DNA from: a virus | Taxonomy: Duplodnaviria > Heunggongvirae > Uroviricota > Caudoviricetes | Virus record (IMG/VR): IMGVR_UViG_2778261375_000004 | Reading direction: 5' to 3' (one strand) | Length of the DNA: 11,810 bases | In this document: positions 1-11,810 of the stretch, in pieces | Position numbering within the stretch: the stretch's first letter is position 1 | Layout of the letters: each line of letters begins with the position of its first letter | Made by a program: the position numbers and the translations under genes | Notes under the pieces: model-generated | What the model was told of the DNA's origin: nothing | The model's database searches: none | Seen by the model: only the letters and a program-made list of their open reading frames with translations

Positions 1-528
<528 letters not shown>

Positions 529-704
529 CCAACCTTCACGGAAACCGACTCAGGTATCATTGATTTAAAAAGAATTGATAAAAGGGCCGTTATTATTGCG
601 ACAATTGCGAATAACGTTGCCCTGAACCATAGTTTTTTAAATGTCTGCTTCAGCATCCATTTCCAGCGTGAAATCATTCTGCATTCCCTCATATTGCAGC
701 CGGG

Positions 705-733
705 ATAAATAAATGCCGCCTCTGTGGCGGCAT
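705..733 (-). terminator. Rho-independent terminator of the BCCT transporter gene
   Basis: Perfect 8-bp stem ATGCCGCC (713-720) / GGCGGCAT (726-733) with 5-nt loop, beginning 8 bp after the transporter stop (741-743). On the minus strand it is followed by a U-rich tract (TTATTTAT, plus-strand 705-712). Confidence 0.6.
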
Positions 734-740
734 GTTGCTG

Positions 741-2744
741 TTAACGAACCAGATGCAGGAAGTGCAGGTGTTTTTCGTACTGGTCCAGTATGTCATTAAT
801 CAGCTGTTCCTGATTCCAGCCCATTACATCATAATTTTGGCCGCCCTCTTTGAGATAGACTTCAGCGCGATAATATCGATGTTGTTCACTCTGCTGCTCA
901 TCATTATCCAGCGCAGCGAGCGCGAAGGTCGGTGAGTTATACCCGCGAAGCCTCACTTCATATATATAATTCAGCTCGTTGCCCAAATCGACTTCAAGGC
1001 GAATACGATCCTCGGCGGCGTCACTGATGTGGCTTATCGTTCCCTGCTTGTTAAGTTCCTCCTGAACCAGCGTCATGGCGGGTTGGATAATGTCGTCCAT
1101 AAAACGTTTCACAAGAGAGCGCTTCGGCAAATACGCGATATTGCGTAACCTTCTCTGCCAGGGAATTGGGTTACGTGCAGCCGTAGGAGCAATAGTCGCC
1201 ATGCTAAGGCTTTCACGCTTGGTCAAATCCCGACGCAGGGCTTTTAACAGTCCGTATATGGATATTAATAAGATAACTGAGAAGGGCAATGCACTCGCTA
1301 TCGTTACGGTTTGCAACGCACTCAGCCCCCCTGCGATCAGCAGGGCAATAGCAACAACGCCCATGAGCGATGCCCAGAAAATTCGCTGCCAGACGGGCGT
1401 GTTTGCCACCCCACCTGATGCCAGAGTATCCACAACCATTGCCCCCGAATCAGCAGACGTTACAAAGAAGACGATGACCATCGCCATTGCAATGAATGAC
1501 AGCACGGAAGAGAACGGGAAATGCTCCAGGAAATTAAACAGGGCAAGCGCAACATCCTGCTGAACGGTATTGGCGAGGTCAGTGGCGCCCTGGTTCATGA
1601 TGAGATAGATGGCGCTGTTTCCAAACACCGTCATCCACATGAGCGTAAAGCCGGCGGGAACAAACAACACGCCAGTCACGAACTCACGAATTGTCCTGCC
1701 GCGGGAAACGCGTGCAATGAACATACCTACAAACGGCGACCATGAAAGCCACCATCCCCAGTATAATAATGTCCAGCCCCCCAGCCAGTTGCTCGACTTG
1801 GGTTCATACGCGTAAAGGTTGAACGTTTTACTCACCAGTTCCGACAGATAACCACCCGTATTTTCCACAAATGACTTCAGCAGAAGCACAGTGGGACCCA
1901 GGCACAAGACCAGCGCCAGGAGCAACACCGCCAGGCCCAGATTAAGCTCAGACAGGATGCGTATTCCCTTGTCCAGGCCGGACACCACCGAAATCGTCGC
2001 TAACCCCGTGATGACCACGATCAAAATGACCTGTACCGTTTCATTGATGGGCACGCCGAAAAGATGGTTCAAACCGGCATTCACCTGCAATACACCGTAA
2101 CCCAGTGATGTTGCAACGCCAAAGACAGTGCCTATCACGGCGAAGATATCAACCGCGTGGCCTATAGGCCCGTAAATGCGATCGCCGATAATGGGATAGA
2201 GCGCAGAACGCAGCGTTAAAGGCAGACCGTGACGGTAACTGAAAAAGGCCAGAATCAGCGCCACGATGGCATAAATTGCCCATGCGTGCAGACCCCAGTG
2301 GAAGAACGTCAGGCGCATGGCTTCCTTCGCTGCCGCAACGGTCTCTGGAGTGCCGACAGGTGGCGAAAGATAATGCATCACAGGTTCGGCAACGCCAAAG
2401 AACATCAGGCCGATCCCCATCCCTGCCGAAAAAAGCATCGCGAACCAGGAGTGGTAGCTGAAATCAGGCTGCGCATGGTCTGGGCCCAGCTTTATATCAC
2501 CGTAACGTGAGAGTCCAAGGAACGTGACGCTCAGTAAAATCAGGGCCACAGCAAGTATGTAGAACCAGCTGGCATTCGTGAAGATTTGTTGCTGAAGTAG
2601 TTTAAAATTTTTGTCGGCGACATCCGGGAATACGGCGGCAAAGGCGACAAGAAGGAAAATTAGCAAAGCAGATGTAAAGAATACCGCTTTGTTAATCTGG
2701 CTTGTAGACTTCTTTGGGGTTGTATCATTTTCACTCATAATCAT
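741..2744 (-). CDS. betU: BCCT-family (betaine/carnitine/choline) osmolyte transporter, BetU-like
   Basis: 667-aa polytopic membrane protein with the BCCT signature region WTLLYWGWWLSWSPFVGMFIARVSRGRTIREF and clear collinearity with my recollection of E. coli BetT. Length and context match the BetU paralogue recalled from uropathogenic E. coli; the symbol is tentative. Two adjacent ATG starts (2744, 2738). Confidence 0.85.
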   Translation of the reverse strand: MIMSENDTTPKKSTSQINKAVFFTSALLIFLLVAFAAVFPDVADKNFKLLQQQIFTNASWFYILAVALILLSVTFLGLSRYGDIKLGPDHAQPDFSYHSWFAMLFSAGMGIGLMFFGVAEPVMHYLSPPVGTPETVAAAKEAMRLTFFHWGLHAWAIYAIVALILAFFSYRHGLPLTLRSALYPIIGDRIYGPIGHAVDIFAVIGTVFGVATSLGYGVLQVNAGLNHLFGVPINETVQVILIVVITGLATISVVSGLDKGIRILSELNLGLAVLLLALVLCLGPTVLLLKSFVENTGGYLSELVSKTFNLYAYEPKSSNWLGGWTLLYWGWWLSWSPFVGMFIARVSRGRTIREFVTGVLFVPAGFTLMWMTVFGNSAIYLIMNQGATDLANTVQQDVALALFNFLEHFPFSSVLSFIAMAMVIVFFVTSADSGAMVVDTLASGGVANTPVWQRIFWASLMGVVAIALLIAGGLSALQTVTIASALPFSVILLISIYGLLKALRRDLTKRESLSMATIAPTAARNPIPWQRRLRNIAYLPKRSLVKRFMDDIIQPAMTLVQEELNKQGTISHISDAAEDRIRLEVDLGNELNYIYEVRLRGYNSPTFALAALDNDEQQSEQHRYYRAEVYLKEGGQNYDVMGWNQEQLINDILDQYEKHLHFLHLVR

Positions 2745-3078
2745 TTATTCCATTAATTAAATCCGCACTGGATAGAAGGTACTACCTCTCACAGAGTAGC
2801 AAAGTTCAACTGGCTATGCGGGGTTAATCGGAATGCATGGTGGAATGAGTGCCGATACAAATCATCCTATATTCTAAGGAGTTTTAAGTTACTCAGCCTG
2901 CCAATTACTGGGGCATTTAATTTGTATGATCTGTATCAAAGCTGGGATATAAGTTAAGTGAAGTATATTAGGCACGAATTACCAGCGTCTGCTCTTGGCA
3001 CAAAGCGGACAACCACGCTAGCTCTACCCTGTGCCACAAAATGTCAATTTGCATCTGAACTAATGCACTTTAATCTCG

Positions 3079-3501
3079 TCACTTCAATAAATACCGAACA
3101 TCCCCCTGATAAAACGACAATATGCGCTGCATAACTTCGCTCTTCCGGCACTCGCGACAGATTATGTTTAGGCGACTGTCGTAGCGACGTATTTCTCCGT
3201 CAGGTAATGACCAGATAAGGTCCGGATCAACCACAACCGGTTTCTTCAGCTTTGCCCTCGATAATTTTTTGCGGGCATTTTGCCAGTCTTTACGAGCCTG
3301 TTCAGACGGGAATAACCCGTAGCCAGAATTGTATACATCGCCACTGGCAACCAGCTCTCTGGCCAGAACGCTCATCAGATATCTTGTTGCCCCAGTTTTA
3401 GCTTCCAGTTGTCGTAACGTCTCGCGCCCACTCTGGCGTACGAGTTCAAGAACCTGCCCTTTAATTTTTTCCCGCTCTTCTTGTGTAAAAACTTTTGCCA
3501 C
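3079..3501 (-). CDS. hypothetical prophage protein (140 aa), possible winged-helix DNA-binding segment
   Basis: GTG start at 3499-3501 preceded by a perfect AGGAGG Shine-Dalgarno 4 nt upstream on the minus strand. It is the last gene of the minus-strand replication operon. No family recognised; residues ETLRQLEAKTGATRYLMSVLAREL look HTH-like. Confidence 0.55.
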   Translation of the reverse strand: MAKVFTQEEREKIKGQVLELVRQSGRETLRQLEAKTGATRYLMSVLARELVASGDVYNSGYGLFPSEQARKDWQNARKKLSRAKLKKPVVVDPDLIWSLPDGEIRRYDSRLNIICRECRKSEVMQRILSFYQGDVRYLLK

Positions 3502-3541
3502 AAGCCCTCCTGAAAATTACCTCATGACCAGAAATTAACAC

Positions 3542-4612
3542 TTACCCCCTGAAGCCCGGCGGAATTTCGTTATCCGGTTCAGAAATATGATTCACACAAC
3601 GCTGGTTGTTCGTGCCGCTTACCGGGAGCAACCAGGGGTTCTCAAAATTCCGGTCCGGTCCAAAAAACGTCGTCGCTCGCTGAACAAATTCCGTTCCCGT
3701 TTTCCCGGTAGCCGCCAAGTATCTTGCGTAACGCCTCACGCCATCCAGCATGGCCTCTGGTGGCACCCCCTCGCGTAATCTGGCCTTCCAGGCACTGAAA
3801 GCGGATTTCTTCGGGTTTGCCCCAGCACGCAACGGGTACTCCCGCCAGACCTGTTCGAACACATCCGGATAATCCACTCGTCCCACAGACTGCCCGGTGT
3901 TTTCCGGGACTACCCGATCGGCTTCCCGCTGAATGGCGGAATCGGCTTCAGGCTGCTGCAGTTGGTGTGATTGCTCCGCCCTTGCGGTCATCACCTGCTG
4001 CACAGCGCCCGAATCGGCTTTCAGCGCATACGCTGAATCGGCTTCCGGTGTCGTGCCTGCTGGCTGACCAAGATTGACGGTCTGAACATCCCCTGCCTGG
4101 TTCGTGGCGTTTTTTACGCCATGGACCATAGTGTTTTGATCTTCTTGATCTGTATCTTTATCTGTATCTTTATCTGTCGTGACTCGTCGTGACATGTGCG
4201 TGACATTTCGTGACGCGCCGTGACAATCGCCATTTTGTTCCCGCTTTCTTTCCCTCTCTCGCTGCGCCCTCTTGCGCTCTGCAGGAGATTTTGCGGTTTG
4301 CGAAATATTGCCGTTGTCCTCTTTAAGCACCTGGCGTTTTTCCCATCCAGTGATTAAATCACCATCAAGTACCCGCCCCTGCATCGTCTGCAAAATTGAA
4401 TCAATTACCTCTTCTGTCACGTCGAGCGCACTTGCCAAATCTTCTGTCGTGACATCAATGTGACCTCGCGTGACATTTCGTGACGCGCTCACCAGGAGGT
4501 GGATATACACTGCCATCACTGTTGCAATTGGCTGCCCTGACACCCTGGCAATTGTTCGCCACTTAGGGTCATTTGGCATGTCATGCCATAATCTGAGCCA
4601 GGCGTTAGCCAT
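3542..4612 (-). CDS. Prophage replication initiator with DnaT-like C-terminal domain (YdaU-type)
   Basis: The C-terminus ...FGPDRNFENPWLLPVSGTNNQRCVNHISEPDNEIPPGFRG matches the C-terminal end of E. coli primosomal protein DnaT (...SEPDSQIPPGFRG) as recalled. Start taken as ATG 4610-4612 with AAGAGG 5 nt upstream; the track start GTG 4618 lies inside that RBS. Gene position corresponds to ydaU of Rac. Confidence 0.8.
   Translation of the reverse strand: MANAWLRLWHDMPNDPKWRTIARVSGQPIATVMAVYIHLLVSASRNVTRGHIDVTTEDLASALDVTEEVIDSILQTMQGRVLDGDLITGWEKRQVLKEDNGNISQTAKSPAERKRAQRERERKREQNGDCHGASRNVTHMSRRVTTDKDTDKDTDQEDQNTMVHGVKNATNQAGDVQTVNLGQPAGTTPEADSAYALKADSGAVQQVMTARAEQSHQLQQPEADSAIQREADRVVPENTGQSVGRVDYPDVFEQVWREYPLRAGANPKKSAFSAWKARLREGVPPEAMLDGVRRYARYLAATGKTGTEFVQRATTFFGPDRNFENPWLLPVSGTNNQRCVNHISEPDNEIPPGFRG
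4148..4224. repeat. Iteron-like array I: 12-bp AT-rich tandem repeat followed by five helically phased CGTGAC hexamers
   Basis: ATCTGTATCTTT at 4148-4159 and 4160-4171, partial third copy to 4183. CGTGAC at 4178, 4188, 4199, 4209, 4219 (spacing 10, 11, 10, 10 bp). Lies inside the replication-initiator CDS. Confidence 0.6.
4415..4487. repeat. Iteron-like array II: phased CGTGAC/TGTGAC hexamers plus one inverted copy
   Basis: GTCACG (inverted) at 4415-4420; CGTGAC at 4447, 4468, 4478 and TGTGAC at 4458 (spacing 11, 10, 10 bp). The 21-mer GCGTGACATTTCGTGACGCGC is identical at 4198-4218 and 4467-4487. Confidence 0.55.
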
Positions 4613-4683
4613 ACTCACCTCTTTTGATACCGAATCTTTTTACTCACAAATTGCCGGAAGTGATCCGGTATGAATATTGCGAG

Positions 4684-5109
4684 TCAATGCACAGCCACAA
4701 TATTTCCTGCAGGGCCACCACGATTCATCTGGTTGAAACCAGCGATCGCCACTGCGACAAAATCATCAGCGTCTCTCACCAGTCGTTCCCGCGTCTCCAC
4801 TAGTTCCCGAAAATAGGCTGAGCTATGGCTGCGCATTCGGGCCACCAGCAGAGGTGGCATTGCTTTTTCGATAGCTGGTAACAACGCCTGAATTTTTTCA
4901 ACTGCATCAGGGGTGTCTTTCTCTACCCAGCGGAAAATTTTCTGGGTATTGCGAGCCAGGGCTTCCGGATGGCTGTCGTCATACAGTTCTGGGAACGTCA
5001 TACCCAGTTCAAAATAAGCCCTGGTTATTTCAGCTGCCGGAACTTTTTCACCGTCCGGATGCGCCCAGGCATTCATCGCCATGCGGATGTGTTCATGCTT
5101 GATTTTCAT
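4684..5109 (-). CDS. YdaT-like protein (CII-analogue / formerly annotated toxin family)
   Basis: 141 aa, start ATG 5107-5109 with AGGAG 8 nt upstream. N-terminus MKIKHEHI... and position (between the Cro-like gene and the replication initiator) correspond to ydaT of Rac-type prophages as recalled. Confidence 0.6.
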   Translation of the reverse strand: MKIKHEHIRMAMNAWAHPDGEKVPAAEITRAYFELGMTFPELYDDSHPEALARNTQKIFRWVEKDTPDAVEKIQALLPAIEKAMPPLLVARMRSHSSAYFRELVETRERLVRDADDFVAVAIAGFNQMNRGGPAGNIVAVH

Positions 5110-5374
5110 GAATCAAGCTCCTAGAAAGTGGTTGTGTTAACATTTTGGTATCTTCCAGCTCGGGCCAAATATTCATCCAATCAAAAGGCCTTAGTTGCTG
5201 ACGTGTAACTTCACCATTACTGGCTCGCTCAATAAGGACACATAACGATGCCCCTAACACTTGACCTTTACTCAATGCCTTTCTTAGATAACCGATGCTG
5301 GTACCACACTCGCATGCAAACATACGCTGTTCATCTGACGAAAGAGAATTGAGAAATATTCTTAATTCTTCCAT
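5093..5374 (-). CDS. Cro-like HTH regulator (YdaS family)
   Basis: 93 aa, ATG 5372-5374 with AAGGAG 5 nt upstream. Transcribed divergently from the repressor. The segment ...ERASNGEVTRQQLRPFDW resembles the YdaS/Cro-like family as recalled. Overlaps the next gene by 17 bp. Confidence 0.65.
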   Translation of the reverse strand: MEELRIFLNSLSSDEQRMFACECGTSIGYLRKALSKGQVLGASLCVLIERASNGEVTRQQLRPFDWMNIWPELEDTKMLTQPLSRSLIHENQA

Positions 5375-5399
5375 AGCTACTCCTTAGTAAACACAGCAA

Positions 5400-5468
5400 A
5401 GAATACCCACAGGTAAACAAAAGTCAATACCCACAGGTTGTTTACCTTGCAGTAATCGCATCTATTAT
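5400..5468. promoter_or_regulatory. Immunity switch: divergent promoters with operator pair O1/O2 (TACC-N4-GGTA)
   Basis: O1 TACCCACAGGTA (5404-5415) and O2 TACCCACAGGTT (5428-5439), each within the direct repeat AATACCCACAGGT. Minus-strand promoter for the Cro-like gene: -35 TTGACT (plus-strand 5422-5427), 16-bp spacer, -10 TATTCT (5400-5405). Plus-strand promoter for the repressor: -35 TTTACC (5441-5446), 16-bp spacer, -10 TATTAT (5463-5468). Confidence 0.55.
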
Positions 5469-5474
5469 TTACCT

Positions 5475-5894
5475 ATGGACAAATATGAATTTAGACGACA
5501 GCAACTCATCAAAATTCGTGATGAGAAATGCGATGGTAAAGCGGTTAACGTGGCCAGAAAGATCGGGCGCGAGCCTTCTTATGTATCAAGAATGTTGTAC
5601 CCAGAGGGGAAAAAGGGAAAAAAACGGATCGCTGATGATATGGTGGAGATTATCGAAGAGTCCTTTGGGTTACCCCGGGGATGGATGGATGGTATCGTTT
5701 CATCATCAACGAACACAGCCTCCAGTTATGAAACAAGGGTTCTAACGCCACGACAACGTATTTTTTTAGATCTCTTAGACGAACTGCCAGAAAGTGAAGC
5801 GGATAACTTATTAAAAACTCTTGAAGAGAAAAAACAGTATTACAATATGATCTACGAAGAAATCCGTAAAAAGAAAGCACAAAACGCATCATAG
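5475..5894 (+). CDS. Prophage CI-type repressor (HTH, no peptidase S24 domain; DicA/RacR-like architecture)
   Basis: 139 aa; N-terminal HTH (GKAVNVARKIGREPSYVSRML); C-terminal region resembles the dimerisation region of DicA as recalled. Divergent from the Cro-like gene. No SD upstream of the ATG, consistent with a leaderless mRNA. Confidence 0.75.
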   Translation: MDKYEFRRQQLIKIRDEKCDGKAVNVARKIGREPSYVSRMLYPEGKKGKKRIADDMVEIIEESFGLPRGWMDGIVSSSTNTASSYETRVLTPRQRIFLDLLDELPESEADNLLKTLEEKKQYYNMIYEEIRKKKAQNAS

Positions 5895-5934
5895 CTCACC
5901 AAACAACTAGTCACCAGTTAAGACACCGCAAAAA

Positions 5935-5975
5935 GTTACCCATGGGTATTTACTTTTTAAATACCTATGGGTAAC
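5935..5975 (+). promoter_or_regulatory. Second operator pair O3/O4 (OL-like) at the start of the rightward early operon
   Basis: O3 TACCCATGGGTA (5937-5948, perfect 12-bp palindrome) and O4 TACCTATGGGTA (5962-5973), 25 bp centre to centre. Together they form a 41-bp near-palindrome GTTACCCATGGGTATTTA-N5-TAAATACCTATGGGTAAC. Same TACC-N4-GGTA consensus as O1/O2. Confidence 0.55.
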
Positions 5976-6159
5976 CTTCTTTTCATACCAACCCACCCCG
6001 CCCCACAGAATGCAGGGCAATACTTCGAGTTACCAGGCAGTGGTCAGGGGTTAAGTAGCCAGCCCGAGGCGTAAGAACATGACGGCAGGGTTCAACTTTA
6101 ATAACTATGCAGCAGGTTTTTGTTCCGCTACCCCGGCGTTAAGGGGAAATGAGGTCAGC

Positions 6160-6315
6160 ATGGATACTATCGATCTTGGCAACAGCGAATCTCTGGTATG
6201 TGGCGTGTTCCCCAACCAAGACGGTACGTTCACCGCGATGACGTATACCAAAAGCAAAACGTTTAAAACCGAAAATGGTGCCCGTCGCTGGCTGGAAAGA
6301 AACTCAGGTGAGTGA
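6160..6315 (+). CDS. ydfA: small prophage protein, YdfA-like (51 aa)
   Basis: ATG 6160 with GAGG 5 nt upstream; 51 aa (MDTIDLGNSESLVCGVFPNQDGTF...), first gene after the OL-like operators. Size and position match ydfA of the Qin dicB operon as recalled. The ORF-track start at 6079 gives a 27-aa N-terminal extension with a poorer RBS. Confidence 0.55.
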   Translation: MDTIDLGNSESLVCGVFPNQDGTFTAMTYTKSKTFKTENGARRWLERNSGE

Positions 6316-6316
6316 T

Positions 6317-6445
6317 ATGGATTTCGACACAATCATGGAAAAGGCTTACGAAGAATACTTCGAAGGTCTTGCCGAAGGCGAAGAAGCTCTCAGCTTCAAC
6401 GAATTTAAACAGGCGCTTTCCAGTTCGGCAAAATCTAACGGCTGA
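6317..6445 (+). CDS. ydfB: small acidic prophage protein, YdfB-like (42 aa); not in the ORF track (below size cutoff)
   Basis: ATG 6317 one base after the upstream stop (TGA-T-ATG), with AGGTGA 6 nt upstream. Translation MDFDTIMEKAYEEYFEGLAEGEEALSFNEFKQALSSSAKSNG, stop TGA 6443-6445. Size and position match ydfB. Confidence 0.55.
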   Translation: MDFDTIMEKAYEEYFEGLAEGEEALSFNEFKQALSSSAKSNG

Positions 6446-6474
6446 TAAGCGAAACAGCACCGCGAGGAATCAGT

Positions 6475-6690
6475 ATGCAGAAACGAGAACCCGTCATCAT
6501 CGCGCCAGACTATACCGATGATGAACTTTATGAGTGGATGCACCAGAAAATTAATGCAGCGCAGGATCTGAAATGGGCCAATGAAGCTAGGGCTAAGCAG
6601 GCTGAAAATCTGTCCGCTCTGGAGCAGGATATCACCAATCTGGAAAAAGCAGCAGCATTAAGCATTGCCAGAATGATTACAGGTTGGTAA
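6475..6690 (+). CDS. ydfC: small prophage protein, YdfC-like (71 aa)
   Basis: ATG 6475 with GAGGA 6 nt upstream; protein-like composition (MQKREPVIIAPDYTDDELYEWMHQKINAAQDLKW...). Position and size match ydfC. Confidence 0.6.
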   Translation: MQKREPVIIAPDYTDDELYEWMHQKINAAQDLKWANEARAKQAENLSALEQDITNLEKAAALSIARMITGW

Positions 6691-7002
6691 TAAAGGAGTT
6701 CTCCACGGGTGAGGTGGAGTGCGTGTGCCGGACACGGGTGAGCATCCGGCACTGACAGTTTACTGAAAGGATATTTCCCTGAAAAGTCAGACCATAACGC
6801 GAAAGCGCACGGCGAGGTAGCTGGTTCATAGATAGCCTGTCGTTAAATTTTCGTCGACCGTGCGCTTCCGGTTGTGGCAATCCGCGAAATGGCGCGGCGG
6901 TAAGTATGGCGGGGTTATTCCTTCCCCCGTTGAGGACACCGGGTTGTCAGGTTGACCATACGCTTAAGTGACAACCCCGCTGCAACGCCCTCTGTTATCA
7001 AT

Positions 7003-7060
7003 TTTCTGGTGACGTTTGGCGGTATCAGTTTTACTCCGTGACTGCTCTGCCGCCCTTTTT
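7003..7060 (+). ncRNA. dicF: DicF small regulatory RNA (cell-division/ftsZ-targeting sRNA of lambdoid prophages)
   Basis: TTTCTGGTGACGTTTGGCGGTATCAGTTTTACTCCGTGACTGCTCTGCCGCCCTTTTT matches the DicF sequence as I recall it. It ends in an intrinsic terminator (interrupted GGCGG...CCGCC stem plus T5 at 7056-7060) and sits between ydfC-like and dicB as in Qin. The 5' end is approximate (RNase-processed in vivo). Confidence 0.7.
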
Positions 7061-7229
7061 AAAGTGAATTTTGTGATGTGGTGAATGCGGCTGAGCGCAC
7101 GCGGAACAGTTAAAACCAAAAACAGTGTTATGGGTGGATTCTCTGTATCCGGCGTTAATTGTTAACTGGTTAACGTCACCTGGAGGCACCAGGCACCGCA
7201 TCACAAAATTCATTGTTGAGGACGCGATA

Positions 7230-7418
7230 ATGAAAACGTTATTACCAAACGTTAATACGTCTGAAGGTTGTTTTGAAATTGGTGTCACTATCAGTAACCC
7301 AGTATTTACTGAAGATGCCATTAACAAGAGAAAACAAGAACGGGAGCTATTAAATAAAATATGCATTGTTTCAATGCTGGCTCGTTTACGTCTGATGCCA
7401 AAAAGATGTGCACAATGA
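7230..7418 (+). CDS. dicB: Cell-division inhibitor DicB (62 aa)
   Basis: ATG 7230 with GAGGA 7 nt upstream. Translation MKTLLPNVNTSEGCFEIGVTISNPVFTEDAINKRKQERELLNKICIVSMLARLRLMPKRCAQ matches my recollection of E. coli DicB (62 aa). The ORF-track start at 7125 is an upstream extension without an RBS. Confidence 0.75.
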   Translation: MKTLLPNVNTSEGCFEIGVTISNPVFTEDAINKRKQERELLNKICIVSMLARLRLMPKRCAQ

Positions 7419-7606
7419 ATTCAGCATTTGCGCTTGTTCTGACAGTTTTTCTTGTTTCCGGAGAGCCAGTTGATATTGCAGTCAGTGTTCACAGGACAAT
7501 GCAGGAGTGTATGACTGCAGCAACCGAACAGAAAATTCCCGGTAACTGTTACCCGGTCGATAAAGTTATTCACCAGGATAATATCGAAATCCCGGCAGGT
7601 CTTTAA
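7415..7606 (+). CDS. ydfD: small membrane protein, YdfD-like (63 aa)
   Basis: ATG 7415 overlaps the dicB stop (ATGA, translational coupling). N-terminal hydrophobic helix MNSAFALVLTVFLVSG...; 63 aa, matching the size and position of ydfD (Qin lysis-associated protein). The track start at 7361 is less likely. Confidence 0.6.
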   Translation: MNSAFALVLTVFLVSGEPVDIAVSVHRTMQECMTAATEQKIPGNCYPVDKVIHQDNIEIPAGL

Positions 7607-7699
7607 AACAGTTCCGTAATAAATATCCGGTTTCATTCTTATATGCCAGCAATGGCAGGGATTTATTCATCCTTAAATCTGTCATGAGGTTAAAATAAA

Positions 7700-10171
7700 A
7701 TGAGTAAAGTCTTTATTTGCGCCGCTATTCCTGACGAACTGGCAACAAGGGAAGAAGGCGCTGTGGCTGTAGCCACAGCCATTGAAGCTGGCGACGAACG
7801 CCGTGCTCGAGCAAAATTTCACTGGCAATTCCTGGAACATTATCCGGCTGCTCAGGACTGCGCTTATAAATTTATTGTCTGCGAGGATAAACCTGGCATA
7901 CCCCGCCCAGCCCTCGATTCATGGGATGCTGAATATATGCAGGAAAACCGCTGGGATGAGGATTCTGCTTCTTTTGTTCCGGTTGAGACTGAATCCGATC
8001 CGATGAACGTCACTTTTGACAAGCTGGCCCCTGAAGTACAGAACGCTGTCATGGTTAAGTTCGACACATGTGAAAACATCACCGTTGATATGATTATTAG
8101 CGCGCAGGAATTGTTGCAGGAAGACATGGCAACATTCGACGGACATATCGTTGAAGCGTTGATGAAAATGCCAGAAGTTAACGCCATGTATCCGGAGCTT
8201 AAGTTGCACGCCATTGGGTGGGTTAAGCATAAATGTATTCCTAGTGCTAAATGGCCCGAAATTCAGGCAGAGATGCGCATCTGGAAAAAACGTCGCGAAG
8301 GTGAACGCAAGGAAACCGGAAAATACACGTCTGTTGTTGATCTCGCCCGCGCCAGAACCAATCAACAGTACACTGAAAATTCAACAGGAAAAATCTGCCC
8401 GGTCATTGCTGCCATTCATCGCGAATACAAGCAGACATGGAAAACACTGGATGACGAACTGGCCTACGCTCTCTGGCCTGGTGATGTGGGTGCCGGAAAC
8501 ATTGACGGCAGCATCCATCGCTGGGCAAAAAAAGAAGTTATCGACAACGACCGCGAAGACTGGAAGCGTATCTCGGCATCAATGCGCAAACAGCCTGATG
8601 CCCTTCGCTACGACCGCCAAACTATTTTTGGCCTTGTCCGTGAGCGTCCGATCGACATTCACAAAGATCCCGTAGCACTGAACAAATATATCTGCGAATA
8701 CCTGACGACAAAGGGCGCGTTTGAGAATGAAGAAACAGACCTGGGCACTGTTGATGTTCTCCAGTCATCAGAAACACAAACTGATGCAGTGGAAACTGAG
8801 GTATCTGATATCCCAAAAAATGAAACCGCGCCGGAAGCTGAACCATCTGTAGAGCGTGAGGGGCCGTTCTATTTCCTCTTCGCAGATAAGGACGGAGAAA
8901 AATACGGTCGCGCAAACAAACTTTCTGGTCTGGATAAGGCACTGGCTGCTGGCGCCACTGAAATCACAAAAGAAGAATATTTTGCCCGAAAAAATGGCAC
9001 ATACACGGGCTTACCGCAAAATGTAGATACCGCTGAAGATTCAGAACAACCAGAGCCGATAAAAGTTACCGCTGACGAAGTAAACAAAATTATGCAGGCA
9101 GCCAATATCAGCCAGCCTGACGCCGATAAGTTGCTTGCTGCATCACGTGGTGAATTTGTTGAAGGGATTAGTGACCCGAATGATCCGAAATGGGTTAAGG
9201 GGATCCAGACCCGCGATTCTGTGAACCAGAACCAGCATGAATCGGAACGGAACTACCAAAAAGCGGAACAAAACAGTCCAAATGCGTTACAAAACGAGCC
9301 AGAAACGAAACAGCCTGAACCAGTGGCGCAACAGGAAGTGGAAAAAGCCTGCACCGCTTGCGGTCAGACCGGCGGCGGCAACTGCCCTGATTGTGGCGCG
9401 GTGATGGGCGACGCAACATACCAAGAAACATTCGATGAAGAGTATCAGGTTGAAGTTCAGGAAGATGATCCGGAGGAAATGGAAGGCGCTGAACATCCAC
9501 ACAAGGAGAACACTGGCGGCAATCAGCATCACAATAGCGATAATGAAACTGGCGAGACGGCAGATCACCCAATTAAGGTGAACGGTCATCACGAAATCAC
9601 ATCCACCAGCAGGACGTGTGACCATCTAATGATCGACCTTGAAACCATGGGAAAAAATCCTGATGCCCCGATCATCTCAATAGGTGCAATATTTTTCGAT
9701 CCGCAAACCGGAGATATGGGACCGGAATTTAGTAAGACTATCGATCTGGAAACTGCTGGCGGAGTCATTGATCGGGACACCATTAAATGGTGGCTTAAGC
9801 AATCACGCGAAGCGCAATCTGCCATTATGACCGATGAAATCCCGTTAGATGATGCACTGTTACAATTGCGGGAATTTATCGACGAAAACTCCGGTGAATT
9901 TTTTGTTCATGTCTGGGGAAATGGAGCCAACTTCGACAACACGATTTTGCGCCGTTCATACGAACGGCAGGGGATCCCCTGCCCGTGGCGTTACTACAAC
10001 GATCGCGATGTACGCACAATCGTTGAGCTGGGGAAAGCCATAGACTTCGATGCCAGAACGGCTATTCCATTCGAAGGTGAGCGCCATAATGCACTTGATG
10101 ACGCCCGTTACCAGGCAAAATACGTTTCAGTTATCTGGCAAAAACTGATCCCGAGTCAGGCTGATTCTTAA
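7700..10171 (+). CDS. RecE/ExoVIII-like prophage protein with C4 zinc ribbon and C-terminal DEDDh (DnaQ-like) 3'-5' exonuclease domain
   Basis: 823 aa, ATG 7700 with GAGGT 9 nt upstream. DEDDh motifs read from the translation: Exo I M-I-D-L-E (D646, E648; nt 9629-9643), Exo II HVWGNGANFDN (D746), Exo III H-N-A-L-D-D (H796, D801). Cys4 motif CTAC...CPDC (~nt 9350-9397). Segment KLLAASRGEFVEGISDPNDPKWVKGIQTRD resembles RecE as recalled. Corresponds to an intact version of the IS-disrupted ydfE of Qin. Confidence 0.8.
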   Translation: MSKVFICAAIPDELATREEGAVAVATAIEAGDERRARAKFHWQFLEHYPAAQDCAYKFIVCEDKPGIPRPALDSWDAEYMQENRWDEDSASFVPVETESDPMNVTFDKLAPEVQNAVMVKFDTCENITVDMIISAQELLQEDMATFDGHIVEALMKMPEVNAMYPELKLHAIGWVKHKCIPSAKWPEIQAEMRIWKKRREGERKETGKYTSVVDLARARTNQQYTENSTGKICPVIAAIHREYKQTWKTLDDELAYALWPGDVGAGNIDGSIHRWAKKEVIDNDREDWKRISASMRKQPDALRYDRQTIFGLVRERPIDIHKDPVALNKYICEYLTTKGAFENEETDLGTVDVLQSSETQTDAVETEVSDIPKNETAPEAEPSVEREGPFYFLFADKDGEKYGRANKLSGLDKALAAGATEITKEEYFARKNGTYTGLPQNVDTAEDSEQPEPIKVTADEVNKIMQAANISQPDADKLLAASRGEFVEGISDPNDPKWVKGIQTRDSVNQNQHESERNYQKAEQNSPNALQNEPETKQPEPVAQQEVEKACTACGQTGGGNCPDCGAVMGDATYQETFDEEYQVEVQEDDPEEMEGAEHPHKENTGGNQHHNSDNETGETADHPIKVNGHHEITSTSRTCDHLMIDLETMGKNPDAPIISIGAIFFDPQTGDMGPEFSKTIDLETAGGVIDRDTIKWWLKQSREAQSAIMTDEIPLDDALLQLREFIDENSGEFFVHVWGNGANFDNTILRRSYERQGIPCPWRYYNDRDVRTIVELGKAIDFDARTAIPFEGERHNALDDARYQAKYVSVIWQKLIPSQADS

Positions 10172-10182
10172 TGTTCAACTGT

Positions 10183-10214
10183 CGCCGGTTGTGACTGGTA
10201 TTCTGCAACCGGCG
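10183..10214 (+). other. Stable hairpin between the exonuclease gene and the excisionase-position gene
   Basis: 9-bp perfect stem CGCCGGTTG (10183-10191) / CAACCGGCG (10206-10214) with a 14-nt loop; not followed by a T-run, so it is not a canonical intrinsic terminator. Confidence 0.35.
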
Positions 10215-10243
10215 CTCGTCTAATGTAAGAGATAAAGAAATCG

Positions 10244-10495
10244 ATGAGCGAAGTAATCATGATTGTCTCTCCCGGCAAATGGGTATCCGAAGAGCAGTTA
10301 ATTGCGCTGAAAGGAATAAAAAAAGGTACGTTAAAAAAGGCCCGGGAAAAATCGTTTATGGAAGGAAGGGAATATAAGCATGTCGCTCATGACGGTATGC
10401 CATGGGATAACAGCCCATGCTTTTACAACCTGGAAGAAATTGATCGCTGGATTGAGCGCCAGGCATCAGCAAGACCAAGACGTCATCTTACTTGA
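10244..10495 (+). CDS. small protein in excisionase position (putative Xis / DNA-binding recombination directionality factor)
   Basis: 83 aa, directly upstream of and co-oriented with the integrase (20-35 bp gap), basic and small. Assignment is by position and size only; no motif recognised with certainty. Confidence 0.45.
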   Translation: MSEVIMIVSPGKWVSEEQLIALKGIKKGTLKKAREKSFMEGREYKHVAHDGMPWDNSPCFYNLEEIDRWIERQASARPRRHLT

Positions 10496-10529
10496 CTAAA
10501 AGCCACACTAACTAATGAGAGAAGTTGAA

Positions 10530-11810
10530 ATGAAATATCCGACAGGCGTGGAAAACCATGGAGGGAAATTACGTATCTGGTTTGTTTATAAAGGCGTAAG
10601 AGTCAGGGAAAACCTGGGGGTTCCTGACACAGCAAAAAACAGGCGCGTTGCAGGCGAGCTACGCGCCTCTGTTTGTTACGCAATAAAAACTGGTGTTTTC
10701 GACTATGCAAAACAGTTTCCCTCCTCACGCAATCTGGAAAAATTTGGTGAGACCCGACAAGATTTAACCATAAAAGAACTGGCTGAAAAATTTCTGGCAC
10801 TGAAAGAAACTGAAGTCGCAAAAACATCACTCAACACATACCGTGCCGTCATCAAAAATATCCTGAGCATAATCGGTGAAAAAAATCTTGCCTCATCGAT
10901 TAATAAAGAAAAATTACTGGAGGTTCGTAAAGAGCTACTGACTGGATACCAGATCCCCAAAAGTAACTATATTGTTACACAACCAGGAAGATCGGCTGTA
11001 ACTGTAAATAATTACATGACAAATCTTAACGCCGTGTTCCAGTTTGGTGTTGATAACGGTTACCTGGCAGATAACCCGTTTAAGGGGATCTCGCCATTAA
11101 AGGAATCAAGAACCATTCCGGATCCTCTTTCGCGGGAGGAATTCATCCGTCTTATCGATGCGTGCAGAAATCAGCAAGCCAAAAATTTATGGTGTGTTTC
11201 TGTTTATACTGGCGTTCGCCCTGGTGAGCTGTGTGCACTTGGATGGGAGGACATAGATCTGAAAAATGGAACAATGATGATCAGGAGAAATTTAGCAAAA
11301 GACCGTTTCACGGTACCAAAAACACAGGCGGGAACCAATCGGGTCATTCATCTTATTAAGCCAGCAATCGACGCTCTCCGGAGTCAGATGACATTAACGA
11401 GACTGAGCAAAGAGCATATCATTGATGTTCACCTCAGAGAGTATGGCAGAACAGAAAAACATAAATGCACCTTTGTTTTTCAACCTGAAGTGTCAGCGAG
11501 AGTAAAAAATTATGGTGACCATTTTACCGTTGACTCAATAAGGCAGATGTGGGACGCAGCGATAAAACGTGCCGGACTCCGCCATCGAAAATCATATCAG
11601 TCGAGACATACTTATGCCTGCTGGTCGCTGACAGCTGGTGCTAACCCGGCATTTATAGCAAACCAGATGGGCCATGCAGATGCGCAAATGGTATTTCAGG
11701 TATACGGAAAATGGATGTCTGAAAACAATAATGCACAGGTAGCTTTGTTAAATACACAGTTAAGCGAGTTTGCCCCAACCATGCCCCATAACGAAGCAAT
11801 GAAAAATTAA
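10530..11810 (+). CDS. int: Tyrosine site-specific integrase (phage integrase family)
   Basis: Catalytic signature in the C-terminal domain: box I Arg (TGVRPGEL), box II ...SRHTYACWSLTAGANPAFIANQMGHADAQMVFQVYGKWM with the H-x-x-R and nucleophile Tyr pattern. Start taken as ATG 10530 (purine-rich GAGAAG 5-6 nt upstream); the ORF-track start 10515 is an alternative. Stop TAA at 11808-11810, the window end. Confidence 0.9.
   Translation: MKYPTGVENHGGKLRIWFVYKGVRVRENLGVPDTAKNRRVAGELRASVCYAIKTGVFDYAKQFPSSRNLEKFGETRQDLTIKELAEKFLALKETEVAKTSLNTYRAVIKNILSIIGEKNLASSINKEKLLEVRKELLTGYQIPKSNYIVTQPGRSAVTVNNYMTNLNAVFQFGVDNGYLADNPFKGISPLKESRTIPDPLSREEFIRLIDACRNQQAKNLWCVSVYTGVRPGELCALGWEDIDLKNGTMMIRRNLAKDRFTVPKTQAGTNRVIHLIKPAIDALRSQMTLTRLSKEHIIDVHLREYGRTEKHKCTFVFQPEVSARVKNYGDHFTVDSIRQMWDAAIKRAGLRHRKSYQSRHTYACWSLTAGANPAFIANQMGHADAQMVFQVYGKWMSENNNAQVALLNTQLSEFAPTMPHNEAMKN

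Follow-up and report, generated by a model that had tools for sequence, protein, structure and literature searches.

Why does a gene for an osmoprotectant transporter lie beside the replication genes of a prophage, and does it belong to the phage at all? The question is raised by an 11,810-nt stretch of viral DNA (IMG/VR record IMGVR_UViG_2778261375_000004; hereafter the window), in which an initial annotation had seen a transporter carried as prophage cargo. Our preferred reading, to which we assign a probability of roughly 0.85, is that the gene is betU, an accessory E. coli transporter of the BCCT family for glycine betaine and proline betaine, and that it is carried here as a passenger of a lambdoid prophage of the Qin-like kind that has inserted into ydfJ. 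Both the gene and what it does are already known, as is its accessory status, and later papers treat betU as accessory; its context as prophage cargo is a modest addition. No description of betU or of a BCCT gene in a prophage was found in the literature searched.

Table 1. Features of the window (coordinates in nt).
Feature	Coordinates	Strand	Basis or remark
IS100 end (IS21 family), 525 bp, with istB 3' part (16-459)	1..525	+	Secondary insertion cutting DUF2254
DUF2254 membrane-protein gene, 5' remnant, ~50 codons	526..677	-	Constant betU partner in the cassette
Terminator-like hairpin 3' of betU	713..733	-	ATGCCGCC-ACAGA-GGCGGCAT, then TTATTTAT; consensus scan
betU, BCCT-family betaine transporter	741..2744	-	C-terminal cytoplasmic extension of ~160 aa
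betU upstream region, co-mobile with the cassette	2745..2986	-	Presumed promoter location; shared with plasmid copies
24-nt imperfect palindrome GTCTGCTCTTGGCACAAAGCGGAC	2987..3010		Edge of betU cassette and of prophage cargo slot
DUF977 gene, last of the prophage replication module	3079..3501	-	Pfam PF06163, E = 2e-28
Replisome-organizer gene	3542..4618	-	Pfam and RefSeq annotation of identical DNA
YdaT-family gene	4684..5109	-	Pfam and RefSeq annotation of identical DNA
Cro/YdaS-like gene	5093..5374	-	Pfam and RefSeq annotation of identical DNA
Putative prophage repressor	5475..5894	+	Weakly DicA-like; divergent from the cro-like gene
Exonuclease	7700..10171	+	Pfam
Excisionase	10244..10495	+	Pfam
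Tyrosine integrase	10515..11810	+	Pfam

The transporter gene and its immediate flanks

The open reading frame is intact. Its first ATG yields 667 aa in the ORF listing; the RefSeq start, at 2738, lies two codons downstream and gives 665 aa. The product matches the whole Pfam BCCT profile (PF02028, positions 1-485 of 485; E = 7e-199; 661.7 bits, with the cut-off at 27) and scores above the cut-off of TIGR00842 as well (542.7 and 407.55, respectively). This end-to-end match above the curated cut-off places it in the BCCT family and confirms that the transporter is complete. BCCT proteins are defined by a Trp-rich TM8 segment and a Gly-rich TM3 stretch. Both are present in the translation (WTLLYWGWWLSWSPFVGMFIARVSRGRTIREF and SAGMGIGLMFFG, respectively) and align with BetT and BetP. 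The exact protein is encoded in at least 1000 public contigs.

The initial annotation had also described an own terminator and an upstream region of about 330 bp; a terminator-like hairpin and a gap of this size were recovered. The hairpin starts 7 nt after the betU stop codon and has a stem of 8 bp, with 6 G-C pairs, that is followed by TTATTTAT; RNA folding of its context (61 nt) gave -17.7 kcal/mol. Termination at this site may be partial, because DUF2254 starts just 36 nt beyond, at 677. The gap between betU and the DUF977 stop codon (3079) measures 334 bp and has 41% G+C across 2745-3078. An own promoter and an own terminator are hallmarks of morons; the terminator-like hairpin was seen, and a simple consensus scan of the 334-bp gap gave no consensus sigma-70 promoter. 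Base composition was considered as a sign of foreign origin and was uninformative (betU 51% G+C and 59% GC3; phage genes 41-54% G+C).

On the other side of betU, the first 525 bp of the window share 99% identity with an IS100 copy of a compared locus (L002) and contain a Pfam IstB_IS21 match (E = 1.7e-66). Window position 526 maps to position 15001 of the related locus L001, within a DUF2254 coding sequence (13875-15152) whose full-length protein matches PF10011 (E = 1.5e-92). The later IS100 insertion has thus destroyed DUF2254, whereas betU remains intact together with its upstream region and terminator-like hairpin. The exact IS100 junction of the window occurs in none of the 5426 complete E. 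coli genomes compared. The gene had been described as sandwiched between phage DNA and an IS21-family element: the element is indeed there, but it came in by a secondary, strain-specific insertion and does not mark the border of the cargo.

Identity of the gene and substrate of its product

Judged by several indirect lines of evidence, the reading frame is most probably the betU of Ly et al. 2004. Ly, Henderson, Lu, Culham and Wood (2004, J Bacteriol 186:296) reportedly cloned betU from the pyelonephritis isolate HU734, and BetU is reported to mediate uptake of glycine betaine and proline betaine and osmoprotection. The gene was reportedly present in 32-34% of isolates and flanked by insertion sequences, and the title of the paper already names betU together with trkG. 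A betU copy was present in 1959 of 5426 complete E. coli genomes, and this incidence of 36%, which compares with the reported figure, supports the assignment. So does the allele of BL21, which is bracketed by IS911 and IS600, much as reported for betU.

Further support comes from Tn6062, described by Holt et al. 2011 as carrying betU (SPAP0106, on IncHI1 plasmids) together with a second putative transporter gene on a 3405-bp amplicon, with growth of S. Typhi at 0.8 M NaCl (PMC3139670). This two-gene architecture is mirrored by the window gene, as betU is always paired with the DUF2254 gene and is IS-flanked in other contexts. The specific 14-mer of the primer IS1056-03 of Holt et al. matches the DUF2254 3' end in two compared loci (L003 and L005), with an implied amplicon of ~3.4 kb, and likewise supports the identity. 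The second primer, IS1056-04, was not found in the window or L003 even when 3 mismatches were allowed, and none of the compared alleles matches it exactly. Like the window gene, BetU (Ly et al. 2004) and the betU of Tn6062 belong to the BCCT family, have ~665 aa and count as accessory, with a presence in roughly one third of E. coli. Known BetU lies between insertion sequences, whereas betU of the window lies in a cargo slot of a lambdoid prophage. The composite transposon Tn6062 itself, in which two IS1 copies enclose betU and DUF2254, was rejected for this locus: no IS1 is found in the window or in L001, and the lone IS100 end interrupts DUF2254.

RefSeq (PGAP) names the product "choline transporter BetT", which would make it a second BetT, supplying betaine synthesis by choline:H+ symport. 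The product scores 752 bits with the NCBIfam BetT model NF007399, over the cut-off of 695, although this is a subfamily model and not an equivalog; the NCBIfam equivalog for glycine-betaine BCCT transporters gives 593 bits, below its cut-off of 650. BetT of K-12 (b0314) has the same BCCT fold and long C-terminal cytoplasmic domain, and aligns over its full length including that domain. The name BetT also runs through the databases: all entries in the protein collections searched say BetT or BCCT, and BetU is absent as a name. The identity to K-12 BetT is just 42%, however, and the TM3 motif differs. It reads AGMGIGLMF in the betU product, identical to BetP, the Na+/glycine betaine symporter of Corynebacterium glutamicum (PDB 2WIT, 4AIN; homology E = 2e-97), which is without the ~160-aa C-terminal domain of the BetT/BetU type; in E. 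coli BetT it reads AGIGIDLMF. The exchange G153D in BetP reportedly shifts the transporter towards choline and H+ coupling (Perez et al. 2011), which speaks against a choline symporter with GMGIG. The BetT-type Asp of TM3 (GIGID) is thus missing, as is linkage to betIBA, the neighbours being DUF2254 and phage genes. BetT, in contrast, is core and betIBA-linked. BetT and BetU are both named as BCCT osmolyte importers of E. coli, with choline as substrate of BetT and betaine as substrate of BetU (PMC4411257). Moreover, the two-gene clone of Tn6062 conferred osmotolerance in LB (PMC3139670). We therefore regard a second BetT as improbable. Given the BetP-like TM3 motif, the RefSeq name is probably wrong, and the product would be betaine-specific with BetP-like coupling rather than a choline:H+ symporter.

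Alleles, cassette borders and the cargo slot

The prophage-borne allele of betU, recognized by the betU-DUF977 junction, was found in 311 of the 5426 genomes (5.7%). About 80% of betU-positive E. coli have another allele, outside prophages. Compared with this commoner, BL21-type allele, the protein of the window is 98% identical and the DNA only 93% (dN/dS = 0.027; dS 0.32, dN 0.009). Plasmid copies of betU number ~1500. The horizontal acquisition suggested by the initial annotation is supported by these two alleles, which differ by 7% in DNA, together with the IS-flanked chromosomal copies and the plasmid copies.

In the prophages, betU and DUF2254 form a 3.7-kb cassette that has two 24-nt palindromes of the form GTCYGCT-N10-AGCRGAC as its limits. 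Homology breaks at the palindrome from either direction: a sister prophage (L008), which has a different cargo of 2.2 kb in the same slot, matches from 2987, and plasmids match until 3011. The palindrome occurs in at least 120 IMG/VR viral contigs. Among the matches listed, DUF977 is the nearest known backbone gene to its right in 61 of 120 viral loci, and 33 distinct inter-palindrome segments were counted in the 120 contigs, 9 of which have betU. The slot, hypervariable in content, has the replication module (DUF977) on one side and the hokD/nin/Q region on the other; other prophages fill it with anti-phage defence and further accessory genes (SMODS, TIR, DarT plus macro domain, RelA/SpoT, cyclase, FRG and HAD genes). 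Beside BetU orthologues in 80 other species, DUF2254, LysR, ChaC and MFS neighbours were absent save for DUF2254 remnants in Citrobacter and Raoultella.

In variable content between similar prophages, in the accessory gene without a phage function and in the own terminator-like hairpin, the locus resembles prophage morons and defence hotspots; the conserved 24-nt palindrome that delimits both the slot and each cassette in it sets it apart from known hotspots. An integron gene cassette would have an attC recombination site, with core sites of the GTTRRRY type, and an IntI integrase linked to it. This candidate was rejected, as the palindromes are without attC core sites, no integron integrase is annotated at the locus and the cassette genes face both ways. 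In the literature searched, we found no published description of the 24-nt palindrome at such slots. It seems rather unlikely that the palindromes are dedicated exchange points of a lambdoid prophage cassette system and not passively conserved linkers. The covariation signal of their stems is too noisy to tell conserved structure from conserved sequence.

Could betU be cargo of insertion sequences or transposons that sits in the prophage by chance? Elsewhere it is IS-flanked, by IS911 and IS600 in BL21, by IS1 on Klebsiella plasmids, by IS26 on IncY plasmids and in Tn6062 (PMC3139670), and IS100 adjoins it here; three more genomes have IS100 at other positions. Yet the IS100 positions differ, and most betU carriers have no IS100. 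The junctions of the prophage cassette are the 24-nt palindromes and not IS ends, and unrelated cargo is bounded likewise in other prophages. The near-identical plasmid copies, which share 99.7-99.8% identity with the window, upstream DNA included as far as 3011, have Qin DNA on both flanks, namely relB-relE DNA (99.6% over 504 bp) and DNA like Qin 6962-7133. This points to movement from phage to plasmid. A chance, IS-borne arrival is hence, in our estimate, slightly less probable still than a second BetT, and cargo of the Qin-like prophage remains the preferred reading.

The carrier prophage and its integration site

The early rightward operon of the prophage (3542..5374) is transcribed in the same direction as betU. 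The putative repressor matches the NCBIfam DicA subfamily at E = 2.8e-5, under the model cut-off. RefSeq annotation and the flanks identify 7700..11810 as the left arm of a Qin-like prophage that has inserted into ydfJ, next to rspB.

Relatives free of the insertion sequence show what lies beyond the cargo. In CP029242 (strain ECCRA-119), betU sits within a lambda-like prophage of 48.8 kb and has phage backbone to either side: the replication genes flank it on one, while hokD, nin-like genes and Q, together with the lysis and virion genes, make up the other. Prophage cargo, as initially proposed, is thereby borne out. The expectation that virion or lysis genes would normally come next did not hold: in intact relatives hokD, DUF968, RusA and the Q antiterminator come first, and lysis and virion genes only afterwards. 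Locus L001, with a span of 48.8 kb, has a complete lambda-like virion module and is apparently a complete prophage. Backbone on both sides and absence from genomes without the prophage, as in morons, were both observed (L001 and L094; 311 junction genomes; 2007 empty sites). The same cargo and replication module also occur in a Rac-type prophage with recET, racC, kilR and sieB, and phage tail genes adjoin betU in Citrobacter braakii. Deposited phage genomes contained no close copy of betU, the best match in the phage collections being 54% identical.

Comparison with genomes lacking the element, which could have exposed a core gene, did the opposite. That the transporter is a core chromosomal gene before which the prophage ends is almost certainly wrong: the window alone shows just the IS100 end and nothing phage-like to the left of betU, but rspB and an intact ydfJ are contiguous over 1343 bp in 2007 of the 5426 genomes, too little space for a gene of 2 kb, Qin occupies this site in K-12 and lacks betU, 64% of the complete genomes have no betU, and the phage backbone extends past the cargo in IS-free relatives.

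The parallel to trkG in the Rac prophage of K-12, drawn at the outset, holds as an analogy. Like betU, trkG is a non-core gene for an osmoregulatory transporter and lies beyond the replication genes of a lambdoid prophage, although its product is from another protein family (Trk K+ uptake). The parallel does not extend to a shared slot, since trkG follows ydaW (DUF1627) and the lysis remnants rzpR/rzoR. We considered ydaW as a homologue of DUF977 and rejected it, as there is no similarity. No 24-nt palindromes were found at the K-12 Rac locus (L009).

Discussion

The analysis suggests a simple model for the role of the cargo. By importing glycine betaine and proline betaine, BetU would support growth at high osmolarity. 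Lysogens would express betU from an own promoter in the 266 bp that travel with the gene. On induction, additional read-through from the early rightward operon may occur, because betU points in the same direction as the operon and the interval that separates it from DUF977 has no predicted terminator. Intact carrier prophages could spread the gene by lysogeny. The near-identical plasmid copies may have been captured from such a prophage, and we propose a route from the phage slot via IS26 capture to plasmids.

If the palindromes were indeed exchange points, then these hairpins would be the exact sites at which betU-DUF2254, MFS-ChaC-LysR, relBE, flxA-ydfV and many anti-phage defence genes are exchanged, stacked and inverted. 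The same hairpins would then be the exit of betU from a Qin-like prophage to the resistance plasmids of E. coli, Shigella, Klebsiella and S. Typhi.

The analysis adds context for the gene rather than a new concept. The probable misnaming of the protein as 'choline transporter BetT' in RefSeq is systematic. Few osmoprotectant importers vary among E. coli strains, and BetU is among them; its Tn6062 copy has been linked to the salt tolerance of the globally dominant MDR typhoid plasmid. In ~6% of complete E. coli genomes, one betU allele rides a lambda-like prophage that seems to be complete. Together with the Qin DNA that flanks the plasmid copies, carriage by the prophage provides a concrete route by which an osmoadaptation trait may spread.

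The transporter gene is prophage cargo at the rspB-ydfJ site

The window covers one arm of a lambdoid prophage of E. coli, and the BCCT gene in it is prophage cargo. In a megablast search of 5426 complete E. coli genomes, many strains matched window 526-11810 at 100% identity; there the segment adjoins rspB, at the ydfJ integration site that Qin uses in K-12. The complete prophage of an IS-free relative (CP029242; L001, L094) measures ~48.8 kb in total. It runs from rspB through integrase, exonuclease, dicB, immunity genes, replication genes and DUF977 into the cargo (BCCT, DUF2254, LysR, ChaC-like and MFS genes). Beyond the cargo follow hokD, DUF968, RusA, the Q antiterminator, tRNAs and lysis genes, then terminase, a full lambda-like head and tail module, tail fibre genes and a truncated ydfJ. 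A core-genome transporter at this locus was ruled out: a probe joining both chromosomal flanks showed that in 2007 of the 5426 genomes rspB adjoins an intact ydfJ without interruption over 1343 bp, and K-12 Qin occupies the same site without a BCCT gene. This bears out the initial annotation, which had proposed cargo.

The BCCT-DUF977 junction probe was covered to at least 80% in 311 of the 5426 genomes. A Rac-type prophage with recE, recT, racC, kilR and sieB carries the same cargo and replication module. In a sister prophage (L008) the backbone is 96-97% identical on both sides of the slot, the cargo region between DUF977 and the hokD side, and a different 2.2-kb cargo occupies the same place. 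No close copy of the BCCT gene was found in deposited phage genomes. DicF lies upstream of dicB and ydfD in the window, the arrangement of K-12 Qin.

Features of the prophage arm, palindromes and Qin-like plasmid flanks (window coordinate = L001 coordinate minus 14475)
Feature	Locus	Position	Strand	Remark
Tyrosine integrase	window	10515-11810		right end
Excisionase	window	10244-10495		
Exonuclease	window	7700-10171		823 aa
dicB	window	7230-7418		left of exonuclease
ydfD, ydfA, ydfB, ydfC	window			left of exonuclease
DicF sRNA	window	7004-7055	+	full-length; Rfam RF00039, 76.7 bits
Repressor	window	5475-5894		
Cro/YdaS-like and YdaT-family genes	window		-	between repressor and replisome organizer
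Replisome organizer	window	3542-4618	-	
DUF977 gene	window	3079-3501	-	
Gap	window			334 bp, DUF977 gene to BCCT ORF
BCCT ORF	window	741-2744	-	667 aa
Hairpin	window	713-733		left of BCCT ORF
DUF2254 gene	window	677 down to 526		first ~50 codons
IS100	window			terminal 525 bp, left end
Palindrome	L001	10723		left slot edge, just past hokD
Palindrome	L001	13789		between LysR and DUF2254
Palindrome	L001	17462		right slot edge; window 2987-3010
Palindromes	L008	4785, 7001		both slot edges
Palindromes	L003	1830, 2789, 6462		S. Typhi IncY plasmid
Palindromes	L010	~5981, ~6975		K-12 Qin
Qin-like flanks	L003	1693-1864, 6487-6990		plasmid copy
Qin-like flanks	L093	7674-8987		E. coli IncFIB plasmid copy

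The transporter was described as complete, and the ORF indeed matches the PF02028 (BCCT) profile of Pfam over its full length (1-485/485, E = 7e-199). RefSeq starts it two codons downstream, giving 665 aa, and this exact protein was found on at least 1000 public contigs. A terminator of its own had also been proposed. The terminator-like hairpin is real (8-bp stem with 6 G-C pairs, then TTATTTAT), but 36 nt farther on, and with the same orientation, the partner gene DUF2254 begins. The upstream region, put at about 330 bp, measures 334 bp; no consensus sigma-70 promoter was detected in this gap.

The IS21-family element said to enclose the gene on its other side is IS100. It does adjoin, but its insertion is a secondary event: junction 525/526 falls within DUF2254 and is absent from the 5426 complete E. 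coli genomes searched, and IS-free relatives carry the uninterrupted sequence. Across strains, independent IS100 insertions hit at least four distinct sites in or next to the betU cassette of 3.7 kb (inside betU, upstream of it and twice in DUF2254: window 525/526, L002 8392-10343, L007 5765-7566 and NZ_AP026961.1 of H201). This may reflect an insertion hotspot, or selection.

The BCCT gene is very probably betU

K-12 has three BCCT members, BetT, CaiT and YeaV. The protein is 42% identical to K-12 BetT, which clearly ruled out BetT itself. It was found in 1959 of 5426 E. coli genomes (36%) as two main alleles. The first, with 99% identity or more to the window (407 records), is located in prophages and on plasmids; the second is ~93% identical (1554 records), and its BL21 copy, close to the fec operon, is flanked by IS911 and IS600. 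Ly et al. 2004 reportedly found betU in 32-34% of isolates with insertion sequences on its flanks, and the incidence and the IS-flanked BL21 allele agree with this description. BetU is the name given to the BCCT osmolyte importer found only in some strains (PMC4411257, PMC13300293). Tn6062 consists of betU and a second putative transporter (Holt et al. 2011, PMC3139670); the pair was amplified as 3405 bp and, at 0.8 M NaCl, permits S. Typhi to grow. Primer IS1056-03 from that study has a specific 14-mer that matches the DUF2254 3' end in L003 and L005, implying a product of ~3.4 kb; the second primer matched none of the alleles examined. From incidence, IS-flanked allele, Tn6062 architecture and the one primer match, we identify the ORF as betU with high, though not complete, confidence.

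Proteins of both alleles are 98% identical, with 13 of 665 residues differing (window 741-2738 vs L004 9004-10998). A dN/dS of 0.027 with a dS of 0.32 shows that both are under strong purifying selection. This dS, a third of synonymous sites, is far above typical E. coli core-gene divergence. Such divergence suggests that the two alleles were acquired separately from different donors.

The gene had been likened to trkG in Rac. As an analogy this is apt, but it is not positional homology: trkG of K-12 Rac comes after ydaW and the rzpR/rzoR lysis remnants, and ydaW encodes DUF1627, without similarity to the DUF977 that adjoins betU. betU and trkG already stand together in the title of Ly et al. 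2004, and that study reportedly concluded that both lie outside the core genome.

Palindromes delimit cassettes in a cargo slot

In prophages as well as on plasmids, homology breaks off exactly at a 24-nt imperfect palindrome, both at the edges of the cargo slot and at those of single cassettes, among them the one with betU. The palindrome has the form GTCYGCT-N10-AGCRGAC and occurs with two types of loop, TTGAGCGAGG-like and NNTGGCACAA. L008 backbone homology starts at window 2987. Plasmid copies (99.7-99.8%) match L001 from 13778/13787 to 17486 (window 3011), from palindrome to palindrome; betU and DUF2254 therefore form a discrete 3.7-kb cassette. MFS, ChaC and LysR form a second one (L001 10963-13744: Cmx/CmrA-like MFS transporter below the model cut-off, ChaC-like gamma-glutamylcyclotransferase, LysR regulator), which is missing from the window because of IS100. 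Degenerate copies of the palindrome flank flxA-ydfV in K-12 Qin, one adjoining relB. The palindromes have no T-tract, and computed stem covariation was noisy, without a clear signal. They may serve as recombination points, act as RNA hairpins or be no more than conserved linkers. We found no description of the element in the literature searched, and it is the sole one here with real novelty potential.

An exact-pattern scan of IMG/VR yielded at least 120 viral contigs (L095-L214). Among the matches listed, the closest known backbone gene on the far side of the palindrome was DUF977 in 61/120 and relB in 18/120 contigs, and the 56 segments between successive palindromes fell into 33 unrelated types. 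Genes in the listed segments included SMODS, a Pycsar/CAP12-type TIR effector, DarT with a macro-domain protein, RelA/SpoT, an adenylate/guanylate cyclase with AGS-C sensor, an FRG domain and a HAD hydrolase; betU was present in 9 of the 120 listed contigs, with its characteristic palindrome spacing of 3673 bp. Given this diversity and the defence genes, the slot between replication module and hokD/relBE is hypervariable and looks like a typical cargo and anti-phage defence hotspot, with betU as one occupant.

In both L003 and L093, the 504 bp after the cassette match relB and part of relE of K-12 Qin at 99.6% identity, and the sequence before it, including a palindrome, is 88% identical to Qin 6962-7133 (between flxA and ydfW). 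With Qin DNA on both flanks, the plasmid copy thus came out of the slot of a Qin-like prophage by excision, apparently beside IS26. Another allele, which IS1 has truncated, is carried by Klebsiella plasmids (1260 records). Orthologues 71-94% identical are chromosomal and lack DUF2254 in Serratia, Cedecea, Providencia, Xenorhabdus and Morganella. Phage tail genes also neighbour the cassette in Citrobacter braakii ATCC 51113. There (L011 3683-6406 and 8001-9995), a BetU of 98% identity, accompanied by one palindrome and a deleted DUF2254, directly adjoins GpJ-like protein and DUF1833 tail genes, at the end of a different prophage beside chromosomal GGDEF and MlrA genes.

Substrate, annotation and expression of BetU

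BetU has the same TM3 glycine stretch, AGMGIGLMF, as the Na+/betaine symporter BetP; in the sequence of the E. coli BetT structure it is AGIGIDLMF. The G153D exchange at this position of BetP reportedly shifted specificity towards choline and coupling towards H+ (Perez et al. 2011). A BetT-type C-terminal domain of ~160 aa, which mediates osmotic activation in BetT, is retained. According to PMC4411257, BetU is specific for betaine and BetT for choline, and the BetU sequence agrees with this. RefSeq/PGAP and other sources call the protein 'choline BCCT transporter BetT'. RefSeq does so because it passes the subfamily-level NCBIfam BetT model (752 vs cut-off 695 bits); with the glycine-betaine equivalog it scores 593 bits, below the 650 cut-off. 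The name is probably misleading. Since TM3 reads GMGIG, not GIGID, and given the BetU literature, a betaine transporter is likely being systematically misannotated as BetT.

A putative promoter within the 266 bp that move with betU would drive expression in the lysogen, and upon induction read-through into betU from the co-directional early operon is predicted.

Overall, the initial observation is confirmed and its interpretation supported. The pairing with trkG had been made earlier, and earlier work had also described betU, what it does and that it is an accessory gene. Our analysis adds context, namely how frequent the prophage allele is, how cassette and hotspot are built, that one set of plasmid copies originated in a prophage, and the likely misannotation of betU.

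Follow-up and report, generated by a model that had tools for sequence, protein, structure and literature searches.

A DUF977 relative of lambda Ren behind a loader-less replication initiator in a prophage at the Qin position

Replication modules of lambda, Rac and the present prophage

Ren of bacteriophage lambda is a small accessory protein, dispensable for replication itself, that permits phage replication despite Rex-type abortive infection or exclusion. The lambda gene order is O-P-ren, and in phage records the lambda-type ren adjoins gene P. Transcription of ren, together with O and P, is from the rightward promoter, with all three being co-translated (bioRxiv 10.1101/2021.04.19.439022); the same preprint cites Weigel and Seitz (2006) for the statement that every 'initiator-helicase loader' module carries ren, and Toothman and Herskowitz (1980) for the poor growth of ren mutants when the host is a Rex+ lysogen, a defect suppressed by mutations in O and P. 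In two-hybrid experiments reported there by Thomason et al., Ren interacts with both RexA and RexB.

The Rac prophages provide a second point of comparison. In Rac of E. coli K-12, ydaU is followed by ydaV and a shorter, 186-amino-acid ydaW, and then by rzpR, without an intervening lygF. Rac-SA53 carries ydaT, ydaU, 'ydaV', 'ydaW' and lygF in succession; here, 'ydaV' is a lambda-P-like loader, matching both Phage_lambda_P (PF06992) and PHROG_109, and 'ydaW' encodes a DUF1627 protein. Rac proper does therefore possess a helicase loader behind its initiator—DnaC-like YdaV in K-12, P-like in Rac-SA53—as had been assumed in the first-pass annotation of the locus described below. The Stx phage 75/02 is built along similar lines, with genes for primosomal protein I, a DnaC-like loader (matching PF01695 with an E-value of 8e-19), a DUF1627 protein and LygF. 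The name 'LygF' is a mere locus label, originating from the Sdr I region of Salmonella Enteritidis; beyond it, the literature we found on LygF / DUF977 is confined to the assignment of a winged-helix fold to DUF977 and its occasional fusion to Fic domains (PMC2686095).

The window analysed here is an 11,810-nucleotide stretch of a Caudoviricetes genome (IMG/VR record IMGVR_UViG_2778261375_000004). Working along the minus strand in the direction of transcription, the first gene of the rightward operon is Cro/YdaS-like (5093–5374; PHROG_35, E 1e-22), with a score against the Pfam YdaS_toxin model (25.8 bits) that falls under the family cut-off of 30. This is followed by a YdaT / CII-like gene (4684–5109; Pfam YdaT_toxin, E 7e-10; PHROG_163 'CII-like', E 9e-46), a replication initiator of 358 amino acids (3542–4618) and the gene that forms the subject of this study (3079–3501). 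The early-right operon very probably reads cro-like, cII/YdaT-like, initiator, DUF977. Diverging from it on the plus strand, in the position expected for a repressor, is a 139-amino-acid reading frame (5475–5894) whose counterpart in phage Tritos is labelled 'CI repressor'; the two share approximately 76% nucleotide identity over a 117-bp piece only, and no Pfam family was matched.

The module had been described as 'Rac-type' on first inspection, a description that fits its Rac-like regulatory and replication genes, with YdaS-/YdaT-like regulators and a DnaT-like tail on the initiator, but not its location: the prophage adjoins rspB and carries dicB, ydfA-D and DicF, placing it at the Qin position. 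An Rfam scan of the window returned DicF (7004–7055) and nothing else.

Family membership, homology to Ren and predicted structure

The gene lies on the minus strand (3079–3501) and encodes 140 amino acids from a GTG start codon. Its upstream sequence, read on the same strand, is TTTCAGGAGGGCTT-GTG, and so contains a Shine-Dalgarno AGGAGG (3506–3511) positioned four nucleotides before the start; the motif sits within a 40-bp spacer (3502–3541, minus strand) that extends from the stop codon of the initiator to the GTG, as read directly from the sequence. Start codon, ribosome-binding site and the basic character of the product (pI 9.8; 28 Lys + Arg versus 18 Asp + Glu) had all been recognised in the first-pass annotation, and each is confirmed. 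Estimates of dN/dS range from 0.10 to 0.29 against five phage homologues, and from 0.10 to 0.31 over all pairs, indicating purifying selection on the protein. The reading frame is a genuine gene.

It had also been called an 'orphan' and 'unrelated'; this description does not survive. The protein almost certainly belongs to the widespread DUF977 / PHROG_142 family. It scores 99.4 bits with Pfam DUF977 (PF06163; E 2e-28), for which the cut-off is 22.1, residues 1–135 aligning with profile positions 1–133 of 134, and it matches PHROG_142, 'Ren-like exclusion protein', with an E-value of 4.7e-45. A search of 5.8 billion proteins yielded 867 relatives at E<=1e-3; among the best 120 of these nearly all are 137–143 amino acids long, and those entries with a name are mostly 'DUF977 family protein [Escherichia coli]'. 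Coverage of the whole profile, taken together with a length typical for the family, rules out a truncated pseudogene; homology to the N-terminus of some longer protein, one of two outcomes that the first-pass annotation would have taken as refutation, is not seen. Nor is conservation in related elements lacking, which was the other such outcome, so that the gene itself stands and what fails is its description as an orphan in the loader's slot: homologues are present in phages and prophages alike, and a tblastn search of phage records finds the gene in 24, variously labelled 'LygF', 'Ren-like exclusion protein' or 'DUF977 family protein'. After clustering at 50% identity the DUF977 family is nevertheless small, with 99 representatives, many of which are fragments. 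When 5426 complete E. coli genomes were searched with a 1956-bp query comprising initiator and DUF977 gene, 4287 matched some part of it and 1534 contained at least 80% of the query, many of them 100% identical. The gene is already known: the copy in E. coli AR_452 is WP_001151151.1, annotated by RefSeq as 'DUF977 family protein', and PHROGs groups the family with lambda Ren.

That grouping can be followed at several levels. Lambda Ren itself (NP_040633; 96 amino acids) matches PHROG_142 with an E-value of 1.6e-41. A direct BLASTP comparison of the two proteins aligns NIICRECRKSEVMQRILSFY with NLVFKECRQSAAMKRVLAVY (E 5e-6), corresponding to a C-terminal motif, N-x5-C-R-x-S-x2-M-x-R-x-L, that is common to DUF977 and Ren; when 16 relatives are aligned together with Ren, no variation is seen at N112, C118, R119, S121, M124 or R126. 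With hhalign, a profile of 25 DUF977 proteins matches Ren with a probability of 94.7% (E 6e-8), over an alignment that extends from the helix-turn-helix region (…TGAT…) through to the C-terminal motif. A remote-homology search had been proposed at the outset as a means of placing the protein, and it is to lambda Ren that it leads. On these alignments DUF977 is to be regarded as a longer relative, or long form, of lambda Ren.

Structure prediction, proposed at the same time, gave an AlphaFold2 model (built with the family alignment; mean pLDDT 74). The predicted winged helix occupies approximately residues 7–64 (helices 7–24, 29–36 and 40–53; hairpin 57–64), and is followed by a basic helix (67–84), a low-confidence linker (~85–115) and a C-terminal helix (122–132), with the conserved Ren motif spanning residues 112–131; the C-terminal half as a whole is of low confidence (pLDDT 48–75). 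Searching with this model against the PDB and BFVD, Foldseek returned generic winged-helix proteins only (MarR, IclR, ArsR, GntR, Z-alpha), none below an E-value of 1e-3 and with query-normalised TM-scores of ~0.26–0.42, so providing no specific functional analogue. A single-protein sequence search of the PDB gave chance-level matches only (E > 0.1), and the PADLOC defence models gave no match.

A profile search of PDB sequences was similarly generic, all matches being to winged-helix proteins, with the Z-alpha domain of PKZ at the top (E 2e-4). Z-alpha domains contact Z-DNA through a conserved Asn and Tyr of the recognition helix; where 'NRHLY' has these two residues, Arg stands in the DUF977 family consensus and Met and Ala in the window protein, so we rejected a Z-alpha identity. 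DUF1627, considered as a possible paralogue of DUF977, was likewise set aside, the two showing weak winged-helix similarity only (hhalign, 16%).

The loader question: gene order in relatives and the initiator tail

The first-pass annotation had observed that no loader follows the DnaT-like initiator in this window, and in this it was correct: there is no helicase-loader gene between the initiator (3542–4618) and DUF977, just the 40-bp spacer. It had further proposed that the 140-amino-acid protein takes the loader's slot. As regards homology, the protein carries no AAA+/IstB_IS21 or Bac_DnaA match in Pfam, NCBIfam or PHROG, and no Phage_lambda_P (PF06992) / PHROG_109 match in Pfam or PHROG, and we reject loader homology; such profiles do match the DnaC-like protein of 75/02 and 'ydaV' of Rac-SA53. 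As regards position, loader-containing modules (Rac-SA53, 75/02) run initiator, loader, DUF1627, DUF977, such that the place of the loader is two genes further upstream and is not taken by DUF977. What DUF977 very probably occupies is the 'ren slot', at the end of the early-right replication operon. The family is also not bound to one type of initiator, as indicated by the gene set of PhiR46_1: here DUF977 comes after different early genes, no initiator or loader is annotated between it and the repressor, and, of replication genes, the annotation shows just a primase in the vicinity, encoded on the opposite strand.

How often an initiator is found directly before DUF977 was assessed in a census that combined the 80 closest IMG/VR loci with individual phage and genome loci, 86 loci being classified in all. 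The initiator directly precedes DUF977 in 71 of the 86, with a DnaC-like loader in 10 and a P-like loader in two. Loader and DUF1627 gene come and go together: every locus with a loader has DUF1627 between that loader and DUF977, and loci lacking the one lack the other as well. The 40-bp spacer recurs in the loader-less loci from IMG/VR, with the gene preceding DUF977 ending at offset −44, and in all 71 loader-less loci the initiator terminates in a DnaT-like tail (…EPDxxIPPGFRG)—which also answers the earlier call to look for co-occurrence of the 140-residue protein with DnaT-like initiators in other prophages. As the census is biased towards close relatives and contains just two initiator bodies, these counts are a measure of recurrence and not of independence.

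The two bodies are represented among complete phage genomes. Tritos encodes CI, Cro, a YdaT-like protein (labelled 'Rha family') and a 356-amino-acid replication protein, followed by 40 bp and DUF977; the initiator of the window is 99% identical to this replication protein, and blastn aligns 2979–5121 of the window with Tritos at 95.8% identity. In HannyBb and mEp460_ev081 a different, O-like initiator of 321 amino acids is again followed by a 40-bp spacer and DUF977. Despite the different initiator bodies, tail, spacer and the start of DUF977 are conserved in a DNA alignment that includes both Tritos and HannyBb. In the literature searched we found no paper on Tritos, HannyBb or Rac-SA53, and the status of the phages as viable is taken from their GenBank records as complete genomes; that for HannyBb gives bird faeces as its source. 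The initiator-only module is a normal and common variant, in E. coli prophages as well as in complete phage genomes.

The initiator of the window is of the YdaU / 'primosomal protein I' type, matching PHROG_3729 over its full length (E 2e-257). Its last 24 codons (3545–3616, minus strand), ending …QRCVNHISEPDNEIPPGFRG, form the DnaT-like tail: positions 156–179 of the 179 in the NCBIfam DnaT model (NF002770) align to initiator residues 335–358. The tail is also carried by the O-like initiator of HannyBb and by the initiator of 75/02, the latter in front of a DnaC-like loader; it is missing from both YdaU of Rac-SA53 and lambda O, each of which is partnered with a P-type loader. This distribution suggests that the tail may couple the initiator to DnaC-type loading, making use of host DnaC where the phage has no loader of its own. 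A loader-less initiator so equipped presumably recruits DnaB-DnaC of the host directly. The absence of a loader is a matter separate from the function of DUF977. The function of the DnaT C-terminal tail is not addressed in the primosome literature that we examined; if the DnaT-like tail is what frees these initiators from the need for a phage-encoded loader, this would have implications for the recruitment of DnaB-DnaC by DnaT in replication restart.

Two sets of repeats within the initiator gene likely represent a candidate origin (4143–4224), by analogy with the lambda ori inside gene O. Three AT-rich 12-bp tandem repeats (4143–4178) abut five copies of CGTGAC at a spacing of ~10 bp (4178, 4188, 4199, 4209 and 4219; span 4178–4224); these constitute the repeat families D1 and D3. 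A second CGTGAC cluster is found at about 4446–4484, with copies at 4448, 4469 and 4479, so that eight of the 11 copies in the entire window fall within the two initiator-gene clusters.

On its 3′ side, the DUF977 gene is separated from the start codon of a BCCT transporter gene by 334 bp (2745–3078). The first-pass annotation treated this as a '330-bp non-coding gap'; it does indeed hold no listed gene, but is composite. The first ~100 bp (2979–3078, minus strand) are conserved phage flank, as judged by blastn against Tritos, and homology to Tritos and to many prophages stops at about 2979–2988, which we take as the cargo junction. The remaining ~234 bp form the upstream region of the inserted cargo (741–2978, minus strand), consisting otherwise of the BCCT gene itself (741–2744; E 7e-199), which is absent from Tritos at the equivalent position. 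E. coli AR_452 carries a five-gene cargo between its DUF977 gene and hokD, encoding BCCT, DUF2254, LysR, gamma-glutamylcyclotransferase and MFS proteins. A scan for terminators and promoters across 2600–3700 found none on the relevant strand, and none exceeding the expectation from shuffled sequence. Downstream, the prophage is rearranged, with both the cargo island and an IS21 fragment.

Proposed role, and comparison with known systems

Taking homology, gene position and the lambda Ren literature together, a Ren-like role for DUF977 is the most likely. Lying at the end of the early-right operon, it would be expected to be expressed only after prophage induction or infection, alongside the replication proteins. 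We propose that DUF977 would act as an early accessory protein, shielding phage replication from Rex-type exclusion; its winged helix and the invariant C-terminal helix (N112, C118, R119, S121, M124, R126) may contact Rex-like proteins, the initiation complex, or both. Such an action against Rex-type exclusion, drawn by analogy with lambda, is put forward tentatively and is, on our own estimate, somewhat short of an even chance; there are no rexAB genes in the window, and both the low identity to Ren and the additional ~45 residues of DUF977 mean that the functions of the two may have diverged. The explanation as a whole—a Ren-family gene in the ren slot, with an anti-exclusion role, behind an initiator-only module—is the one that, on balance, we favour. 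'Replication accessory factor' had been among the options listed in the first-pass annotation, as had the remnant considered below, which we reject.

An alternative, which we consider unlikely, is that DUF977 is a winged-helix transcription factor with no part in exclusion, for instance setting early-to-late timing or controlling 'nin' or cargo genes. A canonical N-terminal winged helix, best structural and profile matches to MarR, IclR, GntR and ArsR, a further match to PHROG_2391 'DNA binding protein' (E 1e-5), the existing winged-helix classification (PMC2686095) and a pI of 9.8 would all sit comfortably with a regulator. The strongest conservation in the family, however, is found in the C-terminal helix common to Ren rather than in the recognition helix; the gene is associated with immunity and replication modules of several kinds, and this speaks against an operator specific to one module; and no regulatory role of lambda Ren is reported in either PMC3640518 or bioRxiv 10.1101/2021.04.19.439022.

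The co-inheritance of tail, 40-bp spacer and DUF977 in loader-less modules, behind two unrelated initiator bodies, could be read in another way: that the DnaT-like tail and DUF977 constitute a unit which replaces the phage loader, jointly capturing host DnaB-DnaC at the origin. This we hold to be improbable; if true, it would hint at roles both for Ren and for the DnaT C-terminal tail. The related idea of a replication co-factor in place of the loader, DUF977 and tail together bringing host DnaB(-DnaC) to the origin, finds some encouragement in the replication role suspected for Ren (bioRxiv 10.1101/2021.04.19.439022), but we judge it very improbable: DUF977 is equally found behind modules with DnaC-like and P-like loaders, and in PhiR46_1, signatures of AAA+/IstB or lambda P are missing from it, and lambda replicative killing and P-lethality require O and P, not ren (PMC3640518).

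That the reading frame is a remnant, be it a truncated pseudogene or a chance product of a deletion in the loader region, might be suggested by the rearrangement downstream (cargo island, IS21 fragment) and by the absence here of the loader and DUF1627 genes of relatives, but is refuted to the point of being scarcely conceivable by the full-length profile match and family-typical length, dN/dS values of 0.10–0.31, a strong ribosome-binding site with a conserved start position, and the same gene order in the complete genomes of Tritos, HannyBb and mEp460_ev081.

Our preferred reading, of a Ren-family gene in the ren slot, is thus a correction: the gene is neither a stand-in for the loader nor a remnant. 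The value of this as a discovery is small, the gene being already annotated and the loader-less arrangement common.

Set against lambda, the resemblance extends to architecture and position. Both proteins combine an N-terminal winged helix with the C-terminal motif, and both are encoded by the final gene of a replication block served by the rightward promoter. They differ in length (96 amino acids for Ren, 140 for DUF977), with identity of just ~22–27%, DUF977 containing an extra insertion of ~45 residues (basic helix plus linker) that is missing in lambda Ren; and whilst the lambda-type gene adjoins a P-type loader, in the window DUF977 comes directly after the initiator.

The Rac modules of K-12 and Rac-SA53 share with the window YdaS-/YdaT-like regulators and an initiator, followed by accessory genes, and in the complete Rac-SA53 module lygF closes the replication block as DUF977 does here. 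Both Rac modules have a loader, of one kind or the other, and the window has none; the DUF1627 gene upstream of lygF in Rac-SA53 is similarly absent from the window, and lygF itself has been lost from Rac of K-12. Transporter cargo is found nearby in each case, trkG in K-12 Rac and the BCCT gene in the window prophage, the latter residing not at Rac but at the Qin site by rspB, with dicB and DicF.

Closest of all in arrangement are Tritos, HannyBb and mEp460_ev081, each with an initiator ending in …EPDxEIPPGFRG, the 40-bp spacer and DUF977; HannyBb and mEp460_ev081 differ in the O-like body of their initiator, and downstream, where the window has the BCCT island, Tritos and mEp460_ev081 have a different, opposite-strand reading frame of ~445 amino acids. 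At the level of the protein, the window gene is a direct DUF977 counterpart of LygF from Rac-SA53, from the Shigella Stx phages 75/02 and POCJ13 and from the Sdr I region of Salmonella Enteritidis, with 65–96% identity to the phage LygF proteins, and its DNA is 100% identical to many E. coli loci annotated 'DUF977 family protein'. Apart from a GTG start codon where the LygF copies of loader-containing modules (Rac-SA53, 75/02) have ATG at the equivalent position, there is no substantive difference between them.

The C-terminal tail of the initiator and loader genes

The initiator closes with a tail of 20–24 residues (…RCVNHISEPDxEIPPGFRG; window 3545–3616, minus strand), which corresponds to the very C-terminal end of DnaT from E. 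coli; this tail also occurs in phage Tritos (L003), Stx phage 75/02 (L005), HannyBb (L006) and mEp460_ev081 (L088). In HannyBb and mEp460_ev081 it appears grafted onto an unrelated, O-like initiator. The DnaT-like tail is present in all of the loci where the DUF977 gene follows the initiator without an intervening loader (71/71), as well as in some DnaC-containing modules; initiators paired with P-type loaders do not carry it. The tail may represent a peptide for recruiting DnaC, or the DnaB–DnaC complex.

Where a loader gene (DnaC-like or P-like) lies between the initiator and DUF977, it is accompanied by a gene for a DUF1627 protein, itself containing two winged-helix domains; the pair being either both there or both missing (Rac-SA53, L002; 75/02; and IMG/VR loci L019–L021, L026, L050, L052, L063, L083, L085 and L086). 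DUF977 starts with GTG in the loader-less modules of the window (3499–3501), Tritos and HannyBb; it starts with ATG in the remaining three modules compared, namely Rac-SA53 and 75/02 (both with loaders) and PhiR46_1 (L007).

Repeats within the initiator gene

The initiator gene also contains two clusters of iteron-like repeats. In the first (4143–4224), three AT-rich tandem repeats of 12 bp are followed by five copies of CGTGAC at ~10-bp spacing, with a second CGTGAC cluster (4446–4484) some 260 bp away. CGTGAC occurs 11 times in the window, and 8 of these copies belong to the two clusters. The repeats probably correspond to the phage origin.

The cargo island

The cargo block (window 741–2978; 2744–8994 in E. 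coli AR_452, L001) is inserted ~100 bp past the DUF977 stop codon, ahead of hokD, and encodes a BCCT transporter, DUF2254, a LysR regulator, a gamma-glutamylcyclotransferase and an MFS transporter. In AR_452 the DUF2254 gene comes after that for BCCT; collinearity between AR_452 and the window begins at window position 526. The non-collinear section (1–525) contains an ORF (16–459) matching positions 103–238 of the 238-position Pfam profile IstB_IS21, i.e. the 3′ portion of an IstB gene of the IS21 family; in the strain of the window, an IS element has thus interrupted the cargo island. In Tritos and mEp460_ev081 the place of the cargo is taken by an oppositely oriented ORF of ~445 aa, and K-12 Rac has trkG near the corresponding point.

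Prophage site and left arm

The left arm (window 5972–11810; also seen in AR_452) comprises ydfA/B/C, DicF RNA (7004–7055), dicB, ydfD, a recE-like gene, xis and int, with rspB adjoining the integration site. The recE-like ORF (823 aa, 7700–10171; annotated as exonuclease VIII in Tritos) is unbroken in the window; the collinear stretch of AR_452, ~99.97% identical, is nonetheless classed in RefSeq as a pseudogene carrying a frameshift (‘3'-5' exoribonuclease domain-containing protein’). Both location and left arm are those of Qin, not Rac, even though the prophage has YdaS/YdaT-like regulatory and replication genes and a DnaT-like tail on its initiator.

Follow-up and report, generated by a model that had tools for sequence, protein, structure and literature searches.

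Phased hexamer arrays inside the initiator gene of a lambdoid (Qin/Rac-like) prophage probably form its replication origin

The stretch of viral DNA analyzed here (IMGVR_UViG_2778261375_000004, 11,810 nucleotides, hereafter the window) carries a gene for a phage replication initiator in which two arrays of a short, regularly spaced hexamer are combined with an AT-rich tract and a palindrome. We consider it probable that these elements, located between positions 4098 and 4484, constitute the iteron origin that a lambdoid (Qin/Rac-like) prophage carries within the gene for its initiator. A preliminary description of this DNA had proposed a prophage origin at this place, and the comparison of homologues presented below supports that proposal; binding of the initiator and firing of the origin are what we infer from it. 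The relevant features are the following:

3542-4612, minus strand: initiator gene, 356 aa, ATG at 4612 (open reading frame and translation)
4322-4612, minus strand: N-terminal winged-helix domain, aa 1-97, presumed to bind the iterons
4448-4484, minus strand: iteron cluster II, three GTCACG and one GTCACA (coding strand), spacing 11/10/10 bp, encoding aa 43-56
4416-4421, plus strand: single inverted hexamer, in the codons D-V-T
4178-4224, minus strand: iteron cluster I, five GTCACG (coding strand), spacing 10/10/11/10 bp, encoding aa 130-146
4130-4177, no strand assigned: AT-rich tract, (GATAAA/GATACA)n, purine-rich on the coding strand, encoding DKDTDKDTDQEDQ, candidate DNA unwinding element
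4098-4128, no strand assigned: palindrome with 13-bp arms just past the AT tract, encoding NTMVHGVKNAT
3623-3880, minus strand: folded C-terminal domain, aa 245-330 (AlphaFold2 pLDDT 83-95), presumed module for recruitment of helicase or loader
3545-3616, minus strand: C-terminal tail, aa 333-356, a copy of the C-terminal tail of host DnaT
5475-5894, plus strand: DicA-like repressor gene
5093-5374, minus strand: cro/YdaS-like gene
4684-5109, minus strand: CII/YdaT-like gene
3079-3501, minus strand: DUF977/Ren-like gene, downstream of the initiator gene

The neighborhood of the initiator gene is a lambdoid early region, to the right of which DicF, a RecE-like exonuclease and an integrase are encoded. 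In NCBI, the initiator bears the name "phage replisome organizer"; among the PHROG families it matches phrog_3729, "replication initiation protein" (2e-257), with additional weak matches to replisome organizer families, and the whole protein retrieves no Pfam family at E<=0.01. The isolated phages vB_EcoS-689R5 and Tritos encode the initiator at 99-100% identity, and a 1.4-kb stretch here recurs with 96-99.5% identity in seven E. coli phage records, these two among them. Of 5426 complete E. coli genomes, 2036 contain the origin region, always annotated as coding sequence alone, and the O157:H7 prophages contain a close variant of the origin module. A scan for promoters and terminators between 3000 and 5600 yielded counts that did not exceed those for shuffled sequences.

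Iteron origins can be recognized by at least three short direct sites that are concentrated in a compact region beyond chance, by an AT-rich region adjoining these sites, and by sites that are conserved as DNA and co-vary with the initiator. With regard to the first property, the gene contains nine direct copies in two arrays. Read on the plus strand, the CGTGAC copies of cluster I start at 4178, 4188, 4199, 4209 and 4219, exactly as described previously, and those of cluster II at 4448, 4469 and 4479, with the variant TGTGAC at 4459; the cluster II positions reported earlier (4447/4458/4468/4478) were all one base too low. An exact 21-bp duplication between the clusters (GCGTGACATTTCGTGACGCGC) is real, and it connects 4198-4218 with 4468-4488, not with 4467-4487. 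The original count of nine copies is right for the direct copies including the variant, and the inverted copy that had been numbered among them is in fact a tenth. In the direction of the gene, cluster II (nt 129-165) is followed by a spacer of ~225 nt, cluster I (nt 389-435), the AT tract and the palindrome. Tandem Repeats Finder reports a 10-bp array at 4176-4225. CGTGAC occurs 13 times in the window as compared with 4.5 +/- 2.1 expected copies, none of 200 shuffles reaches 13, and nine of the 13 copies are packed into ~310 bp. The complete 46-kb Tritos genome gives the same picture: nine of its 25 GTCACG/CGTGAC sites reside in ~300 bp of the initiator gene and there is no other cluster. The window shuffles and the Tritos count together rule out a chance origin of the clustering. 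The inverted hexamer at 4416-4421 is possibly an accessory site. An inverted copy is found at gene nt 192 in 13 of the 23 homologues of the GTCACG class and somewhere in nt 170-260 in 14 of the 23, and the Val codon GTG at this site is invariant despite being four-fold degenerate; the status of this copy is nonetheless uncertain because it is absent from the CGAACG class.

The AT-rich region adjoining the sites is likewise present. Between 4130 and 4177 the AT content is 71%, compared with 46% across the gene, and the AT-rich 12-bp tandem repeat that had been noticed beside cluster I is recovered by Tandem Repeats Finder at 4143-4177 (2.9 copies, 95% matches). Averaged over 45 homologues, AT content is 63% in the 45 nt that follow the final hexamer of cluster I, versus 44-46% upstream and in the region coding for the N-domain (Wilcoxon p ~4e-9). 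The tract is usually read as (C)AGATAAAGATAAAGA in homologues, and its AGATAAAGATA motif recurs even in GC-rich hosts. The tract is a candidate unwinding element. The palindrome beyond it folds as single-stranded DNA with -10.9 kcal/mol (z -5.4), and its inverted repeat is kept in four relatives with 46-51% protein identity, traveling with the type of C-domain and not with the type of N-domain. It is possibly a third origin element, for which constraint at the DNA level and at the peptide level are not separated.

A comparison of homologues with regard to phasing at synonymous positions, as had been suggested in the preliminary description, clearly favors an origin. In Escherichia, Aeromonas, Pseudomonas, Bordetella and other hosts, the hexamer itself, its 10-11 bp phasing and the AT tract downstream are all preserved at such positions. 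A tblastn search retrieved N-domain relatives with ~67% identity in Aeromonas and Pseudomonas phages, in which GTCAC(G) occurs at matching gene positions (~129/139/149/160 and ~389/399/409/419). The survey was then based on one genome per species and comprised 59 loci; Gamma-, Beta- and Alphaproteobacteria are represented along with a few other phyla. The dominant hexamer of each locus was taken from a census of NNNACG, as a search for the best-phased 6-mer is confounded by the (GATAAA)n tract. Neighboring copies are separated by 10 or 11 bp in 186 of 240 cases and by 20-22 bp in 14 more. Cluster I is the most widely conserved element and is present even in homologues that have no cluster II. 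As for cluster II, 41 of 56 homologues at species level have three or more copies of the dominant hexamer at the matching gene position (nt ~129-160), and about eight lack the cluster. In three homologues (L113, L115 and L125) that retain the protein and the AT tract, hexamer-like motifs number only one or two and do not form a phased array. From these loci and from the homologues devoid of cluster II it follows that the full array is not obligatory.

The arrays could alternatively be regulatory binding sites of the initiator, serving autorepression, a transcriptional roadblock or copy control by handcuffing, with the origin residing elsewhere. Iteron plasmids do use extra iterons for control, and such a role would fit cluster II in particular, which is situated ~130 nt into the gene, far away from the AT tract, and which about eight homologues with a cluster I do not possess; its absence from these homologues implies that it is dispensable for whatever cluster I does. 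We nevertheless consider this reading improbable, as the conserved AT-rich tract always directly follows cluster I, which is a classic origin signature, the complete Tritos genome offers no other hexamer cluster to serve as origin, and the layout matches in-gene origins that have been proven experimentally. A weaker form, in which cluster II alone is regulatory, is compatible with the arrays being part of an origin.

The third property, conservation of the sites as DNA together with co-variation with the initiator, is also found. At least two copies in each cluster are present in 49 of the 59 loci, and for 43 of these 49 the dominant NNNACG hexamer is identical in both clusters (GTCACG 23, CGAACG 10, GTAACG 5, GCAACG 3, GTGACG 2), with discordance in the remaining six. 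None of 10,000 label permutations reaches 43; since this test ignores phylogeny, the weight rests on about five independent switches, each of which hit both clusters. The element from a Ralstonia phage, for instance, has GCAACG at nt 130/140/151/161 and 401/411/421/431, and that from an uncultured phage has CGAACG at 122/134/144 and 312/333/343/353/363. Short hexamers can in principle be read by many DNA-binding proteins, and the binder might accordingly be a host factor or the product of a neighboring phage gene (CII/YdaT-like, DUF977), acting for example in transcription control or exclusion. This appears very improbable to us: the neighbors vary across the Escherichia, Aeromonas, Pseudomonas and Ralstonia elements whereas the arrays remain tied to the N-domain, the hexamer changes in both clusters along with the initiator lineage, and the only gene that is always linked to the arrays is the one containing them. 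Moreover, an identical hexamer is shared by very different hosts and several hexamers exist within a single host genus (Pseudomonas). The distribution of the hexamers over hosts and the linkage of arrays and gene speak for a binder encoded by the phage and against a host factor.

The constraint on the hexamers acts at the level of DNA and not of the peptide. The copies occupy three reading frames (GCG TCA CG / GTC ACG / G GTC AC / T GTC ACG) and consequently encode different residues, namely SR, VT, GH and CH. When synonymous codons were resampled 20,000 times with the protein sequence fixed, 0.69 GTCACG were expected and five were the maximum, as opposed to the eight that are observed and that none of the resamplings reached; the peptide thus does not account for the array. 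Across 25 genes of the GTCACG class, third-position entropy amounts to 0.16 bits at the 13 synonymous sites inside hexamers versus 1.16 bits at the 89 sites outside (Mann-Whitney p 1.3e-7), and homologues that keep the peptide and scramble the hexamers at synonymous sites were not found. The repeats do encode a repeated peptide, as pointed out earlier (ASRNVT at aa 43-48 and 133-138, VTT at aa 54-56 and 144-146), they are located in a loop and in disordered sequence, both of which can accumulate repeats, and their copy number varies, in steps of 21 bp corresponding to two iterons or seven codons. Among the natural variants are genes with a cluster II enlarged by 21 bp (two iterons, 7 aa) and one, P0019, that is devoid of cluster I and the AT tract. 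The notion that the repeats are nothing but a repeated peptide or low-complexity coding sequence made by slippage, lacking any function as DNA, has a negligible probability and is rejected on the grounds of the reading frames, the nearly frozen synonymous sites and the 0.7 hexamers predicted by the peptide, all the more as the conserved period of 10-11 bp cannot be divided by three and the architecture is kept across lineages that differ in the peptide.

The AlphaFold2 model of the initiator (overall pLDDT 63) comprises a confidently predicted N-domain (aa 1-97), helical with a beta hairpin, a basic helix (aa 110-126), a disordered region (aa 128-244) and a confidently predicted C-domain (aa 245-330). 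By fold, the N-domain matches winged helices like the N-terminal domain of DnaD and plasmid RepA (4pta_D). A profile of 22 N-domains identified no solved relative by sequence, and at E<=10 the only Pfam matches were HTH_Crp_2, DFF-C and Phage_rep_org_N. Cluster II codes for the end of helix 29-45, loop 46-55, where pLDDT dips, and the first residue of helix 56-63, and cluster I for the start of the disordered linker (aa 130-146). Both arrays thus sit where the protein tolerates what the DNA dictates. At the opposite end, the tail QRCVNHISEPDNEIPPGFRG aligns to the tail of DnaT (6aep_A, E 0.003). Matches in the PDB are confined to the last 21-24 residues, and the match to the NCBIfam model for DnaT (NF002770) reaches 19.2 bits (cut-off 201) and covers model positions 156-179 only, so that the earlier designation of the whole initiator as DnaT-like applies to no more than its last ~20-24 residues. 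A binding partner of the DnaT C-terminal tail was not found in the preprimosome paper.

From this arrangement we infer roles for the initiator, the AT tract, the helicase machinery and cluster II as follows. The winged-helix N-domain would bind GTCACG in head-to-tail order on a single helical face with a period of 10-11 bp, at five sites in the linker-coding cluster I and at four in cluster II, which lies upstream in the gene at a distance of ~230 bp. A nucleoprotein complex formed in this way, similar to the O-some of lambda, may destabilize the adjoining (GATAAA/GATACA)n tract, whereupon the C-terminal domain and the DnaT-like tail would bring in the host helicase machinery, the window copy having no phage loader gene downstream. 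Cluster I and the AT tract would form the core of the origin, and cluster II would be accessory or enhancing, possibly connected to cluster I by DNA looping. The searchable literature, to which most subscription journals do not belong, contained neither binding or replication experiments on this initiator family nor a description of these iterons or of replisome organizer origins in E. coli prophages.

The N-domain, the iterons and the AT tract form a single unit in recombination and are combined with various C-domains and downstream partners, the latter being lambda-P-like in O157:H7, DnaC/IstB-like, DnaB-like or missing. The C-domain present in the window occurs without a loader gene in the window and in Tritos and elsewhere with a DnaC/IstB-like ATPase as partner. 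In O157:H7, a DnaT-type ssDNA-binding C-domain (PF17948) is combined with "replication protein P" and with 6 + 5 hexamers. Other C-domains are found in Aeromonas and Ralstonia, where the partner is a replicative helicase, and in Pseudomonas phage phi1, where it is a 609-aa gene product annotated as "replication protein P". Conversely, the C-domain of the window and the segment coding for the palindrome are joined elsewhere to quite different N-domains, and such genes have two phased clusters of their own, ~250 bp apart. One of them contains AAGGGGCTT, with copies at nt 184/195 and 440/451/462, and in another the repeats are of the AAGCCTT type and located at nt 187/199 and 451-487. Such cases suggest that origins of this bipartite in-gene type are common in the group.

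It is conceivable that the loop encoded by cluster II (aa 43-56), which lies between the first and second helices of the winged helix around the invariant R49-G50, helps to read the hexamer, such that a change of the iterons alters their reader. Inspected by eye, the putative recognition helix and wing, which were assigned from secondary structure, exhibit no convincing class-specific residues, and the coupling of loop and reader would explain at once why clusters and protein switched together at least five times and why such residues are lacking. Together with a second, independent proposition, namely that the bipartite in-gene origin is a general design, we regard this as improbable.

An origin inside a gene is an already familiar design; that of this very common E. 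coli phage family is unannotated in the records inspected, where the gene is labeled as hypothetical protein, phage replisome organizer or DnaT-like protein. A known origin with its cognate hexamer would provide a handle on the induction and replication of prophages, including elements that lie beside virulence cargo. The roughly five specificity classes offer a natural set for studying co-evolution of initiator and origin with the origin inside the initiator's own reading frame, and they are candidates for orthogonal origin/initiator pairs for vectors in Proteobacteria. In addition, an overlapping DNA code can strongly fix synonymous sites, and this must be allowed for in selection analyses of phage genes.

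Of the known systems, DnaT shares with the initiator the nearly identical last ~20 residues, and in sister proteins the ssDNA-binding domain of DnaT, PF17948, substitutes for the C-domain found in the window. The rest of the initiator is unrelated to DnaT, which functions with PriA and PriB in structure-specific restart and not in sequence-specific recognition of an origin (PMC13377028).

The origin of lambda lies in the middle of O and consists of iterons, which are ~19-bp imperfect inverted repeats, plus a region rich in AT that unwinds; the number of iterons varies between lambdoid/Stx phages and adds residues to O, whose N-terminal part reads the origin and whose C-terminal part couples to the helicase-loading partner (PMC7466680). 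Here, too, all elements are located inside the initiator coding sequence (3542-4612), repeats precede the AT-rich region in the direction of transcription, an N-terminal part goes with the origin and a C-terminal part with the helicase partner, and a variable number of iterons adds residues. The order of repressor, cro, cII-like gene and initiator is also that of lambda. Like the locus described here, ori-lambda has a palindrome beyond the AT tract. The parallel with ori-lambda that was drawn at the outset therefore stands with respect to an origin within the gene and to the position of cluster I in the inter-domain linker. It fails for cluster II, which lies in a loop of the DNA-binding domain, and for the repeats themselves, which are direct, 6-7 bp in length and spaced at 10-11 bp and do not resemble 19-bp inverted repeats. 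Unlike in ori-lambda, there are two clusters ~230 bp apart, one of them inside the region coding for the DNA-binding domain, the initiator exhibits no detectable sequence relation to lambda O, and the window copy is followed by the DUF977 (Ren-like) gene in place of P. Since these defining features, and for DnaT a match beyond the tail, were looked for and are lacking, the locus is not a member of the lambda O or the DnaT family.

Origins of SaPIs, which are phage-related islands, contain two sets of short iterons around an AT-rich region. The locus shares with plasmid and SaPI iteron origins the short direct initiator sites, the adjoining AT-rich region, iterons that are specific for the element and a winged-helix initiator domain. 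It differs from both in that the whole origin is initiator coding sequence and from SaPIs in that the AT tract flanks cluster I on one side and does not separate the clusters.

The oriL of phage SPP1 spans ~356 bp within gene 38 and combines repeated boxes that are bound by gp38 with an AT-rich DUE (PMC6316719, PMC5737612). In-gene origins related to it are known in phages of Gram-positive bacteria. The locus in the window differs from SPP1 with its oriR in that the 46-kb Tritos genome has no second hexamer cluster, that genes for a helicase loader or helicase do not adjoin the window copy and that the hosts are Proteobacteria. What it has in common with SPP1 is the embedding of origin repeats and a candidate DUE in an organizer gene, the NCBI name of the protein and an N-domain resembling the winged helix of the DnaD N-terminal domain. 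This domain matches Phage_rep_org_N (PF09681) with 13 bits, below the threshold of 23.3, and membership in the SPP1-type replisome organizer family, albeit below the model threshold, is plausible.

The arrays of the proposed iteron origin vary between initiator genes. An initiator variant from E. coli (P0019) is devoid of the segment that codes for hexamer cluster I and the adjoining AT-rich tract, and its prophage would be unable to fire its own origin if the origin model is true. A homologous locus from a metagenome-assembled genome assigned to the Pseudomonadota (L135) carries discordant hexamers, CGAACG in cluster II versus GTGACG in cluster I, and may be a recombinant between specificity classes, which differ in their dominant hexamer. 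Three further homologous loci (L113, L115 and L125) retain the N-domain together with a long (GATAAA)n tract; a phased array is absent from them, hexamer-like motifs occur only once or twice, and they may represent a minimal or decayed origin. The initiators of loci L152 and L153 share the C-domain of the window's protein and differ from it in their N-domains. Each of the two genes contains two phased repeat clusters of its own (L152:1384-1676 and L153:1387-1710), about 250 bp apart, with AAGGGGCTT repeats at a period of 11 bp or AAGCCTT-type repeats at a period of 12 bp.

The AT-rich tract carries two Dam methylation sites at its far end:
4138-4141, GATC
4147-4150, GATC
Many enterobacterial relatives have GATC(T)AAA at the equivalent place, and firing might be coupled to methylation or to SeqA through these sites.

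The coding region for the disordered linker of the initiator (3930-4050) contains short repeats of its own:
4011-4020, exact copy of GAATCGGCTT(C)
4035-4044, exact copy of GAATCGGCTT(C)
Another copy, recognised by eye only, is located upstream. The repeats encode a repeated EADSA peptide, and the natural initiator variants P0002 and P0004 have in-frame deletions within the same coding region.

At its C-terminal end the initiator nearly duplicates the corresponding tail of host DnaT:
3545-3616, minus strand, DnaT-like tail (amino acids 333-356)
When aligned, the end of the initiator, …SEPDNEIPPGFRG, and the host DnaT tail are near-identical, a resemblance by which the phage protein may mimic a host primosome contact. 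The binding partner of the DnaT tail is not stated in the preprimosome paper.

Two further features lie elsewhere in the window:
741-2744, minus strand, BCCT-family transporter gene (667 aa)
7004-7055, plus strand, DicF antisense sRNA (match to Rfam RF00039 at 76.7 bits, where the gathering score is 48)
Left of the early region (1-2744), the transporter gene and IS-related sequence occupy the place of the nin/Q/lysis genes of related phages, and the prophage seems to be truncated or rearranged here. The same block is present in about 440 E. coli genomes. DicF is consistent with the Qin-like dicB/ydfD neighbourhood of related phages.

Directly after the initiator follows:
3079-3501, minus strand, DUF977/Ren-like gene
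This arrangement, with no helicase loader, is common to the window and phage Tritos, and in close relatives (loci compared: L147-L150, L151, L152, L153 and L154) a gene for a DnaC/IstB-like ATPase or a lambda-P-like gene takes the position of the DUF977/Ren-like gene.

Follow-up and report, generated by a model that had tools for sequence, protein, structure and literature searches.

The window, as the whole 11,810-nt stretch of DNA analysed here is called, carries a lambda-like prophage remnant of ~9 kb at the E. coli Qin position, without structural and lysis genes. The layout is lambda-like, comprising a repressor, a YdaS-like Cro, a CII-like YdaT, a replication protein, the ydfABC-dicF-dicB genes, an exonuclease, xis and int. 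The features of the immunity region and its surroundings are as follows.

4684..5109, minus strand: ydaT, gene for a CII-like regulator (PF06254, E 7e-10; phrog_163, E 9e-46; 33% identity to Rac YdaT)
5093..5374, minus strand: cro-like gene of the YdaS family, 93 aa, divergent from the repressor gene (phrog_35, E 1e-22)
5099..5116, unstranded: YdaT-type inverted repeat TTGATTTTCATGAATCAA at the cro-like/ydaT junction, the sole exact match in the window
5122..5990, unstranded: immunity cassette, the stretch differing from phage Tritos, with the cro-like gene, five sites, three promoters and the repressor gene
5400..5427, minus strand: PR-like promoter of the cro-like gene, predicted by promoter scan; -35 TTGACT (5427-5422), 16-bp spacer, -10 TATTCT (5405-5400)
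5404..5415, unstranded: site A (OR1-like), TACCCACAGGTA, exact; in the spacer of the predicted cro-side promoter, overlapping its -10 by 2 bp
5428..5439, unstranded: site B (OR2-like), TACCCACAGGTT, one mismatch; abuts the -35 of the cro-side promoter
5441..5468, plus strand: PRM-like promoter of the repressor, predicted by promoter scan; -35 TTTACC (5441-5446), 16-bp spacer, -10 TATTAT (5463-5468)
5443..5454, unstranded: site C (OR3-like), TACCTTGCAGTA, one mismatch; overlaps the predicted repressor promoter -35 (TTTACC)
5475..5894, plus strand: CI-type repressor gene, 139 aa (phrog_5736, E 4e-70)
5935..5975, plus strand: hairpin with an 18-bp stem and 5-nt loop from a terminator scan, made of the two OL sites with ATTTA/TAAAT between them, then CTTCTTTTCA
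5937..5948, unstranded: upstream OL site, TACCCATGGGTA, exact; the leftward promoter -35 lies directly after it
5949..5977, plus strand: PL-like promoter, dicBp counterpart, predicted from sequence and family layout; -35 TTTACT (5949-5954), 17-bp spacer, -10 TAACCT (5972-5977)
5962..5973, unstranded: downstream OL site, TACCTATGGGTA, exact; fills the promoter spacer, its last two bases (TA) being the start of the -10
6160..7606, plus strand: predicted target operon of ydfA, ydfB, ydfC, the DicF RNA, dicB and ydfD (RefSeq annotation of an identical locus)

The repressor is composed of a helix-turn-helix region (residues ~1-73), a disordered linker (76-87) and a DicA-like helical tail (89-139). 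Its AlphaFold model (mean pLDDT 86) shows a predicted helix-turn-helix domain of the lambda-repressor/XRE type, after which comes a helical tail. In BLASTP only residues 89-134 align with DicA (33% identity, E 1e-7), and the N-terminal 74-86 residues are 65-80% identical to those of mEp043 cI and of S24-type CI proteins of 221-242 aa. Over 74 residues the window protein shares 66-85% identity with 16 family members, with 26 invariant columns, and it contains the family N-terminal signature MDKYExRR...REPSYVSRMLYPEGKKGKKRIADDM...LPRGWMDG. Homologues sharing this DNA-binding domain carry PF00717; the window repressor itself gave no match in Pfam and lacks the S24 (LexA-like) self-cleavage domain. 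Because the DicA-like tail replaces this self-cleaving domain, RecA should not directly induce the switch. A search of solved structures by sequence returned nothing significant (best E 0.08 with the repressor alone and 0.3 with the domain profile). The best structure match, the repressor of the Salmonella phage SPC32H, was too weak to be accepted as a homologue (E 1e-3, TM 0.47); that repressor is inactivated by an antirepressor. RacR of Rac shows no similarity to the window repressor, and the switch is therefore not of the RacR type.

The 100-bp region between the repressor and cro-like genes contains three sites (starting at 5404, 5428 and 5443) together with promoter-like elements on both strands, and the two OL sites bring the motif offsets from the repressor ATG to -71, -47, -32, +462 and +487. 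Exact matches to TACCNNNNGGTA (TACC-N4-GGTA) occur three times in the window (5404, 5937 and 5962) against 0.10 expected, a count reached by 0 of 200 shuffles; allowing at most one mismatch raises the count to 8 (2.2 expected), which none of the shuffles attained. An earlier note on this DNA had described four such sites as two operator pairs. Its coordinates hold for all four, as does the consensus for three of them, but its second site (site B) deviates from the consensus at one position; likewise, the downstream pair was borne out, but the right operator comprises three sites, that at 5443-5454 having been overlooked. The spacings given in that note agree with the measured ones: 24-25 bp from start to start within a pair (24 bp for 5404 to 5428, 25 bp for 5937 to 5962), and ~530 bp between pairs, measured at 533 bp. 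Site C is degenerate in the window at one half-site (AGTA), which reads GGTA in most near-identical copies (exact form TACCTTGCGGTA). No third OL site was found in the window. The literature search with the motif and the site sequences matched only an unrelated primer.

Conserved flanks of the sites support three predicted promoters, for the cro-like gene, for a leaderless repressor mRNA and for leftward transcription of ydfABC-dicF-dicB, with start points that are likewise predictions. The PR-like start is placed near 5393 on the minus strand, and the PRM-like start at ~5475, the A of the repressor ATG, so that the repressor mRNA would be leaderless. The centre of site B (5433.5) is thus 41.5 bp from the predicted repressor start, as the proposal of a second site centred ~41-42 bp upstream required. 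The further proposal that the first two sites overlap the -10 and -35 of the Cro-like promoter is correct for site A, through 2 bp of the -10, but not for site B, which only abuts the -35. Across the family, the cro-side elements are conserved as a -35 (TCAA on the plus strand, preceding site B) and a -10 of the pattern TAAnnT, and TTTACC overlapping site C is conserved as well. The repressor -10 ends 6-7 nt 5′ of the ATG in most loci, where a Shine-Dalgarno sequence is mostly absent. On the other side of the repressor gene, the upstream OL site is followed across family pairs by TTGAC or TTTAC and the downstream OL site by TA, three bases and T, the final T being found in 27 of 27 pairs. This arrangement places the PL-like start near 5984-5985 on the plus strand and supports the reading of the downstream pair as the putative operator of the ydfABC-dicF-dicB promoter, counterpart of K-12 dicBp. 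In mEp043 a putative PL is annotated at the equivalent relative place. The PL -10 is weak in the window (TAACCT) and reads TATCCT in most near-identical copies.

Aligned to phage Tritos by BLASTN, the window is 96-97% identical as far as 5121 and again from 5991 onward; within 5122-5990 only the part coding for the repressor tail matches (76%). Judged from this alignment, the five sites are co-inherited in a swapped immunity cassette, most of which is carried by at least 822 of 5,426 complete genomes. A rival reading is that the sites are inert relics of a decayed prophage that regulate nothing now. Such decay would fit a ~9-kb element devoid of structural and lysis genes, the frameshifted repressor alleles of some E. 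coli (P0012 and P0018), and the fact that both site C and the PL -10 are weaker in the window than in most copies. However, the repressor has an unbroken reading frame that matches a cluster of 543 sequences at 99% identity, and downstream of it the toxic dicF (DicF RNA at 7004-7055, Rfam match 76.7 bits) and dicB (7230-7418) are intact too. Moreover, the half-sites are nearly invariant among 80 near-identical copies while the N4 core varies: polymorphism affects 12 of 20 N4 positions but 2 of 40 positions in the half-sites (p = 6e-6). At the equivalent K-12 promoter, dicBp, repression by DicA is functional (PMC10448788). We therefore regard inert relics as very unlikely and working operators as the preferred reading.

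Evidence from beyond close relatives came from a family set of 40 loci encoding the same DNA-binding domain (202.5 kb), drawn from Enterobacterales, Aeromonas, Neisseria, Burkholderiales and Xanthomonadales. An IMG/VR search with the full repressor had yielded only copies that are 99-100% identical, which makes them useful for polymorphism and not for independent covariation. The 40 loci contain 112 exact motif matches against 3.1 expected, and 108 of the 112 lie at OR or OL positions, so that the motif search in related prophages suggested by the earlier note shows TACC-N4-GGTA recurring at fixed offsets. In about 36 of the 40 loci the motif stands at -72, -47 and -32 from the repressor start codon and is accompanied by a downstream pair. 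Equivalents of site A are present in 36 of 40 loci (-71 to -75 from the ATG), those of site B in 32 (-47 to -50) and those of site C in 32 (-32 to -35, in the exact form in most), and an OL pair spaced by 25-26 bp is found in 27. Site B has its last one or two bases always off consensus and TCAA immediately before it. Half-sites are invariant across the family, and the N4 core is variable with a pyrimidine-purine (YRYR) bias. The phage mEp043 reproduces the pattern, with sites at -72, -47 and -32 from the ATG and a 25-bp-spaced pair at its annotated putative PL. The lambda-like OR/OL geometry that had been claimed around this CI-type gene is thus upheld by the comparison, the same motif and offsets being found in mEp043 and in about 36 of the 40 loci.

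Taken together, the sites, their enrichment, their co-conservation with the DNA-binding domain and the promoter elements support the lambda-like reading by sequence comparison, and the five TACC-N4-GGTA sites are most likely operators of the repressor, a prediction in which the motif conservation is computed and the binding is what we infer.

An alternative is that the sites are read by the YdaS-type Cro alone, or by another factor such as YdaT, rather than by the 139-aa repressor. The cro-like gene has a divergent homologue in nearly all related loci and occurs there together with the motif, which confounds the two proteins; which of them reads the sites is only weakly separable by comparison because the repressor domain and Cro co-occur in most loci. 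However, Klebsiella loci without the cro-like gene still carry the motif at A and C as well as at the OL pair, which indicates that the motif follows the repressor rather than Cro. As for YdaT, the CP-933P protein recognises a different motif, footprinted as TTGATT-N6-AATCAA at the ydaS/ydaT junction (PMC9986795), and a repeat of this type is found separately in the window at 5099-5116. In the Qin prophage (PMC10448788) and in CP-933P (PMC8630535), as in lambda, repressor and Cro both bind common operators. Recognition by Cro or YdaT in place of the repressor is accordingly very unlikely. The window Cro matches the Pfam YdaS_toxin family with an E of 9e-6, under the curated cut-off, and both it and the window YdaT are distant relatives of their Rac counterparts.

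The OL pair also lends itself to a different explanation, namely that it acts chiefly as an intrinsic terminator for the repressor transcript and resembles the upstream sites only incidentally. The terminator scan reports its 18-bp stem and 5-nt loop with CTTCTTTTCA next to it, folding gives -26 kcal/mol (z = -7), and the stretch from the stop codon at 5894 to the dicB operon has no second terminator. In loci where the OL pair comes directly after a short repressor gene (the window, L048-50 and L051), the N4 cores are fully pairable and the energies are -24 to -26 kcal/mol, compared with -6 to -18 kcal/mol in most of the others, from which L052 departs with -23.6; among between-locus N4 combinations, 13% pair fully. 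Such pairing is likely by chance, however, because N4 is YRYR-biased. Equal spacing with an embedded -35 and -10 is kept in 27 of the 40 cases while most of these pairs are weak hairpins, the U-tract is unconserved (4 T in L048, 1 T in L051), and in near-identical copies the outer pairs of the stem are disrupted, as are several of the inner ones. It is therefore exceedingly improbable that the pair is mainly a terminator. In the closest lineages the N4 pairing is kept, but the U-tract and several stem pairs are lost. A secondary role, in which the hairpin, located upstream of the predicted PL start, forms the 3′ terminator of the repressor transcript alongside its operator function, is less likely than not.

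The preferred reading is thus that the five sites are very probably the operators of a lambda-type immunity switch, bound by dimers of the 139-aa repressor and, by analogy, by the YdaS-type Cro. Briefly, occupancy of sites A and B, which are spaced by 24 bp, would shut down the cro/ydaT promoter, and site B at -41.5 is placed for activation of the weak leaderless repressor promoter. Site C, overlapping the repressor -35, may serve negative autoregulation or Cro-dependent shut-off; sites B and C are 15 bp apart from centre to centre, and simultaneous occupancy may therefore not occur. The OL pair (5937 and 5962) flanks the -35 and shares bases with the -10 of a promoter predicted to serve ydfABC-dicF-dicB-ydfD, the exonuclease gene, xis and int, through which the repressor would most likely keep the prophage cell-division inhibitors silent. 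Activation from the second site, cooperative binding and looping over 533 bp are suggested by the geometry; cooperative binding and looping, which would depend on the oligomeric state of the DicA-like tail, are conjectural, and across the family the OR-OL distance ranges from about 0.5 to 2.5 kb.

In phage lambda, divergent CI and Cro act at OR1-3 and OL1-3, the first two OR sites being ~24 bp apart and OR2 lying near -42. The window resembles it in its divergent repressor and cro, in three OR sites of which the first two are ~24 bp apart, in a site near -42 of a weak leaderless repressor promoter, and in a second operator set at the leftward promoter. Multiple shared sites are therefore present at the back-to-back promoters and at the early-left promoter, as in a lambda-type region. 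The window differs from lambda in a motif of 12-14 bp built around a variable 4-bp core, in the close placement of sites B and C (only 15 bp), in a left operator of two sites, in a repressor that lacks the S24 cleavage domain, and in a Cro and a CII analogue from other protein families.

The K-12 Qin prophage has three operators at each side of its immunity region (PMC10448788). It shares with the window the rspAB-adjacent position, the ydfABC-dicF-dicB-ydfD operon (97% identity from window position 6122), a short repressor with a homologous tail and no self-cleavage domain, operators flanking the repressor gene, and a downstream operator set overlapping the dicB-operon promoter. The window departs from it in a DNA-binding domain unrelated to that of DicA, in operators (the K-12 repeats are of the TTAG...CTAA type), in a Cro of YdaS rather than DicC type, in a YdaT gene after cro, and in having two OL sites. 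Within the Qin DicA/DicC type, the position upstream of the dicB operon and the DicA-type tail are thus present in the window, but not the DicA-type DNA-binding domain, the DicC-type Cro or the DicA operators.

In CP-933P, PaaR2 and YdaS act at PRM, PR and PL, the repressor gene is leaderless, and repeats with the consensus GTTTAGTAA form OR1-3 and OL1-3 (PMC8630535). Common to both elements are a YdaS-family Cro, YdaT with its junction site, a leaderless repressor gene, and PRM, PR and PL with common operators. The window nevertheless has a different operator motif, with no operators of the GTTTAGTAA type, and no paaA2-parE2 between the repressor gene and ydfA.

The closest likeness in the repressor itself is to mEp043 and the S24-type CI proteins of many Proteobacteria, with which the window shares the N-terminal 74-86 residues, the motif, the OR offsets and the OL pair; its signature and site offsets are those of the mEp043-type CI DNA-binding family (phrog_5736 and related). 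Those repressors differ in carrying a LexA-like self-cleavage domain and should therefore be DNA damage-inducible, and mEp043 has a lambda-type cII and an N gene after PL. We know of no experimental characterisation of mEp043 cI or its S24-type CI relatives, and the literature that mentions mEp043 does not treat its operators.

The kind of switch is well known from lambda, DicA/DicC and PaaR2/YdaS of CP-933P, and its understanding is unchanged by this case; the TACC-N4-GGTA motif is absent from the searched literature. For a widespread CI-type DNA-binding domain that has neither a Pfam family nor a solved structure, an operator motif is now defined, which should aid annotation of immunity regions in many Proteobacteria. 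A sequence-level model is also obtained of how a common E. coli Qin immunity allele would keep DicB and DicF off. It is possible, although doubtful, that a single T-TACC-YRYR-GGTA-A code is read by one helix-turn-helix domain from E. coli to Neisseria and Xanthomonas, with the C-terminal effector swapped among S24 types and the DicA-type tail. If this shared code were true, the uncleavable repressor would also bind operators in mEp043-type phages, whether incoming or co-resident, giving an immunity not lifted by DNA damage and a dominant block on phage induction. The hypervariable and probably uncontacted N4 core would then set finer specificity or affinity, as in phage 434, and the OL pair would double as an RNA hairpin ending the repressor transcript. 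The family offers a natural set of variants that attach either a cleavable or a non-cleavable tail to the same DNA-binding domain. Some of the related loci also carry a TACC-N14-GGTA element 5′ of the OL pair.

All four operator sites that the earlier note had placed around the repressor gene were recovered in region 4700-6500, although one of them, O2 (site B below), is one mismatch off the proposed TACC-N4-GGTA consensus. The OR-like group had been described as a pair, but a third site, TACCTTGCAGTA, was found at 5443-5454, so that OR would comprise three sites.

Predicted operator sites in the window (left pair, OL-like)
5404-5415: site A, exact match to TACCNNNNGGTA, sequence TACCCACAGGTA
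5428-5439: site B, one mismatch, sequence TACCCACAGGTT
5443-5454: site C, one mismatch
5937-5948: left pair, upstream site, exact match, sequence TACCCATGGGTA
5962-5973: left pair, downstream site, exact match, sequence TACCTATGGGTA

The exact motif occurs three times in the window against 0.10 expected, a count reached in 0 of 200 shuffles, and matches with at most one mismatch number eight against 2.2 expected. Relative to the repressor start codon, the sites lie at -71, -47, -32, +462 and +487, with spacings of 24 bp (A-B), 15 bp (B-C) and 25 bp (left pair) and 533 bp between the two groups, which agrees with the 24-25 bp and about 530 bp given previously. A further element, TACCTATGGACA at 5470-5481, overlaps the repressor start codon with two mismatches to the motif and has nine consecutive bases in common with the site at 5962; it is retained in a close E. 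coli variant (L048) and absent from the wider family.

The motif search in related prophages that the earlier note had proposed covered 40 loci encoding the repressor domain (202.5 kb; one genome per species, from Enterobacterales, Aeromonas, Neisseria, Burkholderiales, Xanthomonadales and others) and returned 112 exact matches against 3.1 expected, 108 of which belong either to the downstream pair or to the stretch 20-90 bp ahead of the start codon. Thirty-six loci have site A, 32 have site B, 32 site C and 27 the downstream pair. The half-sites TACC and GGTA do not vary across loci while N4 varies within a pyrimidine-purine pattern, giving an extended consensus of T-TACC-YRYR-GGTA-A; at site B the last one or two bases are always off consensus. 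The same layout as in the window is seen in phage mEp043, with TACCTGTAGGTA, TACCCATAGGTT and TACCGGCAGGTA at -72, -47 and -32 relative to the start codon of cI and TACCTATAGGTA and TACCTGTAGGTA 25 bp apart in the annotated putative PL. Upstream of the left pair, at a distance of about 43 bp, several loci (L002, at 4553-4576, and L010, L012, L015 and L021) carry an element of the type ATTACCTGAAAnTTCAAnCAGGTAAAC, in which TACC and GGTA stand 14 bp apart instead of 4; the window has none.

Because a homologous YdaS-type Cro is encoded divergently in nearly every locus, repressor and Cro are confounded as readers of these sites. In four Klebsiella loci (L005, L008, L009, L011) the repressor occurs with no cro-like gene, yet sites A and C and the downstream pair are retained, which ties the motif to the repressor domain. 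In place of site B these loci carry TTGCTATATTTT, and immediately upstream of site A they have a terminator-like hairpin. As the analogous lambda, Qin and CP-933P systems suggest, Cro probably shares the sites with the repressor.

The genes concerned, and three promoters predicted from the conserved flanks of the sites (family alignment, promoter scan), are as follows.

Genes and predicted promoters
4684-5109, minus strand: YdaT, CII-like (PF06254; phrog_163)
5093-5374, minus strand: YdaS-type Cro (phrog_35, E 1e-22)
5475-5894, plus strand: transcriptional regulator, the repressor (phrog_5736, E 4e-70)
5427-5422 and 5405-5400, minus strand: predicted cro-side promoter, -35 TTGACT, -10 TATTCT
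5441-5446 and 5463-5468, plus strand: predicted repressor promoter, -35 TTTACC, -10 TATTAT
5949-5954 and 5972-5977, plus strand: predicted leftward promoter, -35 TTTACT, -10 TAACCT

Sites A and B had been said to overlap the -10 and -35 of the cro-side promoter; this holds for site A, which has the first two bases of the -10 in common, whereas site B adjoins the -35 (seen as TCAA in the family alignment). The repressor -35 overlaps site C. In most loci the repressor -10 ends 6-7 nt upstream of the start codon, mostly without a Shine-Dalgarno sequence, so a leaderless mRNA beginning with the A of the ATG (5475) is predicted, like those of lambda cI and paaR2 (PMC8630535). Counted from this start, site B is centred at -41.5, in line with the 41-42 bp upstream previously estimated. 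The leftward -35 begins right after the upstream left site, where most of the family has TTGA, and the -10 has TA in common with the downstream site, its final T being found in 27 of 27 pairs. The predicted leftward start (about 5984-5985) coincides with 5991, the point from which phages of different immunity types match again. The predicted cro-side and leftward promoters are thus built alike, each repeating a single unit that consists of a site, the -35, 6-8 nt, and a site overlapping the -10.

The region most likely works as a lambda-type switch, a reading that family-wide conservation of sites and promoters supports. Repressor on A and B would block the cro/ydaT promoter, and on B it would be positioned to activate its own weak promoter, which site C would shut off through excess repressor or Cro. 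The left pair would block the ydfABC-dicF-dicB promoter, as DicA does at dicBp in K-12, where dicA deletion raises dicBp 22-fold and the antirepressor Rem relieves repression (PMC10448788). Besides the third OR site, the earlier reading is corrected in three points: the downstream pair would be the dicB-operon operator, the repressor would be non-cleavable, and looping, like cooperative binding, would be a possibility that only the geometry suggests. The 25-bp spacing follows from the promoter layout as well, and across the family the OR-OL distance varies about five-fold.

Among 80 IMG/VR copies, selected by a repressor protein of 99-100% identity, differences fall mostly in the N4 cores.

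Polymorphic positions in the 80 copies
N4 cores (5408-5411, 5432-5435, 5447-5450, 5941-5944, 5966-5969): 12 of 20
Half-sites: 2 of 40
Other non-coding: 16 of 136
Repressor coding: 13 of 420

N4 cores differ from half-sites and from other non-coding positions (p = 6e-6 each), values that describe a pattern rather than a formal test as the copies are interrelated. Such hypervariability suggests that the N4 core, though not contacted directly, adjusts affinity or specificity. The window carries weaker, uncommon alleles of both site C (AGTA against GGTA, exact form TACCTTGCGGTA, in most copies; position 5451) and the leftward -10 (TAACCT against TATCCT in most copies, all 80 from IMG/VR among them; position 5974).

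The left sites, with ATTTA/TAAAT between them, also form an 18-bp stem (5935-5975; -26 kcal/mol, z = -7) followed by T-rich CTTCTTTTCA. Lying upstream of the predicted leftward start, this hairpin would occur only in the repressor transcript, which it may terminate in addition to its operator role; the repressor gene and the toxic dicB operon have no other terminator between them. In the closest lineages whose pair comes right after a short repressor gene, the N4 cores differ and stay fully pairable (CATG/TATG, CACA/TGTG, CGTG/CATG; -24 to -26 kcal/mol), compared with -6 to -18 kcal/mol at most other loci; however, the U-tract is not conserved even there, near-identical copies have lost several of the stem's base pairs, and the YRYR bias of N4 makes chance pairing likely. 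A terminator role alongside the operator role is considered less likely than not.

By its sequence relationships, the repressor is a chimera. Full-length homologues of 135-139 aa occur in E. coli, Salmonella, Serratia and Yersinia, whereas many other homologues, of 221-242 aa and including mEp043 cI, are 65-80% identical over their first 74-86 residues only and end in an S24 peptidase domain of LexA type (PF00717). The window's repressor instead has its last ~50 residues in common with phage Tritos CI, whose DNA-binding domain differs, and this tail is 33% identical to K-12 DicA over 46 residues (E 1e-7); as the tail is DicA-like and no S24 domain is present, RecA would not be expected to induce the switch directly. 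In the AlphaFold model (mean pLDDT 86), residues 3-63 fold into a helical helix-turn-helix domain, joined through a disordered linker (76-87) to a helix-turn-long-helix tail (92-138). Foldseek placed the N-terminal part among lambda-repressor/XRE-type domains, with the antirepressor-controlled repressor of Salmonella phage SPC32H as best overall match, a weak one (E 1e-3); the Pfam search and the sequence search of solved structures matched nothing. RacR of Rac, considered as a relative, proved unrelated. Some E. coli alleles (P0012, P0018) begin MNLDD..., the +1 frame of the gene, and later return to the normal frame (window 5485-5745); these are frameshifted copies with the DNA-binding domain destroyed and the tail intact.

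Up to position 5121, and again beyond 5991, the window is 96-97% identical to Tritos; between these points identity is limited to the repressor-tail coding part; the five sites, three predicted promoters, cro-like gene and repressor gene were therefore inherited as one immunity cassette. Identity to K-12 Qin starts only at 6122. The 5050-6100 stretch is 100% identical to several E. coli chromosomes, and among 5,426 complete genomes 822 contain at least 80% of it. A BCCT transporter gene and rspAB flank the locus in strain ECCRA-119, with DUF977, replication protein, ydaT and "transcriptional regulator" on one strand and, diverging, "hypothetical protein", ydfA, ydfB, ydfC, dicB, ydfD, exonuclease, xis and int. 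This order, with DicF at 7004-7055 (Rfam), indicates a roughly 9-kb lambda-like prophage remnant at the Qin position. In the part of the window that holds 741-2744 and 3079-3501, the prophage stops abruptly past the DUF977 (Ren-like) gene, beside the host BCCT transporter gene, and its entire late region is absent; the transporter, which has a PHROG match, is probably a host gene swept into the prophage prediction.

The switch would work like lambda OR/OL, and the closest experimentally studied systems are Qin DicA/DicC/dicBp, with chromosomal site, downstream operon and tail domain in common, and CP-933P PaaR2/YdaS/YdaT, with the Cro family, YdaT and its TTGATT-N6-AATCAA site, and a leaderless repressor gene (predicted here) in common. 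All three differ from the window in DNA-binding domain and operator motif; the window's motif was not found in the literature that could be searched. The cro-like protein has 93 aa against ~76 aa in most family members (window 5093-5130), the additional C-terminal residues overlapping the ydaT start and originating where the immunity cassette joins the ydaT module. At 5099-5116, the exact inverted repeat TTGATTTTCATGAATCAA spans the cro-like gene end and ydaT start at the left edge of the cassette (5122), and fits exactly the TTGATT-N6-AATCAA footprinted as YdaT operator of CP-933P at the same kind of junction (PMC9986795).

Follow-up and report, generated by a model that had tools for sequence, protein, structure and literature searches.

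The locus and the question it raises

This locus raises the question of whether a short segment of viral DNA, running from 7003 to 7606 on the plus strand, encodes a module that controls the division of its host, and of how such a module would be regulated and expressed in its present setting. A preliminary description of the segment, made without database searches, had proposed that it carries the DicF sRNA, the DicB protein and a translationally coupled YdfD-like protein, and that it forms a potent, repressor-silenced toxic module. The dicBF operon of E. coli has been studied since the 1980s. We analyzed the segment in the context of the whole stretch of DNA that contains it, which has 11,810 nucleotides and is here called the window.

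We conclude, with a probability of roughly 0.93, that the segment comprises dicF, dicB and ydfD of the dicBF operon in a Qin-site lambdoid prophage of E. coli, and that it acts by the mechanism proposed for it below. The cassette is already known, is nearly identical to the laboratory-strain copy and is very common in E. coli. Features of the locus are listed in Table 1.

Table 1 Coordinates of the features in and around the cassette, with the evidence for each
Feature	Coordinates	Strand	Basis
Divergent OR-like control region	5375..5474	.	Flanked by a cro-like gene (leftward from 5374) and the gene for the repressor; palindromes
139-aa prophage repressor, not DicA	5475..5894	+	PHROG; alignment with DicA; NCBIfam
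Candidate twin OL-like operators, GTTACCCATGGGTATT and AATACCTATGGGTAAC	5935..5975	+	25 bp apart; palindrome count
ydfA	6160..6315	+	94-98% identical to K-12 (range for ydfA, ydfB and ydfC); Pfam DUF1391; RefSeq on identical DNA
ydfB	6317..6445	+	94-98% identical to K-12 (same range); RefSeq on identical DNA
ydfC	6475..6690	+	94-98% identical to K-12 (same range); RefSeq on identical DNA
Untranslated precursor region 5′ of DicF (ydfC-dicF)	6691..7002	+	314/321 identical to K-12; fold z = -2.7
DicF sRNA and terminator tail	7003..7060	+	sRNA body 7003-7055; stem-loop 7018-7054; U-tract (TTTTT) 7056-7060
Structured dicB leader	7056..7229	+	Folding versus shuffles; 173/174 identical to K-12
dicB, 62 aa, G59R relative to K-12	7230..7418	+	Pfam; NCBIfam; comparison with K-12
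ydfD, 63 aa, V6A relative to K-12	7415..7606	+	Pfam; PHROG; comparison with K-12
Weak terminator-like hairpin and T-rich tail 3′ of ydfD	7644..7667	+	Terminator scan
Intact 823-aa exonuclease, full-length form of the K-12 pseudogene ydfE	7700..10171	+	Pfam; phrog_2082

Operon structure, genomic setting and distribution

The gene order is that of the Qin-type operon, ydfA-ydfB-ydfC-dicF-dicB-ydfD, including the overlap of the last two genes; ydfA, ydfB and ydfC are the promoter-proximal genes. The next gene of the operon after ydfD encodes an exonuclease. Its residues 642-813 match the Pfam Rv2179c-like 3′-5′ exoribonuclease domain with 225 bits, and phrog_2082, which it also matches, is an exonuclease family. 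The hairpin between these two genes is likely to be the 3′ end of the ydfABC-dicF-dicB-ydfD transcript, and arithmetic from published data (a 1,608-nt transcript with the DicF 3′ end at +1003; PMC10448788) places that end at about 7660. The location of the locus, between a repressor gene and genes for the exonuclease, an excisionase and an integrase, fits the early-left operon that was originally proposed.

Positions 526-11810 of the window are 100% identical to many E. coli chromosomes, in which the prophage adjoins rspB/rspA, i.e., the site of Qin in K-12. Homology with K-12 itself begins at 6122, which is 38 nt upstream of the ydfA ATG and downstream of the candidate promoter discussed below, and it stops at 8466. 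The cassette has a match in 4,649-4,739 of 5,426 complete E. coli genomes; at least 80% of the cassette is found in approximately 3,780 of the 5,426, and the median number of places in a genome is two. Sequenced phages, e.g., Tritos and mEp460, carry it as well. A scan of genome contigs with DicB, intended to reach beyond Escherichia, returned only six loci, all from Escherichia or Shigella except for one on a Veillonella MAG contig, which looks like contamination. For comparisons among copies, we gathered 92 related loci from genomes and viral contigs. The 80 loci from viral contigs are all 98-100% identical, so these were used to count alleles rather than to sample diversity.

DicF and its precursor

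The Rfam model for DicF (RF00039) aligns end to end (model positions 1-52 of 52) with positions 7004-7055 of the plus strand. Its score of 76.7 bits is well above the gathering score of 48 (E 6.7e-16), and DicF is the only Rfam family to reach its own threshold in the window. The annotated K-12 dicF (53 nt) maps to 7003-7055 and is identical at 53 of 53 positions. Because the K-12 gene ends at 7055 and a run of five T nucleotides follows, the interval 7003-7060 corresponds to the sRNA plus its U-tail. The stem-loop at the 3′ end of DicF has a predicted folding energy of -15.9 kcal/mol, and DicF is thus present with its own terminator, as had been described. A generic terminator scan of the window did not pick up this terminator because its stem is bulged and its loop has 9 nt.

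DicF binds the ftsZ mRNA near its Shine-Dalgarno sequence (PMC6832061, PMC5069750), and metabolic targets are also known (PMC5069750). Antisense pairing with ftsZ would be expected here on the basis of identity with the K-12 DicF and the published work (PMC5069750). The best duplex that RNAduplex predicts between the two RNAs covers positions -29 to +25 of ftsZ; as 65 of 500 shuffled DicF sequences formed equally good duplexes, this pairing does not discriminate DicF from shuffles and was set aside as evidence.

DicF is not a free-standing gene. In K-12, it is excised from a polycistronic RNA, with RNase III yielding a 190-nt form, which depends on this enzyme, and RNase E yielding the 53-nt form (PMC10448788). 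The 3′ end of the 53-nt form results from Rho-independent termination, and a 72-nt form is the RNase III product of read-through transcripts (PMC5069750). In the untranslated region 5′ of DicF, we predict a duplex of about 24 bp between 6792-6817 and 6852-6877. The position at which RNase III cuts to produce the 190-nt form (at about 6865/6866, giving a 5′ end at 6866) falls within this duplex. Both published RNase III positions, for the 190-nt and the 72-nt forms, sit in long predicted duplexes here.

DicB and YdfD

The dicB product matches Pfam PF05358 along its entire length (positions 1-62 of 62) with 131.6 bits (cut-off 27), and NCBIfam NF049927 with 127.2 bits (cut-off 100). It is identical to the K-12 protein at 61 of 62 residues, and G59R is the sole change. 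The dicB reading frame is open upstream as far as a GTG at 7125, which is consistent with the internal in-phase start that, going by its title, a paper by Cam et al. in 1988 is said to have reported.

The ydfD product matches profile positions 1-57 of 57 of Pfam PF07358 (DUF1482) with 92 bits (cut-off 25) as well as phrog_1092 (E 1.1e-36), and 62 of its 63 residues are identical to those in K-12, the difference being V6A. RefSeq labels on identical DNA are ‘cell division inhibition protein DicB’ and ‘lysis protein YdfD’. The ydfD ATG (7415-7417) and the dicB TGA (7416-7418) overlap as ATGA, which can be read directly from the sequence and occurs in all 92 related loci. Significant matches to DicF, DicB and YdfD were therefore found for 7003-7060 and for both protein products, and all three identifications in the preliminary description proved correct by Rfam, Pfam, NCBIfam and comparison with K-12. 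PDB sequence searches with DicB, YdfD and the 139-aa repressor gave nothing usable.

DicB carries MinC to the septum via ZipA (PMC6832061, PMC5069750), and it blocks phage entry that depends on ManYZ (PMC6832061). Overexpressed YdfD lyses dividing cells, and this lysis is prevented by DicB or SulA; YdfD's N-terminal domain binds IspG, a cytoplasmic partner that is its proposed target (PMC8835842). The statements that DicF and DicB impair FtsZ function by independent routes (pairing with ftsZ mRNA versus MinC-ZipA), that YdfD is associated with lysis and that the module alters the sensitivity of its host to phages are thus in agreement with the literature. For the DicB in the window, MinC binding and ZipA-dependent inhibition of division would be expected from the 61/62 identity, but are not guaranteed given G59R. 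Division-dependent lysis and inhibition of IspG by the YdfD here would likewise carry over from the K-12 protein (PMC8835842).

The N-terminal segment of YdfD, SAFALVLTVFLV, had been described as a transmembrane helix. It is hydrophobic, with a Kyte-Doolittle maximum of 1.87 over 19 residues and of 2.95 over 11 residues, the latter at residue 4. However, the binding partner IspG is cytoplasmic (PMC8835842), and the label “transmembrane helix” exceeds the evidence; we retain only the hydrophobic segment.

A structured leader upstream of dicB

The 174-nt spacer between dicF and dicB has a predicted minimum free energy of -69 kcal/mol, versus -46 +/- 4 kcal/mol in shuffled sequences (z = -5.6). 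Its length is conserved, since dicF and dicB are 174 nt apart in nearly all of the 92 loci. The predicted structure is closed by a stem of about 28 bp, in which 7056-7083 is paired with 7194-7222. The DicF U-tail is the first part of the 5′ strand of this stem, and the dicB Shine-Dalgarno sequence, GAGGA (7218-7222), is the last part of its 3′ strand. The 3′ end of the 72-nt RNase III product of DicF, at approximately 7074, is inside the closing stem, and arithmetic from the transcript lengths in PMC10448788 places another end near 7198, on the opposite strand of the stem. From this model we infer that cleavage of the leader by RNase III would release DicF and would also unmask the ribosome-binding site of dicB.

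A related leader is present in another prophage module. In Rac-type prophages, matches to the spacer alone, about 81% identical, lie directly upstream of kilR. The long stem shows no differences on either strand when dicB-type copies are compared with kilR-type copies, and divergence begins exactly at the Shine-Dalgarno sequence. With both strands invariant across the two types, we obtained no covariation in the leader stem; the only differences between copies are one-sided changes compatible with wobble pairing. The kilR leader is preceded by a DicF-like RNA with a different body, which scores 37-39 bits against the DicF threshold of 48, and the K-12 annotation has the sRNA KilS at this position. 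An RNase III-cleaved leader common to both genes may be a gate of general use, such that prophage division inhibitors are untranslated until the upstream sRNA is cut off.

Repressor, candidate operators and candidate promoter

In K-12, DicA represses dicBp, the promoter of ydfABC-dicF-dicB-ydfD(-ydfE) (PMC10448788). We did not find the immunity control by DicA or DicA-DicC of the Qin-type dicBF operon in this locus, which has a different repressor and different putative operators instead. The 139-aa repressor matches phrog_5736, ‘transcriptional regulator’ (E 4.4e-70), and the annotation of phage Tritos names it ‘CI repressor’. Its similarity to DicA is confined to 46 C-terminal residues (residues 89-134 versus DicA 84-129; 33% identity, E 1e-7), and it scores 23.9 bits with the NCBIfam DicA model, below the cut-off of 101. 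Leftward genes in the immunity region encode a 93-aa YdaS/Cro-like protein and a YdaT-like protein.

The palindrome TACC-N4-GGTA occurs at three exact sites in the 11.8-kb window, compared with 0.10 expected, and all three are at OR-like or OL-like positions. A wider form of the pattern has 9 strand-hits versus 0.82 expected. Two of the exact sites are at 5935-5975, shortly after the repressor gene and before ydfA. The OR-like region has one exact site (5402-5417) and two degenerate ones (5426-5441 and 5469-5484). We read these palindromes as putative OR-like and OL-like operators. Among the loci that were fetched, the 25-bp operator pair is present in 6 of 6 with a 139-aa-type repressor in view and in 0 of 20 DicA loci. 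In one locus (L013), the pair stays beside the repressor even though the genes between the pair and ydfC differ.

A candidate operon promoter overlaps the OL-like operators, with a -35 element TTTACT (5949-5954) and a -10 element TAACCT (5972-5977) at a spacing of 17. This promoter was read by eye, by analogy with TTGACC-17-TAATCT in K-12, which has the same geometry. Its hexamers are weak, and it was not listed by a generic promoter and terminator scan, the output of which was not above shuffled expectation. The twin operators also form a hairpin with 21-nt arms 3′ of the repressor gene, which the scanner flagged as terminator-like. A match to mir-2041 at 5937-5973 (27.9 bits, threshold 70) is this same hairpin, and we rejected it as a chance match.

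The operator sites support the description of the cassette as repressor-silenced. Such silencing has been shown only for DicA (PMC10448788), however, and the repressor and operators differ here, so in this window the cassette is best described as probably silenced by the 139-aa protein.

Proposed mechanism

The operon ydfA-ydfB-ydfC-dicF-dicB-ydfD-exonuclease would be transcribed from the PL-like promoter at about 5949-5977. In the lysogen, this promoter would be shut off by the 139-aa repressor bound to the two palindromes at 5935-5975. We take the events that should follow derepression from K-12, on the strength of near-identity. Some derepressed transcripts would end at the DicF terminator, and others would continue past it. 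RNase III and RNase E would cut DicF from its precursor and, together with Hfq, DicF would pair with the ftsZ mRNA and other targets, lowering FtsZ synthesis. Transcripts that read through would form the long leader duplex, which has a second RNase III site and would bury the dicB Shine-Dalgarno sequence. Cleavage of the leader would release the 72-nt DicF and free dicB for translation. DicB would then bind MinC and take it to the septum via ZipA, whereupon Z rings would dissolve, and it would also block the ManYZ-dependent entry of phage DNA. Ribosomes terminating on dicB would translate ydfD through the ATGA overlap, and YdfD would inhibit IspG and lyse dividing cells, an effect counteracted by DicB. 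Given that this allele lost the ydfD Shine-Dalgarno sequence, YdfD output would rely on coupling alone and would probably be below that of K-12.

Alternative explanations

The loss of this Shine-Dalgarno sequence follows from G7404A, the only difference from K-12 in dicB, which changes GGA to AGA and is responsible for G59R. An AGGA 8 nt upstream of the ATG of ydfD has the GGA of codon 59 as its core. The predicted pairing of the ydfD Shine-Dalgarno region with the anti-Shine-Dalgarno sequence is -0.9 kcal/mol here. Five other alleles have values of -4.1 to -6.6 kcal/mol, even though the DicB of one of them is only 38/62 identical. All five of these DicB alleles keep glycine 59. With the Shine-Dalgarno sequence lost, ydfD output would depend on re-initiation at ATGA alone and is probably lower than in K-12. 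The functions attributed to the families were accurate. In this strain, “potent” may be too strong a word for the YdfD arm. G7404A may even be a dual-purpose attenuating mutation that alters the only conserved glycine in the DicB C-terminus and also removes the Shine-Dalgarno sequence of the overlapping ydfD. Taken further, the cassette could be present but functionally attenuated in this lineage, as a partly disarmed relic and not a potent toxic module. Of the 92 loci, 86 have GGA as codon 59, and AGA is confined to the window and relatives identical to it; the exact 53-nt allele is rare (62 of 5,426 E. coli genomes, in a census where BLAST word-size limits made only exact matches detectable). 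In addition, ydfD is disrupted in other lineages, being frameshifted in Shigella flexneri (L006), and products are shortened in 5 of the 92 loci. However, every reading frame in the window is intact, DicF and the leader are unchanged, re-initiation at the overlap is possible without a Shine-Dalgarno sequence and the C-terminus is the most variable part of DicB, so R59 may be tolerated. We consider a disarmed relic rather unlikely, and we regard as similarly doubtful the joint proposal of a dual-purpose attenuating G7404A together with a separate gate formed by the shared leader.

The other alternatives concern the role of an active cassette and the extent of YdfD. The main selected role could be a benefit to the host, in which DicB provides superinfection exclusion through ManYZ and DicF tunes metabolism or stress responses, with the division block and lysis being side effects of overexpression. 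Despite its toxicity, approximately 70-87% of complete E. coli genomes keep the cassette, frequently with several copies. DicB confers a resistance to lambda of about 100-fold (PMC6832061), DicF accumulates in stationary phase and the K-12 operon promoter becomes active in a fraction of the cells (PMC10448788). The metabolic targets of DicF (PMC5069750) also point in this direction. On the other hand, the cassette is found in sequenced phages too, so it may serve the lytic program of the phage, and PADLOC has no model that matches any cassette protein, DicB and YdfD included. The sequence does not distinguish a host benefit from the toxic module, and the two are compatible. We lean against host benefit as the main role, while taking it as a serious possibility. 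Far less credible is a longer, secreted YdfD that starts at an in-frame ATG at 7361 or 7406. With such a start, YdfD would gain a lysine-rich n-region, and its hydrophobic segment would become a signal peptide whose cleavage site is VSG/E. The frame is indeed open from 7361 (an 81-aa ORF), and KK-MCTMNSAFALVLTVFLVSG-EP looks like a signal peptide by eye. But the in-frame stretch upstream of ydfD in the most diverged copy (L014) has 8 codons and no ATG, whereas the ATGA start is kept in 92 of 92 loci. The Pfam and PHROG profiles both start at the annotated start, and the published protein has 63 aa and a cytoplasmic partner (PMC8835842). A longer YdfD is already largely refuted by these observations, and we rejected both upstream starts. 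The reading that we prefer remains that of the dicF-dicB-ydfD cassette with a 63-aa YdfD, working as proposed above.

Significance

The locus carries little weight as a discovery. Its value is as a confirmation, in that the preliminary identification was accurate to the base. Three points go beyond this, each a small and modest hypothesis: the repressor wiring, the shared leader and the allele without a ydfD Shine-Dalgarno sequence. The toxic cassette is wired to a different set of repressor and operators, which shows that it moves between immunity types as a unit. Useful annotations are that the RNase III sites are located on clear predicted duplexes, one of which would hide the ribosome-binding site of dicB, that kilR has the leader too and that a rare allele removes the Shine-Dalgarno sequence of ydfD.

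Comparison with known systems

The kil gene of the lambda PL operon is a small, repressor-controlled early-left product that causes a ZipA-dependent block of FtsZ ring assembly (PMC3961180). DicB would share all of these properties. However, the two have no sequence relationship, and kil lacks both an associated sRNA and a coupled lysis gene.

STnc100 (RF02076) is a prophage-associated RNA first reported in Salmonella. The dicF-dicB spacer, at 7053-7262, aligns to the full 206-position Rfam model, including the outer long-range stem and two conserved inner hairpins. Its score of 38.8 bits does not reach the gathering score of 47, which places it outside the family under the Rfam criterion, and the spacers of related loci score similarly (35.5-40.4 bits). 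Here the element is an mRNA leader within an operon and not evidently a separate sRNA.

The Rac-type KilS-kilR module occupies the same position in an early-left operon, and also consists of a terminator-bearing sRNA, a structured leader and a small division inhibitor directed at FtsZ. The kilR leader folds in a similar way, but the kilR Shine-Dalgarno sequence is just outside the stem whereas that of dicB is inside. The KilR inhibitor is unrelated to DicB.

The closest relative is the Qin dicBF operon of K-12 (ydfABC-dicF-dicB-ydfD-ydfE), which has the same gene order and the same site next to rspB. DicF (53/53), the spacer (173/174), DicB (61/62) and YdfD (62/63) are identical or nearly so, and the ATGA overlap is the same. 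The differences are that the repressor, putative operators and candidate promoter here belong to a different immunity type, with homology starting at 6122, and that G59R in DicB removes the ydfD Shine-Dalgarno sequence, alongside V6A in YdfD. In K-12, ydfE and intQ are pseudogenes and cut by IS2, whereas the exonuclease, excisionase and integrase genes in the window are intact.

Structured leader of dicB

The dicB leader (7056-7229) is structured (z = −5.6), and a copy of it with approximately 81% identity occurs directly 5′ of kilR in Rac-type prophages (positions 2007-2186 of loci L010 and L012). The stem strands are invariant between the dicB and kilR versions, and the mosaic joint of the dicB-type and kilR-type modules is located at the Shine-Dalgarno sequence. 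In the K-12 annotation, an sRNA, KilS, is placed upstream of kilR. An alignment of this leader with Rfam STnc100 covers the whole model, but its score is below the threshold.

The core of the leader is also present on the 90-kb plasmid pEc-050-T20-ESBL_3 (locus L011, 2001-2121; 84% identity), where it matches positions 31-147 of the STnc100 model with 40.4 bits. It is placed amid tRNA genes and upstream of an SPFH-domain gene, with a Tad2 anti-Thoeris gene nearby, and the plasmid is probably a phage-plasmid. Given this plasmid copy, the leader element moves without DicF, dicB or kilR.

The dicB frame is open in the 5′ direction to a GTG at 7125 (a 97-aa ORF), and the extension (7125-7229) crosses the structured leader. 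This arrangement is consistent with the internal in-phase start from which DicB is reportedly translated.

Variation in dicB-ydfD

A G-to-A change at 7404 of the window causes DicB G59R and deprives the overlapping gene ydfD of its Shine-Dalgarno, AGGA; the pairing is −0.9 kcal/mol here versus −4.1 to −6.6 in other alleles. The A allele is rare (62 of 5,426 E. coli genomes). Five of the 92 loci, one of them from Shigella flexneri (L006), have a frameshifted or shortened ydfD (18-59 aa) alongside an intact dicB, which suggests that this lysis gene has been lost recurrently. An Escherichia-type dicB-ydfD cassette (94% protein identity) also turns up on a contig assigned to a Veillonella parvula MAG (L007), where it most likely reflects contamination of the bin.

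Candidate operators and neighboring genes

Three exact TACC-N4-GGTA palindromes occur in the window versus 0.10 expected. Judging from sequence, they mark candidate operators of the 139-aa repressor that is distinct from DicA. The OL-like pair accompanies this repressor in all six loci that have the repressor in view and is missing in all 20 DicA loci. It doubles as a hairpin with 21-nt arms that looks like a terminator of the repressor gene.

Features of the window
Feature	Position	Description
BCCT-family (BetT-like) transporter	741-2744	directly adjoins prophage replication genes
Operator-like palindromes	5402-5484 (OR-like), 5935-5975 (OL-like)	TACC-N4-GGTA sites
Exonuclease, 823 aa, intact	7700-10171	C-terminal Rv2179c-like 3′-5′ exoribonuclease (DEDDh) domain, residues 642-813
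Excisionase, intact	10244-10495	
IntQ-type integrase, intact	10515-11810	

In strain ECCRA-119 (L003, 4963-11213), the BCCT transporter belongs to a five-gene cargo block together with an MFS transporter, a gamma-glutamylcyclotransferase, a LysR regulator and a DUF2254 protein. The block has the replication module on one side, and hokD and the Q antiterminator on the other.

The prophage region is bordered by the 3′ part of istB of an IS21-family (IS100-like) element (1-525). This is a strain-specific IS insertion, since the match to most E. coli chromosomes that are otherwise identical begins at 526 and the istB piece is missing from them. The exonuclease gene is kept whole, whereas K-12 ydfE is its IS2-truncated remnant.
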